Shown here piece after piece: positions 1-64,000 of a stretch of DNA of 64,000 nt. This DNA comes from Planctomycetia bacterium. GTDB taxonomy: Bacteria; Planctomycetota; JAJSAM01; JAJVHW01. The notes below the pieces were generated by a model, which searched no databases, was not told where the DNA came from, and saw only the letters and a list, made by a program, of their open reading frames with translations. The stretch lies in assembly GCA_031404455.1 (NCBI GenBank), contig JANNHP010000212.1:3419-67418 (forward strand), read 5' to 3'. Each line of letters starts with the position of its first letter. The first letter of the stretch is position 1. A program made the translations under genes and the position numbers.

Positions 1-1128
1 GCGGGACTCTCGGCCCCGTGCGATCCCGTGGAGATCCGCGTGAGCCCCGGCCAGTCGATCTCGGGCCGCGTGATCGGCGCGGACGGCAAGCCGGCCGCGG
101 GTGTGAAGGTGACCTGCTTCCCGGCGGGAAGCCACGAGACGTACGAGGGCCGCGACGTCACGACGGACGCGGACGGCGCGTTCACCGTGAGCGCGCTCGC
201 GGAGGGGAACTACGACATCGAAGTGAGTCAGGGAGTCGCGGAGCCCGTCCGAGTGACTGATGTCGAGGCAGGGCGCCGCGACGTGGACGTGCGACTCGCT
301 CCGGCGCTCGCGATCGAGGGACTGCTGCTCGACGCCGCGGGCAAGCCCGCGCGCGGGATGACGCTCGTCGCGAGCGCGTGCGACGACGAGGACCAGGATT
401 CGCGCCGGAAGATCGAGACCCGGACCGACGAATCAGGCCGCTTCCGGTTCGCGGGCGTCGGAAGCGCGTCCTGCCGAATCGAGATGCGCGGCACGGACGC
501 CGGGCGGATCTCGCTCTACTCGGACATGAGTTCGCTAGTCGGGGGATCGCCCGTCTCAGCCGGAGTCCGGGACCTCGTCCTGCGCATCCCGACGAAGGAC
601 GCGGTGACCGTCGCGGGCCGCTTCGTCGACGACGCGGGGAAGCCCGTCGTCGGGGAGCGCGTGACCGTCCCCGTCCGCGAGAACATGAGCGCCGGCGTGT
701 GCAGCGACGCCGACGGCCGGTTCGATGTCGCCGGCGTGCGTCTCGACGTGCCCTGCGCGATCGAGGTGTGGGGTGCCGGGATCGAGTGGACGCTCGCCGT
801 CCCCGCCGGGACGAAGGACCTCGTCCTGACGGTCGGCGCGGACGGACTCCATCGCGTGGAGATCGGCGGCCGCGTCGTCGAGAAGGCCGCGGCGCGGGCG
901 CGCGTCGAGTCGGCCACCGAGGAGTACCGCTACTTCGGGGACGCGCGCTTCGTGCACGCGATCACCGGGGCGACGATCGACAGCAAGTCGCTCGGCGACG
1001 GCTTCGCGGTCGACGACCTACCGATTGGCCCCTACCGCGTCGAGGTCCGCGAGCGGCGCGACGGCGACTGGCTGCCGACGCGCGAGAAGACGGGCCAGGG
1101 CGATCCGCACCTCGTCGTCATCGACTGA
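1..1128 (+). CDS. Carboxypeptidase-regulatory-like (CarboxypepD_reg) repeat protein, 5' partial
   Basis: Frame of listed ORF 28..1128 is open back to base 1, so the gene starts upstream of the window. It has 3-4 repeats of the pattern I.GRV.D..GKP..G..V....T(D/R)..G.F.....G.Y.IEV, typical of CarboxypepD_reg beta-sandwich domains. Third codon positions are strongly G/C. Confidence 0.75.
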   Translation, partial: AGLSAPCDPVEIRVSPGQSISGRVIGADGKPAAGVKVTCFPAGSHETYEGRDVTTDADGAFTVSALAEGNYDIEVSQGVAEPVRVTDVEAGRRDVDVRLAPALAIEGLLLDAAGKPARGMTLVASACDDEDQDSRRKIETRTDESGRFRFAGVGSASCRIEMRGTDAGRISLYSDMSSLVGGSPVSAGVRDLVLRIPTKDAVTVAGRFVDDAGKPVVGERVTVPVRENMSAGVCSDADGRFDVAGVRLDVPCAIEVWGAGIEWTLAVPAGTKDLVLTVGADGLHRVEIGGRVVEKAAARARVESATEEYRYFGDARFVHAITGATIDSKSLGDGFAVDDLPIGPYRVEVRERRDGDWLPTREKTGQGDPHLVVID

Positions 1129-1208
1129 GCTTCGCACTCGCGTCGCGTCGCCCATCGCGCGGACGACAACGGGCGAAGCGAAGCCGCGCCGACGGCCGTC
1201 ACGCGATT

Positions 1209-2855
1209 TCACTTCTCGACGCACTTCCCGCCGGTGTCGGCCGCGAGGCCCTTCATGAACGCCGGATCGGCGCCTTCGTTGCCGTCCTTCGACGTCGCCG
1301 CGCCGACGAACGCGACCGCGTGGATCGCGATGCGGCGGGACCGGTTCCAGTCCTTCACCGAGCCGCGGATGAGATCGGGGTCGGTGATCTTGCCGACCGA
1401 GGGTTTGCCGTCGGACAGGAAGACGATCGTGTCCACGCGCGCGTCGCCCGTCGGGTCGGACTCGCGCTTCTTGCCCTTGCCCATGTCGCCGAGCGCGAAC
1501 GCGGCCTCGAGCGCGTCGTAGGTGTTCGTGCCGCCGGCGAACTCGACTCCTGCGATGAACTGCAGCGCCTCGCCGCGCGACTTGCCGTCGGCCTTCTGCA
1601 TGTCCGGCTTCCAGACACGCACGCCGCTCGAGAAGAACACGATGTTGAAGATCGTGCCGTCCTCCAGAGCCGCGACGACGCGCTTCAGCTCCTCGCGCGC
1701 GAGCTCGGCGCGCGACGACTTCGCGTCCGGTCCGTTGCCGCCCATCTTCGCGTTCATCGATCCCGAGATGTCGATGACGAAGACGACCCGCTTGCTCTCG
1801 ATCTGGATTCCGAAGAAGCCCGTCTTGCGGTCCGACTCGGCCGGCTTCTTGCCCAGGTCCTTGAACGGGTCGGGTCCCTTCGCGGTGTCCTCGGCGGGCG
1901 GCTTGCCTGTCCACTTGTCGCGATTCTGCTCCCACCAGACGCGCCAGATCTCCGGGTTCGCCGCGAGGTCCTGCCCCGTCAGCGCCTGCAGTGCGCGGCG
2001 GCAGTCGTCCTTGAGGCGGCCCTCCTCCTTCACCATCCGCTTGACGATCGCGTCGATTCCCTCCTTCGACGGCGTCTTCTCGAGCGCCGCGACGACGGAC
2101 GCGCGCACGAGCCATCTCACGTCTTCCATCCGCGCGGCGAGCGCGGGACCCACCTTCGCCGCGTCGCGGCCGCCGAGCCCGTCGATGGCGATGATCAGCG
2201 CGCGCGGATCGGGCTCCGTGTTCGTCGCCGGGGAGACCGCGGCGGTGAGCATCTCGGTCGCCCAGTCGGTCGCGACGTGGCCGAGCAGCTCGTAGCCCTC
2301 GGCGCGAACCATCCAGTCCTTCGAGCCGATCCGGTTCTTCGTCCAGTCCTCGCGGACGGCCTTCTGCGCCTCGGGCGGGAGCTTCGCGACGAGCGTTCCG
2401 TGTGCGGTGAGGAGTTCCGTGAGGACGGACTGCTGCGCCGCGACGAGCTTCTCGGCGTTGGTGACGTCCGCGCTGAGCGCGAGGTGCTCGTCGTCCTCGG
2501 GCCAACGCGGCCGCGAATCCGGGAGTGGCTTGCCCTGCTTCTTGAACTGGTCGAAGTAGTCCTGCTGCTTCTTCAGGATCTTCGCCTCGACCGGCGCCAG
2601 CGCCGCGCGGGCCTTGTCGACCTTCTCCTTCGCGTCCTCGATCGCCGACTTCGAGACGCCGGCGCACCACTGCAGCGCCTTCATCGCCTCGGGCTTGCCC
2701 GTCGCGACGAGCGCCTGGATCACGTCCTGCTTCACGGAGGCGCCGGCGCCCTTCGTGTACCGCTGCTGGTACTCCGACAGGATGTCGCCGGCGAAGGCCG
2801 AGAGCGCCAGCGCGGCGATCGCAGCGAACCCTGAGAGCAGTTTCGCGAGTCTCAT
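1209..2855 (-). CDS. Secreted HEAT-like + von Willebrand factor A (VWA) domain protein
   Basis: Signal peptide MRLAKLLSGFAAIAALALSAFA. The C-terminal VWA domain has the MIDAS motif DISGSM. The N-terminal helical region ends in LTGQDLAANPEIWRVWWEQN. ATG 2853-2855 is preceded by GGAGGAGG and forms an ATGA overlap with the upstream gene. Confidence 0.85.
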   Translation of the reverse strand: MRLAKLLSGFAAIAALALSAFAGDILSEYQQRYTKGAGASVKQDVIQALVATGKPEAMKALQWCAGVSKSAIEDAKEKVDKARAALAPVEAKILKKQQDYFDQFKKQGKPLPDSRPRWPEDDEHLALSADVTNAEKLVAAQQSVLTELLTAHGTLVAKLPPEAQKAVREDWTKNRIGSKDWMVRAEGYELLGHVATDWATEMLTAAVSPATNTEPDPRALIIAIDGLGGRDAAKVGPALAARMEDVRWLVRASVVAALEKTPSKEGIDAIVKRMVKEEGRLKDDCRRALQALTGQDLAANPEIWRVWWEQNRDKWTGKPPAEDTAKGPDPFKDLGKKPAESDRKTGFFGIQIESKRVVFVIDISGSMNAKMGGNGPDAKSSRAELAREELKRVVAALEDGTIFNIVFFSSGVRVWKPDMQKADGKSRGEALQFIAGVEFAGGTNTYDALEAAFALGDMGKGKKRESDPTGDARVDTIVFLSDGKPSVGKITDPDLIRGSVKDWNRSRRIAIHAVAFVGAATSKDGNEGADPAFMKGLAADTGGKCVEK

Positions 2856-4033
2856 GGCTTGCCTCCTCCGGCGGGCTCCCCGGCGAGCGGTTCGCCGAGA
2901 GACGCCTCGGCGCCCTCGACGTAGACCTCGGTGTCGTCGATGCCGTCCACCTCGCGGCGGAGCAGGAAGTACGTGTCAGTGAGCCCGCCGACGAAGTACG
3001 AGAGAACGTAACCGTTCACGACGATCGTTGCGAGCGCGGTGATCGCCCACGCGACGTAGACCCACATGACGGGCAGGCCGTCGAACTTCTCCACCTGCGG
3101 CCAGCCGAGGACGCCGCCCGGCTTCATGCCCACGTCGATGCCGCCCCCGATCGCGCGCGCGGCGTCGATGGGCGCCGAAGGATCGGAGGCCCAGCTCGCG
3201 CCGAACATCATCGCGCGGGCGGCGATCGCGATCAGCGCTGCGCCGAACGCGGCGATCACGCCCGCGACGACCGTGACGAGCACGACCGACACGAGGTACG
3301 CGACCGGCTTCGTGAACACGTACGAGAACGTGCGGCTGATGGCGTCGAGCGTGCCGTTCTTCTCCGTCGCGAGCGCCGCCTGCATCACGGGCAGCCCGAA
3401 GATGCCGCCGATCGCGAGGATGAGCACCACGAGCGCCGCAACGAGCGCGAGCGGCTGCATCACGATCTGCAGGAACGGCCCCGCGCCCGGGATCGCGCTC
3501 GCCGCGCCAGCAGCGGCGGCGAGTCCGAGGAAGAGCGCCGCGGCGGCCGCGACGAAGAGCGGCGCCAGGAGGAACTGCTTCAGGTTCGAGATCGAGAACG
3601 AGAGCCCCTCGCCCGCGCCGATGCTCTCGTCCCTCGCGATGCGGACGGCGTAGACGCGGGAGATGGCGCCCGCGACGATCGACCAGAGGACGAGCAGCCA
3701 GACTCCGACCACCGCGTACTTCCACCACGGAAGCTGCGGGTCGTAGGCCGGCCCGTCCCGCAGTCGGATCTGGCCGAGCGAGCCGACGAGTCCGTGGATG
3801 TGATTCGTGTACGGCAGGCCGGTCCAGCCGAGCACGCGGTCGAAGAAGGCGGACCTGAGCCCGATCCAGGCTGGCACCCCCCCCACCTCGGGGACTGCGA
3901 GGATCGAGGCCAGCGCCGGCCAACTGAGCTGGTACGCGAGCCACCCGAAGGCACCGAGGGCGAGCGCCGAGAGGTCGAAATCGACGCGGGGCGCACGCAG
4001 AACCGTGCGCTGGCGCTCGGCCGTCTCGGCCAT
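2852..4033 (-). CDS. Polytopic inner-membrane protein of unknown family, translationally coupled to the VWA protein
   Basis: 393 aa with about 8 hydrophobic helices. ATG 4031-4033 is preceded by AAGGAGGA. Its stop overlaps the VWA start (ATGA at 2852-2855). Confidence 0.8.
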   Translation of the reverse strand: MAETAERQRTVLRAPRVDFDLSALALGAFGWLAYQLSWPALASILAVPEVGGVPAWIGLRSAFFDRVLGWTGLPYTNHIHGLVGSLGQIRLRDGPAYDPQLPWWKYAVVGVWLLVLWSIVAGAISRVYAVRIARDESIGAGEGLSFSISNLKQFLLAPLFVAAAAALFLGLAAAAGAASAIPGAGPFLQIVMQPLALVAALVVLILAIGGIFGLPVMQAALATEKNGTLDAISRTFSYVFTKPVAYLVSVVLVTVVAGVIAAFGAALIAIAARAMMFGASWASDPSAPIDAARAIGGGIDVGMKPGGVLGWPQVEKFDGLPVMWVYVAWAITALATIVVNGYVLSYFVGGLTDTYFLLRREVDGIDDTEVYVEGAEASLGEPLAGEPAGGGKP

Positions 4034-4163
4034 GGGGACTCCTCCTTCAGGTCGGGGACCGGCCGGCCTGCCGGTCGCGGGGACCGGAAGAGGCTACCGA
4101 AGGCTCAACTCCCGGCCAGAGGCTTCCGATAGGGAGGACGTCCGCCGGACAAGAGGAGTTCCC

Positions 4164-4550
4164 ATGACCGTCAGTGACCTGGCCTTCCACCTGTCCGTCC
4201 GAGACCTCGACGGCGGCGCGGTGTCGGTCCTCCAGATCAAGGACGCCTTCCTGAACTACGCCTCGTCCGACGAGCTGAAGACCAACATCAAGGCCGTCTG
4301 CCGCGAGCGCATCCACCGCGGCGTCAAGGGCTTCGCGGTCGACGTGTCCCGCGTGACGGTGATGGACTCCTGTGGCCTCTCGGTGCTCATCAGCATCAAG
4401 AAGCTCGTCGAGTCGGAAGGCGCGCGAATGGCCCTCTGCGGGCTCTCGCCGATGATCAAGCGCCTCTTCGAGATCACGAAGCTCGAGCAGGTGTTCGAGA
4501 TCCGCGCCGACGAGCAGGCCGCGGTCGTGTCGCTCAGCGCCACCGCATAG
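4164..4550 (+). CDS. STAS-domain protein (anti-sigma-factor antagonist family, SpoIIAA/RsbV-like)
   Basis: ATG at 4164 is preceded by AAGAGGAG (4151-4158). The sequence VDVSRVTVMDSCGLSVLISIKK...LCGLSPMIKRLFEITKLEQVFEI matches the STAS fold signature, including the DSxG phospho-serine region. The longer listed ORF (3807..) is an N-terminal shadow. Confidence 0.85.
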   Translation: MTVSDLAFHLSVRDLDGGAVSVLQIKDAFLNYASSDELKTNIKAVCRERIHRGVKGFAVDVSRVTVMDSCGLSVLISIKKLVESEGARMALCGLSPMIKRLFEITKLEQVFEIRADEQAAVVSLSATA

Positions 4551-4562
4551 CGCCGATCGGCG

Positions 4563-5252
4563 TCACGTCTCGCCGGAGTCCGTGTCTCCCCCGCCGCCGC
4601 CCGAGAGCTGCGGCTCGAGGCGCATGCGCAGCCGCCGGCGGATCGTCGGCCCGAACCAGTTGACGTCGTACTTGCGGCGCCTCAGCCATTCGTGGCGCTT
4701 GCACTCGGTGCGGTCCGGGACGGCGGCGAGACCGTGGTGCTCGTGCTCGAGGTCGAGCACGGTCTCGACGTGCGAGCAGTGCTCGACGCCGAGGTCCGCG
4801 AGGATCCGCTCGAACGGCTCGACGTCCGCCGAGAAGAGCGACAGGAGCTTGTGGTCGTCGAGGAACACCTCGAGCGGCGAGTCCGGGTCGTAGAAGCCGA
4901 AGCCGACCATGCCGTCGTGCAGGATCTGGAACCGGTAGCGCGCGAGCACCGACGCGACTTCGCCGCGCGGCACGAGGGCGGAGACGAAACGGTCCTGCGC
5001 TGGACCGTCGGGATCCTCGTCCATGGCCTCCTCGCTCCGCCTGAGCTCCAGCACGGCGTGGCAGTGCGGCGGCATGAGCGCGAGCGCCGCGTCGAGGACG
5101 CGCTCGACGCGCAGCACGCTGAGCTGCGCGTAGAAGAAGTGGTGCGGCGGATCGTCGCCGTCGCGCCAGTGGAGCTCGTAGCCCTCGCAGAGCTCGCGCC
5201 GCGATTCGGCTTCGAGGTGCAGACCGACGGGGAAGACGTATTCGCAGACCAT
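4563..5252 (-). CDS. Hypothetical protein (229 aa, no recognisable family), last gene of the SRAP-baeRF operon
   Basis: ATG at 5250-5252 lies 23 nt after the baeRF stop. Composition is non-shadow-like with His/Cys patches (PPHCHAV, EHCSHVE, LEHEHH) and a basic tail. Confidence 0.65.
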   Translation of the reverse strand: MVCEYVFPVGLHLEAESRRELCEGYELHWRDGDDPPHHFFYAQLSVLRVERVLDAALALMPPHCHAVLELRRSEEAMDEDPDGPAQDRFVSALVPRGEVASVLARYRFQILHDGMVGFGFYDPDSPLEVFLDDHKLLSLFSADVEPFERILADLGVEHCSHVETVLDLEHEHHGLAAVPDRTECKRHEWLRRRKYDVNWFGPTIRRRLRMRLEPQLSGGGGGDTDSGET

Positions 5253-5275
5253 GGCGGGGGGACGCGGAGTCTAGC

Positions 5276-6406
5276 TCACCAACGCAGCACGGCGGCAACC
5301 GGAGATTTCGTCGGCATGCGCTGCCTCTCGACGACGAGCACCTCGCCGCCGCGCGCGAGGACAGCGCCCGCGAGGTCGTCGAGGACGTCGTCGCCGAACG
5401 CGTCCTCGCGCGCCGCGCGCTTCCTCACCTCGCCGGTCACACGGTCGAAGACGCCGCGCACGATCCGCCCTCGCGCGATGAGCAGACGCCGCACGCGCCC
5501 CGCGACCGCGGCCGCGGCCACGATCTCGAGATCGTCCGACGAGCGTTGCGCGCCGTTCAGCCGCTGGTACTCCTCGACGGCCTGCGACTCGCTGGCTTTC
5601 AGCGCCGCGTCCGCGATCGGTGCGGCCCTCTCGTGGATCGCGTCGGGCTTCGCGCGGCCGAAGTTGCCCTCCACGCCCTCAGGGGCGATGTACGAGTAGC
5701 GGCTCACCGCGCGGTACGCCGACTGCAACCGTGCGGCGCCCGCGAGGACCAGCGGCGAGTGCTCGTCGCGGAGCTGCGCGCAGATCGCCTGATCCACGGC
5801 GCGGAACCAGCGGGCCACGTCCTCGCGCGCGGACCGCGGCTCACCCGATGCGTGGAACACCCGCCGCCCGCCCCCCGCCGAGTGCGATGAGAGTCCCGGT
5901 TTCTCGTGGCCGGCGATGTCGGCCTCCTCCGGAGTGCCGGGCATGCCTTCGACGTCCTTCGCCGAGAGCCCCGAGGGAGTTCCCTCGAAGAACGACGCGG
6001 CACCCGCCGTGAGCGAGAGCACGCACCACCTGCGCTCCGACTGCAGGTAGCGGATGAGCGGGCGCACGTGGAACGTGTCGGACACGATGACGCGCTCCGG
6101 CAGCTCCATCGCCACGCGCCAGTGGCGCAGGAAACCGGGCGCCGCGAAGACGGCGAGTCCGTCGAGCGAGTCGCGCCAGAACTCGGACCCGAGGTACGGG
6201 GCGAAGGGCTCGACGAGGCGCGGCACCGCGCGAGGATTGATCACCGCCTCGAGCTTCCGCTTCACCTCGTCCACGATGTTCTTGAAGCGCAGACGGTCCT
6301 CCGTCGCCCCGTCGGCGCGGCGGTGCGTCGGGAGGAAGACCGAGATGCACGGTCCCTTGCGCTCGCCGAGGAGCTCCTGCAGGTCGCCGACGGTGAACGG
6401 ACGCAT
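5276..6406 (-). CDS. Bacterial archaeo-eukaryotic release-factor-like (baeRF, eRF1-fold) family protein; family number uncertain
   Basis: N-terminus MRPFTVGDLQELLGERKGPCISVFLPTHRRADGATEDRLRFKNIVDE and C-terminus ...PVAAVLRW match, from memory, the conserved ends of baeRF3-type proteins. ATG is preceded by AAGGAGG. The gene lies 24 nt downstream of the SRAP gene. Confidence 0.7.
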   Translation of the reverse strand: MRPFTVGDLQELLGERKGPCISVFLPTHRRADGATEDRLRFKNIVDEVKRKLEAVINPRAVPRLVEPFAPYLGSEFWRDSLDGLAVFAAPGFLRHWRVAMELPERVIVSDTFHVRPLIRYLQSERRWCVLSLTAGAASFFEGTPSGLSAKDVEGMPGTPEEADIAGHEKPGLSSHSAGGGRRVFHASGEPRSAREDVARWFRAVDQAICAQLRDEHSPLVLAGAARLQSAYRAVSRYSYIAPEGVEGNFGRAKPDAIHERAAPIADAALKASESQAVEEYQRLNGAQRSSDDLEIVAAAAVAGRVRRLLIARGRIVRGVFDRVTGEVRKRAAREDAFGDDVLDDLAGAVLARGGEVLVVERQRMPTKSPVAAVLRW

Positions 6407-6430
6407 GGTCTCGAACCTCCTTGGACTCGA

Positions 6431-7126
6431 TCAGGGCGCATCGGGCGGCCCCGGCGGGACGGCCGGGGCGGCACAGCTCGGACCCTCGTGCCGGGGATCG
6501 TTGACGGCCGGACCGACGGGGACGCACGTCATGCTCGAGGTGCGCGCGGGAACGAAGAGCGACTCAAGTCGCACGTACGAGTCGATTCGCGGATCGAGCC
6601 AGGTGGCGTGGTCGCCTGGCTCGACGACGACGGGCATCCGGTCGTGCACGCGCGCCACGAGCTCGTTCGCCGCGGTCGTCAGGATCGTGAAGGTGACGAG
6701 CGGCTCCGCGGCGCCGGCACCCCGCCACGTCTCCCAGAGGCCCGCGAACGCGAACACCTTCCCGCCGCCCTTGCGGAAGATCCACGCCCGCTTGTGTCCG
6801 GGCTCCCCCGTCCACTCGTAGAAGCCCGTCACGGGGACGAGACACCGGCGGCGCCGCAGCGCGGAGCGGAACGACGGCTTCGTCGCGACGGTCTCGCTGC
6901 GCGCATTGATCATCCGCGAGCCGACCTTCGGGTCGTCGGCCCAGCTCGGCACGAGTCCCCAGCGGACGAGATCGAGCCGCCGCGTGCCGTCCTCCGCGGC
7001 GCGCACGACCGGGAGCATCTGCGTCGGCGCGGCGTTCCACCTCGGCGCCAGCCGGGGCATCTCCGCCAGTGCGAACACCTCCGCGAGATCCTCGGGCGGC
7101 GCATCGATCTCGTAGCGGGCGCACAT
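6431..7126 (-). CDS. yedK: SOS-response-associated peptidase (SRAP / YedK / HMCES family), abasic-site DNA-protein crosslinking enzyme
   Basis: Starts MCARY (catalytic Cys2) at ATG 7124-7126. Contains RWNAAPTQ, VRWGLVPSW, INARSETV, RRCLVP..GFYEW and HDRMPVV motifs. The listed ORF extends to 7357 only because it reads antisense through the tRNA gene. Confidence 0.9.
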   Translation of the reverse strand: MCARYEIDAPPEDLAEVFALAEMPRLAPRWNAAPTQMLPVVRAAEDGTRRLDLVRWGLVPSWADDPKVGSRMINARSETVATKPSFRSALRRRRCLVPVTGFYEWTGEPGHKRAWIFRKGGGKVFAFAGLWETWRGAGAAEPLVTFTILTTAANELVARVHDRMPVVVEPGDHATWLDPRIDSYVRLESLFVPARTSSMTCVPVGPAVNDPRHEGPSCAAPAVPPGPPDAP

Positions 7127-7281
7127 GTCGGCCGAGAGGCTACGGTGCCGCGCGGCAAAGTCACACCGGTTGCCGCGAAGGCGCGCGGCGGTCCCGCGAC
7201 GCCGACGGTTCACCACCGGTGCGCGATGTGTTTTTCGTGCCGCACGCCGCGTGGCGTCTCCCACAATCCGGCCACGCCGGA

Positions 7282-7356
7282 GCGGGCGTAACTCAGTGGC
7301 AGAGTGGCAGCTTCCCAAGCTGTCTGTCGAGGGTTCGATCCCCTTCGCCCGCTCCA
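7282..7356 (+). tRNA. tRNA-Gly (anticodon CCC), CCA encoded
   Basis: Manual cloverleaf. Acceptor GCGGGCG/CGCCCGC, D-stem ACTC/GAGT, anticodon stem GCAGC/GCTGT with loop TTCCCAA (anticodon CCC), T-arm GAGGG-TTCGATC-CCCTT, discriminator T, then CCA. Confidence 0.9.
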
Positions 7357-7592
7357 AGGCAACCTCCCGCGTGTCGCGGAGTTACGACGACTCGCGCCGG
7401 GCACCGAAAACGCGCTCGGACCGGATGGCTACCTCCATGGCTACCTCCCGCGACGTCTGGCGCGAGGTCTGGCGGCGCTGAGCGTCGCCGCAGACGAGTG
7501 TCAACTGACGGCGGACTATCACGCTGCGCGATGGTTGATCTTCCCGTCCACGCCACGCGCGACACGACCTGCTCGACAGGTACGATCACGTC

Positions 7593-7946
7593 GTGTCTCA
7601 CACGTCCCTCGTCGACGCTGCCCGTGACGTCGCGCATCGCGTGGCGTCGGGTGCGCCGGCCGGCGACTGGACCGCTCCCGAGACGACCCTCGCGATGCTG
7701 ATCTCCGTGTACGGGGATCCGTCCAAGCTCGGCGGCACGAAGCCCCTCGCCGACAAGACGCGACGGCAGCACCCGGCCGTCGTGGCGGTGGCCCACGCCA
7801 TCGGCCGCACGCAGGACGCCGTGGTGATGAAGGTGATGAACCTCCGCTCGACTCTGACCAAGGGCGCGCGCGGGCTGCCCCACGCGGCCAAGTTGGAGCG
7901 CACCACGGTGGACCGCCAAGACGGGCGGAAGTGTCCCCTCGCCTAG
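7593..7946 (+). CDS. Small hypothetical protein (117 aa) immediately upstream of darT
   Basis: GTG start. Third codon positions are almost all G/C in this frame. The segment IGRTQDAVVMKVMNLRS weakly resembles the N-terminal helical module found in some HNH/restriction-like proteins, but there is no nuclease domain. Confidence 0.5.
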   Translation: MSHTSLVDAARDVAHRVASGAPAGDWTAPETTLAMLISVYGDPSKLGGTKPLADKTRRQHPAVVAVAHAIGRTQDAVVMKVMNLRSTLTKGARGLPHAAKLERTTVDRQDGRKCPLA

Positions 7947-7997
7947 GTAGCATCTGGCTGCGGCGCTTGGGTCGGGCGCGCAGAGGAGCGTCTCACG

Positions 7998-8588
7998 ATG
8001 GGGAAGTTGCCGAGGGACTTCGCGCAGGTGTTCCACCTGACGGACTTGGCAAACCTCGCTGGCATCGTTGCTCATGGAGTCCTCTGCCGCGCGGAGCTCA
8101 GTCGCCGACGCATCGGCTTCGGCGACGTCGCCGACGCTGGCATCCTCGAGGGACGAAGTGCGCACGGACTCGATGCGTGCGTCCCGTTCCACTTCTTCCC
8201 GAAGAACCCGTTCGACGGGAGGGTCATGAAGGACCGGCCGGGCACTGTCTTCGTCTTGCTCGCGGTGAGCCGCGCGACCGCACGGGCGCAGCACTGGCGC
8301 GTGATCCCGCGCCATCCGCTCTCGGATCGGGAGACCCCGCAGGTTCTTGCGTGGGACGCCGGACTTGCGGCGATCGACTGGATCAAGATGGAGCCGGGAC
8401 CGAAACGCGACTACCACGACGCCGACATCAGGCGGGCGTGCATGGCGGAAGCGCTCGGCCCGTCGTGTGTTCCGCTCGCCGACGTCCAATCGATCTACGT
8501 CCACGACGAGAAGGTGCAGACGGTCGTACTGAATCTGCTCGGAGGTGGAACGCGTCCGCACGTGAACATCGCCCCCTGGTGGGTGTAG
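7998..8588 (+). CDS. darT: DarT (DUF4433) ssDNA thymidine ADP-ribosyltransferase toxin
   Basis: ATG is preceded by AGAGGAG. Contains FHLTDLANLAGIVAHGVL, VPFHFFPKNPF and RRACMAEALG...IYVHDE, matching DarT/DUF4433 conserved blocks. It is followed 9 nt later by a macrodomain gene. Confidence 0.85.
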   Translation: MGKLPRDFAQVFHLTDLANLAGIVAHGVLCRAELSRRRIGFGDVADAGILEGRSAHGLDACVPFHFFPKNPFDGRVMKDRPGTVFVLLAVSRATARAQHWRVIPRHPLSDRETPQVLAWDAGLAAIDWIKMEPGPKRDYHDADIRRACMAEALGPSCVPLADVQSIYVHDEKVQTVVLNLLGGGTRPHVNIAPWWV

Positions 8589-8597
8589 TATCCGACC

Positions 8598-9638
8598 GTG
8601 ATCCGCTTCGTACGCGGCAACCTGTTCGAGAGCCAGGCGGAGGCTCTCGTGAACACCGTCAATTGCGTCGGTGTCATGGGCAAGGGCATCGCCCATCAGT
8701 TCCAGCGCGCGTACCCCGCGATGTTTGCGGACTACAGCCGCCGCTGTCGCGCGGGGACCGTGCGCCTCGGCGAAGTGACGACGTTTCCCGAGCGCGGGAA
8801 GCTGATCGTGAACTTCCCGACGAAGAACCACTGGAAGGCACGATCGCGGATCGAGGACATCGGGGCGGGCTTGCGCGCGCTCGCCGCGCTGATCACGGAC
8901 GCCCACGTCCGCTCGATCGCGATCCCGCCGCTCGGCTGCGGCAACGGTGGTCTCGACTGGAACGACGTCCGCCCCGTCATCGAACGCGAACTCGGCGCAC
9001 TCGCCGACGTGGAAATCACAGTGTTCGAACCCGTCGGCACGTTCAAGTCCGCGGTCGCGAAGGAACCCCGGGTGTCCCTCGGCCACTTCGTCCTCGCGGC
9101 GCTCGCGACGCACATCCGCAAGAAGCTCGCGCTTCAGAAGGCCTCGTACTTCTTCAACGTGTTCGCCGGCGAGCCGTACTTCAAGTTCACGCAGGCGAAG
9201 TTCGGCCCCTACTTCGTCGGGATGGACCCGATGCTCCAGGAACTCGCCGACTACCGCGACTTCACCAAGTTGGCGCGCGAGCAGATCGTTGAGGACGGCA
9301 TCCAGCGGAAGCTCGCGGGCGCCGACGTCGATCGCCTTCGAAACTGGCTTCCCGTCATCGACCGCACGGTGGACTTCGTTCAGCGACACTCGAACGACAT
9401 TGAGGCGCTCGCGACTGCGCACGCCGTCATCTCGCAGTCCCCGTCGTCGAGCGACGAGCAGGTCGTAACTCGGTTCCTCGCGTGGTCCACCGAGAAGGCG
9501 GAACGGTTCGAACGCGCCGACGTGCTCGCAGCCCTGCGGACTCTGGAGGAGGAGCACCTGGTCGTCCGATCGCTCTACGGCTATCAGGTCGGAACGCCGC
9601 CCCCGCGAACCACCGTCCCCGCATCGACCGACAGTTGA
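8598..9638 (+). CDS. darG: DarG antitoxin (N-terminal macrodomain ADP-ribosylglycohydrolase + C-terminal DarT-binding domain)
   Basis: GTG start. The macrodomain signature is MIRFVRGNLFESQAEALVNTVNCVGVMGKGIA...NFPTKNHW...PPLGCGNGGL. The roughly 200-aa C-terminal helical domain is as in DarG. Confidence 0.85.
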   Translation: MIRFVRGNLFESQAEALVNTVNCVGVMGKGIAHQFQRAYPAMFADYSRRCRAGTVRLGEVTTFPERGKLIVNFPTKNHWKARSRIEDIGAGLRALAALITDAHVRSIAIPPLGCGNGGLDWNDVRPVIERELGALADVEITVFEPVGTFKSAVAKEPRVSLGHFVLAALATHIRKKLALQKASYFFNVFAGEPYFKFTQAKFGPYFVGMDPMLQELADYRDFTKLAREQIVEDGIQRKLAGADVDRLRNWLPVIDRTVDFVQRHSNDIEALATAHAVISQSPSSSDEQVVTRFLAWSTEKAERFERADVLAALRTLEEEHLVVRSLYGYQVGTPPPRTTVPASTDS

Positions 9639-9639
9639 G

Positions 9640-9863
9640 CGTGCCATCTTGGGGATGCGGTGCAAGATGTCGAGCTGCTCGTAGCGCGCGAGAAGGCCCC
9701 GGTGCGAGAGGAGAACCGCGCCTTCAACCGCTCGATCGCGTGGCGCAGTTCGGCGCGGATCCCCGGGGGGCGCGAACTGGATCGGCTTTTCGTCGGCGAT
9801 CCAATGCTCGACCTCGAAGAAGCGGCCCGCCTTGACCGCGGCGACGAGCGGGGCGACGTCCAC
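9640..9863 (-). pseudogene. Possible degraded N-terminal gene remnant (no intact frame)
   Basis: Protein-like, high-GC3 segments VDVAPLVAAVKAGRFFEVEHWIADEKPIQFAPPG, then IRAELRHAIERLKA (other frame), then VLLSHRGLLARYEQLDILHRIPK (first frame). The first frame switch is at the C4G6 run at 9771-9780. There is no stop before it runs antisense into darG. Confidence 0.25.
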
Positions 9864-10003
9864 CGGTGTCCTGCCCGGAGGAGGTGAAGCACCCGTCCAC
9901 GGCGGCGTCGGAGTAGCCTCCTCCGATCTCCCGGGACTCGCGAGCGCGTCGGGCCGGGCGCCGAGCAAGGTCGCGGCGCCTGGGCGCCGCCAGGAGTCCC
10001 CGC

Positions 10004-11008
10004 ATGAAGCGAGTCCTCGTCGTGTTCGGATCCGTGGCGGCGCGGATCCTCCTGCTCCTCCCCGTGCTCGTCGCATTCGGCGCGCTGATGGCGCCCACCG
10101 GCGCAGTGGCGACGGTCCTCGGGACGTTGTTCGCGACCGGCGCGCTCGCGGCGCTCGTCCTCCTCCGGCCGCTCTGGAAGGCCGCGGCCGTGACGCTCGG
10201 CGCGTTCCTCTGCGTGTTCCTCTGGTTCGTGTCGCAGTCGCCGAGGAACGACCGCGACTGGCAGCCGGACGTCTCGCGGGCGTCGCGCGTCGAGCGCAAG
10301 GGCGAGATCGTGACGATCCGGGACGTCCGCGACTTCGACTGGACCGGCGACACGGCGGCGAACCCCCGATGGATCCCGCGGACGTTCGACCTCGCGAAGC
10401 TCGATTCGGTGTGGCTCGCGCTCTCGTACTGGGACGGGAACACCGAGATCTGCCACACGATCCTCAGCTTCGGGTTCACCGACGGGCAGTTCCTTGCGGT
10501 GTCGGTCGAGACGCGCAAGGAGGTCGGCGAGGAGTACTCGACCTGGCGCGGCTTCTTCCACCAGTACGAGATCTTCTACGTGCTCGCCGAGGAGCGCGAC
10601 GTGATCGGCGTGCGCGCCGCGCACCGCGGCGAGGACCTCTACCTCTACCCGCTGCGCGCCGAGCCGGACGCCGAGCGCCGCCTGCTCGAGGACATCCTCG
10701 CCTCGGCGGGAGCGCTCGCGGACACGCCGCAGTGGTACGGCGCGCTCCGCTACAACTGCACCACCACGCTGCAGACGCACGTGGACGCAGCGCTCGGCCG
10801 CCCCGCGCGCTTCCACTGGGACACGGTGCTCAACGGGCACATCGACGAGAAGGCGTGGCGCGACGGCGCGATCGGCGACGTCGCCCGCGGAGACGACCGG
10901 CCCTTCGCCGAGATCCGCGCGCAGCACCGGATCACCGACGCCGCGAAGAAGGCCGCGGGCAGCGCCGACTTCTCGCGCGCCGTCCGCGAGGCGATCCGGC
11001 GACGATGA
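10004..11008 (+). CDS. DUF4105 (Lnb N-terminal periplasmic domain) membrane protein
   Basis: Two to three N-terminal TM helices, then RNDRDWQPDV...IRDVRDFDW...HTILSFGF..G..LAVSVETRKEVGEEYS...YEIFYVLAEERD...YNCTT, matching DUF4105 conserved blocks. Confidence 0.85.
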   Translation: MKRVLVVFGSVAARILLLLPVLVAFGALMAPTGAVATVLGTLFATGALAALVLLRPLWKAAAVTLGAFLCVFLWFVSQSPRNDRDWQPDVSRASRVERKGEIVTIRDVRDFDWTGDTAANPRWIPRTFDLAKLDSVWLALSYWDGNTEICHTILSFGFTDGQFLAVSVETRKEVGEEYSTWRGFFHQYEIFYVLAEERDVIGVRAAHRGEDLYLYPLRAEPDAERRLLEDILASAGALADTPQWYGALRYNCTTTLQTHVDAALGRPARFHWDTVLNGHIDEKAWRDGAIGDVARGDDRPFAEIRAQHRITDAAKKAAGSADFSRAVREAIRRR

Positions 11009-11045
11009 CGCGCGTCGTCGGCCCCCTCCGGGGCGGGAGGTGTCC

Positions 11046-12521
11046 GTGACCGAGCCGCTGAACGAACCATCACGCTTCGCGCGGCGGTCGCGCTCCGTCC
11101 TGCTCGTCGCGGCGCTCGTCCTTCCCGGCTGCGGCTCCAGCGGGTTCCGGCCGTTGCGCGCTCTCGACGGAGAAGCCACGACCCGCATCACCGAGGAGGA
11201 GTTGTCCGAACGCCTCGACCGGTTCTCCGAGTTCTACGCCCAGTCGATCACCGAAGGCGTGCGGGCGGTCTCGGAAGGAGACCAGGACCCGGTCCTCAGG
11301 CGAGAGGCCCTCGTCTGGCAGATCCAGTCGATCCGCACGTGCAGGAACAGCGTTCTCGCCGTCGACCCGCAGGTCGCGTTCACCGACGTCTGGGCGCTCT
11401 GCGTGCAGCAGCGGGAGTTCGTCACCTCGGAGGCGTTCGCGACGCGATTCGGCGCGCGGGGGAAACCGCTCGTCGGAGCGTCGAAGGCCATCGAAGCCGA
11501 GATCGCGCTCATCGGTGCGAGCTTCCTGAAGCCCGCCGAGCTCGAGCACGCCCGCACCGACGTGGAGGCGTTCGCGCGAGCGAACCCGATCCGCGACGGC
11601 TTCGCGCGCGCAGCTCCCCTGCCGTCCACGGCCGGGACGTCCGCTGCGCAGCAACTGTCCTGGGTGACTGCCGTCCCGATGGCACCGTTCCGCTTCGTGA
11701 CCGGGATCGACGAGGGCGCCGCGGCCATCCGTCACTTCGCCGGTGTGGCGGAGCGCTTCTCGCGGCGCATCGACTCCCTTCCGCAGGAGACGCTCTGGGA
11801 GATGCAACTCCTCCTCTACGACGTCGAACAGCTCTCCGCCGTGCAGCGGACCGTCGGGAGTCTCGAGTCGGCCGCCCGCACGGGCGAGTCGTTCGCCGTG
11901 ACCGCGCGCGAGTTCGAGGCGACCGCCGACCGCCTCGCGACGACCGCCGCGGACATGCCTGCCCAGCTCAGGAAGCAAGCCGACGCGCTCCTCGCGGACA
12001 TCGACGCCCGCCAGGGCGAGCTCCGCAAGACGCTCGAGGTCGTGCGCGCCGCTCTCGCCGACGCCCAGGGTCTCGCCGACAGGTCGGACGCCGCCATCCG
12101 CGACGCGACGGCGGCGGGAGAGGGATTCGACGCGACGGCGAAGTCGGTCGGCGAGGCGGCGCGCTCGCTCGAGGGCGCCGTCCAGGCCTACCAGGCGATG
12201 ATGCGCGAGATCCACCCGCCGGGCGCGCCCGAGAAGCCGCGCGATCCCGGCGAGCGCCCGTTCGACATCCTCGACTGGCAGCACACGGCCGATTCCATCG
12301 CGAAGGCCGCGGCGGAGCTCCGCGGCGTGCTCGGCGAGATCCGCACGGTCGCGACGGACAAGAGCGTCGCCGCCTCCGCGGCCGCAGTCGCAGCGAACGC
12401 TCGCGCCGAGGCCGATGCGACCATCGACCACGCGTTCGTGCGGGCACTCCAGCTCGCCGCCGCGATCGCGGTCCTCGTCGTCGTCCTGCGCTTCGTCCGT
12501 CCGCGCCGCGCGGCGTCCTGA
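11046..12521 (+). CDS. Lipoprotein with long coiled/helical region and C-terminal TM anchor (unknown family)
   Basis: Lipobox LVLPGC. GTG 11046 has GGGAGG 5 nt upstream; the alternative GTG at 11040 abuts the SD. The Ala/Glu/Arg-rich helical body ends in the hydrophobic segment LQLAAAIAVLVVVL. Confidence 0.75.
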   Translation: MTEPLNEPSRFARRSRSVLLVAALVLPGCGSSGFRPLRALDGEATTRITEEELSERLDRFSEFYAQSITEGVRAVSEGDQDPVLRREALVWQIQSIRTCRNSVLAVDPQVAFTDVWALCVQQREFVTSEAFATRFGARGKPLVGASKAIEAEIALIGASFLKPAELEHARTDVEAFARANPIRDGFARAAPLPSTAGTSAAQQLSWVTAVPMAPFRFVTGIDEGAAAIRHFAGVAERFSRRIDSLPQETLWEMQLLLYDVEQLSAVQRTVGSLESAARTGESFAVTAREFEATADRLATTAADMPAQLRKQADALLADIDARQGELRKTLEVVRAALADAQGLADRSDAAIRDATAAGEGFDATAKSVGEAARSLEGAVQAYQAMMREIHPPGAPEKPRDPGERPFDILDWQHTADSIAKAAAELRGVLGEIRTVATDKSVAASAAAVAANARAEADATIDHAFVRALQLAAAIAVLVVVLRFVRPRRAAS

Positions 12522-12643
12522 GACGGGCAGAGTCCGAGCCAGCTCGCGGGACTCGCGAACCGCGGACGACTCAGCGGCCCTCACCGGCCGTCCGTCGCGC
12601 GGACGAGAACGGGCCCCCATCAGAGGGGCGCCGACGGTCGCCT

Positions 12644-12668
12644 CGAGACCGTCCGCAGGACGGTCTCG
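12644..12668. terminator. GC-rich hairpin (11-bp stem, 3-nt loop) in convergent intergenic region
   Basis: CGAGACCGTCC-GCA-GGACGGTCTCG, read directly. It lies between converging genes ending at 12521 (+) and 12767 (-). No U-tract. Confidence 0.4.
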
Positions 12669-12719
12669 TACGGACCGGCGCCCAAGGTCGCGCGCACGAA
12701 GACGTCCGAAGGCCTTCTA

Positions 12720-12770
12720 CTGAAAGCTCGTGGAGAAGCCGCGCATCGCGGTTTCTCCACGAGCTTTCAG
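12720..12770. terminator. Long near-perfect hairpin (about 23 bp, 3-nt loop) overlapping the stop of the DUF4239 gene
   Basis: CTGAAAGCTCGTGGAGAAGCCGCG-CAT-CGCGGTTTCTCCACGAGCTTTCAG. The outer 18 bp are perfect and the inner stem has 5 more pairs plus one G-T. It sits between convergent genes. Confidence 0.5.
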
Positions 12771-13555
12771 CGCTTCATGAGCTGGTCGTAGACGAGCTGG
12801 TACGGATCCGGCCGCACCGCGAGGTCGCCACGGAACGGGCGGTCGAGCGAGAGGATCATGAAGATCACGAGACCCATGAACGTCGCGAGGAGCGTCACGA
12901 GGATGCCGTGCAGGCGCGCGTCCTCGACCTTGAAGAAGAAGGACGCGGAGAGGCTGATGAGCGCCCCGGCGAGGATCACCGCCCACATCACGACCGGCAG
13001 ACCGGTCCCCACCGCGTCGAGCCGCAGCCGGCGGGCCACGATCATGGTGTTGTAGGCACGCAGCGTCTCCGCGTGCAGCAGCTTCTGCCCCTCGGTCGCC
13101 GGCTCGAAGGCGATCAGCGTCGTCTGGAACCGGTTCATGAACTCGACGCCGCGGCGCGGGACCTCGCCGCGCTGCTGCGTCGGCCAGGCCTCGTGGATCA
13201 CGTAGTCGGCGTAGCTGCGAAGTTCCTCCTGCAAGACCGGCCGGATCGGCTCCGGATAGCCGCTCACGTCGCGGTAGAGCGCCGCCAGAGACGTCGCCTC
13301 CCCCGAGACGATCTTCGAGACGTCGGAGTAGGTCTGGAAGACGGTCACCGCGATCAGCGCCACGGCGAGGCCGTAGAAGACCATCACGCTCTGCACCATC
13401 GCGCCGCTGAACTCGGAGTCCTCGACGTGGATGCGCAGGCGCGGCAGGACCCGGCGCCGGACGAAGAGGAGTCCCGTCACGCCGAAGAGGCACAGAGCCG
13501 CGATGATCGCCGGCCCCATCACCGCGAGGGGGACGTCGAAGAGCGACTCAGACAT
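12767..13555 (-). CDS. DUF4239 (bestrophin-like) membrane protein, copy 1
   Basis: N-terminal TM, central EATSLAALYRDVSGYPEPIRPVLQEELRSYADYVIHEAWP block and two C-terminal TMs. It is a paralog of 36982..37743. Confidence 0.85.
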   Translation of the reverse strand: MSESLFDVPLAVMGPAIIAALCLFGVTGLLFVRRRVLPRLRIHVEDSEFSGAMVQSVMVFYGLAVALIAVTVFQTYSDVSKIVSGEATSLAALYRDVSGYPEPIRPVLQEELRSYADYVIHEAWPTQQRGEVPRRGVEFMNRFQTTLIAFEPATEGQKLLHAETLRAYNTMIVARRLRLDAVGTGLPVVMWAVILAGALISLSASFFFKVEDARLHGILVTLLATFMGLVIFMILSLDRPFRGDLAVRPDPYQLVYDQLMKR

Positions 13556-13573
13556 GGCGCACCCGCGCGGCGA

Positions 13574-13990
13574 TCAGGACGGCTCCGCCTGGATCTCCGT
13601 CGCGGCCTGGGCGATCGCGAACGCCCAGCCCGGCGGAGAGAGCTTCGGCACCTTCAGCTCGGCCGAAAGGCGGCTGAACTCTCCGTCGTCGAGCCAGATG
13701 CCGGCGCACTTCCCGCACTGGTCGACCTCGACCGAGTTCGCCTCGGAGAACCAGCGCCGGACGAGGACCTGCCCTGAGCAGCGGGGGCAGTTCCGGGTTC
13801 CCGCGGCGGGCGCAGCGACGTGGCCGAGCTGCCGGACGGTGTGCAGCGTCGCGGCGGCGCGGGCGTCCACGCGCTGGAGTTCCGTCGCGTCGAACCAGAT
13901 CCCGCCGCAGCCGCCGTGGCAGATGTCCACCGTCATGCCGGCGACGTTCTTCTCTCGGAGCGGCTTCTGGCAAGCGGGGCACTTGATCAT
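13574..13990 (-). CDS. Tandem TFIIB-type zinc-ribbon protein (zf-TFIIB / PF13453-like)
   Basis: Start MIKCPACQ at ATG 13988-13990. It has two copies of CPxC...(V)D.C..CgGIW(F/L)D..E(L/F).R(V/L). The upstream part of the listed ORF is Arg-rich shadow. Confidence 0.8.
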   Translation of the reverse strand: MIKCPACQKPLREKNVAGMTVDICHGGCGGIWFDATELQRVDARAAATLHTVRQLGHVAAPAAGTRNCPRCSGQVLVRRWFSEANSVEVDQCGKCAGIWLDDGEFSRLSAELKVPKLSPPGWAFAIAQAATEIQAEPS

Positions 13991-14081
13991 GGGTGTGCGG
14001 CTCCGGCCGCGGTGACCGCGCGATGCTATCTCCGCCGATCGTGCCGGAGCAAGGGCGCCCTCCCGGCGAGCCGAGCGACGA

Positions 14082-15950
14082 CTATTTCCCCTGCGGCTGG
14101 GCCGGTGCAGGCGCCGGCGCGGCGCGCGCGCCGAGATGTTCACGCAGGATGCGGCGCACCTCGGCGACGGTCGCTGGGTTGCCTTGCAGCGAGTGCTCGT
14201 CGCGCACGACGAGCTCGGTCCCGCGGTCGATGTGTGCGCTCGAATAGGACACGACTCCGTCGTCGGCGTCCTCGAGCGGGCCGTCGTTCTTCGCTCCGAC
14301 GATCGAGTGGATGACGACGTTCGGGGCGATGGGCAGTTCGTTGAGGGCGGTGTTGAACGGACTCCCGGGATCCATGTTGTCCACGCTGGTCGGCAGCCTG
14401 AACTCCTCGGTCCTGCCCAGCAGCGTCTCCATCCCCTTCGTCGTCAGGGACGTTCCGAGGTCCATCACCTTGCCGGGGATCGACGCGAACTGGCGGCCGA
14501 GCCAGCCGACGATTCCCTCGGCGAGGAAGCTGCCGCGGTGAGGCGTGCAGATGAACACGACCCGCGTGACCGCGGGGAGCGGCTCGAAGAAGACGACGCG
14601 CTGCATCATCTTGCGCGTGTCCGGGTCGAGGTCGACGTCTTCGAACTTCTTGTCGGTCGTGAGGTTCCGCCAGAAGCGGTCGCCGGACGAGGTCACGAGC
14701 AGTTGGGTGAGGAGTCCGCCCTGGCTGTGACCGACGACCACCATGTCGGAGAGCGCGGCGTCGGTCCCCTCCGGATCGAAGTTCGTCACCGCGGTCGTCA
14801 GCGCATCGCGCAGGTCGGCCGCGGGCGCCAGGATCGGTCCGCCCGAGGAGTAGATGAAGAGCCAGAACTGGCACCCCTTGCGGATCTCCGGATCGCGGTA
14901 CATCTCGTTCAGGAGCTCCGCCCAGCGCGTGGGCGAGGATCCCGTCCCATGGACGAGCACGACCGGGACCTTCCCGGGCTGGTACGGCCCGAGCATGAGG
15001 AGGCCGTTCTTGAACGAGGTCTTACCGCCCATGAACCCGGCGTTCTCGAAGCTGAGGAATCCCTCGTCGCCGAGCGACGCCGCGAGCACCGTCGTCGCGT
15101 CGATCTCGATCGGCACGCGGCGTCCGCGGATGTCGACGTCGAGGCGGCCGGTGTACGGCGACACGATCTCGATCGTCGCGTCGAGCCCCTTCGATGAGAG
15201 GTCGGCGAACTCGCCCTGCACCTGGAGCACCGCGGTCGCCGCGGCGCACATCTTGGGCGGGAAGTACTGCGACGACTTCGAATGCTCGGTCTCGACCACT
15301 TCGCCGCGCGCGAGGAGCGGCGCACCGATCCCGGACGAGCGCACGCGCCCGCGGACCCCGCGGACGAGGAACTCGTTCGCCGGTTCGAACCGCTCGAAGT
15401 GCACCCCTCCCACCGCGAACTCGCCGCCGATGCGACGCACCCGGAGCTCGCCGACCGGAAGCCGCCGCGTGCCCTGCGACGGGACGAAGTCGCGGTTCTC
15501 GCCCACCGCGAACCCGCGCGCGAGTCCGGTCGAGTAGATGTCGCAGGCCCAGCGGAACCGCGCGTCGAAGGCGGAGGGCGGCGGCCGGTCCGCCTCGCCG
15601 ACGAGGAAGAGGTACGCGTACACGCTCGCGGCGAGGCACCGGTCCGGATCGCGCATCTGGATCCCGCGCTCGAGCGACAGTTCCGCGAGCGCGAAGAGCG
15701 TGTCGCGCGTGTCGGTCGTCTCGGCGAGCGTGTGCAGGCGGGCGAGCGCCTCGTTGGGCGAGCTCTCGTACAGAGATTCCAGGTCGGCGGCCTGCAGCAC
15801 GAGCCGCGAGGCGAAGCTCGTCTCGCCGGATCCGAGATACGTGTGGTTCAGTTCGCGGTACGGCTTCAGGTCCTCGCGCCGATCCACGGCGAGCGGCGCG
15901 GCGCAGCCCGCGACGAGGAGGATGGACGCCAGGAGCGCGGACTTCACCAT
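14082..15950 (-). CDS. Lipoprotein alpha/beta-hydrolase (lipase/esterase-like)
   Basis: Lipobox LLVAGC. Nucleophile elbow VVGHSQGG, plus VLVHGTGSS oxyanion region and a late DDGVV...H motif. 622 aa. Confidence 0.85.
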   Translation of the reverse strand: MVKSALLASILLVAGCAAPLAVDRREDLKPYRELNHTYLGSGETSFASRLVLQAADLESLYESSPNEALARLHTLAETTDTRDTLFALAELSLERGIQMRDPDRCLAASVYAYLFLVGEADRPPPSAFDARFRWACDIYSTGLARGFAVGENRDFVPSQGTRRLPVGELRVRRIGGEFAVGGVHFERFEPANEFLVRGVRGRVRSSGIGAPLLARGEVVETEHSKSSQYFPPKMCAAATAVLQVQGEFADLSSKGLDATIEIVSPYTGRLDVDIRGRRVPIEIDATTVLAASLGDEGFLSFENAGFMGGKTSFKNGLLMLGPYQPGKVPVVLVHGTGSSPTRWAELLNEMYRDPEIRKGCQFWLFIYSSGGPILAPAADLRDALTTAVTNFDPEGTDAALSDMVVVGHSQGGLLTQLLVTSSGDRFWRNLTTDKKFEDVDLDPDTRKMMQRVVFFEPLPAVTRVVFICTPHRGSFLAEGIVGWLGRQFASIPGKVMDLGTSLTTKGMETLLGRTEEFRLPTSVDNMDPGSPFNTALNELPIAPNVVIHSIVGAKNDGPLEDADDGVVSYSSAHIDRGTELVVRDEHSLQGNPATVAEVRRILREHLGARAAPAPAPAQPQGK

Positions 15951-15978
15951 GGCGACGGCCCTCCGTTGTCTCGCAGCT

Positions 15979-16929
15979 TCAGTCCGACGTCGGTGTCCAC
16001 GAGTCGTCGGGGTCGTACGCGGTGATCGCCGCGACGAGCGACGCCGTGTCCGCTCCGAGGTCCTTCTGGAACACGACGCCCTGCCGGTTGATGACGAACG
16101 TCATCACGCCCGAACTGCCGTGCTTCGCGGGCCACGCGACGAGCGCGAAGCCGCCGGTCAGGAGTCCGTTCCCGTCGAGATAGCTCTTCGCCCCGCCCGG
16201 CGCCGAGGCGCCCTGCGACGTCAGGAGGCGGTAGTGGTAGCCGTGGAACGTGCCCTTGCCCGGCTCGCTCCGCTCGTAACCTTCGGCCGCAGCGGCGGCG
16301 ATCTCGGGCCCGAACGGGCTCTGCGGCTGACCCTGCGCGACCGGCCAGTAGAGTCCGTCGTGCTTCCCGTCGCTGCTGAAGAGCTTCTGCGCGAACGCCC
16401 GCGGGTTGCCGTCGCGACCCTCGGCGGCGTACTCGCGCTGCGCGTCGACGAACTCGTGGAGCGTCGCGATCGTGTGGAGCTCGTTCCGCCCGATGCGGCG
16501 ACGGTGGATCTCGTCCTGGCCCGCGGCGACGTCGAACCGCCAGCCGTCCGCGCCCTTGACGAGCGGGACCGGGAAGGGGAAGCCGTCCTTGCCGAGCCGC
16601 GCGATCTTGGCGCCCTCCGCGAGGTCGTCGAACGCCACCTTCTCCAGGATCGCGGCCTTCACCTGCTCCGCGGCGTTCCTGTCCGCGACGTCGTCGCCGG
16701 AGCGCAGGAGCGCGACGCCGTCCGCGCCGAAAATCTGCTCGACCCGCTTCGTGTCGCCCGTCCCGACGACGGCAGCGAGGGCCTGCACGGCCTCCTCGGG
16801 CGTCGCGAACGCGATCTCCGGGACCGCCGTGGGGGCGCGCGCCGCCGGCGAGCCGCACGACGTGAGGAGGAGAGATCCGCCGGCGAGTGCCAGGCATAGA
16901 GCGAGAGTCGTCCATCGATGGGTGCGCAT
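15979..16929 (-). CDS. DUF2950 domain lipoprotein
   Basis: Start MRTHRWTTLALCLALAGGSLLLTSC at ATG 16927-16929. Contains FHGYHYRLLTSQG..APGGAKSY...GGFALVAWPAKHGSSGVMTFVINRQGVVFQKDLG, the DUF2950 signature. Confidence 0.85.
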   Translation of the reverse strand: MRTHRWTTLALCLALAGGSLLLTSCGSPAARAPTAVPEIAFATPEEAVQALAAVVGTGDTKRVEQIFGADGVALLRSGDDVADRNAAEQVKAAILEKVAFDDLAEGAKIARLGKDGFPFPVPLVKGADGWRFDVAAGQDEIHRRRIGRNELHTIATLHEFVDAQREYAAEGRDGNPRAFAQKLFSSDGKHDGLYWPVAQGQPQSPFGPEIAAAAAEGYERSEPGKGTFHGYHYRLLTSQGASAPGGAKSYLDGNGLLTGGFALVAWPAKHGSSGVMTFVINRQGVVFQKDLGADTASLVAAITAYDPDDSWTPTSD

Positions 16930-16951
16930 TGAAATGCTCCTGTTCACAGGT

Positions 16952-18070
16952 TCAGCGCCTGCCGCCGCGGCCGCCGCCGCCCCAGCTCTGGGCCCCGCGG
17001 TTGCTCGCCTGCTGCTCGAAGCCCGCGTTGCCCATCCCGCTGAAGGCGTTGCCTCCGTCACCGCCGCCCGGCTGCGAAGCCGCGGGCTGACGCGGCGTGG
17101 CCGCGGCGGCCGCCGCCTTCTGGGCGGTCGTCGGCGCCTGGTACGGCGTCGCGCCGTAGCCACGCGCCTGAGACTGCGCGACGCTGCCCGAGGCGTTGTT
17201 TCCCCGGTACTGCGCCGCGACGGCCGCGTTCGCGTAGTTGACGCCCCCGCGGTGCGCCGGGTCGTGGTTCCACGCGGCGACGTTCGCCCCGGACGCCGCG
17301 GCGATCGTGGTCGCGTTGACGTTCGTGTACCGGTTGTAGTTGTTGTAGGTGTTGACGTTCACGTTGACTTCGCTGTGCCCCCAGCCCCACTTGCAGGTCC
17401 CGTAGAGGCACGAGCCCGCAGCGACCGCGCCACCGTAGCCGTACACCGGCATCGTCGATGGCCACGGCCGGTAGAGCGCGGGGTAGAGCGGCACCGGGTA
17501 CATCAGTCCGTAGACGGCGCTCGGGTAGTACGCCGGCACGTAGACCGTGCTCGGGTCCGTCGGCTGGATCGCGAAGATCCCGCTCTCGGTCTCGGTGACG
17601 GTCTGCTGCGGCGTCGTCGCAAGGTTTCCCGCCGCCTTCGCCTTGCCGCGCAGGCGCTGAACGGCGTCGAGTACCGCCTCTTTCTGGCCGAGGAACGCGT
17701 TGCCCATGTCCTGAGTCCAGTCGAGGTTGTCGCTCATCCGCTGGAGGATGTCGGGGAAGTTGCAGAGCGACTTGACGCTGATGTCCCAGTCGTGGCCCTG
17801 AAGCGCGGTGTTCAGCGGATCACCCGAGATGCCCTTGAGGTCCTTCAGCCAGCGGGCGGCCTTGACGACCTCGAGCGGGTAGGTCGACGCCATGAGGATC
17901 TGCGTGAGGAGCGAGTCGGGATAGAGCGCGATCGGACCGACGATCTCCTCGATGTGCTCGGTCGTGAACTGGGAGCTCGAGACGGCGGAGATGGAGTCCT
18001 GCGCCGCCGCGTGCGGCGACGCCGCGACGAGCGACACGACGACCAGCGCTGCGGCTCGGGCTGCCTTCAT
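16952..18070 (-). CDS. DUF3300 domain secreted protein
   Basis: Signal peptide, then LDEL-like IVGPIALYPDSLLTQILMASTYPLEVVKAARW (DUF3300 N-terminal signature), with a Gly/Asn/Tyr-rich C-terminus. AAGAGGAG lies upstream of the ATG. Confidence 0.85.
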   Translation of the reverse strand: MKAARAAALVVVSLVAASPHAAAQDSISAVSSSQFTTEHIEEIVGPIALYPDSLLTQILMASTYPLEVVKAARWLKDLKGISGDPLNTALQGHDWDISVKSLCNFPDILQRMSDNLDWTQDMGNAFLGQKEAVLDAVQRLRGKAKAAGNLATTPQQTVTETESGIFAIQPTDPSTVYVPAYYPSAVYGLMYPVPLYPALYRPWPSTMPVYGYGGAVAAGSCLYGTCKWGWGHSEVNVNVNTYNNYNRYTNVNATTIAAASGANVAAWNHDPAHRGGVNYANAAVAAQYRGNNASGSVAQSQARGYGATPYQAPTTAQKAAAAAATPRQPAASQPGGGDGGNAFSGMGNAGFEQQASNRGAQSWGGGGRGGRR

Positions 18071-18101
18071 CGGAGCATCTCCTCTTGTTCGAGCGCGGAC
18101 T

Positions 18102-18671
18102 TCAGCGCGTCATCTCCTGGCGCGCGTTCATGAATTTCAGGAGACCCTTCGCCCACGGCTCGAATCCCGTCTCGCCCGCGCCGACGTCGCGCCATCGCAT
18201 GCCGGCGCCGATGCGCTTCTTCGTCTGCGCGTCGAGCATCTCCCATTCGAGGCGCGCGCCGAGGACGTCGCCGGGCGTCGTGCCTCCGTCTCGCAGTTTC
18301 ACGTCGGTGAGTGCGGCGCGCAGGCGGATCGTCCGCGACGCGGGCGCGTCGAGGATCGTGTAGTACGGATCGACGACCCGGAAGACCGTGTCGTGTAGTT
18401 CCGCCGCGAGCGCCTGCAGGACCGCCGGGTCGGCGGACGCCGCCGCGGCGCCGGGGACGAGCACGACCTCGACCGGATCGATCATCAAGCGGTCGTACTC
18501 GAGGAAGTCGACCTTCGGGTCGAACCAGGCCGCGAGCTCGGGGTCCGTCGACGACTTCTTGAGGTCGGAGTAGTCGCCGAGGAAGCCCGAACGGTGCTCG
18601 GAGCCCGGCACCGCGCAGGCGCCGAGCGCAAGAACGACGAGGGCGAGTGCGAACGGGAGGATGGGTCGCAT
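18102..18671 (-). CDS. DUF3313 domain lipoprotein, copy 1
   Basis: ATG 18669-18671 (MRPILPFALALVVLALGAC lipobox), then SGFLGDYSDLKK, characteristic of DUF3313. It is a paralog of 32655..33344. Confidence 0.8.
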   Translation of the reverse strand: MRPILPFALALVVLALGACAVPGSEHRSGFLGDYSDLKKSSTDPELAAWFDPKVDFLEYDRLMIDPVEVVLVPGAAAASADPAVLQALAAELHDTVFRVVDPYYTILDAPASRTIRLRAALTDVKLRDGGTTPGDVLGARLEWEMLDAQTKKRIGAGMRWRDVGAGETGFEPWAKGLLKFMNARQEMTR

Positions 18672-18692
18672 GGCGTTGTCCTTCTGCACGGG

Positions 18693-20180
18693 CTACTCCT
18701 CGTTCCAGTAAGCGACCCACGCCGCTTCGAGATCCGCAGGCAGCGGCGCGCGCGCCGGGGCCACGGCGAAGTTCTTCCGTTCGTCGCGCCACCACGAGAT
18801 CCACGCCTCCTTCGACGTGCCGAGGTCCTTTCCCGTCAGCGCGACGAGTGCCACGCGGAAGTCGTCCATGAAGCGCGGGGAGCCGGAACGGCCGCCGCGC
18901 GGATCGCCTCCGCCGAGCTGCATCCCCTTGATGAGTCCCTCGACGCTCTTCGCGTCGCGGATCCGCGCGAGCCCGAGGATGCGCGCCCTGCCGGACGCGA
19001 TCGTGAGGTGGTCGAAGGGATCGTCCTCGAGGACCGCGATCGACGACGTCGATCCGTGGCGCCCGATCGCCTGGAGCAGGCGCGCGAAGAGGACTTCGTC
19101 GGCGCGCAGCTCCTCGTCGCGGTGGTAGAGCCGGTGGAGCTGCTTCAGCGCCTCGGGGTTCGACATCCAGCCGAGCGCGTCGATCGCCGCGAGGCGGACG
19201 GCGTCGTCCCTGTCGGTGAGACCCCTAGCGATCGCGGAGACGATCTCGGCGTGCCCGAGTCCCGCGCCGCTCATGATCGCGCCGATCCGCTCCTGCGACG
19301 TGCCGCCCTGCGCGAACGCCTTCTTGAGCGCGTCGACGCCGAGGTCCACGTCCTCCGCGGACGCGTCGGGCACGACGACGAACGGAGGCCCGATCCGCGG
19401 CGGCGGCGGCGGCGGCCGGTCGGCGTACCAGCGCTCGCCCCAGTACTTCTCCCACTGCGTGACGAACTGGGCCGGGAGGTCGGGGCGTTCCTTCGAGACC
19501 TTGAAAGTCCGCTTGTTGTCCCGCCACCAGCTCCCCCAGTCGTCCCGCGCCGGGCCGAGGTCCTTCCCGGTGAGCACGGCGATGGTGAGGCGGAAATCGG
19601 GGTCGGCGCCGGTGCCCGAATTGCCGCGATCCGAGCGCCCGCGGCGTCCGCCCCCGCCGGCGAGCGTCGTCAGCTTGAACACGGCTTCGAGCGAGTCCTC
19701 GTTGCGGATGAGGCCGAGGCCGTTGATCCGCGCCCGCGCGGTGCGGAGCGTGATGTGGTCGAAGACGTCGTCCGTGAGGACGGTGACCGAGGACGGATCG
19801 CCCTTGCGGCCGATGGCGCGGAGCAGCGCGACGAACGTGTCCTCGTCCTTGCGCAGCTTCTCGTCGCGGCGGTAGAGATCCTGCAGCGCCTTCAGCGCGC
19901 GCGGGCTGTCGGTGACGGCGAGGGCGTCGATCGCCGCGCGGCGCACGGCGAGGTTCTTGTCGCGGAGGGCGTCGGCGACGAGATCGACGACCTTGTCGTC
20001 GGCGACTCCGGCGGCCGCGGTGAGGGCGTCGACGCGGAGCTCTTCAGCGGTTCCCTGCGCGAACGCCTCCTTCATCTGCTGCTGCACGGCTGCCGGGTCG
20101 GCGGCCGCGCCGGCGGATCCGGCGAAGGCAAGCGACAGAGCGAGCGACACGGCGAGACGGCTCCGGCCGGTACGAGGCAT
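18693..20180 (-). CDS. Secreted HEAT-repeat protein with internal two-fold duplication
   Basis: ATG 20178-20180 (MPRTGRSRLAVSLALSLAFAGSAGA). Two roughly 220-aa halves align residue by residue (..AVRRAAIDALA../..AVRLAAIDALG..; LTGKDLG....W.SWWRD in both). They are joined by a PPPPPP linker. Confidence 0.8.
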   Translation of the reverse strand: MPRTGRSRLAVSLALSLAFAGSAGAAADPAAVQQQMKEAFAQGTAEELRVDALTAAAGVADDKVVDLVADALRDKNLAVRRAAIDALAVTDSPRALKALQDLYRRDEKLRKDEDTFVALLRAIGRKGDPSSVTVLTDDVFDHITLRTARARINGLGLIRNEDSLEAVFKLTTLAGGGGRRGRSDRGNSGTGADPDFRLTIAVLTGKDLGPARDDWGSWWRDNKRTFKVSKERPDLPAQFVTQWEKYWGERWYADRPPPPPPRIGPPFVVVPDASAEDVDLGVDALKKAFAQGGTSQERIGAIMSGAGLGHAEIVSAIARGLTDRDDAVRLAAIDALGWMSNPEALKQLHRLYHRDEELRADEVLFARLLQAIGRHGSTSSIAVLEDDPFDHLTIASGRARILGLARIRDAKSVEGLIKGMQLGGGDPRGGRSGSPRFMDDFRVALVALTGKDLGTSKEAWISWWRDERKNFAVAPARAPLPADLEAAWVAYWNEE

Positions 20181-20348
20181 GTTCGAGTTTCCTCCGGGAA
20201 TGCTCTCCGCGCGCCTTCGAGGCGCGGACGACCGGCACACGCTACTCCGCGCCGAGCCGGACGGCGAGAGTCACGGCCGTCCGCGATGATGCCCTCGGCG
20301 ACGCGGGCGGGGCGGAGCTGCCGCCCCAGCGCGCGCAAAGTCAATGGG

Positions 20349-20927
20349 CTACTGGCTGCTGCCCAGCTCCTCGTCTCGCGAGATGAACGCCCAGAAGATC
20401 GACGCGTGGAGCGCGACGCCGCCCACGAAGAGCTCGTGGTTCGTCGTGCTCGATCCTGTCGTGTTGCCGCGGACGGAGCCGCCGAAGTCGCCGAACTTCA
20501 GCGCGGCCGCAGCCTCGGCTCCGAACTCGGTCAGGCCCTCTTTGAACGCATCGAGGGCGGCGGCGTCGTGGAACACGATGACTCCGCCGACGCGCGCGAC
20601 CTCGACGCCCGGCCCGATCGCGAGCGTGCGGTGATCGACGATCGTCTCGGTGTGGTCGCGGTTGTCGACGAGCACGCCGTAGCCGTTCGCGGTGCCGATG
20701 ATGAGGATCTTGAGCACGAACGTGTCCATGACAAGATAGCCCGGCGCCGCTGCGAGCGCGGCCTCGAGACCTGGTTCGTCGCTACGAGCGATCTGCAGGT
20801 ACTCGTCGCGCATCGCGTGCGCGGACTGCCACTTCTGGTCGCGGGTGTCTCCGCCGGGCGAAACGCATGCGGCGGCGGACATGGCGATCGCGGCGAGGGC
20901 CACGACACGTACGGAGTTGCCGAACAT
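20349..20927 (-). CDS. Lipoprotein, possibly SYLF (Ysc84-like) domain
   Basis: ATG 20925-20927 is preceded by GAAGGGAGA. Lipobox MSAAAC. The Gly-rich beta pattern IGTANGYGVLV...IGPGVEVARVGGVIVF...FGAEAAAALKFG resembles SYLF. Family assignment is tentative. Confidence 0.65.
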   Translation of the reverse strand: MFGNSVRVVALAAIAMSAAACVSPGGDTRDQKWQSAHAMRDEYLQIARSDEPGLEAALAAAPGYLVMDTFVLKILIIGTANGYGVLVDNRDHTETIVDHRTLAIGPGVEVARVGGVIVFHDAAALDAFKEGLTEFGAEAAAALKFGDFGGSVRGNTTGSSTTNHELFVGGVALHASIFWAFISRDEELGSSQ

Positions 20928-21206
20928 CGAAGAGTCTCCCTTCCTGTCCGAGGTTCCGGCGGAGCGACTGGAACTCATGCCTCGGTCGTCCTTCCCGCAC
21001 CGGCGTCGCTCATGATGCTCGGGGAAGCGCCTGAGTGCGAGATGTCAATCCCCGCACGCCCCCGCGCCCATCTCGCATCTCCCGCACAGGTCCGGCGCCC
21101 GGTCGCGCGGGCGGCCGTGGACGGGAGAGGTATGATCCTGCCGGTGCGAGATGTCTCACCGGGCGCACGCGTCAGGAGCCGCCCTGGCGACGAAGAGGAG
21201 CTCTCG

Positions 21207-22871
21207 ATGATCCGTCGCGTCGCCCTCCTCGCCGCCGCCCTCGTCGTCGCCGCAGGCGCGCCTCGCGGGGCCCTGACCGACGACGACGTCCACTACGTCT
21301 ACGGACAGAACGCCGAGGGCAAACTCAGCGTGAACGGCACGGTCCTCGACGACCTGCCCGGCGACTTCCAGGTCACGGAGTTCGGCATCTACTACCCCGA
21401 CGAAGCGTGGTCCGCGATCGCGCTCGACGGGCAGCGTCGCTACTCGCTCCGCCGCGACGGCGTCGTCCGCAACGACGGGTCGAAGCTCCACGAGCTCCCC
21501 TACGACGCGAAGCTCACGTCGTACTGGGTCTCGCTCGCCGTGTCGGGCGGCGTCACCTGGAGCCTTCGCCAGGACGGGCTCGTCTGCGAGGGCGCGGACA
21601 CGCTCGTGAAGCTGCCGACGGATCTCTTCCTCTTCCGCGGCATCGTCGCGAGCGCGGGACACGTCTGGTCGCTCCGGAGCGACGGCTCGATCTTCCGGGA
21701 CGACGACGTCACGCCGCTCTACCAGCTCCGCGGCGGCCCGGGGCGCGCGACCCTCTTCCCGGACGGCGTCGCGTTCGACACCGAGTGGGTCGCGATGGTC
21801 CTCGATCCGACCGAGCCGTACGTGTACGCGATCCGAGTCGACGGCATCGTCCGTCGCGCGGACGTCAGCGACCCGGCCCCGATCCGCCCTGAGGGCGAGG
21901 GCGTGGCCGCGCTGCCCTTCTACTTCGACGTCGATGCGGACGACGACGGCTACTACGACGTCTATCCCTTGCTCGACGACGCGTACCTCGACATCGAGTT
22001 CAAGGACAAGGGCGTGTGGCTCGCGATCGCGGGCGACGGGCGCGTGTACAGCTCGAAGAACACGACGTCGCCGGTGATCGACTTCCCCGGCGACGCATTC
22101 GACCTCGACGACGCGTTCACCGACCTCGCGACGTCCGGCAACGCGTTCTGGGCGGTCCGGTCCGACGGCTTCGCCTATCGCGGCGACGTGGACGCGCCGC
22201 GCGTGACGCTCCCGCCCGGGCACTACGGGCGCATCGCTGCGTCGTCGTCCCCGCCGACGCTCGGCGACGCCGACGAGCACCCGCCGAAGTGCCTCGTCTA
22301 CACGACGCGTACGGTCGTCGGGACGCCGCTCGACGTCCCCGTCGTGGCGAACGACATCGAGACGCCGAGCGAGGACCTCGTCGTGACGCCGACGTCTCTG
22401 CCGTCGGACTCGTCCGGATCGTCGGCTACATGGGACTCCGCGGCGCGTGTGATGCGCTGGCACTCGCCGCAGGTGCCCGGTACGTACAAGTTCGAGTTCA
22501 AGGTGGACGACGGCAGTTCGATCTCGCGCTTCAAGTTCACCCTGAAGGTCTTCGCCGCCGACACCGACCCGGCGAAGGACGAGCCCCCCACCGTTCCCGC
22601 GCTGCAGGGCGCCCGCCCGATCATCGGCGAGCCGTTCTCGTTCACCGTGATCACCGACGACGAGGACGGCGACCCAGTCGCCGTCTCCGTCAACACGTCG
22701 AACTACCCGTTCGACTCCGGCGCCACGTTCGACCCCGTGACCCGCCGCTTCGCCTGGACGCCCGCGACCGCCGACCAGGGCAACCGCACCGTGAAGTTCA
22801 AAGTGCAAAGCGGCACGAAGGAGAAGACGCTGACCGTGAAGCTGAGTGTGCGTCAGGGGTTCTGGTTCTGA
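21207..22871 (+). CDS. Secreted beta-propeller-like repeat protein with C-terminal Ig-like (He_PIG/cadherin-like) domains
   Basis: ATG 21207 is preceded by GAAGAGGAG and followed by a signal peptide. There are six or more repeats of (W/Y).(L/I)R.DG (YSLRRDGVV, WSLRQDGLV, WSLRSDGSI, YAIRVDGIV, LAIAGDGRV, WAVRSDGFA). The C-terminal F.W.P...D.G...V.F.V modules occur twice. Only the last 554 aa of listed ORF 18594..22871 are credible. Confidence 0.8.
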   Translation: MIRRVALLAAALVVAAGAPRGALTDDDVHYVYGQNAEGKLSVNGTVLDDLPGDFQVTEFGIYYPDEAWSAIALDGQRRYSLRRDGVVRNDGSKLHELPYDAKLTSYWVSLAVSGGVTWSLRQDGLVCEGADTLVKLPTDLFLFRGIVASAGHVWSLRSDGSIFRDDDVTPLYQLRGGPGRATLFPDGVAFDTEWVAMVLDPTEPYVYAIRVDGIVRRADVSDPAPIRPEGEGVAALPFYFDVDADDDGYYDVYPLLDDAYLDIEFKDKGVWLAIAGDGRVYSSKNTTSPVIDFPGDAFDLDDAFTDLATSGNAFWAVRSDGFAYRGDVDAPRVTLPPGHYGRIAASSSPPTLGDADEHPPKCLVYTTRTVVGTPLDVPVVANDIETPSEDLVVTPTSLPSDSSGSSATWDSAARVMRWHSPQVPGTYKFEFKVDDGSSISRFKFTLKVFAADTDPAKDEPPTVPALQGARPIIGEPFSFTVITDDEDGDPVAVSVNTSNYPFDSGATFDPVTRRFAWTPATADQGNRTVKFKVQSGTKEKTLTVKLSVRQGFWF

Positions 22872-22893
22872 CGGGGCGGCGGAATCTGCCCGT

Positions 22894-22923
22894 GAGCAGG
22901 GAATGTCGCGACATTTCCTGCTC
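22894..22923. terminator. 30-nt imperfect palindrome between convergent genes
   Basis: GAGCAGGGAATGTCG/CGACATTTCCTGCTC (one mismatch). It lies between the stops at 22871 (+) and 22945 (-). Confidence 0.45.
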
Positions 22924-22944
22924 TGGGGACCAGGCGGGGACGAG

Positions 22945-24270
22945 TCAATCCGCGACCGGTACCTCGAGCAGCCACTCGTAGGCGGGCCGTACCTCGACTC
23001 CCGGCGAGACGACCCGCGCAAGCGCGTCGCGGTCCGGCACCAGGAACCGCCGCGCCGCGCGCGGATGTTCCTTCGCCGCCGCGTCGAGGGCGCGCAACTC
23101 GCGCGCGAGCGCGTCCGGGGACGACACGTCCGCGCACACCTGGATCAACTCCTCACCGGCGGCCGGGCGGCGGGAGAGAAAGTCCACTTCCAGCCCGTCG
23201 GCCGTCTTGACGTAGCCGACCTCGGCGCCGCGCCTCTCCAATTCGTTCAGCACTACGGTCTCCAGCGCGTGGCCGACGTTTGAGCGGCCGCTGGCGTCGA
23301 ACGCCTGGATGAGTCCCGGATCTGCGGGATAGATCTTCCGCGGGTTCGAGTTCCGCTTTCGCTCCGAGTCGGTCGCGACCGGCACGGCGCTGAGCAGGAA
23401 CGCGTCGAGGAGATGGCCGAGCAGCTCGTGCACGGCGTCCTTCGCCACGCCGTGTCCCTGGGACTTCAAGTCCCTGTGCAGTCGGTGGACGCTGAAGCTC
23501 GCCGCCGGATTGCGCAGACACTGCCGCACGAGCCATCGCAATGCTGCCACCTGCGACACACCGAACCGTTCCACCACGTCGCGGAACAGCACGGTGTCCA
23601 CGTAGCCTTGCAGGAGCTCGATCCGCAACGCAGCCGGAACGCCCTGCGCCTCGGGGAATCCACCTCGGACGAGGTAGTCGCGGAAGCGCTTCTCGACGAG
23701 GGACCGCTCGGCCGGCGTCCATCGGCGGGCTTCCTTCGCCGGCTCCTCGCCTCGATGCCGCAGGAACTCGCGGAAGCTGAAAGGCCGGATCACGGTCGCC
23801 ATCCCGCGTCCGCGCAGGGAGGTGTGAACTTCGCGCGACAGCAGCCGTGCCGAAGATCCGGAGACCACGATCTCGACCTTCTCGGAGTCGAGAGCCCGAC
23901 GCACGAAGCGCTCCCAACCGGTGACGAGCTGGACCTCGTCGAGGAACCAGTACACCGTCTCGACGCCGCGCAGCGCAGGGTGACGCCGGTAGAATTCCTC
24001 GAGCAGGAAGCCCAGTTGCTCGAGCGCGAGACCTCCGAGCCGGTCGTCGTCGAAGCTGAGATAGACCGCCCGCTCGGCACGCGAAGTCGCCCGGCGCGCG
24101 TCGAGCAACTGACGCAGGAACGTAGTCTTCCCGGCGCGGCGCATCCCGATCACAGCGTGCACCTTGCCAGGCACTTCGGGCAGCCGGGCGTCGCGTCGGG
24201 TGAGCTCGAGCGGCACCAGCGGCGACAGAGCGACGCTCAGTTTCTCCGCGAGAACGGGGTGCAGGGTCAT
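22945..24270 (-). CDS. AAA-family ATPase with DUF4143 C-terminal domain (AAA_14/DUF4143 'ATP-binding protein')
   Basis: ATG 24268-24270 (MTLHPVLAEKL). Walker A GMRRAGKTT, Walker B YWFLDEVQ. The C-terminal GHALETVVLNELERRG...VDF block is typical of DUF4143. Confidence 0.85.
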   Translation of the reverse strand: MTLHPVLAEKLSVALSPLVPLELTRRDARLPEVPGKVHAVIGMRRAGKTTFLRQLLDARRATSRAERAVYLSFDDDRLGGLALEQLGFLLEEFYRRHPALRGVETVYWFLDEVQLVTGWERFVRRALDSEKVEIVVSGSSARLLSREVHTSLRGRGMATVIRPFSFREFLRHRGEEPAKEARRWTPAERSLVEKRFRDYLVRGGFPEAQGVPAALRIELLQGYVDTVLFRDVVERFGVSQVAALRWLVRQCLRNPAASFSVHRLHRDLKSQGHGVAKDAVHELLGHLLDAFLLSAVPVATDSERKRNSNPRKIYPADPGLIQAFDASGRSNVGHALETVVLNELERRGAEVGYVKTADGLEVDFLSRRPAAGEELIQVCADVSSPDALARELRALDAAAKEHPRAARRFLVPDRDALARVVSPGVEVRPAYEWLLEVPVAD

Positions 24271-24414
24271 GCCGCGACGATAGCGCTCATGTGTCCTCCT
24301 ATCAAGGCCACATTCGGTACCATCCGGCCCCAATGGAAGGCCACATGAGCCCCGTTCGAACCGAGTCAGCGCTCGCGCGGAACTGCCCCGTCATCCGACG
24401 CGGTGGACGTGACG

Positions 24415-24947
24415 TCACGCCCTCGGTGCGCGAAGAAATGGCCCGCACCAGACGGCGATCGCCAGGTGCAGCGGGACGCACGCCCAGAGCAGGGGCCCGG
24501 CCATCTGTAGCGCGGCGCCGGAGTACACGAGGAGCGCCGCGACGGCGGCGTTGTAGACGAGCATCGCGGCGAGGAGTCCGCGACCGGCTGGTCGCCGCCT
24601 TCGAGAGCGGCTCTCACGTCGCCCTTGAGAATCGAGGCGAACGGTTCCTTGTCCTTCCACTCGGGATGCTGCGGCGCCAGCGCCTTCACGCGGTCCGCGA
24701 CGAAGTAGAACTGGACCGGAACCGGCTGCTCGCTCCAGAGCGTGCCGTCGTTGTCGAACACGGCGATGCGCTCGGGGACGGCGACGAAGTCCGGCGACCC
24801 GGGCTTCGTCACCTGCTCGACGAACTCGACGATCGACTGCTTCGCCTTGCCGTCGTTCCACGACGGGAGCGGATCGTCGGCGCGGGCGACGGTCGCGGTG
24901 AACGCCGCGGCGACGGCGAGGACGTACAGTCGGAGGACGGTTCGCAT
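24415..24947 (-). pseudogene. Chimeric remnant: N-terminal ~117 aa of a secreted HAD-like phosphatase fused out of frame to the last ~55 aa of a small membrane protein
   Basis: MRTVLRL...DPLPSWNDGKAKQSIVEFV...FDNDGTLWSEQP...APQHPEWKDKEPF is a HAD N-terminus that should be about 300+ aa. Junction at about 24589. In another frame GRGLLAAMLVYNAAVAALLVYSGAALQMAGPLLWACVPLHLAIAVWCG matches the C-terminus of 25813..26193. Confidence 0.6.
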
Positions 24948-24993
24948 CGATCTGACCTCGTCGCTTGGAAACGACTTCGTTCGTTCACTGCGT

Positions 24994-25021
24994 CGCGGGC
25001 CGGCCGAGGGGCCGGCCCGCG
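24994..25021 (-). terminator. 12-bp GC hairpin downstream of the truncated sulfatase copy
   Basis: CGCGGGCCGGCC-GAGG-GGCCGGCCCGCG, read directly. Confidence 0.35.
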
Positions 25022-25039
25022 TGATTCACGAGCGAGGCG

Positions 25040-25675
25040 CTACTTGCCGGCGCCGTTCTGCAACTGCTCCACGACTTTGTTGATGCTGAAGCTGCCGGTC
25101 TTCTGGCTCGGTGGGAAGTCCTTGAACGTCCCGAGCATGTTGCCGACCACGGCCTGCGCCGGAACCAGGACGAACGCATGGTCGATCATCCAGTCCCAAT
25201 ACGTGTTCGACGTGATGTCGGCCCGCTCATAGGGGTCCATCCGCAGATTGAAGACCTTGGGCAGCCGCAGTTCCGTGAACGGTTCGGCCCAGATCCCCAT
25301 CGTGCCGGTCTTCCGTTGTTCTGAGAACACGAACTTCCAGTTGTCGTAGCGCAGGCAGAACAGGTCGCCCTCGTCGCCGAAGTAGAAGAACTCCTTGCGC
25401 GGGTCCTCCGTGGTCTGGCCGGTCAGGAGAGGCAGCATGTTGTAGCCGTCGAGGTGGACCTTGTAGGTCGTGTCGCCGGCTTTCATGCCCTTCAAGAGCT
25501 GCTCTTTCGCGTCGGGAACGCCCGCCGCCGCGAGGAGCGTGGGCATCCAATCGAGGTGCGAGATGATCTCGTTGGAGACCGTGCCGGCCTTGATGTGGCC
25601 GGGCCAGCGCACCATCGCGGGGACGCGGTAGGCGCCTTCCCAGTTCGAGTTCTTCTCGCTGCGGAAGGGCGTCAA
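25040..25675 (-). pseudogene. Arylsulfatase C-terminal fragment (N-terminal catalytic half deleted)
   Basis: The 211 aa align at about 60% by eye to the C-terminal 211 aa of 26603..28168 (TPFRSEKNSNWEGAYRVP.. vs TPFRNEKATNWEGGYRVP..). Homology stops exactly at the listed TTG 'start'. There is no CxAxR formylglycine motif and no signal peptide. Confidence 0.75.
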
Positions 25676-25812
25676 CCGATGCCGACGCGCGCGGGCTCGA
25701 AGGCCCTCGGACTCAGCGCGACGGGGGACGACGGATCACCCCGAGGTGCGAGATTTCGCACCCGCGCGAGGGGCGACTCGAGCCTGAGGACCGTCCCTGA
25801 AAGGTGCGACAG

Positions 25813-26193
25813 TCAGGACCGTCCCCGAAGGCAGGCGCCGCACCAGGTCGCGATCGCGAGGTGCAGCGGGACGCACGGCCAGAGCAGCGGGCCGGACATG
25901 TCTATCGCCGCCCCGGAGTACGCGAGCAGCGCCGCGACGGCCGTGTTGTAGAAGAGCATCGCCGCCAGGAGACCGCGACCGGCCGGACTCGCCGCGTCGG
26001 CGCGCGCGGCCCAGCACGCGACGCCGAGCGCGAGCAGCGCCGAACCGGCGACGCGCGCCAGCATGAGTGCGGCCGGCGTTTCGAGCGGCGCGCCGAGCAG
26101 CAGGGAGACCGTCGGCGACGGCGCGATGGCCAGCGCGGGGCCGACCGTTCCCTCGACCAGCGCCATCGCGATGAACAGGCGGCGCGCGCTCAT
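25813..26193 (-). CDS. Small 4-TM membrane protein (127 aa, unknown family)
   Basis: ATG 26191-26193 overlaps the stop of the upstream HAD fragment (ATGA). Hydrophobic helices; C-terminus ...LLWPCVPLHLAIATWCGACL. A partial paralog lies at 24415-24585. Confidence 0.7.
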   Translation of the reverse strand: MSARRLFIAMALVEGTVGPALAIAPSPTVSLLLGAPLETPAALMLARVAGSALLALGVACWAARADAASPAGRGLLAAMLFYNTAVAALLAYSGAAIDMSGPLLWPCVPLHLAIATWCGACLRGRS

Positions 26194-26474
26194 CCGTCCG
26201 CTCCTCCGGGCGCCGCCGGGCGGCTCACTTCTTCTCGGACGGGTAGATGCTCGGCCCAGAGCGTTCCGTCGTTGTCGAACACGGCGATTCGCTCGGGGAC
26301 GGGGACGAAGTCCGGCGCGCCGTCCTTCGTGACTTTCGCGACGAACTCGACGATCGACTTCCTCGCGGGTCCGTCGTTCCAGGACGGCAGCGGGCCGGTG
26401 TCCTGCGCGACGGCGGTCGCGAACGCAGCGGCGCACGCGAGGGCGAGGACGGCGAGAGTGCGGATCAGGCGCAT
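26190..26474 (-). pseudogene. HAD-like phosphatase N-terminal fragment (~75 homologous aa only)
   Basis: MRLIRTLAVLALACAAAFATAVAQDTGPLPSWNDGPARKSIVEFV...FDNDGTLWAEH, then unrelated sequence and a stop. It is shorter than the fragment in the neighbouring copy. Confidence 0.55.
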
Positions 26475-26539
26475 CTGGCGACGCTCCCTTGCTGTGTTCG
26501 AGATCGTCGGGCTGCCGCGAACGGGCCCGAGGGACGAAG

Positions 26540-26568
26540 GGCCGCACTCGAACGGATCGAGTGCGGCC
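26540..26568 (-). terminator. Perfect 12-bp hairpin 35 nt downstream of the arylsulfatase stop
   Basis: GGCCGCACTCGA-ACGGA-TCGAGTGCGGCC, read directly. Confidence 0.45.
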
Positions 26569-26602
26569 GGGTGCGTTCTCTCGGCGCTGCGTCGGCCTCG
26601 TG

Positions 26603-28168
26603 CTACTTGCCGCCGGTGCCGCGCTGGAGCGACTCCAGCACCTCGTCCAGCGAGAAACTGCCGACCTTCTGGCTCGGCGGGAACTCCTTGAACGTGGCCA
26701 GGAACTGCCCGACGTATTGCTGCGCCGGCACGAGGAGGAAGACACGGTCGATCCGCCAGCGGGCGTAACCGATGGCGTCGCGGTCGGCCATCTCGAACGG
26801 ATCGGACCGCAGGTTGAAGAGCTTCGGCAGGCGCAGTTGCGTGAACGGCTCCTGCCAGACGTCGAAGCCGTGAGCGCGTTGTTCCGCGAACACGAGCTTC
26901 CACTGGTTGTACCGGAGGCCGACCAGCGAGCCGTCGTCGTTGAAGTAGAAGAACTCGCGGCGCGGATCGGGCGACTTGCCGGCGAGCGCGTCGGTGATGT
27001 CGTAGCCGTCGAGGTGGACCTTGAAGTCCTTGTCGCCGGCCTTCATGCCCTTGAGCAGCTTGTTCTTCACGTCGGGGTCGCCGGCGGCGGCGAGCAGCGT
27101 CGGCAGCATGTCCTCATGGGCGAAGATGTCGTTGCTGACCGTGCCGGGTTTGACGACTCCGGGCCAGCGGATGGCGCAAGGGACGCGGTAGCCGCCCTCC
27201 CAGTTGGTTGCCTTCTCGTTCCGGAAGGGCGTCGTGCCGCCGTCGGGCCAACTGAAGGACTCGGCACCGTTGTCGGTGGAGTACATGACGATGGTGTTCT
27301 CTTCGAGACCCAGCTCCTTCAGCTTGTCGAGCACCTGCCCGACCATGCCGTCGTGCTCGACCATGCCGTCGGGGTAGATGCCGAGGCCGGTCTTGCCCTG
27401 GCTCTCCTTCTTCAGATGCGTGTGGATGTGCATGCGGGTGGAGTTCCACCAGAGGAAGAAGGGCTTGTCGGCCTTCTTGGCGTCGGTCATGAACCGCAGC
27501 GCTTCCTTGGTGACCTCTTCGTCGATGGTCTCCATCCGCTTCTTCCCCAGCGGGCCGGTGGGTTCGATCTTCTGCGTGCCGTCGGCGTTGGCCCAGCAGT
27601 GGAGGACGCCGCGCGTCTGGTGCTTCGCGATCATGGCGGGATCTTTGAAGTAGTCCTCGTTCTCGAACTCCTCCTCGGCGTTCAGGTGGTAAAGCGAGCC
27701 GAAGAACTCGTCGAACCCGTGGGCCGTCGGCAGGTGCTCGTCGCGGTCGCCGAGGTGGTTCTTGCCGAACTGGCCGGTCGCGTAGCCGCGGGCCTTGAGC
27801 AGTTCGGCGATCGTGACGTCCTTGGCTTGCAGCCCCTCCTTCGCGCCCGGCAGGCCGACCTTGAGCATGCCCGTGCGGAAGCCGACCTGGCCGGTGATGA
27901 AGGACGCGCGACCGGCGGTGCAGCTCTGCTGCCCGTACCAGTCGGTGAAGAGGGCACCCTCCTTCGCGATGCGGTCGATGTTGGGAGTCTTGTAGCCCAT
28001 CATCCCGTGGTTGTAGGCGCTGACGTTCCAGTAGCCGATGTCGTCGCCCCAGATGATGAGGATGTTCGGCGGCTTCGCGTCCGCGGCGTGCGCGGGTGAC
28101 GTTCCACCCGACACCGCAGCAGCCGCGACCAGCAGCAGCGCGCCCGAGCGCGCGAGTCCCTGACCCAT
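26603..28168 (-). CDS. Arylsulfatase (formylglycine-dependent sulfatase family), secreted
   Basis: ATG is preceded by AGGAGGGA and followed by a signal peptide. Contains PNILIIWGDDIGYWN, the active-site SCTAGRASFITG (CxAxR) motif and GKNHLGD. Full length at 521 aa. Confidence 0.9.
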   Translation of the reverse strand: MGQGLARSGALLLVAAAAVSGGTSPAHAADAKPPNILIIWGDDIGYWNVSAYNHGMMGYKTPNIDRIAKEGALFTDWYGQQSCTAGRASFITGQVGFRTGMLKVGLPGAKEGLQAKDVTIAELLKARGYATGQFGKNHLGDRDEHLPTAHGFDEFFGSLYHLNAEEEFENEDYFKDPAMIAKHQTRGVLHCWANADGTQKIEPTGPLGKKRMETIDEEVTKEALRFMTDAKKADKPFFLWWNSTRMHIHTHLKKESQGKTGLGIYPDGMVEHDGMVGQVLDKLKELGLEENTIVMYSTDNGAESFSWPDGGTTPFRNEKATNWEGGYRVPCAIRWPGVVKPGTVSNDIFAHEDMLPTLLAAAGDPDVKNKLLKGMKAGDKDFKVHLDGYDITDALAGKSPDPRREFFYFNDDGSLVGLRYNQWKLVFAEQRAHGFDVWQEPFTQLRLPKLFNLRSDPFEMADRDAIGYARWRIDRVFLLVPAQQYVGQFLATFKEFPPSQKVGSFSLDEVLESLQRGTGGK

Positions 28169-28335
28169 GCTTCATTCCCTCCTGTCGCCATCCGTCGCAC
28201 CGTCCGGGGTTCCGTCCGTGCTCGTCCGGATTTCAGCGCGAGAGGATCGCACATCGGGCCGAGCGATCCTCGGGTTCTCTGCCCGCGCGCGCGGCGCGGC
28301 GGACTTCCGTGAAGACGAGATGAAGGACCCGCGAA

Positions 28336-30253
28336 TCAGTTCGCGCGGTTCGTGAGCACGAGCGGCGCGCGGGCGTCCTCGTCCATCGCCTCGAAGATCG
28401 CGCGCAGCATCGGGTACTGCGCGGCCGGGACGACGTCGCGCTCGATGCGCAGGTCGCGCTCGACCACGATGCTGCCGTCGGGTGCGGCCGAGTAGCGGCT
28501 CGTGAAGCGCCCGATCGCGTTCTGGGCGGAGCGCCCCTTCGGCAGGCGCGCGCTGCGTCCCGCGGGGATCCGGATCGTGTGACGCCACGCGACACTCACC
28601 GCGCCGACGACGGTCGGGAAGTTCCGGCTCGCGTGCGAGAGGAACTCGCGCCCCTTCTGCGGGCTCAGGAAGTCGGTGCCGGCGGGCGTAGTGAACCACG
28701 CCTCGGAGTCCATGGCGACGGCGTGCTCCGAGCGCCAGACGCCCTTGCACGCGAGCGGGGTCGAGAGATCCATGGGATCGGAACACTCGATCCGCCCGAA
28801 GCCGCCCTCCGGCGTCCGCGCGAGGAGATCGTCGGCGAGACCTTCGCCGGTGGCGTCGCCCGCGAGGATCGCGCGCAGCCGCGCCGAGGGACGGCCCTCC
28901 ACCGTCATCTTCGTGGTTCCCGAGAAGCTGCCGTCCGCGGCAAGCGCGACGTCGTGCTCGACCCGGTAGGAGTTCGCGGCAGCCGTGCCCTCGGGCGTGC
29001 GGCCCGTCGTGCCGAGCTCGGTCGCGTGGACCACGAACTTCCCGGAGAGCGCCTGCTCGAGCGAGCCGAGGTTCGCGAACGGGTTCACGGGGTTCGAGTA
29101 CACGTCGAAGTCGGGCAGGTACGCCATGCAGTGGTCGAACTGCGACGGCGACGGCACGCCGAGCTCGCGCCACGAGCGGTCCCAGTCGACGAGCACCGCG
29201 TTCGAGCGGATGCCCTTCGCGCGGAGCAGCGCCGCGAGGAGCACGTACTGGTCCTTGCAGTCGCCGTAGCCGCGGCGCAGCACCTCGTCGGAACGGTGCG
29301 GGACCCAGCTCGATCCGGCGTCGAGCCACACCGCCACGTAACGGACCTCGCGGCAGACGTACCGGTGCATCGCCTTCGCGACGTCGATGCCCTTCATGTC
29401 AAGGGCGAGCTTGTCGGCGAGCGCCTGGATCTCGGGGCGTGACCTTGATGTTCGGCTCGGCCGCCGCGTGGAAGAGGGCGCCGAGACGCTCCCACTTCGC
29501 GAGGGAGGACACGACGAACGACGGGACGACGTCCTGCGAGGCGACCATCGACGGCTCTCGCCGCATCCCCGGCCAGTCCGCGAGCCGCGCGGTGACAACG
29601 CTGCCCGCGTCGTTCGCCGATTCGTTCGCGGTGAAACCGCCGCGCTCCGCGTGACGGAGCACGACGCCGTTCGGGTACGAGACGCGCACGACCGCCTCGC
29701 CGATCGGCAGGCAGAGCTCCGGCTCGTAGAGGTAGTGGAATCCCAAGTACGGCGCCGACCTGCTCGTCAGCCGCCACCGCACGTGGGTCTTCGCGCCTAC
29801 GTCGAGCTGCGGGAAGAGCACCGTGGTCGTCTGCGTCGAGACGAACCCGGGCGCGTCCTCCGCGGCGCGGGACGGCCGCGTGATGATCTGGTCGCCGCGC
29901 ACGCCGACGCGCTCGCCGCCCCGTGTCACCGCGTACGCCTCCTCGACTGCGAGCGTCTCCGTCGCCGGATCGAAGAGCATCTCCGCGCGCTGACCGGCGC
30001 GGACGCCGGCCGAGGTGAGGAGCGTCCGCGTCGTCTCGATCGTCGCGGTGTACGAGTAGTCGTTCGACACGTCGACGTCCACCGCGTGCCGGTCGATCCG
30101 CACCGCGGCGGTGTCGAGGCCGAGTTCCACCTCCGCGTGCGGCGCACCGATGCCGATGCTCGCTCCGACTCCGAAGAGGCCGACGCCCATCCGGCAGCCG
30201 GTGAGGCAGAGAACGACGACGAGGCAGCGCAGAGCGGTGGAGCGGTCGGGCAT
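28336..30253 (-). pseudogene. DUF3857 + transglutaminase-like cysteine protease lipoprotein, interrupted by a +1 frameshift at a G4 run (29434-29437)
   Basis: The N-terminal ORF (start ATG 30251-30253, lipobox CLTGC, DUF3857-like) ends ...AAAEPNIKVTP. The downstream ORF resumes ...EIQALADKLALDMKG and carries the transglutaminase core RRGYGDCKDQ. Removing one C from the coding-strand ACGCCCCGAG restores a single reading frame of about 638 aa. Confidence 0.8.
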
Positions 30254-30305
30254 GGAGAACCCTTTCACGAGGAGGCGCGCGGATCGGGGAATCGGGCGGG
30301 AGAAG

Positions 30306-31361
30306 CTATCCCGGTTCGTCGCCGGGATCGAATCCACGGTGCGCCGCGCTCTCCTTCACCGAGGCGATGTGCATCAGCGCGTCGCCCTGCGTCACGAGCG
30401 GATTCTCGAGCCGGCCGATGATCATCCCGTCGCGGGGCGCCCTCACCGGCACGGCACCCGTCTCCTCGTGCCCGCGCCCGCGGCGCACGCCGATCGACCC
30501 GACGCGCTGTCCCTTGCGGACGCTGTCGCCGAGTTTCACCGTCGGAACGAAGAACCCGCTCCACTCCGCTCGAACCCAGGCCGAGTCCCAGCAGTGCTTG
30601 CGCGTCGGACGCACGCGATCGGGAGACTTCCGCATCCCGAGGTGGTCCATCACGGCGAGCACGCCGCGCACGCCGGTCTCGACCGCTTTCGCGTCGTAGC
30701 GCAACGCCTCCCCCGCCTCGTAGAGCACGCACGGGATGCCGCGGCGGCCGGCCGACTCGCGGAGCGATCCGTCGCGGAGCGCCGCGTGCAGCGCGATCGG
30801 GGACCCGAAAGCCTCGGCCATCCCGCGGGCCACGGGGTCCTCGAGGTTCGCCCGGATCTGCGGCAGGTTCGAACGGTGGATGGCGCCCGTGTGGAGGTCG
30901 ATCCCGTGCGTGCACCGCGAGACGACGGTGTCGAGGAAGGCGCGCGCGACGCGCGCCGTGAGCGAGCCCCGTTTCGATCCCGGGAACGACCGGTTGAGGT
31001 CGCGCCGGTCGGGCAGGTAGCGGGTCTGGTGGATGATCCCGAACGCGTTGAGCAGCGGGATCGCGATCACCGTGCCGCTGAGGCGCGCCGGATCGATCGC
31101 GTCCATCACGTCGCGCACGATCGGAACGCTGTTCACCTCGTCGCCGTGGATGCAGGCGCTCACCCAGAGCGTCGGGCCGGGACGAGCGCCGTGGAAGACG
31201 TGCAGCGGGATCTTGATCGGCTCCTGGATGTAGAGCCAGCCGAGGACCAGGCTGCCGACGCCCGACTCGCCCGGCGCGACGCTCACGTCGCCGAGATCGA
31301 AGTTCCCGTGCTTCTTCGAAGCGCTTCGGCGACGACCGCGCGCTTGCGGCTTCCTCTCCAT
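30306..31361 (-). CDS. Succinylglutamate desuccinylase/aspartoacylase (AstE/AspA, M14-like zinc deacylase) family protein
   Basis: ATG 31359-31361 (MERKPQ). Contains VSACIHGDEVNS (HxxE zinc site), DLNRSFPG and IDLHTG motifs. Confidence 0.85.
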   Translation of the reverse strand: MERKPQARGRRRSASKKHGNFDLGDVSVAPGESGVGSLVLGWLYIQEPIKIPLHVFHGARPGPTLWVSACIHGDEVNSVPIVRDVMDAIDPARLSGTVIAIPLLNAFGIIHQTRYLPDRRDLNRSFPGSKRGSLTARVARAFLDTVVSRCTHGIDLHTGAIHRSNLPQIRANLEDPVARGMAEAFGSPIALHAALRDGSLRESAGRRGIPCVLYEAGEALRYDAKAVETGVRGVLAVMDHLGMRKSPDRVRPTRKHCWDSAWVRAEWSGFFVPTVKLGDSVRKGQRVGSIGVRRGRGHEETGAVPVRAPRDGMIIGRLENPLVTQGDALMHIASVKESAAHRGFDPGDEPG

Positions 31362-31371
31362 GGGAGCCCTT

Positions 31372-32397
31372 CTACTTTCCCGCGGGCAAGAGGAACGTGA
31401 CGCTGAACCGGAAGCCGAAGCCCTCGGCACCGAACTCAGACCGCTCCGCCCAATAGCGAACGCCGAACTGGAACTGCACGGGGAGCTTTCCGAGACGGAC
31501 GAGCTTCGCGACGGCGAGGTTGAGCGGCACCGCGAGATCGTCTTCGAGCCAGTCGTACGTCGATTCCGCGTTGAGCGAGAACGTCCACACGTCGGGCGTC
31601 GTGTACGAGAGGAACGGCTGGATGAACGACCGGTTCACCTCGCTCGCGCCGCCGCCCGCGAAGGACCAGACGTGGTTCACGAGCCCGCCGTACGTCCAGC
31701 CGTGCTCCTGCTTCAGGAAAACGGCCGTGGGTCCCGTGCCCCACTTGTCGCCGCCGAGGTACTGGTTCTCGGCCGTCGGGATGAGGAACACGGGCCCCAC
31801 GCCCCAGATCCACCCGGACTCAGTCGGCGCCTTGGGAGAGAAGAAGAGGCTCTGCGTGATGTCGCCGACGCCCGACTGTCCGCCGGTCCCGGGCACCACG
31901 TCCTCCTGGTCGATGATCGGCACGATCGTGCGCGAGATCATGTTCCAGTCCTCGTTCAGCGAGATCGGGATGACGGGCTGCACGTTCATGACGAACTGCT
32001 TGCCGCGGCCGTCCGGACCCATCCCCGAATTCCAGTTCGACTGGAAGGGGATGCTGATGAGCGCCGCGATCGGGTTCGAGAGCTTCTTGGCGAGCTCCTG
32101 TTCGTCGCCGCCGCCCGGTTCCGCGGCAGGCGCCGCCGTCTCGTCCGATCCCATGGCGCGGTCGTCCGCGCGGAGCCACGCCGACGACGACGTCCCCCCT
32201 AACTGCGCGACGGGGACTCGCGCGGCGAACGTCGCGACGGCGCCGGAAAGTTCCGAATCGGGTGTGGCGGCGACCGGAATCGAGACGGGCGCGGCTGCAT
32301 CGACCGGGCGGCCGAGATCGCGCGCGTCGAACGCTGCGCCGGGCGAGGCGCATCCGGCGGCGAAGGTCACGGCGATGAGAGGCAGACGGGATCGCAT
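31372..32397 (-). CDS. Outer-membrane beta-barrel protein (MetA/phenol-degradation-type transporter-like)
   Basis: Lipobox-like signal FAAGC. Contains LAKKLSNPIAALISIPFQSNWN and an alternating beta-strand pattern, with a barrel-like C-terminal FSVTFLLPAGK. GGAGGA lies upstream of the ATG. Confidence 0.7.
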   Translation of the reverse strand: MRSRLPLIAVTFAAGCASPGAAFDARDLGRPVDAAAPVSIPVAATPDSELSGAVATFAARVPVAQLGGTSSSAWLRADDRAMGSDETAAPAAEPGGGDEQELAKKLSNPIAALISIPFQSNWNSGMGPDGRGKQFVMNVQPVIPISLNEDWNMISRTIVPIIDQEDVVPGTGGQSGVGDITQSLFFSPKAPTESGWIWGVGPVFLIPTAENQYLGGDKWGTGPTAVFLKQEHGWTYGGLVNHVWSFAGGGASEVNRSFIQPFLSYTTPDVWTFSLNAESTYDWLEDDLAVPLNLAVAKLVRLGKLPVQFQFGVRYWAERSEFGAEGFGFRFSVTFLLPAGK

Positions 32398-32654
32398 GGG
32401 GTGTTCCTCCGGAGGACCGCGGCTTCTCGCGTGCGGTTGCGGAGGTGTCTACCAGACGGGGCGAGTCCACGCCCGCTCGGCTGTCCGCTCGGTGACGCCG
32501 GTCGCCGCGCGGTCAGCCGTCCTTTCGGCCGGGCGAGGGGAAGGACGCCGGGAAGAGATGGTGGAGCCGCCTTCCGGCGATGTCCGGAATCACGAGGAGG
32601 AGCGCCGCCACGAACGTGCGGCGCATCCGGACTCGGCGGCGGCTCGATTCCGGG

Positions 32655-33344
32655 CTACTTGGCCGGGCGCATCCCGTGTTCGAGGAGACGCTTGGTGGTG
32701 CGTTCGGCCCAGAGGTCGAACGCGGACTTCACGTCGGCCCAACTGGAGAGGACGTTGCGCGTGACGCCCGTGCCCACGCGACGGTCCAGCGCGGCGCCGA
32801 GCTGCTCGCCGGACTCCGAGTCGAGGATCTCCAGCTCTGCGCTCGCCTTGCCTGTGTTGATGCCGGAGCCGGTCACGAGCTTCTTCCCGGTCGAGAGGAC
32901 GACGCCGAACGGTACGATGCGCGAGAACGGCGTCAGGGCACCCACGGCCGAGTCGGCATCCGTGAGGCACGACCTGATGCGGAGCACGCCCGCACCCGGA
33001 GCCTCGACGAGGTTGAACTTCGCGCCGAGCGAGTCCTTGAGCGCCTGGTCGAAGGCGCCGAGGAGGTACGCCGTGTCCTCGGGGCCGATCGCGAGGAGCA
33101 TCTCCTGCGACATCCTCGCCTCGGGGCGTTCGACGAGGATTCCCGTGTAGCTCGAGAGATCGACGCCCGGCTTCACGTAGACGAACGCGGCCCGGTCCGA
33201 GTCGCCGGTCGCGGTGAGGCCCGCGTACGACGAGAGATAACCGGACTGCTTGATGTCCTCGGCATTGCCGGCGTTCGTCGCGGCGCAGCCGGCGGCGAGG
33301 ACGAATCCCGCGGCGAGCAAGACTGGGGCGAGTGCCTTGTGCAT
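32655..33344 (-). CDS. DUF3313 domain lipoprotein, copy 2
   Basis: ATG 33342-33344 (MHKALAPVLLAAGFVLAAGC), then SGYLSSYAGL. It is a paralog of 18102..18671. Confidence 0.8.
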   Translation of the reverse strand: MHKALAPVLLAAGFVLAAGCAATNAGNAEDIKQSGYLSSYAGLTATGDSDRAAFVYVKPGVDLSSYTGILVERPEARMSQEMLLAIGPEDTAYLLGAFDQALKDSLGAKFNLVEAPGAGVLRIRSCLTDADSAVGALTPFSRIVPFGVVLSTGKKLVTGSGINTGKASAELEILDSESGEQLGAALDRRVGTGVTRNVLSSWADVKSAFDLWAERTTKRLLEHGMRPAK

Positions 33345-33525
33345 GTCGGACTCCTGGAATGCGGTGGGTACGGCTCCTGAAGACAACGAGGCAATTCTAA
33401 ACACGACTCGCCCGCAACGACGCCCACCAATGTTCGCTTCCCGAAGGCGGCCCGCGAGCTCGGCCGTCGAACCCGGACTCAACGCGCAGTTCATGCGATT
33501 CGCGCGGATCCCGGCGAAATGCCCG

Positions 33526-35826
33526 TCACTTCAGCGAACGGACGAGATCGGCGATCTGCGGGTTCCCCGGCACGAGCGCAGCGAGAGCCTCCGCGAACTT
33601 CAGCGCCTGGACCGTGTGGCCCGCGTCGCGGTGCAGCGAGACGAGCATCATGAGCAGATCGGCGTCCCCGGGATGGCCGAGATGCGCCTCGCCGAGGATC
33701 GCGAGCGCGGCATCGCGATCGCCTCCGTCGTTCAGGGCGAGCGCGTGCGCGATGACGAAGCGGGAGTTCTCGGGCGCGAGCTGCGACGCACGGGCCAACT
33801 CGGCCATCGCCTCGGTTCGCTTCCCCGCGCGTACGAGGGCGAGACCGAGCGCGTGGTGCAGCGTCGCGTCGTCCGGCGCGACGCGCAGGCCATCGCGGAG
33901 GACCTGGACGGAGCCCTTTTCGTCGGCCCGCATCCGCAGGATGTCGGCGAGGTTCAGGTACGCGCCCCCGAACGCCGGCTCCAGACGCAGCGCCGCGCGC
34001 GCCTCCGTCTCGGCGCGGGCGAGGTCCTTCCGCTCGATCGCGACCGACGAGAGGTTGAGGTGCGCCTCGGGACGGTCGCCGTTGATCGTCTGCGCGCGGA
34101 CGTACTCGGCGAGCGCGGCGGCCACCTGCTTCGCCCCGTCCGGTCCGAACACCGCATCGGGGATGCCGACCGACGACCGCCCCGCCTCGATCCTGACGGC
34201 GCGGACGGAGTCCGCCGCGAGCAGCGCAACGAGCGGCACGCGCGACGGGAGCGGCAGACCGCGGACCGCGCGCGCGGCGGCGACGCGCACGAGCGGATCG
34301 GCGTCGCGCGCGGCGGCGCCGAGAACCCGCTCCGAGTCCGCACCCGCCTGCCGCACGAGGAGATCGGTCGCCGTCGCGCGCACGATGCCCGGCGTGTCCG
34401 GATCGGCGATCACCGCGGTGAGCTTCGCGACCGCACCCGGGAGCGCGCGGCGCCCCGCGTCGATCGCGTCGCCGAAGTGCGGCTTCCTCCAGCGTCCCTC
34501 GGGGTACCACTTCTCCACCGCGGACTGCGACCACGCGGCGTCCTTGTCGGAGTGGCAACCCGAGGCGTTGCACGAGTTCGGGGTCCCGATCCTGAGCGTG
34601 ACGTCCGGGCGCGGCACGCGCAGGCTGTGGTCGAGACGGACGTCGACGCCCATGTAGGTCTTCGCAGGCATGTGGCACTTCACGCACGCAGCGCCGTCGG
34701 TGCCCATCTCGTGGAAGTGGTGCGACTTCGCGTCGAAGCGCGGCGGCTCGTGGCACTTCGCGCAGAGCGCGTTGCCCTCCTCGCGGACGCGGAGCGTGTG
34801 CGGGTCGTGGCAGTCGCGGCAGCTCACACCGCGCCGGTACATGCGGCTCTGCAGGAAGGATCCGTACTCGTAGTCCTCTTCGAGGATCTGTCCGTCGGCG
34901 TGATAGACGCCCTCGTCGAGCAGCGACGGGAGGTGTGTGTCGAGGAGCGGCTTCCCGTGGACGTAGCGCTCCTCGATCAGCCCGCGCCGCGAGTGGCACC
35001 GCGCGCAGGTCTCGACCTCGCGGTCCTCGCCGGAGGGCCGCGAACGGACGGCCGTCCCGGTCGCGGGATCGATCACCCAGCTCTCCGGGCCGCGGTCGCG
35101 CAGGCGGACGAGGAGCCCCATCGGGTCGCCAAGGTCGCCGTAGTCCCTGGCGGGCTTTCCGGCCTTGCGGTCGTTCGCCCAGGCCACGTGCGCCGTGCCC
35201 GGGCCGTGGCACGCCTCGCAGGAGACGTCGATCTCGGTCCACGCCGTCTCGTAGGCCTCGAGCTTTCCGTTCCAGCGCTTCTCGAGTCCCGTCGAGTGGC
35301 ACTCCGCGCACATGTGGTTCCAGTTCTGGGCGCCGCGCGTCCAGTGGAGGAGGTCCCCCGCCGGGATCCGCTCGTCGCCGTAGATGTGGAACCAGCGCTG
35401 CCCGCCCGCGTCCTTCGGACGAACGTCCCAGCAGAGCGGCAGCGTCTGGTAGCGGCCGCCGGGGAACGCGACGAGGTACTGCTGGAGCGGGCGTACGCCG
35501 AAGACGTACGCGACCTCGAAGTCGGCGGGCGCGCCGTCCGGTCCCTCGGTCGTGACGACGAACTTCCCGTCGCGGCGGAAGAACCGCGACGTCACGCCGT
35601 GATGTTCGAAGGTCACGCCCGAGAAGTCGCCGAGCACCGTCGTCTCGGTCGCGACGTCCATCGCGAGATCGTGGTCGGAGCCGGCGAACGCCTTGTCCGC
35701 CGCCTCGTGGCACGGCGCGCACGTCGCGCGGCCGACGTAGCCGCCGGGCGACGCGTCGCTCGGCGAGGAGGGGTCGTCGCCGCACGCGCCGAGCGCGAAC
35801 GTGAGCAGGGCCGCCGCGAACCGCAT
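33526..35826 (-). CDS. Multihaem cytochrome c lipoprotein (cytochrome c554-like) fused to C-terminal HEAT/TPR repeats
   Basis: ATG 35824-35826 (MRFAAALLTFALGAC). It has seven CxxCH motifs (CAPCH, CAECH, CEACH, CARCH, CRDCH, CAKCH, CVKCH) plus CNASGCH (Cx4CH). The C-terminal roughly 300 aa are TPR-like (..AHLNLSSVAIERKDLARAETEARAALRLEP..). Confidence 0.85.
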   Translation of the reverse strand: MRFAAALLTFALGACGDDPSSPSDASPGGYVGRATCAPCHEAADKAFAGSDHDLAMDVATETTVLGDFSGVTFEHHGVTSRFFRRDGKFVVTTEGPDGAPADFEVAYVFGVRPLQQYLVAFPGGRYQTLPLCWDVRPKDAGGQRWFHIYGDERIPAGDLLHWTRGAQNWNHMCAECHSTGLEKRWNGKLEAYETAWTEIDVSCEACHGPGTAHVAWANDRKAGKPARDYGDLGDPMGLLVRLRDRGPESWVIDPATGTAVRSRPSGEDREVETCARCHSRRGLIEERYVHGKPLLDTHLPSLLDEGVYHADGQILEEDYEYGSFLQSRMYRRGVSCRDCHDPHTLRVREEGNALCAKCHEPPRFDAKSHHFHEMGTDGAACVKCHMPAKTYMGVDVRLDHSLRVPRPDVTLRIGTPNSCNASGCHSDKDAAWSQSAVEKWYPEGRWRKPHFGDAIDAGRRALPGAVAKLTAVIADPDTPGIVRATATDLLVRQAGADSERVLGAAARDADPLVRVAAARAVRGLPLPSRVPLVALLAADSVRAVRIEAGRSSVGIPDAVFGPDGAKQVAAALAEYVRAQTINGDRPEAHLNLSSVAIERKDLARAETEARAALRLEPAFGGAYLNLADILRMRADEKGSVQVLRDGLRVAPDDATLHHALGLALVRAGKRTEAMAELARASQLAPENSRFVIAHALALNDGGDRDAALAILGEAHLGHPGDADLLMMLVSLHRDAGHTVQALKFAEALAALVPGNPQIADLVRSLK

Positions 35827-35891
35827 GCAACGCTTCGGCGTCACGGCCTCGCTCCGTTCATCCTCGAGAGGGGGACGTCCCCGCGGGCTCC

Positions 35892-36890
35892 TCAGAACTG
35901 GATGATGACGCCCATGCCGGGACCCTCGAACTGAATGCTCGTGTCGCGTCCGCCCGAGCGGCGGTCCATGTCGTACCAGCGGTACCCGAGGAACATGCTC
36001 GTCGATTCCGAGAGCTTCCAGTCGACACCGGCGACGACGTTCCACACGTTCTGGCAACCCTCGCCGAGGCCGCCGCCGACGTCCCCGCGCAGGCTGAAGT
36101 TGACCGCCTCGCACACCGGGATGCGCGTCCGCGCGCCGACGAACGGATCGACCCACGAGGTCCGGAAGTGCGCCTCGTTGTCCACCGAGACGCGAGCGCC
36201 ATCGATCTCGAGGTCGGTGTCGAGCGTCAGCGAGTTCCAGCGCGCGCCGGCGAGGATCTCGACCCGCGCCGGACGCTTGGCGTTCGCGTGGAACTCGGCG
36301 ATCCGGTACGTCTCTCCGATCTCCGCCTGCATGATCTTGAGGTCGACGTCGAGGCTCGCGTCCACCGAGACGAGTCCGCCGGGCCCCGTGATCGAGGTGC
36401 CGCCGTCGCCCTTGAAGTGGAGGAAGTTGCCGTCGAGGAAGAACGTGAAGTCGCCGCTCGATCCCTCGAAGTGCCCGGCGAACGAGGGCTCGATGTGATC
36501 CTTCGCCAGTTCGTAGGAGTCGTGCAGGCTCGTCGAGATCGGGAGCGTCCGGCCGGCCTTCGTCTTCACGTCGCCGTCCATGTCGAACAGCCAGAAATAG
36601 GGCGTGAATGAGAACTTCCAGGCGTCCGCGTCTCCTTCGGGCGCGACCGGATCCGCGGGAACGGCGCTCTCGTCGGAACCGCGCGAGCGGTCGGTGACCG
36701 ACGCCGTCGCGGCGACGAGGTCGAAGTTCGGACCGCGCGTGACCGGCGCCGCGGGCGCACCCGCGACGTCCGGGGACGCGGGGACGTCGAACGCTCCGTC
36801 GGACGGACTGACGCCTCGCGGCGGCGACGCGCAGGCGGCGAGGCCTCCCGCGAAGATCGCGACCGCGGCCAGTCGAGAGGTGGGCGTCAT
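35892..36890 (-). CDS. Outer-membrane beta-barrel lipoprotein (unknown family)
   Basis: Signal/lipobox GGLAAC, a roughly 90-aa Pro/Ala-rich linker, then alternating amphipathic strands, ending ...GMGVIIQF (C-terminal Phe). GGAGGA lies upstream of the ATG. Confidence 0.75.
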   Translation of the reverse strand: MTPTSRLAAVAIFAGGLAACASPPRGVSPSDGAFDVPASPDVAGAPAAPVTRGPNFDLVAATASVTDRSRGSDESAVPADPVAPEGDADAWKFSFTPYFWLFDMDGDVKTKAGRTLPISTSLHDSYELAKDHIEPSFAGHFEGSSGDFTFFLDGNFLHFKGDGGTSITGPGGLVSVDASLDVDLKIMQAEIGETYRIAEFHANAKRPARVEILAGARWNSLTLDTDLEIDGARVSVDNEAHFRTSWVDPFVGARTRIPVCEAVNFSLRGDVGGGLGEGCQNVWNVVAGVDWKLSESTSMFLGYRWYDMDRRSGGRDTSIQFEGPGMGVIIQF

Positions 36891-36981
36891 GAGTCGGTTC
36901 CTCCGGGATCTGACTGTGGGAACGGCGTGCGGCGGCGAAGCCTAGCGCAGGAGCGGCGCGCCGCGGTCGAGTCTTCGCCCG

Positions 36982-37743
36982 TCACCGTCCGATGTGTTCG
37001 AGCGCGTACCGCAGCGGACGGGACGAGACCTTCAACGTGCCTTCGAGCGGCGACGCCAGCTCGAGGATCAGGAACACCCCGGCAGCGACGGAGAGCGCGC
37101 TGACGAAGATCACGCCGATGGTGGTCGCGTTGCGCGGCGCGAGGAGTCCGAAGCTCGTGAAGATGAGGGTGAGCCAGAAGGCGAGGATGACGAGGAACGG
37201 CCGCGGGATCGAGATGCCGTGGTCCTGCAGGACCCGCCAGCGCGTCTGCATCACGTCGTCCCCGAGATCGATCGCGTTCGACTGAAGCCGGCGGCGTGCG
37301 TCCGTGTCGGGTGCGAGCTCGCCGATCCGGTCCAAGATCCGCTCGATCGAGAGCGTCACCTCGGTGCCGTCCGCCGTCGCGACTCCGGAGCCCTCTTCGG
37401 GCCAAGTCAGTTCGAGACGTGCGACGAGGTGGCTGCGGACGGACTCGCGAATCCCCTTCGTCTCGGGTCCGTAGCGAGCCAGCGCGCGATCGAGCATGAG
37501 GACATCCGCAGCGCCGCGCCCGACCGCACCATCGGCGGCGTCGAAATCGCTCTTCGCCGCCGCGGTGACGAGACCGAGGACGAGCGCCGTGATCGTCGCG
37601 ATCAGTCCCATCGCCACCTTCACGGTGTCCTTCGAGTCCGCACTCAGGTGATGCTCCGGGAGCATGGCCCGAATCCGCATCCCGACGAGCGCGCCTCCGA
37701 ACGTGCACGCGAGGACGAAGAGGGCGCGGGCGGTGTCGCTCAA
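36982..37743 (-). CDS. DUF4239 (bestrophin-like) membrane protein, copy 2
   Basis: It is homologous in architecture to 12767..13555. No in-frame ATG precedes the first TM helix. The proposed TTG start at 37741-37743 is preceded by AGGAAG. The rest of listed ORF 36982..39063 is antisense shadow of the GT2 gene. Confidence 0.7.
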   Translation of the reverse strand: MSDTARALFVLACTFGGALVGMRIRAMLPEHHLSADSKDTVKVAMGLIATITALVLGLVTAAAKSDFDAADGAVGRGAADVLMLDRALARYGPETKGIRESVRSHLVARLELTWPEEGSGVATADGTEVTLSIERILDRIGELAPDTDARRRLQSNAIDLGDDVMQTRWRVLQDHGISIPRPFLVILAFWLTLIFTSFGLLAPRNATTIGVIFVSALSVAAGVFLILELASPLEGTLKVSSRPLRYALEHIGR

Positions 37744-37959
37744 GGTCTTCCTGGTGGCGCGGCAATCTACCGGCCAGTCCTGCGCAGCACACGCGCTTGG
37801 TCCGGACGGGGCCCCGATCGGGACGCGAGCCTGCGGGCGGCCCTCAGCGGTCGCCGTGCGGGCGGCACCTCGTTTGCGAAAAAGAAGGGCGCCGCGGCGC
37901 CAATACCTCCATGCTGGGCAGCGAAACGAGGCCCGGAGGTCGAGCGGCAGGAGGCTCGG

Positions 37960-38838
37960 TTGACCCTGGTGGACTCGCGCACGGATGCGAACGGAGGGGC
38001 GGCTCTTACGTTGAGAACCTCGAACACACCGATCGTGGAACTGGTGATTCCTTGCCTCAACGAGGCTCACGTCCTCGAGAAGAGCGTCACCAAGGTGAGG
38101 ACGTACCTCGCCGAACGGTTCCCCTACCGGTGGCGGATCCTCATCGCCGACAACGGGTCCACCGACGGCACGATCGAGGTCGCCGAGGCGCTCGCCGCGC
38201 GCTTTCCCGACGTGGAGTGCCTGCGCATCCCCGCCCGCGGACGCGGACGAGCGCTCCGCCTCGCGTGGACGAAGAGCGCGGCCGACATCATGGCCTACAC
38301 CGACGTCGACATCTCGACGGACCTCTCGGCGCTCGAGCCGATCTGCCGCGCGATCTGGGAGGACGGCTACGGCGTCGCGACCGGTTCGCGCCTGATGCGC
38401 GAGTCGAAGACGACGCGCGGGCCCAAACGGGAGTTCATCTCGCGCTGCTACAACCTCATCGTCAAGTGCGTCCTCTTCACGCGCTTCTCCGACGCGCAGT
38501 GCGGCTTCAAGGCCGTCAGCCGGCGCGTGGCCGAGGAAGTCGTCCCCCACGTCCGGGACAACTCGTGGTTCTTCGACACGGAGCTCCTCTTCCTCTGCGA
38601 GAAGCTCGGCTACCGCGTGAAGGACGTGCCCGCCACCTGGATCGACGACGACGACAGCCGCGTGAAGATCGTCTCGACCGCCGTCGACGACCTGAAGGGC
38701 GTCGCGCGGCTCGCCGGCATGTGCTTGAGCGGTGCCCTGCGCCGGCGGCGCGGGGAGCTCGCCGCCGCCCGCGCGAAGGCCGCAGGCGAGGCGAGGACCG
38801 GTTCGACCGGCGCCGCCGAGGGGCGAGTCGTTGCCTAG
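37960..38838 (+). CDS. Family-2 glycosyltransferase, polyprenyl/dolichyl-phosphate hexose synthase-like (DPM1/GtrB-like catalytic domain)
   Basis: Contains VIPCLNEAHVL, IADNGSTDGT, YTDVDISTD (DxD) and DAQCGFKAV motifs. The proposed TTG start at 37960 has AGGAGG 5 nt upstream, and there is no in-frame ATG near the domain start. Confidence 0.8.
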   Translation: MTLVDSRTDANGGAALTLRTSNTPIVELVIPCLNEAHVLEKSVTKVRTYLAERFPYRWRILIADNGSTDGTIEVAEALAARFPDVECLRIPARGRGRALRLAWTKSAADIMAYTDVDISTDLSALEPICRAIWEDGYGVATGSRLMRESKTTRGPKREFISRCYNLIVKCVLFTRFSDAQCGFKAVSRRVAEEVVPHVRDNSWFFDTELLFLCEKLGYRVKDVPATWIDDDDSRVKIVSTAVDDLKGVARLAGMCLSGALRRRRGELAAARAKAAGEARTGSTGAAEGRVVA

Positions 38839-38881
38839 CCCCGCCGGCGGCGCGGACGGCGTCGAAGTTCCCGGGCGCTCG

Positions 38882-40222
38882 ATGACGGCGCCCCGCCCGC
38901 TCCGCTCGCTGCTCGTCTCCGCCGCGGTCGCGGCGGCGGTCGCCTGCGCCTGGTACGCGACGTGTTCCCCCGTGACGTTCGTCCTCAGCCTCGCGGCGAC
39001 CTGGGCCGGATCGTGGGTGATCGGCGCGGCATGGTGGCCGGCGCCCCGTCGCGTCCTCGTCATGCGTCTCGTCGCCGCGCACCTGGCGATCGTCGTCCTC
39101 GTCCTCGTCCTCGAGGTTCCCGCGCTGCTCGAGCTCGCCGACTACCGGCTCGTGCTCGGCACGCCGATCCTCGCGCCGTCGCGGGACCCGCGCTACGTCG
39201 CCGATCGGGAGCTGATCTGCCTGCCACACCCGCGCGAGCACCGCTCCGGCGACGACGGCCGCGGCGACATCGCGTTCCTCTTCGACGTCCCCGACCGTGT
39301 GCCCCACGCGTTCGACGTGCTCTGCGACGACCGCGGCTTCCGCAACCCCGTCACGCTGGAGCACGCCGACGTCGCCGTGGTGGGCGACTCGTTCGTCGCG
39401 GCCGACTACGTGTTCCAGGGCCACGTCGCCACCGAGGTCCTAGCGAACCGGCTCCATGTCTCCGTCTGCAACCTCGGGCAGCGCGGATACGGACCGCAGC
39501 AGGAGGCGGCGGTCGTGCGGCGGTACGCGCTGCCGCTCCATCCGCGCGTCGTCGTCTGGATGTTCTACGAGGGCAACGACCTGGAGGACATCTACGCCTA
39601 TCGCGCCATCGCCGCGGACCCCGAAGCCGCGAGGGCCGCCCGGCACGGTTTCGCGGCCCGCTCGTTCACGCGCAACTCGCTCGAGTCCCTCATGTTCTTC
39701 GTCGGCAACCCGCGCGCGTCGGCGCTGCCGCGCTCCGCGTGGTGGACGGCGGCCGGACGCCGCGAGCGTCTGTACTTCCTCTATCCGTGCGGCCCGCTCG
39801 ACCAGCGCAGGCTCTCTGCGCTGGACGACCTGCGCGGGATCCTGGCCGACACGGCGAAGCGCTGCGCGGAGGCGGGAGCGCACTTCGTGGTCGCGTTCGC
39901 GCCCGACAAGTTCCGCGTCACCCGCGACCACCTGGAGTTCGAGGAGGGCGCCGAGACGGCGGGCTGGAGCGTGGACGACCTCCCGGCGCGCCTCGCCGAG
40001 ATCACTCGCGGTCTCCCCGCCGGCGCGAGTTTCGTGGACCTCACGCCCGCGCTGAAGGCGCGGTGCGACGCCGGAGACATCCCCTACTTCCGCGACGACA
40101 CGCACTGGAACGTCGCCGGCAACCGGATCGCTGCGGAGACGCTGGCCGGGGTCGTGGGTCCGCTCCTCGCGAAGCCGGTCCAGGCGCTCGCCCACACGGC
40201 CGCGCCGGAGAAGCCCCGCTGA
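38882..40222 (+). CDS. Membrane-anchored SGNH/AlgX-AlgJ-like protein (putative polysaccharide O-acyltransferase/esterase)
   Basis: Two N-terminal TM helices. Contains VAVVGDSF (block I Ser) and YFRDDTHWN (DxxH block V), as in the AlgJ/AlgX family. Confidence 0.7.
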   Translation: MTAPRPLRSLLVSAAVAAAVACAWYATCSPVTFVLSLAATWAGSWVIGAAWWPAPRRVLVMRLVAAHLAIVVLVLVLEVPALLELADYRLVLGTPILAPSRDPRYVADRELICLPHPREHRSGDDGRGDIAFLFDVPDRVPHAFDVLCDDRGFRNPVTLEHADVAVVGDSFVAADYVFQGHVATEVLANRLHVSVCNLGQRGYGPQQEAAVVRRYALPLHPRVVVWMFYEGNDLEDIYAYRAIAADPEAARAARHGFAARSFTRNSLESLMFFVGNPRASALPRSAWWTAAGRRERLYFLYPCGPLDQRRLSALDDLRGILADTAKRCAEAGAHFVVAFAPDKFRVTRDHLEFEEGAETAGWSVDDLPARLAEITRGLPAGASFVDLTPALKARCDAGDIPYFRDDTHWNVAGNRIAAETLAGVVGPLLAKPVQALAHTAAPEKPR

Positions 40223-40229
40223 CGCAGGA

Positions 40230-41039
40230 TCACTCCCGCGCCATCTCGAACGCGTGGACGCCGTCGGCGAGACCGTCGCCGAAGTACTCCTTCGCGAGGA
40301 CGCGGAACCCGGCGGACCCGAGCCGCGCGTAGAGCGCCGGGACGTCCACGAGGCGCTCGTGCATCTCGCCGACGATCACGCCGACGTCGGCGAGGCGCGC
40401 ACCGAGTCCGAGGACGACGTCGGCCTCGCTGCCCTCCACGTCGAGCTTCAGGAGGTCGATGCGCGCGATGCCGCGGCGCGCTAGGTACGGCTCGAGCGCG
40501 AGACACGGGACTTTCACCGTGCGCGAGCCGACGGATGCGTCCGCGACCGAGTGCACGGCGCCGTGCGACGCGAGGTGGAGCTCCACGGTGGCTTCGCGCG
40601 CACCGACCGCCGCCTGGTTGAGGACGACGCCGGGCATCGAGCCGAGGTTCGCCTCGAGCAGGCGGAAGTTCTCCGGCTCCGGCTCGAAGGCATGGAGTGC
40701 GGCACCCGGGTGGTTCGCGAGGAACCAGAGCGCCGCCACGCCCACGTTCGCCCCGGCGTCCACGATCGTCGGCGACGCGGGCAGCGTGCTCTTCAGCACG
40801 TACTGTCCCTCGTGCAGGATCTCGGCCAGCGTGAAGAGGTCGCTGCGGCGCATCCGGAACGGGAACTCGCGTCCGCGGATCCGCAGGCGGAACGACTCCT
40901 CGCGCGGGTCCGTGGTGCTCGTGAGGATCGTCGCGTAGCACGCCGCGAGCACCCTCCGCGAGCGCCAGTCGGCCGCGAAGTTCGAGAGGATGTCGAGCGC
41001 CTCGCGCGCGCGGCGCAGCCGGGATGCGAGACCTGGCAT
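40230..41039 (-). CDS. FkbM-family SAM-dependent methyltransferase
   Basis: ATG 41037-41039. Contains IVDAGANVGV (SAM-binding), AFEPEPENFRLL and IDLLKLDVEGSE motifs. Confidence 0.85.
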   Translation of the reverse strand: MPGLASRLRRAREALDILSNFAADWRSRRVLAACYATILTSTTDPREESFRLRIRGREFPFRMRRSDLFTLAEILHEGQYVLKSTLPASPTIVDAGANVGVAALWFLANHPGAALHAFEPEPENFRLLEANLGSMPGVVLNQAAVGAREATVELHLASHGAVHSVADASVGSRTVKVPCLALEPYLARRGIARIDLLKLDVEGSEADVVLGLGARLADVGVIVGEMHERLVDVPALYARLGSAGFRVLAKEYFGDGLADGVHAFEMARE

Positions 41040-41142
41040 CAGGGGACCTCGGTTCCTTGGACGGGGGACGCGGGCCGCGGAATCGTGCCCGGACGCAAGG
41101 TGCGGCGGCAAGCGCCGAGGACCTCCGGGTCCGTCGCGGGCC

Positions 41143-41700
41143 TCATCGGGCCACGGCCGTCCGCCGGGTCGCGAACCACGCGAGACCGAGGACCGGGATC
41201 AGCACCGCGGCCTCGAACGTCACGGCGCGGAGGTTCTCCACGCTGATCAGTTCCTCCACGAAGCCGTTCATGCCGGCCGAGGGACCGCCGTGGCGGATGC
41301 CGTCGAAGGGCAGCCACGGGAACATCCACTCCGCGTCGGTGAAGGGCCAGAGGAGCGGCAGGCCGCGTCGCTTCACCGGGCCCGTGAGGAGGTCGAGGAC
41401 GATGTGCGTCCCGTACGCCGCGAGCACCAGCGAGGCGACGCGGGCCCGTCCGCCGAGCGAGCGGCTCGCGGGGACGGCGCAGACCGCCGCGCAGAGGATC
41501 GCCGCCATGACCGAGTGGCTCGCCCCGCCGTGCAGAGCGTTGATCGATCCGGTGAGGGCGCCCGCGACGACGTCGAGGTCGGCCGCGTTGGCGGCGACGA
41601 CGGCGAGCGCGTACCAGCGCGCGGGGTTCGGGACTGCGTCCGGGACGAGCAGCCGGGCCGCCGCGATTGCGAGGAGCGAGTGCGCGATCGGGGAGGGCAT
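41143..41700 (-). CDS. YdjM/DUF457-like membrane-bound metal-dependent hydrolase
   Basis: Contains MPSPIAHSLLAIAAA..., conserved His residues (HGGASHS, GTHIVLDLL) and 4-5 TM helices. Confidence 0.65.
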   Translation of the reverse strand: MPSPIAHSLLAIAAARLLVPDAVPNPARWYALAVVAANAADLDVVAGALTGSINALHGGASHSVMAAILCAAVCAVPASRSLGGRARVASLVLAAYGTHIVLDLLTGPVKRRGLPLLWPFTDAEWMFPWLPFDGIRHGGPSAGMNGFVEELISVENLRAVTFEAAVLIPVLGLAWFATRRTAVAR

Positions 41701-41713
41701 GGGACGGGGCGGA

Positions 41714-42760
41714 TCAGCCCGGGCGCCGCGTGAGCTCGACCGGACGTCCGTCCTTCGCGCAGCGGTACACGGCCTCGGCGATCTCCACCGAGCGCGCGCC
41801 GGACCACGCGTCCGCGATGGCGGAGGGTTTCCCCTCGACGTGCTTCAGGAAGTCCGCGAGCTCCTCGACGAACGCGAGGTACGCCGTCGACTCCCAGCTC
41901 TTCAGCTTCTCGCGCAGGATGATCCCGGGATAGAAGCGCATCTCCTTCCTGCGGCGCGCGCCCGGCTTCTCGTGGGTGACGAGCATGTTGAACATCGGCG
42001 CGTAGTACCCCTTCGCCATGCCGAGGTCGCCGTAGGCCTCGACGTAGAAGCGGTAGCCCTTCCACTCGGTCCACGTCGCCTCGTACTGGATCGGCACGCC
42101 GTCCGCGGTGCGGAAGATCGCCATCGCGTCGTCCTCGGACCCGTCGACCTTCCAGATCCCGTTCGTCGCGACGCCGTAGACCGAGGTGACCTCGCCCGCG
42201 AGGTACCGCGCGAGGTCCGTCATGTGGATGCCCGCGTCCATCATGGCGCCGCCGCCCGAGTAGGCGGCCTTGTACATCCAGTCGGCGCGGAAGTTGTTGA
42301 GGCCGTCGTGGCCGCCGAACACGCGCAGGTGGTCGAGCTTGCCGATGCGGCCGTTCACGATCGCCTGCTTCACGAACTTGATCGCGGGGTAGTAGCGGTG
42401 GTTGAACCCGACGGCGAGGGTCTTCCCCGCCTTCTGCGAAGCCGCGATGATCCTCATGCACGACTCGTGGGAGTTCGCGAGCGGTTTCTCGCAGAGAACG
42501 TGGAGCCCCGCGGCGAAGGCATCGGCGCACTGCTCCTCGTGCAGGTGGAGCGGGGAGCTGATGACGAGCGCGTCGATGCCGCCCGCGTCGAGGAGCGCGC
42601 GGTGGTCCGCGTACGACTTCGCGCCGAGACCCGACGCGGTCGCGTCGGCGACCGCCTTCGCGGGATCGGCCACGGACACGAGCTCGGTGCCCGGGTTCTC
42701 GCGGATGGAACGCGCCCGGAGACGTCCGATGACGCCCGTGCCGACGACTCCGAATCGCAT
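41714..42760 (-). CDS. Gfo/Idh/MocA-family NAD(P)-dependent oxidoreductase
   Basis: Contains MRFGVVGTGVIG Rossmann start, VLCEKPLA and GFNHRY motifs. GGAGGA lies upstream of the ATG. Confidence 0.9.
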   Translation of the reverse strand: MRFGVVGTGVIGRLRARSIRENPGTELVSVADPAKAVADATASGLGAKSYADHRALLDAGGIDALVISSPLHLHEEQCADAFAAGLHVLCEKPLANSHESCMRIIAASQKAGKTLAVGFNHRYYPAIKFVKQAIVNGRIGKLDHLRVFGGHDGLNNFRADWMYKAAYSGGGAMMDAGIHMTDLARYLAGEVTSVYGVATNGIWKVDGSEDDAMAIFRTADGVPIQYEATWTEWKGYRFYVEAYGDLGMAKGYYAPMFNMLVTHEKPGARRRKEMRFYPGIILREKLKSWESTAYLAFVEELADFLKHVEGKPSAIADAWSGARSVEIAEAVYRCAKDGRPVELTRRPG

Positions 42761-42971
42761 CGTTCAGTCCTCCGCGAGCCGACGACAACGCCCGGTCCGC
42801 GGCGCGCGAGACCCGGGCTAGAGGGACTCCGGCGGCGCCGTGCCGGCGGTCGGGCCCGCACCGCAGCCCATGCGAGGCTCATCGACCGAGCGGCGAGCCC
42901 ACTTGACCGGCGGGGCGGCGCGAGACCGCGGTTCCTCGCGCCACGGGATCGCGGTCCTACAATCCCCGCCC

Positions 42972-43865
42972 ATGTCGAATCGCCTGTCGGTGGTCGTCCC
43001 TTCGGTCAACGGACTCGGCGACCTCGTCGGGTGCGTCGAGGCTCTGGAGGCGCAGCGGCGTGACGTGGATCTCGAAGTGCTCGTCGTGGACCGTCTCGGC
43101 GGCGACGTGCCGCGAACGGTGCGCGAGAAGTTCCCGGCGGCCCGCGTGATCGAGATGCCGCGCAACGCGACGATCCCCGAGATGCGCGCCCGCGCGTTCC
43201 GCGAGGCGACGGGCGACGGCGTCGCCGTGATCGAGGACCACGTCATCGTCCCCGCGGGCTGGGGCAGGGCGCTGCTCGCCGAGCTGGACAAGGGACACGA
43301 CGTCGTCGGCGGCTCGGTGGACAACGCCGCGACGACCACGCTCCTCGACTGGGCGACCTTCCTCTGCGAGTACAGCCACTGCCTGCCGCCGCTCGAGGAG
43401 GGCAGCGTCTCGTGGCTCACGGGCAACAACGTCGTCTACCGGCGGACGCTGCTCGAGAAGCACCGGGCGGTTTACGAGGAAGGCAAGTGGGAGAACCGCC
43501 TGCACGACGCCCTGCGCGACGGCGGGACGAAGCTCGTCTGCCGCCCCGGGATCGTCGTCGGGCACAAGAAGCACTACACGTTCGGCGAGTACTTCTCGCA
43601 GCGGTACCTCTACTCGCGTTCCTACGCCGGCGCGCGCGCGCAGGGCGCGCCCTTCTCGAAGCGCATGATCTGGGGCTTCGGTTCCTTCCTGCTCCCGCCG
43701 GTGCTCTTCTACCGCACCGTGAAACGCATCCTCTCGAAGGGCCGCCACCAGGGACTGCTCGTCCGTTCGCTCCCGTACATCGCGATCTTCGTCTGCGCGT
43801 GGGCGTGGGGCGACGTGGTCGGCTCGTTCTTCGGTCCGGGCGACTCGCTCAGCAAGGTCTGCTGA
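42972..43865 (+). CDS. Family-2 glycosyltransferase
   Basis: ATG 42972. Contains LSVVVPSVNG and AVIEDHVIVPAGW (DxH-type), with a C-terminal membrane-associated helix pair. Confidence 0.8.
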   Translation: MSNRLSVVVPSVNGLGDLVGCVEALEAQRRDVDLEVLVVDRLGGDVPRTVREKFPAARVIEMPRNATIPEMRARAFREATGDGVAVIEDHVIVPAGWGRALLAELDKGHDVVGGSVDNAATTTLLDWATFLCEYSHCLPPLEEGSVSWLTGNNVVYRRTLLEKHRAVYEEGKWENRLHDALRDGGTKLVCRPGIVVGHKKHYTFGEYFSQRYLYSRSYAGARAQGAPFSKRMIWGFGSFLLPPVLFYRTVKRILSKGRHQGLLVRSLPYIAIFVCAWAWGDVVGSFFGPGDSLSKVC

Positions 43866-43866
43866 G

Positions 43867-44775
43867 CTACGCCCGCCCGGTCGCGTAGCCCTTCAACTCG
43901 CCGAAGCTCCACGCCGCGAGCAGGAGGCACACGATCGGCGCCGCGCGGAGGAACTTCCCGAAGGTCCGCCGCTTCGTCCACTGGATGCGTCCGTGCCGCA
44001 GGAGGAGGAGGAAGGGCAGGAGCGGGCTCGCGGCCGCCATCGCGAGACGCCGGACCGCGCCGGCCTCGCGGGCGCGCGTGTAGGCGAAGAGACGTCCCCA
44101 CGCCGAGCGCTCGCGCAGCGCCGTGCCGAGACGCAGTCCCTCGCGCTGCTGCTCCACGACCATCCGCGGGTGCAGGTAGAGCGCCTCGCCCGCGCGCTCG
44201 AGCGCCCAGTGGACGGTCGTCTCGTGGTACCTGTCCTTCCACAGGTCGCGCGTGCTCTCGATCGCCGCGCGCTTGTAGCAGATGTTCACGTCGGTCGCGT
44301 ACGCGGCGGGTCCCTCGGGGATCGGGAGCTGGTAGCGCCCGAAGTCGCAGAAGTAGACGGCCCAGTTCAGCGTGCGGTCGACGCCGTTCTCGACCGCGCC
44401 GCCGATGACGGAGTTCGGGATGGCGGCGTGCAGATCGCTCGCAGCGCGCGCCCACTCCGGACGAGGCACGCCGCGGTCCTCGAGGATGGCGATCAGCTCG
44501 CCCTTCGCGACGGCGAGGCCCGCCGCGCGCCGCCGGTCGAAGAGCTCGTGCTGCCCCGCGTGGCCGGAGAGCGGCGCAGACGTCGTCAGCGTGCCGAGCG
44601 GGAGGTGGCGCACGCCAGGGAACTCCGCGACGACGCCCGCGACGCCGGGCTCGCTGTCGTCGCACGGGACGATCACCTCCATCGCGGGCGCCTCCCGCTG
44701 CGAGGTCAGCGCCGCGAGGCAGCGCCTGAGGGCCGCGGGGCCCTCGACCACCGTCACGATCACCGAGAGTCTCAT
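43867..44775 (-). CDS. Family-2 glycosyltransferase
   Basis: ATG 44773-44775 (MRLSVIVTVVEGPAAL) overlaps the GMC stop (ATGA). Its architecture is similar to 42972..43865 (AILEDRGVPRPEW). The upstream part of listed ORF 43867..46041 is shadow. Confidence 0.8.
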   Translation of the reverse strand: MRLSVIVTVVEGPAALRRCLAALTSQREAPAMEVIVPCDDSEPGVAGVVAEFPGVRHLPLGTLTTSAPLSGHAGQHELFDRRRAAGLAVAKGELIAILEDRGVPRPEWARAASDLHAAIPNSVIGGAVENGVDRTLNWAVYFCDFGRYQLPIPEGPAAYATDVNICYKRAAIESTRDLWKDRYHETTVHWALERAGEALYLHPRMVVEQQREGLRLGTALRERSAWGRLFAYTRAREAGAVRRLAMAAASPLLPFLLLLRHGRIQWTKRRTFGKFLRAAPIVCLLLAAWSFGELKGYATGRA

Positions 44776-46388
44776 CGCAGTGCTCCGTCGGCGATTCGGC
44801 TCGCGTTCGCCATCAGCGTGAAGGTGAGGTTCTTCGCGGGCAGCGACGGGAACGTCGCGCCGTCGGCGATCCAGAGGTTCTCGAAACCGCGGGCGCGGCC
44901 CTGCGCGTCCACGGTGCCGGGTCCGCCGTCGCTCGTCATGGGCATCGTGCCCGTGTAGTGGACGCTCGCACCCATCGGCCGGATGTGCGTCATGCCCTTC
45001 GGCGCGATGCAGCCGAGCTCCCCGAGCACGCCGCGCAGCGTGGCGAGCGTCCGCGCGATGCGGTCGCCCTCGCCCGGCTCGGGTCGGTAGCTCATGGCGA
45101 GACGAGTCGGCCGGTCGCGGCCGCCGACCTCGAGCGTCACGCGGTTCTCCGCGCGCCGCGAGTCGGAGAAGTTCACGTTGACGAGCCCGAGCGCCGCGTG
45201 CAGGTCGCGGAAGGCGCCGAGCCCCGCGGCGAGCGACGTGGGGATGTTCTGGACGATCGGGTGGATGAGCGCGGTCTTCAGCGTCGTCACGAGTCCGTGC
45301 ACGTGCTCGGCGGCTGTCGAGCCGGCGAGCGCGAACGCGAGCTGGTGGTACTGGTAGCTCTTCGGCTCGTACTTCCGTCCCACGAGGCGCTTGTTGAAGA
45401 AGGGCACGAGCACCTGGCGGTTGTCGGAGAGGCCCGCGAGCTCGCGCACCTCGCCCGTCGCGCGGTAGACGGAGTCGAGGACGATCTTCGACGTGCAGAG
45501 CGTTCCCGCGGCGAGCACGAGCGAGCCGACGTCGAACTCGCGCCGAGCGCCGCCCGTGATCGACGTGGCGTGGACCCGGTCGATGCGGCCCGCGACGTCG
45601 AAGCCGAAGTGCTCGACGCGCACGCCGGAGACGTACTCGAACGCGTCGTTCTTCCGCAGTTCCCGCAGCGTGAGCGACGGCGTGTAGAAGGCGTCCGACG
45701 GGCAGCCCCAGAGACAGCGCCCGAGCTTGTCGCACGCCGGGCGGTCGCCGAGCGGACGGCTGAGGACCGCGCTGCGAGATCGTCCGAGGAAGAACCGGTG
45801 GCGCGAGTTGAGCCGCTCGCGGCGCCGCGCGTACGCGCCGAGGAGATCCATCGCGTGGTCGTCGGGTTCGAGCGGCTCCATCAGCCCGCCGTGCACGGGC
45901 ATGTAGGGAGCGAGATCGTCGGCGGCGCCCGTGACGCCGATGCGGCGCGCGACGCGCTCGTAGTGCGGCGCGAGCTCGTCGTAGCCGAACGGGAACGCGG
46001 CGAGGTCCTCGTCGGTGAACGGATAGCAGCCGCCCGTCCACGCCTCGGCGAGTCCGCCGCGCGCGAACGAGAAGAGCGGAGCGAACTGCGACGCCTTGAA
46101 CTCCTCGCCTCCGGCGCCGCGGAAGACGTACTCCTTGCCGGGCGGGAAGCCGTAGTACTCGCCCGCGTTCCCCGGAAGGACCGCGGAGGAGAGATCGTCG
46201 CCGAGGAAATAGGCGACCGGGTCGGCGAGGCGCGCCTTCAGGCCGTTCAGGTCCTCGGCGGGCGCGACGTGATCCGCGCCGGCGTGGCCGACGTCGAGCA
46301 TGAGCACGCGACGCCCGCGCTCGATCGCGGTCTGCGCGAAGTGCACTCCGCTCGGTCCCGATCCGACCACGACGATCCGGTCCTTCAC
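44772..46388 (-). CDS. GMC-family FAD-dependent oxidoreductase
   Basis: GTG 46386-46388 (VKDRIVVVGSGPSG Rossmann) overlaps the upstream stop (GTGA). The C-terminal HYTGTMPM...VDAQGRARGFENLWIADGATFPSLPAKNLTFTLMANASRIA is the GMC_oxred_C signature. Confidence 0.85.
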   Translation of the reverse strand: MKDRIVVVGSGPSGVHFAQTAIERGRRVLMLDVGHAGADHVAPAEDLNGLKARLADPVAYFLGDDLSSAVLPGNAGEYYGFPPGKEYVFRGAGGEEFKASQFAPLFSFARGGLAEAWTGGCYPFTDEDLAAFPFGYDELAPHYERVARRIGVTGAADDLAPYMPVHGGLMEPLEPDDHAMDLLGAYARRRERLNSRHRFFLGRSRSAVLSRPLGDRPACDKLGRCLWGCPSDAFYTPSLTLRELRKNDAFEYVSGVRVEHFGFDVAGRIDRVHATSITGGARREFDVGSLVLAAGTLCTSKIVLDSVYRATGEVRELAGLSDNRQVLVPFFNKRLVGRKYEPKSYQYHQLAFALAGSTAAEHVHGLVTTLKTALIHPIVQNIPTSLAAGLGAFRDLHAALGLVNVNFSDSRRAENRVTLEVGGRDRPTRLAMSYRPEPGEGDRIARTLATLRGVLGELGCIAPKGMTHIRPMGASVHYTGTMPMTSDGGPGTVDAQGRARGFENLWIADGATFPSLPAKNLTFTLMANASRIADGALR

Positions 46389-47737
46389 GGGGCCCGCCGC
46401 GCGAGACCGAGGACTGCGTGGAGCGGGAAAAGGACGATCGCGCCCGCGACGAACGCGAGCCCTTCGATCGCTCCGCTCGCGACGAGTCGCGCCCAGGCGC
46501 CGGCGCGGGAGGAGGACCGCGGCTCCTCGACGAGCGTGTACGTCTCGGACGAGCACTCGATCAGTGCGAGGACGAGCACCAGCTTGCGGCGCAGGAGCGA
46601 CGCCCGGCGCAGTCGCGCGCAGTACGCGTCGGCGATCCGCGTGGCGATGGGATGGATCCGGGCGATGGCGACGAGCACCCGGTCGATCGGCGGCGCGCTC
46701 GCGAACTCCGCGTTCCCGTGCGCGGCGTGCCAGCGTTCGTAGTGCGCGAGAGCCGAGGCGCCCGGGTCGCGGCCCACGAGGTAGCGGCCGAACACGCTGA
46801 ACTCGCGGCGGATCGTGCCGTCCGACTCAGCCTCTCGCTTCGCCCCCGCGAGGGCGGCATCGAGTCCGACGAGCGGACGCTTGCGCGACGCGGCGAAGTC
46901 GCTCGGCTCGGCGACGCCGTCCTCGGCGAACGTCGCGAGCTGTCCCGCCGTCAGGGGCATCACGGGGAGCAGCAGCGGTTCGACGAGCGCCAGCGCCGCG
47001 CGCACGGGACCGAGCGGAACGTGCATCACGCGCGCCCGGCCCTTCCCCGCGGCCGAGCGGATCCGTCGGAGCAGTTCCTCGATCGTCACGACCTCGGGTC
47101 CGCCGAGGTCGATCGTCTCGCCGCGGAAGCGGTCCGTCGCGACGATCTCCGCGAGGTCAAGGACGACGTCGTCCACCGAGATCGGCTGGACGCGGGCCGT
47201 CCCCGGTCCGAACACCGGCAAGAGCGGGAGCCCCGCCAGCTTGCCGAGTCCTGCGACGACCGGCGAGTCCGGGCCGACGACGATCGTCGGGCGCACGATC
47301 GTGAACGGCACGCCTGACGCGCGGACGATCTCCTCCGCGCGGACCTTCGACCGGGCGTACGGGTAGTGCCGCTGATCCCTGAACTTCACCGCGATCGTGC
47401 TGACGTGCAGGAAGCCGCCGACGCCCGCGCGGCGCGCGGCGTCGAGGAGTGTCCTCGTGCCTTCCGCGTTCGTGCGCTCGTGGACTGCGGGCCGCGCCTT
47501 GCCCGTCGTCGCCGCGAGGTGGACGACGCGCGAGCAACCGCCGAGCGCCTTCTCGTACGACGCCGGCTCGAGGAGGTCCCCCGCCACGAACTCGACGCCG
47601 GGCAGCGACCGCAGATCGGCCGGGAGCGACGCGGGATCGCGCACGAGCGCGACGACGCGCGAACCGCGGGCGCCGAGCGCGCGGACGAGCCGGCGGCCGA
47701 CGTACCCTGCGGCGCCGGTGACGAAGATCAGCGCCAT
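46385..47737 (-). CDS. NAD(P)-dependent epimerase/dehydratase-type SDR fused to a ~150-aa C-terminal domain with a terminal hydrophobic segment
   Basis: Contains MALIFVTGAAGYVG and the catalytic YARSK. The extended C-terminus (RREFSVFGRYLVG....LIECSSETY...AIEGLAFVAGAIVLFPL) is of a type I do not recognise. Confidence 0.85.
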   Translation of the reverse strand: MALIFVTGAAGYVGRRLVRALGARGSRVVALVRDPASLPADLRSLPGVEFVAGDLLEPASYEKALGGCSRVVHLAATTGKARPAVHERTNAEGTRTLLDAARRAGVGGFLHVSTIAVKFRDQRHYPYARSKVRAEEIVRASGVPFTIVRPTIVVGPDSPVVAGLGKLAGLPLLPVFGPGTARVQPISVDDVVLDLAEIVATDRFRGETIDLGGPEVVTIEELLRRIRSAAGKGRARVMHVPLGPVRAALALVEPLLLPVMPLTAGQLATFAEDGVAEPSDFAASRKRPLVGLDAALAGAKREAESDGTIRREFSVFGRYLVGRDPGASALAHYERWHAAHGNAEFASAPPIDRVLVAIARIHPIATRIADAYCARLRRASLLRRKLVLVLALIECSSETYTLVEEPRSSSRAGAWARLVASGAIEGLAFVAGAIVLFPLHAVLGLARRAP

Positions 47738-47993
47738 TCACGCTCCCTGCCGTTCGAGCCCGCGAGGCTAGAGCGAAGCTCGGGCCGGGCACGGATCGGC
47801 GAGCGGCGCGGCGGAAGGGCTCGCGCGCGCCCGGGGCCGGGCACGGGCAGGGCATCGGGATGTCCATCGGAATCGACACGCGGGCCGCGGCGCCCTTGGC
47901 GGACGGCGGTGCGCGACGCACGGGAAGGACGGGAGGAACTCATGGGACGCACGCGATCGTGCGGAGTCTACTGAAGCGGTCGCCGGTGCGCCG

Positions 47994-49382
47994 ATGCCGA
48001 GTGGGCTCGTCGCCGAGCCGGGCGGCACGGGACCGGGAGCGAGCCACCTGCCGAAGACGACCTCCGCGCCGGGCCGCCTGCTCGGCGGCAAGCTCCTCGT
48101 CCTCGCGGGCGGCGAGGCGGCGTCGCGCCTCTGCGGCTTCGTGGCGATGTCGTATCTCTTCCGGACGCTGCCGCGCGAGCGCTACGGCATCGTCGAGACG
48201 ACAGTCGCCGTGATGATGTTCGGGCTCATCTGCGTGGAGATGGGCCTCGGCACGCTCGGCACCCGCGAGGTCGCGCGCGATCCCGCCGCGGCGCCGTCGC
48301 TCGTCAAGAGGGTCGCGACGACGCAGCTCGTCTCGGCGATCTCGGTGCTCGCGCTGATCTCCATCGCGGCGTTCGCGCTCCCGATCGACCCGCTCCTCTC
48401 GCGGCTCCTCGTCGGGTTCGGCATCGGCCTGCTCGCGATCCCGTTCGCGCTGCACTGGCTCTTCCAGGGACGCGAGCAGATGCTCGCCGTCACGCTGCCG
48501 AAGGGCCTGCGCTACGCCGTGTTCCTCGCGCTGACGCTCGTCCTCGTGCGCGGTCCGGACGACCTCGCGCTCCTGCCGATCGCGGAGGTCGCAGGCGCGG
48601 CGGCCGCGAGTGTCGCGTGGGTGGCCGTCTACCGTCGCGGCGGCGGCGAACTCAGGATCGGCGGGAAGGGCGCCCTCGATCCGAACCTCCTCAGGGACGC
48701 CCTCCCCATCGGCGGCGCCACGCTCATCTGGGCGCTGCGTTCGTACCTGCCGGTCGTCTGCGTGGCGGCGATCGCGGGCAACGCGGCCGCCGGAGACTTC
48801 GGCGCGGCGCTCCGGATCGTGCTGGTGATGATCGGCGTCCTCGACGTGTACTTCATCAACCTCTACCCGAAACTCTGCGTCGCCGCCGTCGCGGCGCCCG
48901 GCGACCTGCGACGTCTCGTCGCGCGCTCGATGCACGTGGCGGTGTGGCCGACGCTGGCCGGCGCCGTCGCCGCGCAGTGGCTCGCTCCGTGGGTGATGCG
49001 GATCGTCTACGGCAGCGAGAGCGGCGAGGCCGCCTCGCAGTTCGCGCTCCTCGCCTGGCTCGTCCCGATCACGGCGATCCGCGCGCACACGAGGTTCGCG
49101 TTCTTCGCCGTGAACCGGCAGCGCACCGAGCTCCTCTGGTCGGTGGTCGGCGTCGTCGCGCTCCTCGCGGCCATCTTCCCCATGACGACGTCGCACGGCG
49201 CCGCGGGCGCGACCTGGGCGATGCTCGCGTCGGAGGTGCTGGCGACGATCCTCGGCTGGACCGTCCTCCTGCCGCACCTGCGCCGCGACGCGGACGTCCC
49301 GTTCAGCGCGGCGGGCGGCGATCCGATGACTCGGGTGGACCCGGCCCGGCGGGACCGAGGAGGAGCGAACGTTGGCGAGTGA
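47994..49382 (+). CDS. Wzx-like oligosaccharide flippase (MOP/polysaccharide biosynthesis protein family)
   Basis: About 12 TM helices. The N-terminal GGEAASRLCGFVAMSYLFRTLPRERYGIVE is typical of PST-family flippases. The exact start is uncertain. Confidence 0.8.
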   Translation: MPSGLVAEPGGTGPGASHLPKTTSAPGRLLGGKLLVLAGGEAASRLCGFVAMSYLFRTLPRERYGIVETTVAVMMFGLICVEMGLGTLGTREVARDPAAAPSLVKRVATTQLVSAISVLALISIAAFALPIDPLLSRLLVGFGIGLLAIPFALHWLFQGREQMLAVTLPKGLRYAVFLALTLVLVRGPDDLALLPIAEVAGAAAASVAWVAVYRRGGGELRIGGKGALDPNLLRDALPIGGATLIWALRSYLPVVCVAAIAGNAAAGDFGAALRIVLVMIGVLDVYFINLYPKLCVAAVAAPGDLRRLVARSMHVAVWPTLAGAVAAQWLAPWVMRIVYGSESGEAASQFALLAWLVPITAIRAHTRFAFFAVNRQRTELLWSVVGVVALLAAIFPMTTSHGAAGATWAMLASEVLATILGWTVLLPHLRRDADVPFSAAGGDPMTRVDPARRDRGGANVGE

Positions 49383-50892
49383 ACGATCTCCGCGGTGGCG
49401 CATCTTCCTCACGTGCTGGCTCGTGTTCTCGCTCCACTTCGCGACGAACATCGTCCGCGAGCACTACCCGGCGTTCGCGATGATCGACCACGCCACGTTC
49501 CAGCTCGACGAGTACGCCGGTTTCCACTCCGACATCTTCGAGCACCGCGACGGGCACCACTACATCGGCAACCAGGTCACGGGCTCGGTCGTCGCCGCAG
49601 TGCCGCTCCTCGTCTTCAAGCCCGTGCTCGATTCTCTGGAGGAACGCGGGAAGGCGCGCGCCGCGGCGGCGCCGGTCGTGGACGACGAGTACGACACGAA
49701 GTACCCGATGCGGCGCGCGTTCTTCAAGAAGGTGCGCGAACGCGGGCTCGACCTGAAGTTCGGCGCCGCGGCGGCGATCACGTCGGTGTTCCTGATGGCG
49801 CCGCTCTCGGCGCTCCTCGTGCTCCTCCTCTTCGGCGCGCTCGAGCGTCGCGGCGTCCCGCGAGCGCGAGCGACGTGGCTGGCGCTCCTCTTCGCGTTCG
49901 GCACGCCGGTCCTCTACCGCTCGGCGCTCCTCAACCACAACCTCTTCCTCACGCTCACGGCGTTCGGTTCGTTCCTCCTGATGTGGCCGCAGGACGGGGC
50001 CCGTCCCCCCTTCCCGGCGTCGCGCCGGTTCTGGGCCGGGTTCCTCGCGTCGATGTGCCTCGCCCTCGACTACGCGGGCGTCATCCCGATGATGTTCCTC
50101 TTCGGGTACCTGCTCGTCACCCACCGAGGCGCCGGAGGATGGAAGGACGCCCTGCGTGCCGTGCCCGCGTTCATCGCGGGGACGATCCCGCCGGTCGCCT
50201 TCCTGCTCTGGTCGCAGTGGTCGATGTACGGAGACCCCTTCAAGCCGGGCCAGGCGTGGATGCCCGACCAGAACCAGTTCGTGCAGGTCGGTGCGCGGGG
50301 CTTCACCGCACCCGACGCGGACCTCTTCCTCCGGAACCTGGTCGACCTCGACTGGGGGATGTACGCGTTCGGGCCGATCCTCGCGCTCGGACTCGTCCCC
50401 GCGCTGCGGTACGCGAAGGACACCCTCGTGCTGCCGCGCCGGGAGCGGATCTTCACCGCGGCCCTCCTGACGGCGTTCCTCGTCTTCTGCGCCTGCAACC
50501 AGTATTCGCGGCTCCAGTGGAACACCGGGTTCCGCTACCTCCTGCCGCTCGTGCCGTTTGCCTTCCTTGAGGCCTGCGATCACCTGGCGCGCATGCGTCC
50601 GGCGCTCCTCGCGGCGATCTCGGTCCCCGTCGTCCTTCACTCGTGGGTGCTGACGATGGTGCGGCACACCCCGCCTCTGCGCGGCGATCCTCAGGCGGTG
50701 CCCGAGAGCTGGCGCCGGTTCCTGACCGAGGGCGTGCAGTTCCCGTGGCTGAACGTGCTGAGGAGCACGCCCTCGATCGACGTCCCCCTGCTCCGGACCT
50801 GGTACCTCCCGTACCTCCTGATCGCCGCCCTCGCGGGCCTCCTCTGGCTCGTCTGGCGGCGCCCGCGAGCGGACGGCGCAGGCTCGACCTGA
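49372..50892 (+). CDS. Polytopic membrane protein, possible GT-C-fold glycosyltransferase (unknown family)
   Basis: The TTG start at 49372 has GAGGAGGAG 6 nt upstream and an 11-nt overlap with the flippase gene. About 11 TM helices with a periplasmic loop (DSLEERGKARAAAAPVVDDEYDTKYPMRR). Confidence 0.7.
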   Translation: MASERSPRWRIFLTCWLVFSLHFATNIVREHYPAFAMIDHATFQLDEYAGFHSDIFEHRDGHHYIGNQVTGSVVAAVPLLVFKPVLDSLEERGKARAAAAPVVDDEYDTKYPMRRAFFKKVRERGLDLKFGAAAAITSVFLMAPLSALLVLLLFGALERRGVPRARATWLALLFAFGTPVLYRSALLNHNLFLTLTAFGSFLLMWPQDGARPPFPASRRFWAGFLASMCLALDYAGVIPMMFLFGYLLVTHRGAGGWKDALRAVPAFIAGTIPPVAFLLWSQWSMYGDPFKPGQAWMPDQNQFVQVGARGFTAPDADLFLRNLVDLDWGMYAFGPILALGLVPALRYAKDTLVLPRRERIFTAALLTAFLVFCACNQYSRLQWNTGFRYLLPLVPFAFLEACDHLARMRPALLAAISVPVVLHSWVLTMVRHTPPLRGDPQAVPESWRRFLTEGVQFPWLNVLRSTPSIDVPLLRTWYLPYLLIAALAGLLWLVWRRPRADGAGST

Positions 50893-50976
50893 GCGGAGCC
50901 GCGTTCAGAGATTCGCCTGGAGTTCCGATGGATCTGATGGCGGCCGCGTTCGCCCGAGGAGGATCAGACAACCCCG

Positions 50977-51897
50977 ATGGCGACGACCGACCCTGACGTC
51001 CACCAGCCTCCGCACGAGCTCGACGTGACCGTCGTCATCCCGGCGCACAACGAAGAACTCGCGGTCGCCGACGAGGTCCGCGCCGTCCACGCGGCTCTGC
51101 GCCCGACGAAGTACCGCTACGAGATCATCGTGGTGGACGACGGCTCGACCGACCGTACCGCCGAGCTCGCCGCGGGCTGCGAGTGCAGGCTCATCCGACT
51201 CCCCCGCAACATGGGCTACGGCGCCGCCCTGAAGCACGGCATCGCGCGGGCGCACACCGACCTCATCGTCATCACCGACGCCGATTCGACCTATCCGGCG
51301 GAGATGATCCCGAAGCTGATCGCCGCCGCGGCGGACCACGACATGGTCGTCGGTGCCCGCACCGGCGCGAACGTGCGCCACTCGAAGATGCGCGCTCCCG
51401 CGAAGTGGTTCCTCAGGAAGCTCGGTTCCTTCCTCTCCGGGACGGAGATCCCCGACCTGAACTCGGGCCTGCGCGTGCTGCGCCGGCACCACGTGAAGGC
51501 GTACGCGCGCATCCTGCCGTCGGGCTTCTCGTTCACCACCACGATCACGCTCGCTCTGCTCTGCACCGAGCGCAGCGTGCTCTTCGTGCCGGTCGACTAC
51601 CACGTGCGCCGGGGCACGTCGAAGATCCGCCCGAAGCACGCGTACCTCTTCCTCATCCTGATCCTGCGCGTGATCGTGCTCTTCAACCCGCTGAAGGTTT
51701 TCCTGCCGCTCGGGGCGTTCTGCTTCCTCACCGGCCTCGCGAAGTTCATCTACGACATCACCCTCGAGAACCTGAGCGAGACGGCCATCATGGGCTTCAT
51801 CGCGGCGCTCATCATCTGGGCGGTCGGCCTCCTCGCGGACCAGAACTCGAGGTTCAACCTCGACCGATGGGACCTCGACGAGCCGGTGCGGGAGTGA
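50977..51897 (+). CDS. Family-2 glycosyltransferase, polyprenyl-phosphate sugar synthase type (ArnC/GtrB/DPM1-like with two C-terminal TM helices)
   Basis: Contains VVIPAHNEE, VVDDGSTDRT, ITDADSTYP and NSGLRV motifs. The C-terminal TM pair is LILILRVIVLF... / IAALIIWAVGLLA. Confidence 0.85.
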   Translation: MATTDPDVHQPPHELDVTVVIPAHNEELAVADEVRAVHAALRPTKYRYEIIVVDDGSTDRTAELAAGCECRLIRLPRNMGYGAALKHGIARAHTDLIVITDADSTYPAEMIPKLIAAAADHDMVVGARTGANVRHSKMRAPAKWFLRKLGSFLSGTEIPDLNSGLRVLRRHHVKAYARILPSGFSFTTTITLALLCTERSVLFVPVDYHVRRGTSKIRPKHAYLFLILILRVIVLFNPLKVFLPLGAFCFLTGLAKFIYDITLENLSETAIMGFIAALIIWAVGLLADQNSRFNLDRWDLDEPVRE

Positions 51898-52862
51898 GCG
51901 CTCTCCCCAAGGGACGCTGGGGGCGCGTGCTGCTCCGTCTCGCGCTCAGCGCCGCGATCCTCTTCGTCGTCTCGCGGTTCATCGACCTCGACCGCGCGAT
52001 GGAGGGGTTCCGGCGCCTGAGGCCGGGCACGTGGGTCGCGGCGCTCGGCGCCTTCGCGGTCCTGCACTTCGCGAGTGCCCTGAAGTGGCGGTGGTTCGTC
52101 GGGGTCGCGGGCGCCCGGATCTCGCCCGGCGTGTCCGTGCGCTGCCACGCGGCCGGCCTCTTCGCGAGCCTCTGCCTGCCGTCGATGATCGGAGGCGACG
52201 TGCTGCGCGCCGGTCTCGCGATGCAGGCGACCCCCGCGCGGACGCCGGTCGTCGTCGCGTCCGTCATCGACCGGGTCTCCGACATGACGGCGCTCCTCGC
52301 GCTGGCGCTCGCGGCGCTGCCGCTCGTCAGCGTGGGCGCGGAGACGCCTCTGCAGTCGCTGCCGCTCGCGGGCGGGATCGTGGCCGCCGCGGGAGCCGCC
52401 GGGATCCTCGGCCTGCGCTGGGCGGTCGCGAGCCGCTTCGTGAGGAAGCTCCCGCGGAAGCTCGCGCGCTTCGTGCTCGAGGTCGCGGGTGCCCTCCGCA
52501 CGATGGCCCGCCGCCCAGTGGCGTCGGTCGGCGGATGGCTCGCGAGCGTCGCAATCCAGTCGGGCTTCCTCCTCGTGAACGTCTGGCTCGGCGGGGAGAT
52601 GGGTCTCGACATGACCGTCGCCCAGTGGTTCCTGCTCTGGCCGCTCGCGAAGATCGCCGCCATGCTCCCGCTCAGCTTCGGCGGACTCGGCGTGCGCGAA
52701 GCGGCGTTCGCGGCACTCGTCGGTCCGTTCGGCTACGACAAGTCGCTCGCGGCCGCGGCGTCGCTCGTGTGGCAGAGCGTGCTGATCGTCGGCGGACTCA
52801 TCGCCGGGGCGTACTGGATGGCGTCGTCGCGCCGCGGCGAGACCCGCCCGGCGAACGCATGA
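51894..52862 (+). CDS. UPF0104 / lysyl-PG-synthase-TM-like 'flippase-like domain' membrane protein
   Basis: GTG 51894 overlaps the upstream stop (GTGA). About 8 TM helices. The GGDVLRAGL and LPLSFGGLGVREAAF motifs are typical of UPF0104. Confidence 0.8.
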   Translation: MSALPKGRWGRVLLRLALSAAILFVVSRFIDLDRAMEGFRRLRPGTWVAALGAFAVLHFASALKWRWFVGVAGARISPGVSVRCHAAGLFASLCLPSMIGGDVLRAGLAMQATPARTPVVVASVIDRVSDMTALLALALAALPLVSVGAETPLQSLPLAGGIVAAAGAAGILGLRWAVASRFVRKLPRKLARFVLEVAGALRTMARRPVASVGGWLASVAIQSGFLLVNVWLGGEMGLDMTVAQWFLLWPLAKIAAMLPLSFGGLGVREAAFAALVGPFGYDKSLAAAASLVWQSVLIVGGLIAGAYWMASSRRGETRPANA

Positions 52863-54523
52863 GCGGCGGCGCGGCGCGGCCCGGCCGCGGACTCCTCGTT
52901 GCGGCGGCGGCGCTGGCGGTCGTCGCGTTGGCGACGCCCCAGTCCTGGCTGACCGGAGATCTCGCCCCGGACGACGGACGACGACTCGATCTCGGCGCGT
53001 GGATCCTGCGTGCGGCGCTCCTGGCCCTCGCCGGGTTCCTCGCGATGGCGACGCGGTTCGAACGCCCGTCGCCGCGCGCGGAACCCGCGGGCGCTCCGGC
53101 CGCCGGCGCGATGCGCGTCCTCGTAGCGATCCTGGTCGTCGCGGCGGCGCTGCGGGTCTTCCGTCTCGGCGCGCCGATGTGGTTCGACGAGATCTGGATG
53201 CTCATCGACTCCGTGCGTCCCCCGCTCGCGACGACGCTGCGCACGTTCGCGTCCGACAACAACCACCCGCTCTACTCCGTGCTCGCGACGATCTCGTGCC
53301 GTGCGTTCGGCGAGAGCGAGTGGGCGCTCAGACTCCCTGCGGCCGCGTTCGGCGTGGCGAGCGTCGCCGCGACGTACGTGTTCGCGCGCGACCGGTTCGG
53401 CGCGCGGACGGCGCTCCTCGCCGCGGCGCTCGTCGCGCTCTCCTTCCACCACGTCGGCTTCTCGCAGAACGCGCGCGGCTACACGGGACTCCTCCTCTTC
53501 ACGCTCCTCTCCTCGCACTACCTCCTCAGGTCGCTCGAGACGGGCGCGCGCCGGAACTGGGTCCTCTGCGGCATCTGCCTGGCACTCTGCGTGACGGTCC
53601 ATCTCACCGGCGTGTTCACGGCGTTCGGCCTCGTCGCGGTGATCGCGTGGGCGGCGTGGAAGCGCCCCGCGTGGCTCGCGCCGGGCGGCGTGCGCGCGGC
53701 GATGCTCGGCGTCGTCCTCGCGACGCTCGCGGCGCTCGCGGCGTACGCGCTCCTCCTCCCCCAGGTCGTCGCCTTCTTCACGCAGACGAAGGCGCCGGTC
53801 CCGGGCAAGGCCGAGTGGACGGACCCGGCGTGGTTCGTCACGGAGACGGCGCGCAGCTTCGGACTCGGCGTCGAACTCGGAATCGCGGTGCTCGTCCTCG
53901 GCGGCGCGCTGGCGCTCCTCGGACTCGCCGCCGCGGGACGGCGGTCGCCGCCGCTGCTGCTGCTGCTCATCGTTCCGGCGCTCGTCATCGCGGCCGCGAT
54001 GCTCGGCATGGGGCGCAACCTCTGGCCGCGGCTCTTCTTCTTCCTCGAGGGCTTCGTCCTCGTCGTCGCCGCGGAGGGTGCCCTCGCGATCGCGGGCGGC
54101 GTCGCCACGCGCCTCTCGCGCCAGGCGAAGGGGCTCGAGACCGCGGTGATCGTGCTGCTCCTCGCGGGCAGCGCGGCGACGCTGCCGCGCGCGTACGCCC
54201 TCCCGAAGCAGGACTTCGGCGCGGCGCGCGACTACGTCAGCTCGGTCAGGCAGCCGGGAGACGTCGTGATGACGGCCGGGATGGCGAGCTACGTCTACGG
54301 CGAGTACTACCGCGACGGTTTCATCGACCTGAAGGCACCGGCGGACCTCGCCGCGGCGGTGCCGCCCGGACACGCGGGGTACGTGATCTACACGTTCCAG
54401 GTGTACGTCGAGTCGCGCCTGCCGGAACTCTGGGAGGCACTGCGAACGAACGGCCGCGAGGTAGCCCGCTTCCGCGCTGCGATCGGCGGCGGCGACGTGG
54501 TCGTGCTGAAGATCGGACCGTAG
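52859..54523 (+). CDS. GT-C-fold glycosyltransferase (ArnT/PMT, GT39/GT83-like)
   Basis: ATG 52859 overlaps the upstream stop (ATGA). The first periplasmic loop FDEIWM has the Asp/Glu motif expected in GT-C enzymes. Contains HPPLYS-like NHPLYSVL, about 11 TM helices and a C-terminal soluble domain. Confidence 0.85.
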   Translation: MSGGAARPGRGLLVAAAALAVVALATPQSWLTGDLAPDDGRRLDLGAWILRAALLALAGFLAMATRFERPSPRAEPAGAPAAGAMRVLVAILVVAAALRVFRLGAPMWFDEIWMLIDSVRPPLATTLRTFASDNNHPLYSVLATISCRAFGESEWALRLPAAAFGVASVAATYVFARDRFGARTALLAAALVALSFHHVGFSQNARGYTGLLLFTLLSSHYLLRSLETGARRNWVLCGICLALCVTVHLTGVFTAFGLVAVIAWAAWKRPAWLAPGGVRAAMLGVVLATLAALAAYALLLPQVVAFFTQTKAPVPGKAEWTDPAWFVTETARSFGLGVELGIAVLVLGGALALLGLAAAGRRSPPLLLLLIVPALVIAAAMLGMGRNLWPRLFFFLEGFVLVVAAEGALAIAGGVATRLSRQAKGLETAVIVLLLAGSAATLPRAYALPKQDFGAARDYVSSVRQPGDVVMTAGMASYVYGEYYRDGFIDLKAPADLAAAVPPGHAGYVIYTFQVYVESRLPELWEALRTNGREVARFRAAIGGGDVVVLKIGP

Positions 54524-54529
54524 CGATCG

Positions 54530-55543
54530 TCAGGCGGACGCGAGGTGCGCGCGGTACCACTCGACCGTCTCGGCGAGCCCCTGATCGAGCGACCAGCTCG
54601 GCTTCCAGCCGAGCACCTTCTTCGCGAGCGAGCAGTCGAGGTACTGCTCCTTGATCTCGCGCGACGCCTCGCCGCGGACGTCGGGGACGAGGTCCTTCTT
54701 CCCCGTCGCCGCGAGGATGCGCTCGACGAGCGCCATCACCGTCACCGGCGTCTCGTTGCCGAAGTTGAAGGCGCGGCCCGCGAGGCCGTCCTTCGTCATG
54801 CGATCGGCGAGCAGCAGGTACGAGCTGACGGCGTCCTTCACGTAGAAGTAGTCGCGCACGTACGTGCCGTCGCTGCGGACGACGGGACGCTCGCCGCGGA
54901 GCGCCGACCGGATGGTGCCGGGCACGAGACGGCTCCAGTTCAGGTCGCCGCCGCCGTAGAGGTTGCCGCAGCGCGTGATCGCGACGGGCACTCCGTAGCT
55001 GTGGTGGTACGAAAGCGAGATGAGGTCGGTGCACGACTTCGACACGTCGTACGGGAAGCGCCCCGCGAGCGGGGTGTCCTCGGTGTACGGGAGCTTCGCC
55101 TGGGCGCCGTAGGCCTTGTCGCTCGACGCGACGACCACGCGCTCGATTCGCGGCGCGAGGAGGCGGCACGCCTCGAGCAGGAGCCACGTTCCGCGGATGT
55201 TCGATTCGAACGTCGAGAGCGGAGATCGCGCGGCGGTGCCGACGATGGTCTGCGCGCCGAGGTGGAACACCGTGTCGACCTCGTGCTCGTTCAGCGCGCG
55301 CAGCACGAGTTCGAGATCCGTGAGCTCGCCGCGCACGACGCGCGACTTCGCGAGATCGCCCGAACGGACGAGTTCGCTGCCGGGAACCCAGTCGCGGACG
55401 AGGCACACGACGTCGGCGCCGAGACGGATCAGCTCGCCCGTCAGGGCGGAGCCGAGCAGCCCGGTCGCCCCGGTGACGAGGACGCTGCGGCCCTTCCAGG
55501 AACTCAGAGGGCGTGAAGGAACCCCGCGCGGCGCCGGCGCCAC
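54530..55543 (-). CDS. rfbG: CDP-glucose 4,6-dehydratase-like SDR
   Basis: Contains [17 protein letters not shown], the catalytic YDVSK, and ASSDKAYG. It lies downstream of rfbF. The start is uncertain: GTG 55541-55543 is the nearest in-frame start, no SD is seen, and the listed extension to 55807 has poor GC3. Confidence 0.8.
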
Positions 55544-55761
55544 TCGTGCGCCGCGACCGGAGCGACGGGAAACTGCGCCCTGGCGGCCTGCTGCCGCGTG
55601 CACGTCGTCAGCGCCGTCGGCGCCGACGACGCGACTCCTCGCGGCGCGCTGCGCCGCTGGGAGGGGGCTCGCGTTTGGAAACTCAGCGGAGTTGCCTTCA
55701 CGCAAGCGCCGTGCAGCAGGCTCGCCAGGGCGCAGCCGACGCTCGCGCGGAGTTTCTTCAC
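55504..55761 (-). CDS. Candidate small ORF (85 aa) with signal-peptide-like N-terminus in the rfbF-rfbG spacer
   Basis: GTG start 6 nt after the rfbF stop. [20 protein letters not shown]. About 86% G/C at third codon positions by hand count, versus about 72% in the rfbG-extension frame. The mature part is basic and low-complexity. Confidence 0.25.
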
Positions 55762-55767
55762 GCCCTC

Positions 55768-56565
55768 TCACTTCCACACCTTCCAGGGCGCCTCGCCGCG
55801 CTTCCACATCTCGTTCAGCGTCTGGGCCTCCTTGAACGTGTCCATGGAGTACCAGAACCCGTCGTGGATGTGCAGGGCGAGCTCCCCGTCCGACGCGAGC
55901 TTCCCGAGCGGCTCGGTCTCGAGGATGCAGTCCTCGTCGTCGCGCACGTAGTCGAAGATCCGGCGGTCCATCACGAAGAACCCGCCGCTCGTCAGGTCGG
56001 TCATCATCGGCTTCTCCTGCCAGTAGGAGACGACCTGGTTCTCGTCCGCGCGGACGACGCCGTAGCGCGAGCGCGGGTGGAAGCCGGTGAGCGTGGCGAT
56101 CTTGCCCTTCGTGTGGTGGAACTTCACGAGCGCGTCGAGGTCGATGTCGCTGACTCCGTCGCAGTAGTTGAAGAGGAACCAGTCGCCCTCCACGTGCTCG
56201 CGCACGCGCGAGAGCCGGCCGCCCGTCTGCGTCTCGGCGCCGGTCGAGGCGAAGACGATCTCCCAGTCCTCGATCTCGCCGTACTTCGCGAGCGTGCGCT
56301 TGGCGCCGCTGCGCAGATCGAGCGAGAAGTCGAAGTCGTTCCAGCGGTAGTTCTGGAAGTACTCCTTGATCATCTCGCCCTTGTATCCGAGGGCGAGCAC
56401 GAAGCGCCTGTAGCCCCAGTGATAGTAAGTCCGCATCAGGTGCCAGAGGATGGGGCGGCCGCCGACGGTGACGAGTGCCTTCGGCTTGAACTCCGTCTCC
56501 TCGCGCATGCGCGTGCCCTGGCCGCCGCAGAGGATCACGACCTGCTCCTTCTTGAACTCGGTCAT
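55768..56565 (-). CDS. rfbF: Glucose-1-phosphate cytidylyltransferase
   Basis: Contains [44 protein letters not shown]...[14 protein letters not shown]...ETQTGGRL...[12 protein letters not shown], matching RfbF throughout. Confidence 0.92.
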
Positions 56566-56575
56566 GCGGGGCTCC

Positions 56576-57829
56576 CTAGTTGAGGACGGCTGGTTCGGGG
56601 ATGGGGACGATGAAGCGCCCGCCGCGGCGGACGTACTCCGCTTGCAACTCGACGATCTCCGGTGCGATGTTCCACGGCAGGATCAGCACGTAGTCCGGCT
56701 GCTTCTCGAGGATCGCCTCCGGGAAGAGGACCGGCAGGTGCGTGCCCGGCGTGAACCGGCCGGCCTTCAGCGGATTCCTGTCCACTACGAACTCGATCGT
56801 CTCCGGACCGATCCCGCAGTAGTTGAGGAGCGTGTTGCCCTTGGCGGGTGCCCCGTACGCGGCGATCCGCGCACCGCGGGCCTTCAGGCCCGAGAGGAAC
56901 GACCTCAGACGGCGGCGGTGCTCGGCGACGTCGGCCGCGAACGCGTGGAAGCGCGCGGGGCCGGCGAGTCCGGCCTTCTCCTCCTCTGCGACGCGGCGCT
57001 CGACCTCGGGCGCGTGGACGGTTTCGTGGATGGGCGCCGCGCCGGCGCGGCGTCCCCAGACGCGCAGCGATCCGCCGTGCACGGCGACGTCCTCGATGCG
57101 GTCGATGCGGACTCCCGCCTTCGTGCAGAGTCCGGCGAGTGCGGTGACGGAGAAGTACGAGAGGTGCTCGTGGTAGACGGTGTCGTACTCGAAGCGGTCG
57201 AGGAGGTGCCCGAGGTACGGCACCTCGAAGACGACGCGGCCCTTCTCGCCGGCGACGAGCGCCATGCCCGCGAGGAAGCCGCGCGGATCGTCGACGTGGG
57301 CGAAGACGTTGTTCCCGACGACGCACGCCGCGTGTCCGCGCTCGGCGACGAGCGTCCGCGCCGCGTCCTTGTCGAAGAAGCGGGTCAGCGTCTCCACGCC
57401 GCGGCCGCGGGCGACCTCGGCGAGGTTCGCGGCCGGCTCGACGCCGAGCGTGCGCACGCCGAGTTCCGCGAGGCGCAGCAGGAGGCTGCCGTCGTTGCTC
57501 GCCACCTCGACGACGAGGTCGTCCGGGCCGAGCCCCCCCGCATCGACGATCGCGCGGGCGTATCCCACGTTGTGGACGTCCATCGTGCTGGACATCCCGG
57601 TCATGTAGAGGTAGTGCCCGAACAACACGACGGGGTCGATCACGTCCACCAGCTGCGCGAGCGCGCAGTCCCGGCAGAACCAAACTTCGAGGGGGTAGCG
57701 CGCTTCCCCCGCGAACTCCGCCGCCGCCGCGGGGAACGCGTTGGCGAGGGGCTGGAGCCCAAGATCGAGGAAGCGCTCGAGCGCGGCGCTGTCGCAGGCG
57801 CGGCAGGTCGTGCGGCGTACGTGGATCAT
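56576..57829 (-). CDS. NDP-hexose C-methyltransferase family protein (Zn-ribbon Methyltransf_13 + class I SAM MTase + Methyltransf_14 C-terminal domain)
   Basis: ATG 57827-57829 overlaps the upstream stop (ATGA). Contains CRACDSAALERFLDLGLQPLANAF...CRDCALAQL and VEVASNDGSLL (SAM site). The C-terminal domain AYGAPAKGNTLLNYCGI...VDRNPLKAGRFTPGTHLPV matches TylC3/Coq-like sugar C-methyltransferases. Confidence 0.85.
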   Translation of the reverse strand: MIHVRRTTCRACDSAALERFLDLGLQPLANAFPAAAAEFAGEARYPLEVWFCRDCALAQLVDVIDPVVLFGHYLYMTGMSSTMDVHNVGYARAIVDAGGLGPDDLVVEVASNDGSLLLRLAELGVRTLGVEPAANLAEVARGRGVETLTRFFDKDAARTLVAERGHAACVVGNNVFAHVDDPRGFLAGMALVAGEKGRVVFEVPYLGHLLDRFEYDTVYHEHLSYFSVTALAGLCTKAGVRIDRIEDVAVHGGSLRVWGRRAGAAPIHETVHAPEVERRVAEEEKAGLAGPARFHAFAADVAEHRRRLRSFLSGLKARGARIAAYGAPAKGNTLLNYCGIGPETIEFVVDRNPLKAGRFTPGTHLPVLFPEAILEKQPDYVLILPWNIAPEIVELQAEYVRRGGRFIVPIPEPAVLN

Positions 57830-58812
57830 CGCGAGCTCCCTTCGGTGCGGGCGACGAAGTCGCGCGTGCGGCGCAGGCCGGAGGCGATGTCGGTGCCGGG
57901 ACGCCAGCCGGCGATCGCCAGGAGGCGCTCCGTGTTGACAGGCTCGTGATCCATCTCTTCCCTCATGTTCGACACCGCCCCGAATCGGAGGAGCGGACGT
58001 TCGATGCCGAGCACCGCCGCCGCCTCGAGGACGAAGTCCCTGACCGCAACGAGCATGCCGGTCGCCGTGTTCACGACGGCGGTTCTCGGGGCCGTGACGT
58101 CGCCGAGCCTGAGCAGCGCAAGGACGACGTCCTCGACGTAGACGAAGTCGCGCCGCTGCGTGCCGGCCGTCAGATCGGCTCCGGCGCCCGACCGTGCGGC
58201 CGCGAGGAGTGCGGGGAGGAGGCGCCCCGCGGGCTCGCCGGGGCCGTAGACGGTGAACGGCCGCGCGACGTACGCGCGCAGCCCCGTCGACGCCGCGACC
58301 CGCTCGATCGCGCGCGTGCCGGCGAGCTTCGTCCGGCCGTAGACCGACGTCGGCAGGACGGGGCCGTCCTCGCGGAGGTCGCCGCCCGCCGATCCGTACT
58401 CCGCACCCGAACCCGTGTGGACGAGCACCGGGTCGCTGCCGGAGCGCGCGGCCTGCGCCGCGAGGGCCTGCGCGATCTCCTCCGGCACGCCCACGTTCAT
58501 CCGTTCGGCGAGACGCTCGTCGCGCTGCCCGCCGCGGACACCGTAGCCCGCGAGGTTGAACACCGCGTCGGGGCGGACGTCGGCGAAGAGGCGCGTTGCG
58601 GCGCCCGTCTCCGCGAGGTCGGCCGGGTGGATCCGCGCGCCCACGCAGTGCAGACGGAGCACGGCCTCGGCGGCGCTCGGGTCGCGGACGGCCACGTGCA
58701 CGTCGGCCCCGGCGTGCGCGAGCGCTGCGGCCGTCCAACCGCCGAGGAATCCCGTCGCGCCGAGCACGAGCGCGCGCCGGCCGCCGTAGTCGGGAAGGGG
58801 CGGAGCGCTCAT
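57826..58812 (-). CDS. NAD-dependent epimerase/dehydratase-type SDR (putative NDP-4-keto-sugar reductase/epimerase)
   Basis: ATG 58810-58812 overlaps the upstream stop (ATGA). Contains ALVLGATGFLGG and the catalytic YGRTK. Confidence 0.85.
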   Translation of the reverse strand: MSAPPLPDYGGRRALVLGATGFLGGWTAAALAHAGADVHVAVRDPSAAEAVLRLHCVGARIHPADLAETGAATRLFADVRPDAVFNLAGYGVRGGQRDERLAERMNVGVPEEIAQALAAQAARSGSDPVLVHTGSGAEYGSAGGDLREDGPVLPTSVYGRTKLAGTRAIERVAASTGLRAYVARPFTVYGPGEPAGRLLPALLAAARSGAGADLTAGTQRRDFVYVEDVVLALLRLGDVTAPRTAVVNTATGMLVAVRDFVLEAAAVLGIERPLLRFGAVSNMREEMDHEPVNTERLLAIAGWRPGTDIASGLRRTRDFVARTEGSSR

Positions 58813-61024
58813 CGCGCCCCGTCCGCGATCTGCGCGACGGTCCCCGTCACCGAACGCCCGCGCACGTGGACGACCGCGCGGCCCGGGAAGGCGTCGCGGA
58901 GACGCCGCTCGTTCTCGGGCCCGAGGTCGCGCGCGAAGAGCGGTCCCGCGGGGTCGAGGTCCGGGGGATTGAGGTAGAGCGCCGAGTGCATGTCGGCGTC
59001 GGTGGTCGCCTCGACGAGGACCAGCGAGCGCCCGAGCCGTCCCGATTCCGCGAGCCGCAGGTAGTCGGCATGGAAGCCCCGGTAGTCCACGTACCGGCCC
59101 GTCGCGCGCCACGGCACGAACGTGACGAGGGCGACGAACGAGAGGAGCGCGACCGCGGCGCCGACGCGCGCCGCAGCGCCCTCTGCGGCGAAACGGTCGC
59201 GCACGAGGCCCGCCAGCGTGGCGGCGCCTCGCGCCGTCAGCCAGAGGCAGGGAACGATCGCGAGGAACCAGTAGCGCGCGCCGAAGTCCGGCCCTCCGCT
59301 GAACCAGTAGCACGAGAAGACCGCGGGAACCGCGAGTGCCAGTCCCGCGAGCCACCGGTCGCGCGACGACCAGCGTCCGAAGAGCGCGTGGACCGCAATG
59401 AGCGCCAGCGACCCGACTCCCCACCCGTAGAGCTCGAAGTTCAGGTTGTAGAGGTTCTGGTTGAGGTTCACGAGCACGTCATCGGACCGTGACCTGGGTT
59501 CGGGTCGAGACCGCCCCAGCGTCCCGGCACGTTCCCCACGTCCGCCCCGAAGCCGAGCCGGTTGCAGCCCGGGTACCAGAGCACGTCGAGGTAGCGGCTC
59601 ATCGGGTCCGAGAGCGGGTTTCCCGTCAAGGCGGTGTTGTAGACGAAGAGCCAGATGCCGGAGGCGACGCACCCGAGCGCGTACGTCGCGAGCGAGGACC
59701 ATCGGCGCCTCTCGCGGCCGAGCAGCCAGAGGCCGATGAACCCGCCCGCGATGAGACCGTCGAGCGGTCGCACGAGGACCATGTAGCCGAGGAGGAGGCC
59801 GGCGAGGCCCGCGGCGCCGGGCCGCGGCGTGCCCGCGCGCGGCGTGACGAGCAGGCAGGCGGCGAGGAAGAGTGCCAGCGTGAGGACGTGCGTCATGAAC
59901 GACGCCGCGAGGAAGAGGAACCACGGCGACGCGACGAGCAGCAGCGTGACGAAGTGCGCGGTGCCGCGGTCGCTCCATCTCCGCACGAGCGCGTGGAGCA
60001 TGAGGACGCACGCCGCGGCGAGCAGCGGGTTGACGAGCCACGGCGCGCCGGCGGCGACGCCGAGCGCGAGCACGCTCGGCCATCCCGGATTGGTCGTGGC
60101 GAACCAGCGGCCGTCGCGGACGTCGAGCAGGTAGCTGCCGAAGGCCTCGGGCGCGGGCGGGGCCGGGACCGAGAGGTTCCCCGACGCGGCGCATTGCGCG
60201 TGGAAGAGGTACACGCCGTCGTCCGGCAGGTGCGAGACGCGCTCGAGCACGGCCGTGGCGAGCACGGCCGCCGCTGCGAGGACGAAGAGCGCCATCGCCC
60301 GCGGGATCCACGCGTCGGCCCGGGTAGCGGCGCGGTCCTCGCCCGGGAGCGAGCAGAAGGACGCGAGACGCGCCCGCCAGCGCGCGGCGTCGGCCGCGGG
60401 CACGGCGCCGGCGAAGAGCCACAGGTTGACCGCGTTCAGGGTCGTGAGCCCGAGGACGGCGGCGAGCAGCATCAGATAGGAGCCGGTGTGACGCGCCCCG
60501 TCGGGCCCGAAGAGCGGCGAGACGTGCGCAGCCGCGAACACGAACACGACGGCGAGGACGACGACCACGCGGGCGTTCGCGACCTTCCGCAGCGACGCGA
60601 CGAGCGACGCGACCCGGCCGCGGAGCGCGAACGCGACGACGCCCGCCTGCACCGCGAGCACCGCTCCCGAGACAGGTCCCGTCCCGCTCCGCAGGCGATC
60701 CGGGCGCAGGTCGACGTACTGCAGCCAGAGCGGCGTGGTGAGCGCCAGTTGCGCGGCCGTCGCGAGGAGGAGGAGCGCCGCGAGACGGGCCGCGCGTCCG
60801 AAGGACCGTCCCGTCCCGAAGGCCAGGACGCCGAGCGCGACTCCCGCCTGCGCCAGCCACCAGCCTTCGAGGCTCGTCCCCCCCCCGACGTTGCGCGTCA
60901 CCGGCATCAGGAACGCGCCGATCACGAGCACCGCCGCGGCGCACGCGAGGGCGGCGCGCGCCGCGGACGCAGTGCCGTGCGGCGCGCCGGCCTCGGCACG
61001 GCCGGCTGGGCGGCCTTCGCTCAC
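58809..61024 (-). pseudogene. Large GT-C-like polytopic membrane glycosyltransferase (~738 aa) split by a frame disruption near 59481-59495
   Basis: GTG 61022-61024 overlaps the GT2 stop (GTGA). The upstream frame reads credibly to ...GRWGGLDPNPGHG and then hits a stop at 59468. A second frame resumes ...SDDVLVNLNQNLYNLNFELYGWG and runs to 58809, overlapping the next start (ATGA). This is consistent with a 1-nt deletion (or 2-nt insertion), or with a sequencing indel. Confidence 0.75.
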
Positions 61025-61830
61025 TGCGCGACGATCTCGGTCGGCGCGGCGCGGGGGGCGGCGGGCGAAATCGACGCCGCGCGCGCGAGCGTCTCGCGCC
61101 GCCAGCGGCGCAGCCGGCTCGAGAACCGGAGCTCCGCGAGTCCGCGCAGGAAGTCCCAGCAGGTCGAGGGCCTGACGTGCGAGAGCCCGTTGCTGCGCAT
61201 CCGCGAGAACACGTTGAACTCGAGCACGCGCACGCCGAGGTAGTGCGCCTTGATCATCAGCTCGGGGTCGAGGAGCCATCCGTGCGAGCTGAGGTCGAGC
61301 GACGCGAGCACGTCGCGGTGCAGGATCTTCGGCGTCCCGTTGACGTCGAGCGAGCCGAGGCTCGGCCAGAGGGCGAGGACGAGGAGGTTGTAGGTCACGG
61401 AGACGAACTTCCGCTTGATGCCGTCCAGCCGGAACCGGCGCCGCACCTTCGCGAGCACCCGGCCGTCGCTGCCAAGGACCGCCTGGTAGAGGCTGACGAC
61501 GTCGGCGGCGTCGACCTGGCCGTCCGCCGGGATGAACCCGATCCAGGGAGCCGTGCAGTGGGGGACCCCTTGGAGCACGCCGTACCCGTAGCCGCGGTTG
61601 ACGTCGACCCGGATCGGCCGGACCTGGCGCCTCGAAGCAGCGAGCTCGGCGACGATCGCGCCGGTGCGGTCCTTCGAACCGTTGTCCACGACGACGAGCT
61701 CCAGACGGACCCCGGCCCGCTCGAACGCGTCGAGCAGGTTGCGGAGCGTCGAGGCCACGATGGCCTCCTCGTTGTACGCGGGGACCACCAGCGAGAGGTC
61801 CGGACGCGACGAGGGATCGTTCGCACTCAT
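61021..61830 (-). CDS. Family-2 glycosyltransferase (DPM1-like soluble catalytic domain)
   Basis: ATG 61828-61830 is preceded by GGAAGG. Contains LSLVVPAYNEE, VVDNGSKDRTG, IPADGQVD and the LDPELMIKA motif. Confidence 0.85.
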   Translation of the reverse strand: MSANDPSSRPDLSLVVPAYNEEAIVASTLRNLLDAFERAGVRLELVVVDNGSKDRTGAIVAELAASRRQVRPIRVDVNRGYGYGVLQGVPHCTAPWIGFIPADGQVDAADVVSLYQAVLGSDGRVLAKVRRRFRLDGIKRKFVSVTYNLLVLALWPSLGSLDVNGTPKILHRDVLASLDLSSHGWLLDPELMIKAHYLGVRVLEFNVFSRMRSNGLSHVRPSTCWDFLRGLAELRFSSRLRRWRRETLARAASISPAAPRAAPTEIVAQ

Positions 61831-62039
61831 GCGGGAGCCTTCCCGAGCCCGGCGCAAACCGTGTACCGCGCGAGATCCTGCGACCGCGGGCAGACCGTGC
61901 CGAACCGGTTCACCGTGATCCTCAGGTCCGCGTCGATTCCGCGCAACACACGCCTCGCCGCGCCCGCGCTACGGCGCAAGCCTACTCCCGACCGATGAGG
62001 TGGAGTACATTCCGAGCGCTCCATCCGGCGGTCCCGCAC

Positions 62040-62068
62040 TTGACCGATGCGCCGGTGTCGTCCAGTAT
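62040..62068 (+). promoter_or_regulatory. Putative sigma70-type promoter for the glycosidase gene
   Basis: TTGACC (62040-62045), a 17-nt spacer, then CAGTAT (62063-62068), about 37 nt upstream of ATG 62105, which has GAGGAGG at 62094-62100. This is pattern matching only. Confidence 0.3.
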
Positions 62069-62104
62069 CCGGCCGTGCCGCGGAGCCGCCGTCGAGGAGG
62101 TCTC

Positions 62105-64000
62105 ATGCTGAACAGACAAGGTTGCTTGCTGGCCGCAGCGCTCGTGTCCGTCCTCGCGTGCGACCTCGCGCCGAGCTCGAGCTCCGCGGCGACGCCGGTG
62201 GGCATCACATACGACCCATCGACGACCTACCAGACGATGAGCGGCTGGGAGGCGACGCTCTACTCCGCGCAGGACAACTCGCAGTTCTCGCAGTTCAAGA
62301 GCGAACTCCAGCGCCGCCTCGTGGAGGAGGTCGGGATCAACCGCGTGCGACTCGAGATCCGCGCGGGCGCGGAGAACAGCACGGGTTGGTGGCAGCGGCT
62401 GGAGGACGGGAACTCCAACTACCAGGAGTGGCGCGACCACAGGTACGCGACCGTCAACGACAACTCGGACCCGAACAACCTGAACATGAACGGGTTCCAC
62501 TTCGAGGAGATCGACAACGACGTCGAGACGCTGCTCAATCCGATCAAGCAGCGCGTCGAGGCGCGCGGCGAGAAACTCCACATCAACCTCTGCTACGTGG
62601 CGTTCACGACCACGATCCCCGGGAGTCTCAGCTACCACCACACCGATCCGGCGGAGTACGCGGAGTTCGTCCTCGCCACGTTCACCCATCTCCAGAGCAA
62701 GTACGGGATGGTCCCGGACACGTTCGAGCTGATCCTCGAACCCGACAACTCGCCGGTGTGGAACTCCGGGACGCCGATCGGCCAGGCGCTCGTCGCGACG
62801 GCGTCGCGCCTCTCGGCGGCGGGTTTCCATCCCGGGTTCGTGGGGCCGTCGACCACGTTGATGAGCAACGCCAACACGTTCTTCGACGCGATGGACCAGG
62901 TCACCGGCGCGACCGCTCTGCTCTCCGAGCTCTCGTACCACCGCTACGGCGGGGTCTCGCTCGCGAACCTCCAGGGGATCGCGCAGCGCGCGGACAACCA
63001 CGGGATCCGGACGGCTCACCTCGAGCACATGGGCTCGGGACTGACCGACCTCCACGAGGACCTGACGGTCGGCCGCAACTCCGCGTGGTCTCGGTTCGTC
63101 GTCGCCTCGAACGGCGCAGACGACGGGGGCGGGTACTTCTGGATCGACTCGGTCGGCGGGTCGCCGGTCATCCGGGAGAGCAACGGGACGCGGTACCTGC
63201 GCCAGTATTTCCTCAACGTGCGCCTCGGCGCGGTGCGCGTCGGCGCGACGAGCACGGACGCGGCGCTCAGTCCGGTCGCGTGGGTCAACACCGACCAGCG
63301 TCCCGTCGTCGTCGTCAACGCGTCGGGGGCGAGGGACTTCAGCATCACGGGGCTCCCCGCCGGCACGTACGGCATCCGCTTTTCGGCGTCGGTGCAGGAG
63401 GCTTCGAGCATCCACATCGACGCGGGCGGCGCGCTCACGTCGAGCGTCGGCGCCGGGGACGTCGCGACGGTCTACGCAAAGACCCTCGACGTGCCGCCTC
63501 CCCCGCCTCCGCCCCCGCCGCCTCCGCCCCCCCCGCCGCCTCCGCCTCCGCCGACCGGGCCGATCGTCATCGACCCCGCCGAGCCGCCGATGCAGTTCGA
63601 CTTCGCGCCCGAGACGGATCCAAAGCACAAGCGCTGGATCGAGTTCTCGACCGACCCGGACTTCGCCGGGCGCCCGATCCGCATGCGGATCAGGAAGGGC
63701 GCCGTGAGCTACGTGCCGCGGGAGCGGAACTGGCGCCGCGTGCTGGAGGAGGGCCTCCTCGGCGAGGAGATCCACGCGAGGGTCGTGTGCCCGAAGCTCG
63801 AGATCACCGAAGCTCTCGCCGACATGGTCGTGGCGCCCGCGGCGGCTCCCACGGTCGTCAGTCCGGCGGCCGACGCCGAGCTCGACCGCAGTGCGGCGCA
63901 GGAGTTCGCCTTCGACGCCGGGGCGTCGCGCATCACGTGGATCGAGTTCTCGGCGACCGCCGACTTCGCGAGCGTCATCGCGCGCAGTCCTCTCAGAGAG
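62105..64000 (+). CDS. Secreted lipoprotein glycoside hydrolase-like (clan GH-A TIM barrel, GH30/GH5-like) with Pro20 linker and repeated C-terminal modules; 3' partial
   Basis: This ORF is not in the track because it has no stop within the window. ATG 62105 has GAGGAGG 4 nt upstream. Lipobox VLAC. Contains TYQTMSGWEATLY, ELILEPDN (acid/base-like) and LSELSYHRY (nucleophile-like). After the Pro20 run there are two modules sharing the WIEFS..(P/A)DFA motif. It is in frame to base 64000. Confidence 0.8.
   Translation, partial: MLNRQGCLLAAALVSVLACDLAPSSSSAATPVGITYDPSTTYQTMSGWEATLYSAQDNSQFSQFKSELQRRLVEEVGINRVRLEIRAGAENSTGWWQRLEDGNSNYQEWRDHRYATVNDNSDPNNLNMNGFHFEEIDNDVETLLNPIKQRVEARGEKLHINLCYVAFTTTIPGSLSYHHTDPAEYAEFVLATFTHLQSKYGMVPDTFELILEPDNSPVWNSGTPIGQALVATASRLSAAGFHPGFVGPSTTLMSNANTFFDAMDQVTGATALLSELSYHRYGGVSLANLQGIAQRADNHGIRTAHLEHMGSGLTDLHEDLTVGRNSAWSRFVVASNGADDGGGYFWIDSVGGSPVIRESNGTRYLRQYFLNVRLGAVRVGATSTDAALSPVAWVNTDQRPVVVVNASGARDFSITGLPAGTYGIRFSASVQEASSIHIDAGGALTSSVGAGDVATVYAKTLDVPPPPPPPPPPPPPPPPPPPPTGPIVIDPAEPPMQFDFAPETDPKHKRWIEFSTDPDFAGRPIRMRIRKGAVSYVPRERNWRRVLEEGLLGEEIHARVVCPKLEITEALADMVVAPAAAPTVVSPAADAELDRSAAQEFAFDAGASRITWIEFSATADFASVIARSPLRE
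63494..63553 (+). repeat. Uninterrupted run of 20 proline codons (CCN)20 within the glycosidase gene
   Basis: Counted codon by codon from 63494 (CCG CCT CCC ... CCG) to 63553. The antisense ORF reads poly-Gly. Confidence 0.95.

Follow-up and report, generated by a model that had tools for sequence, protein, structure and literature searches.

The window analysed here, a stretch of 64,000 nucleotides of high-GC (70%) planctomycete DNA, contains three co-directional genes on the minus strand, with positions, strand and lengths as given in the original prediction. The first gene (6431..7126, 231 aa) encodes an SRAP protein of the YedK/HMCES type, a type that forms abasic-site DNA-protein crosslinks. 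The second (5276..6406, 376 aa) encodes a homologue of Balon from baeRF family 3, and the third (4563..5252, 229 aa) encodes a protein of an unnamed family, called P3 below. A tRNA-Gly(CCC) gene was located by ARAGORN at 7282..7356 on the plus strand, divergent from the SRAP gene and 155 nt from its start. Pfam, NCBIfam and PADLOC all recognised DarT and DarG, and the DarT gene begins at 7998, at a distance of 872 nt from the SRAP gene; both measured distances agree with the predicted values of 155 and about 870 nt. An ORF at 6431..7357 with a TTG start was rejected as an artefact running antisense over the tRNA gene, and the ATG at 7126 was taken as the true SRAP start. On the other side of P3, a STAS-domain gene of the anti-sigma-factor-antagonist type (4164..4550, plus strand; Pfam STAS, E 2e-16), whose start was set partly from the lengths of homologues, is convergent with P3, and the two stop codons are 12 nt apart. 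It is followed on the minus strand, co-directionally with P3, by genes for a multi-pass membrane protein of 393 aa without a Pfam family (2852..4033) and for a 548-aa protein with HEAT and VWA domains (1209..2855; Pfam VWA_2, VWA, VWA_3 and HEAT_2), which overlap by 4 nt.

Direct reading of the sequence gave spacers of 24 nt (6407..6430) between the SRAP and Balon-type genes and 23 nt between the Balon-type gene and P3, exactly as predicted. Shine-Dalgarno sites had been proposed within both spacers. The first was found to contain AAGGAGG at 6422..6416, 9 nt ahead of the ATG of the Balon-type gene, but no recognisable site was read in the second (GCTAGACTCCGCGTCCCCCCGCC, 5253..5275). A scan of positions 4000-8000 revealed no terminator-like site in either spacer and a single one inside the SRAP gene, which corresponds to chance level, and it returned no promoter-like site; in DNA of 70% GC, both the promoter and the terminator results are uninformative. 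Judging from spacing only, the three genes are probably co-transcribed in the window.

The SRAP protein was matched by Pfam PF02586 over profile positions 1-213 of 214 (E 8e-72, 241.6 bits versus a gathering score of 27.1). It opens with MCARY, in which the catalytic Cys2 directly follows the initiator Met, and its INARSET, GFYEW and HDRMP segments align with INARVET, GWFEW and HDRRP of YedK; equivalents of N75/R77, E105 and H160/R162 are all present. Its PDB relatives were 2f20, HMCES and YedK. The predicted identity of the first gene, an SRAP protein with Cys2 in place, was thereby confirmed over the full domain and extended to the remaining catalytic residues. In YedK and HMCES, abasic sites in ssDNA become covalently bound to the N-terminal Cys2 through a thiazolidine and are shielded. 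By analogy with this biochemistry, the protein encoded in the window, which shares with YedK and HMCES a similar size, the full-length domain and the Cys2, Asn/Arg, Glu and His/Arg residues, would crosslink to and shield such sites in the same way. Described SRAP neighbours include UmuCD, ImuA-ImuB-DnaE2, DinB, LexA and Ku-ligase (PMC3765255), whereas the gene studied here lies outside these SOS and mutagenesis contexts and is followed by the Balon-type gene and/or P3.

The 376-aa protein had been predicted to match baeRF families at its termini. Its test against baeRF profiles gave a match to baeRF_family3 (PF18845, E 7e-31) with 108.3 bits, above the gathering score of 31.5; the family assignment therefore stood, but the similarity was found to span the whole protein and to run along Balon from end to end. 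NCBIfam NF052287, "AOC03_06830 family ribosome hibernation factor", was matched over profile positions 1-361 of 361 (E 6e-47) with 160.8 bits, below the curated cut-off of 330. In phmmer comparison with PDB sequences, residues 11-376 aligned with residues 7-369 of Balon (8rd8_B, E 1.6e-20). The best Foldseek matches of the AF2 model (pLDDT 86.6) were the Balon structures 8rd8, 8rdv and 8rdw (E 1e-25, TM 0.62-0.67), and ranks 1-5 and 7 went to Balon, Msmeg1130 and Rv2629, with most aRF1/eRF1/Pelota structures placed lower. By sequence, the protein is thus a Balon homologue, although at 21-23% identity and under the cut-off it is not an equivalog by the NCBI rule. This shortfall (161 versus 330 bits) also counts somewhat against the reading of the locus as a string of stress genes, discussed below.

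Like Balon, the homologue consists of three aeRF1-like domains and contains neither the GGQ string of peptide release nor the NIKS string of stop-codon recognition. The corresponding loop reads SAGGGRRVFH, and no Gln is conserved there in the family alignment. A disordered loop occupies the place of the lasso loop in the middle domain. The THREHP segment of Balon aligns with THRRAD, the family consensus being PTHRxxP, which leaves it uncertain whether the HP motif is conserved. Strands are predicted in the model at 317-320 and 327-329, and G318, D321 and G325 are nearly invariant; this part of the C-terminal domain may be a conserved beta-hairpin, a putative equivalent of the hairpin by which Balon contacts EF-Tu. 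The original prediction had described baeRF proteins as defined only computationally; this is outdated, since Balon has been experimentally characterised as an aeRF1-like ribosome hibernation factor, with examples in Psychrobacter urativorans (AOC03_06830) and mycobacteria (Msmeg1130, Rv2629) (Helena-Bueno et al., Nature 2024, PMC10901736). Because of the full-length similarity in sequence and fold to Balon, Msmeg1130 and Rv2629, the homologue would be expected to sit in the A site of the ribosome, not to catalyse peptide release of the GGQ type, and to bring about ribosome hibernation.

Balon genes are usually found in stress-response operons of varied composition, with RaiA, Hsp20, MarC, RtcB, OsmC/OsmY and HdeD among their published neighbours (PMC10901736). 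The homologue likewise sits among stress-type genes, but its neighbours SRAP and P3 are absent from the reported set; no RaiA gene was found among the window genes examined, and SRAP, YedK, SOS and Planctomycetes are not mentioned in two supplementary files of that paper. It also resembles the baeRF-1 clade in being a baeRF_family3 member and a predicted non-catalytic A-site binder without the catalytic Gln, an absence predicted for most families of baeRF proteins. However, the conserved association reported for that clade is with HPF/YfiA, and SRAP does not occur in the text concerned (0 occurrences; Burroughs and Aravind 2019, PMC6514570).

P3 was predicted to be assignable to no family, and this was upheld by every search. 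No match was found in Pfam, NCBIfam or PADLOC, a P3 profile gave only noise against PDB sequences (E >= 0.14), and the AF2 model (pLDDT 91.4, pTM 0.88), which has an alpha/beta fold, retrieved no match with E < 0.2 or TM > 0.3 from PDB and BFVD by Foldseek. The family comprises 59 clusters among 5.8 billion proteins, and all members with a readable source organism come from Planctomycetota MAGs. Profile searches added 379 remote relatives (50% clustering), a superfamily centred on Planctomycetota/Phycisphaerae; no Pfam domain covered the P3 region in 51 remote P3-like proteins and 10 long ones. A weak EF-Tu-domain-2 match of P0189 fell below the gathering score and was rejected as a link to translation. 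P3 is the sole truly novel element of the locus.

The invariant positions in the P3 alignment are H37, E69, R71, R88, H112-D113, GFG, E128, D132-D133-H134-K135 and H170-x-H172. Of the predicted clusters of His and Cys residues, only H37, H112, H134, H170 and H172 proved invariant across the family, and no cysteine is conserved. Because invariant His, Asp, Glu and Lys residues fall on alternate beta-strand positions, P3 may be a soluble metal-dependent enzyme, a suggestion that comes from residue conservation. Charged invariant residues in such positions are shared with triphosphate tunnel metalloenzymes (TTM/CYTH), which made up 8 of the 50 best P3 matches of Foldseek in PDB (7nsa, 7nsf, 7ns9, 3n0z, 3n10, 2gfg, 3sy3 and 4ckc). 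Nevertheless, these matches had only E 0.7-1.5, probability <= 0.08 and TM 0.12-0.23, and P3 has neither the ExExK motif nor a sequence-profile match to this group, so that the modelled kinship is a weak lead and not a match.

Synteny was compared in 15 related loci, of which 12 were counted as having a readable upstream side. The common order was tRNA-Gly(CCC), an optional DUF11/CLIPPER surface protein gene, SRAP, an optional Balon-type gene, P3, STAS on the opposite strand, and the membrane protein and HEAT/VWA genes. The complete SRAP-Balon-P3 set, present in the window, recurred in L002 and L027, and L009, L010 and L012, which are truncated upstream, showed Balon-P3. Seven loci (L001, L003, L004, L005, L006, L013 and L014) carried SRAP and P3 without a Balon-type gene, and two (L026 and L011) carried P3 with neither gene adjacent. 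Thus, the three genes do recur together in other genomes, so that neither of the refuting outcomes named in the original prediction, lack of a baeRF profile match or of co-occurrence elsewhere, arose, but they do not occur as a unit wherever P3 occurs, even among related loci: a Balon-type gene is present in about one-third of these, and SRAP is usually present. The tRNA-Gly(CCC) gene was also upstream in L001, L002, L004, L005, L006, L014, L026, where it lies about 80 nt from P3, and L027. A "tRNA-Ser" reported by ARAGORN within the Balon-type gene of L027 was treated as a false positive.

In a neighbour-joining tree of P3, the SRAP-P3 state was found in the deepest branches, and the Balon-type gene was scattered over two clades. 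The identity of the Balon homologues to that of the window (47-86%) tracked that of P3 (61-93%), and this, together with the scattered distribution, fits inheritance with repeated loss. Since the readable sources of P3 represent one lineage, descent and selection are not cleanly separable in this comparison. The nearest Balon homologues from elsewhere than this clade (37-45% identity) adjoin MarC, peptidases or a CDGSH protein, with no SRAP neighbour, and remote P3-like proteins adjoin CoaX and Secretin or other unrelated genes.

The explanation with a slightly better than even chance of being correct is that the trio constitutes a loose, lineage-specific and vertically inherited string of probably co-transcribed stress genes whose products work in parallel. 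SRAP, the Balon homologue and P3 would most likely act side by side during growth arrest or damage and not as one machine; the Balon homologue would be an optional member of the string, and both it and SRAP could be missing. As seven loci lack the Balon-type gene and two lack both it and SRAP, the trio is probably not an obligate module, and it is probably not a defence or anti-phage system either.

It is unlikely, although conceivable, that SRAP and P3 form a functional pair in which P3 is an enzyme acting on the SRAP product, for example on the SRAP-DNA crosslink or the shielded abasic site, with the Balon homologue as a passenger. SRAP lies immediately upstream of P3 in the seven loci named above, only the Balon-type gene intervenes in the window, L002 and L027, and the deepest branches in which the SRAP-P3 state is found have P3 identities of 41-50%. 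The invariant His, Asp, Glu and Lys residues of P3 would be typical of a hydrolytic active site, and accessory metallopeptidases and Zn-binding proteins occur in some described SRAP operons (PMC3765255). However, L026 and L011 retain P3 without adjacent SRAP, no member of the P3-like superfamily adjoined SRAP in the six loci examined, and the membrane and VWA genes downstream are more constant companions of P3 than SRAP is. Moreover, the pairing is known from one lineage only, and synteny by descent therefore suffices to explain it.

The faithful downstream neighbours could mean that P3 functions with the STAS gene, for a partner-switching protein, and the membrane and HEAT/VWA genes and that SRAP and Balon are mere upstream neighbours, a reading to which a similarly low probability was assigned. 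According to tblastn, every locus reaching that far has the membrane and VWA genes downstream of P3 and co-directional with it; the HEAT/VWA gene is kept in L001, L003-L006, L009, L011 and L026. STAS was found by tblastn in the same slot in about 10 loci (L001, L004, L005, L006, L008, L009, L011, L015 and L026, in the last of which Pfam STAS also confirmed it), and in Phycisphaerae it recurs near long P3-like paralogues, arranged as P3L-Secretin-STAS-HATPase_c_2. In L002, L003 and L013, the membrane and VWA genes directly succeed P3 without STAS, which favours their connection with P3 but leaves STAS missing in three loci, in addition to its position on the opposite strand. STAS genes are numerous in planctomycetes, and its recurrence may be due to chance. 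In the window, P3 and the membrane protein gene are about 530 nt apart, with a gene of opposite orientation between them, and no biochemical link can be named.

It is quite improbable that the three proteins form a tripartite module that arrests translation when abasic or ssDNA damage is sensed, with P3 as the signal-converting enzyme. Order, strand and Balon slot are the same in the window, L002 and L027 and partly so in L009, L010 and L012, with Balon identities of 47-78%. Contigs of matching length connect further clusters of Balon-type and P3 proteins. The spacers of 24 and 23 nt and the identical Balon slot in at least five other contigs could mean functional coupling, which is a point against a merely loose string. 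On the other hand, the SRAP-Balon spacers are longer elsewhere, roughly 80-140 nt in L027 and L002, the loci without the Balon-type gene or without both partners speak against a module, no such linkage was found outside the clade, and Balon is known from many different stress operons (PMC10901736). A more specific proposal, that P3 is a new enzyme fold and the dedicated partner of SRAP at the thiazolidine crosslink or abasic site, the Balon homologue having been recruited to their transcript to pause translation meanwhile, was likewise considered very unlikely.

The DarTG pair lies on the 3' side of tRNA-Gly, and the trio lies on the 5' side within a syntenic chromosomal block. DarTG was absent from all 15 related loci, in which the trio or subsets of it nevertheless remain, and its GC content was 0.65-0.66 compared with 0.70-0.725, a genome-typical value, for the trio. 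PADLOC (E <= 0.1) matched only DarT and DarG and none of the three proteins. No integrase or transposase was found among the ORFs examined in the window, and when att-like copies of the tRNA 3' end were sought around DarTG, a single imperfect repeat of 20 nt turned up 81 nt away, which defined no island boundary. On the favoured reading, DarTG was acquired separately and is specific to the window, and the accessory or defence neighbourhood originally proposed for the trio was not borne out. DarT produces ADP-ribosylated ssDNA. Although the trio lies close to both a tRNA gene and a genuine DarT-DarG pair, and although SRAP too acts on ssDNA lesions, it is barely credible that a defence or conflict island integrated at tRNA-Gly carries it together with DarTG, a reading largely refuted by the PADLOC result, synteny, GC content and side of the tRNA.

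If the trio is indeed a loose, inherited string of stress genes, SRAP and P3 represent one more neighbour set among the varied stress contexts of Balon, and a tRNA-proximal place beside DarTG does not make genes members of a defence island. If P3 is instead a dedicated partner of SRAP and the Balon homologue was recruited to their transcript, the locus would connect DNA-damage tolerance with ribosome hibernation in a way not described before. P3 is the element worth following: a protein of about 200 aa with a confident model, invariant His, Asp, Glu and Lys residues and no Pfam, PDB or viral fold match. Should its activity be directed at SRAP adducts, this would be relevant to the still unanswered question of how SRAP-DNA crosslinks are removed in bacteria, and any activity assigned to P3 would annotate the whole family.

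The three genes lie on the minus strand of the window (70% GC) in the order SRAP gene (7126..6431, 231 aa), Balon-family gene (6406..5276, 376 aa) and P3 (5252..4563, 229 aa), the last from an unnamed family. Their ORFs are separated by 24 nt and 23 nt, respectively, and all three show a GC3 of 0.91-0.94, the coding signature of this genome. Shine-Dalgarno sites had been predicted in the spacers, which was true for one only: AAGGAGG was found in the first, nine bases 5' of the Balon-gene ATG, and the second (GCTAGACTCCGCGTCCCCCCGCC), read directly, contained no purine-rich site. From the spacing, we infer that the trio is co-transcribed in this genome. A tRNA-Gly(CCC) gene (7282..7356, plus strand) is divergent from the SRAP gene, 155 nt from its start; a longer, mechanically called ORF at 6431..7357 was rejected as an artefact, being an antisense read-through of this tRNA.

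The first gene encodes a complete SRAP domain (Pfam PF02586, E 8e-72) with a Met-Cys N-terminus. Judged by alignment to E. coli YedK, its catalytic residues are intact, the active-site Asn/Arg, Glu and His/Arg being kept in INARSET, GFYEW and HDRMP. The second gene matched Pfam baeRF_family3 (E 7e-31), as predicted for 5276..6406, and aligned over the full length of NCBIfam NF052287 ("AOC03_06830 family ribosome hibernation factor"; E 6e-47), at a score under the equivalog cut-off (161 vs 330 bits). AOC03_06830 is Balon, a hibernation factor of the aeRF1-like type that was found on the ribosomes of Psychrobacter urativorans and has the mycobacterial homologues Msmeg1130 and Rv2629 (PMC10901736). 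Because the second gene belongs to this family, the earlier description of baeRF proteins as defined only computationally is out of date. The Balon chain of 8rd8 aligned with the window protein end to end (E 1.6e-20). When its AlphaFold model (pLDDT 86.6) was used in a structure search, three Balon entries ranked first (E 1e-25, TM 0.62-0.67), followed by Msmeg1130 and Rv2629, with aRF1, eRF1 and Pelota mostly after these. Neither GGQ nor NIKS occurs in the 376-aa sequence, and the loop at the corresponding region (about residues 166-189) was of low confidence in the model, as expected for the flexible lasso region of Balon. Sequence and predicted structure agree on a full-length Balon-like protein lacking release-factor motifs. 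Of two further Balon hallmarks, the HP motif is of uncertain conservation, THRRAD standing opposite Balon's THREHP, and strands predicted at 317-320 and 327-329 may correspond to the C-terminal hairpin. By analogy with the established biology of the two families, the SRAP protein would shield abasic sites in ssDNA, and the Balon-type protein would occupy the A site with EF-Tu.

P3 had no match in Pfam, NCBIfam or PADLOC, in agreement with the prediction that it fits no known family. In a search of 5.8 billion proteins, its family comprised only 59 clusters, all with at least 44% identity; six of seven genome loci came from Planctomycetota MAGs or shared their synteny, and the seventh belonged to a distant Nitrospinota relative. 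In the family alignment, H37, Q43, E69, R71, R88 and S91 were invariant, as were H112-D113, G117-F-G119, D122-P123, E128, D132-D133-H134-K135 and H170-x-H172. Of the His/Cys clusters noted originally, some histidines (H37, H112, H134, H170 and H172) were thus invariant, but the cysteines were not conserved. This residue set is probably catalytic, and P3 would be a metal-dependent enzyme. The AlphaFold model was confident (pLDDT 91.4, pTM 0.88); Foldseek searches of PDB and BFVD returned no match with an E-value under 0.2 or a TM over 0.3, and several triphosphate-tunnel/CYTH enzymes among these insignificant matches are a lead only. An exhaustive profile search found 379 remote relatives, mostly Phycisphaerae "hypothetical proteins" of 320-450 aa, and none of those scanned had a Pfam domain over the P3-like region. 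Only one remote relative, the 341-aa P0189, gave a weak match to EF-Tu domain 2, N-terminal to its P3-like domain; it scored 27.7 bits, against a gathering score of 30.3.

The window proteins and tRNAs were mapped onto 15 loci encoding P3 orthologues (numbered with the prefix L). The syntenic order was tRNA-Gly(CCC), often a DUF11/CLIPPER surface protein, SRAP, sometimes Balon, and P3, usually followed by a convergent STAS gene and then by a 393-aa membrane protein and a HEAT/VWA protein. The full SRAP-Balon-P3 order of the window was also present outside this genome, as predicted, in L002 and L027. Balon-P3 was found where the contig ended upstream (L009, L010, L012), SRAP-P3 without Balon in L001, L003, L004, L005, L006, L013 and L014, and P3 without either gene in L026, with tRNA-Gly ~80 nt from P3, and in L011, with an EF-hand protein instead. 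The presence of the trio genes is modular across loci. In a neighbour-joining P3 tree, the SRAP-P3 state occupied the deepest branches and Balon was scattered over two clades; Balon identities (47-86%) tracked those of P3 (61-93%), and about 10 further Balon and P3 clusters were linked by equal contig sizes. Inheritance of the string with repeated loss of Balon, or of SRAP plus Balon, is the simplest history.

The DUF11/CLIPPER-repeat protein lay between tRNA-Gly and SRAP in L001, L004, L006 and L027 (about 740-790 aa) and in L005 (shorter). Its gene is absent from the window and L014; therefore, the gene content of the tRNA-to-P3 interval varies. In the GC-rich DNA of L027, ARAGORN called a tRNA-Ser(CGA) at 7249-7337 within the Balon coding sequence; this call is probably spurious.

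The linkage of SRAP, Balon and P3 is not general. The closest Balon homologues beyond the clade, from Acidobacteriota MAGs and metagenomic contigs (37-45% identity), neighboured MarC, M16 peptidases, a CDGSH protein or a two-component system. Published Balon neighbours include RaiA, Hsp20, MarC and RtcB, in contexts differing between phyla (PMC10901736), and those of SRAP are UmuCD, ImuAB-DnaE2, DinB, LexA and Ku (PMC3765255); neither source names the other family. Long P3-like paralogues had CoaX on one side and a Secretin on the other, with STAS and an RsbW-like kinase beyond the Secretin, and short remote P3-like proteins had unrelated contexts. The long-paralogue context (L016-L021, e.g. 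L018 5001-5993; Phycisphaerae, 320-450 aa) was strongly conserved, the genes being transcribed away from CoaX-GTPase-RluB-like genes and preceding a ~1100-aa Secretin; STAS and RsbW-like HATPase_c_2 genes followed Secretin in two of three genomes (L016/L017 and L020/L021, not L018/L019). At L029 4001-6284, the gene for an ADP-ribosylglycohydrolase (PF03747) lay two genes downstream of that for the short remote P3-like protein P0445; this single observation is curious because DarG in the window has a macrodomain.

On balance, it is slightly more likely than not that the three are stress genes acting in parallel, within a string specific to this lineage. That SRAP and P3 form an enzyme pair is unlikely: in its favour, SRAP-P3 without Balon occupies the deepest branches of the tree, but against it P3 stands without SRAP in L026 and L011. 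Just as improbable is a role of P3 with the STAS/membrane/VWA side. Membrane and VWA genes lie past P3 in all related loci long enough to show them and are therefore more constant partners of P3 than SRAP or Balon; the STAS gene is only usual there. In the window, these genes (393 aa, no Pfam family, and HEAT+VWA, 548 aa) occupy 1209-4033 on the minus strand with a 4-nt overlap. A true tripartite module, with its full order in few loci, is more doubtful still.

The original prediction saw a defence-type neighbourhood. DarT (7998..8588) and DarG (8598..9638) near the trio and the tRNA were indeed confirmed by Pfam, NCBIfam and PADLOC, but PADLOC recognised these two only and none of the trio, and none of the 15 related loci had DarTG, which suggests that it was gained recently and locally. 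It is located 3' of tRNA-Gly, at a GC of 0.65-0.66 vs 0.69-0.72 around it (trio, 0.70-0.725), and the rest of the window, where sampled, carried genes ordinary for a planctomycete chromosome (sulfatase, cytochromes, SGNH hydrolase, DUFs). These findings indicate that the trio is core-like chromosomal DNA and DarTG a separate acquisition, and it is very improbable that the trio is defence cargo. An imperfect 20-nt direct repeat (7352-7371 / 7433-7452, 90%) takes in the 3' end of the tRNA, and the ORFs examined included no integrase. A coding-like 117-aa ORF at 7593-7946 (plus strand, GC3 0.91, no Pfam match) between tRNA-Gly and DarT may be a small gene that arrived with DarTG.

The SRAP and Balon genes are new members of known families. 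Balon genes are known to lie in stress clusters, and the position of this one next to SRAP is a new, if loose, instance of that. P3, truly without family assignment, is the part of the trio that deserves experimental follow-up.
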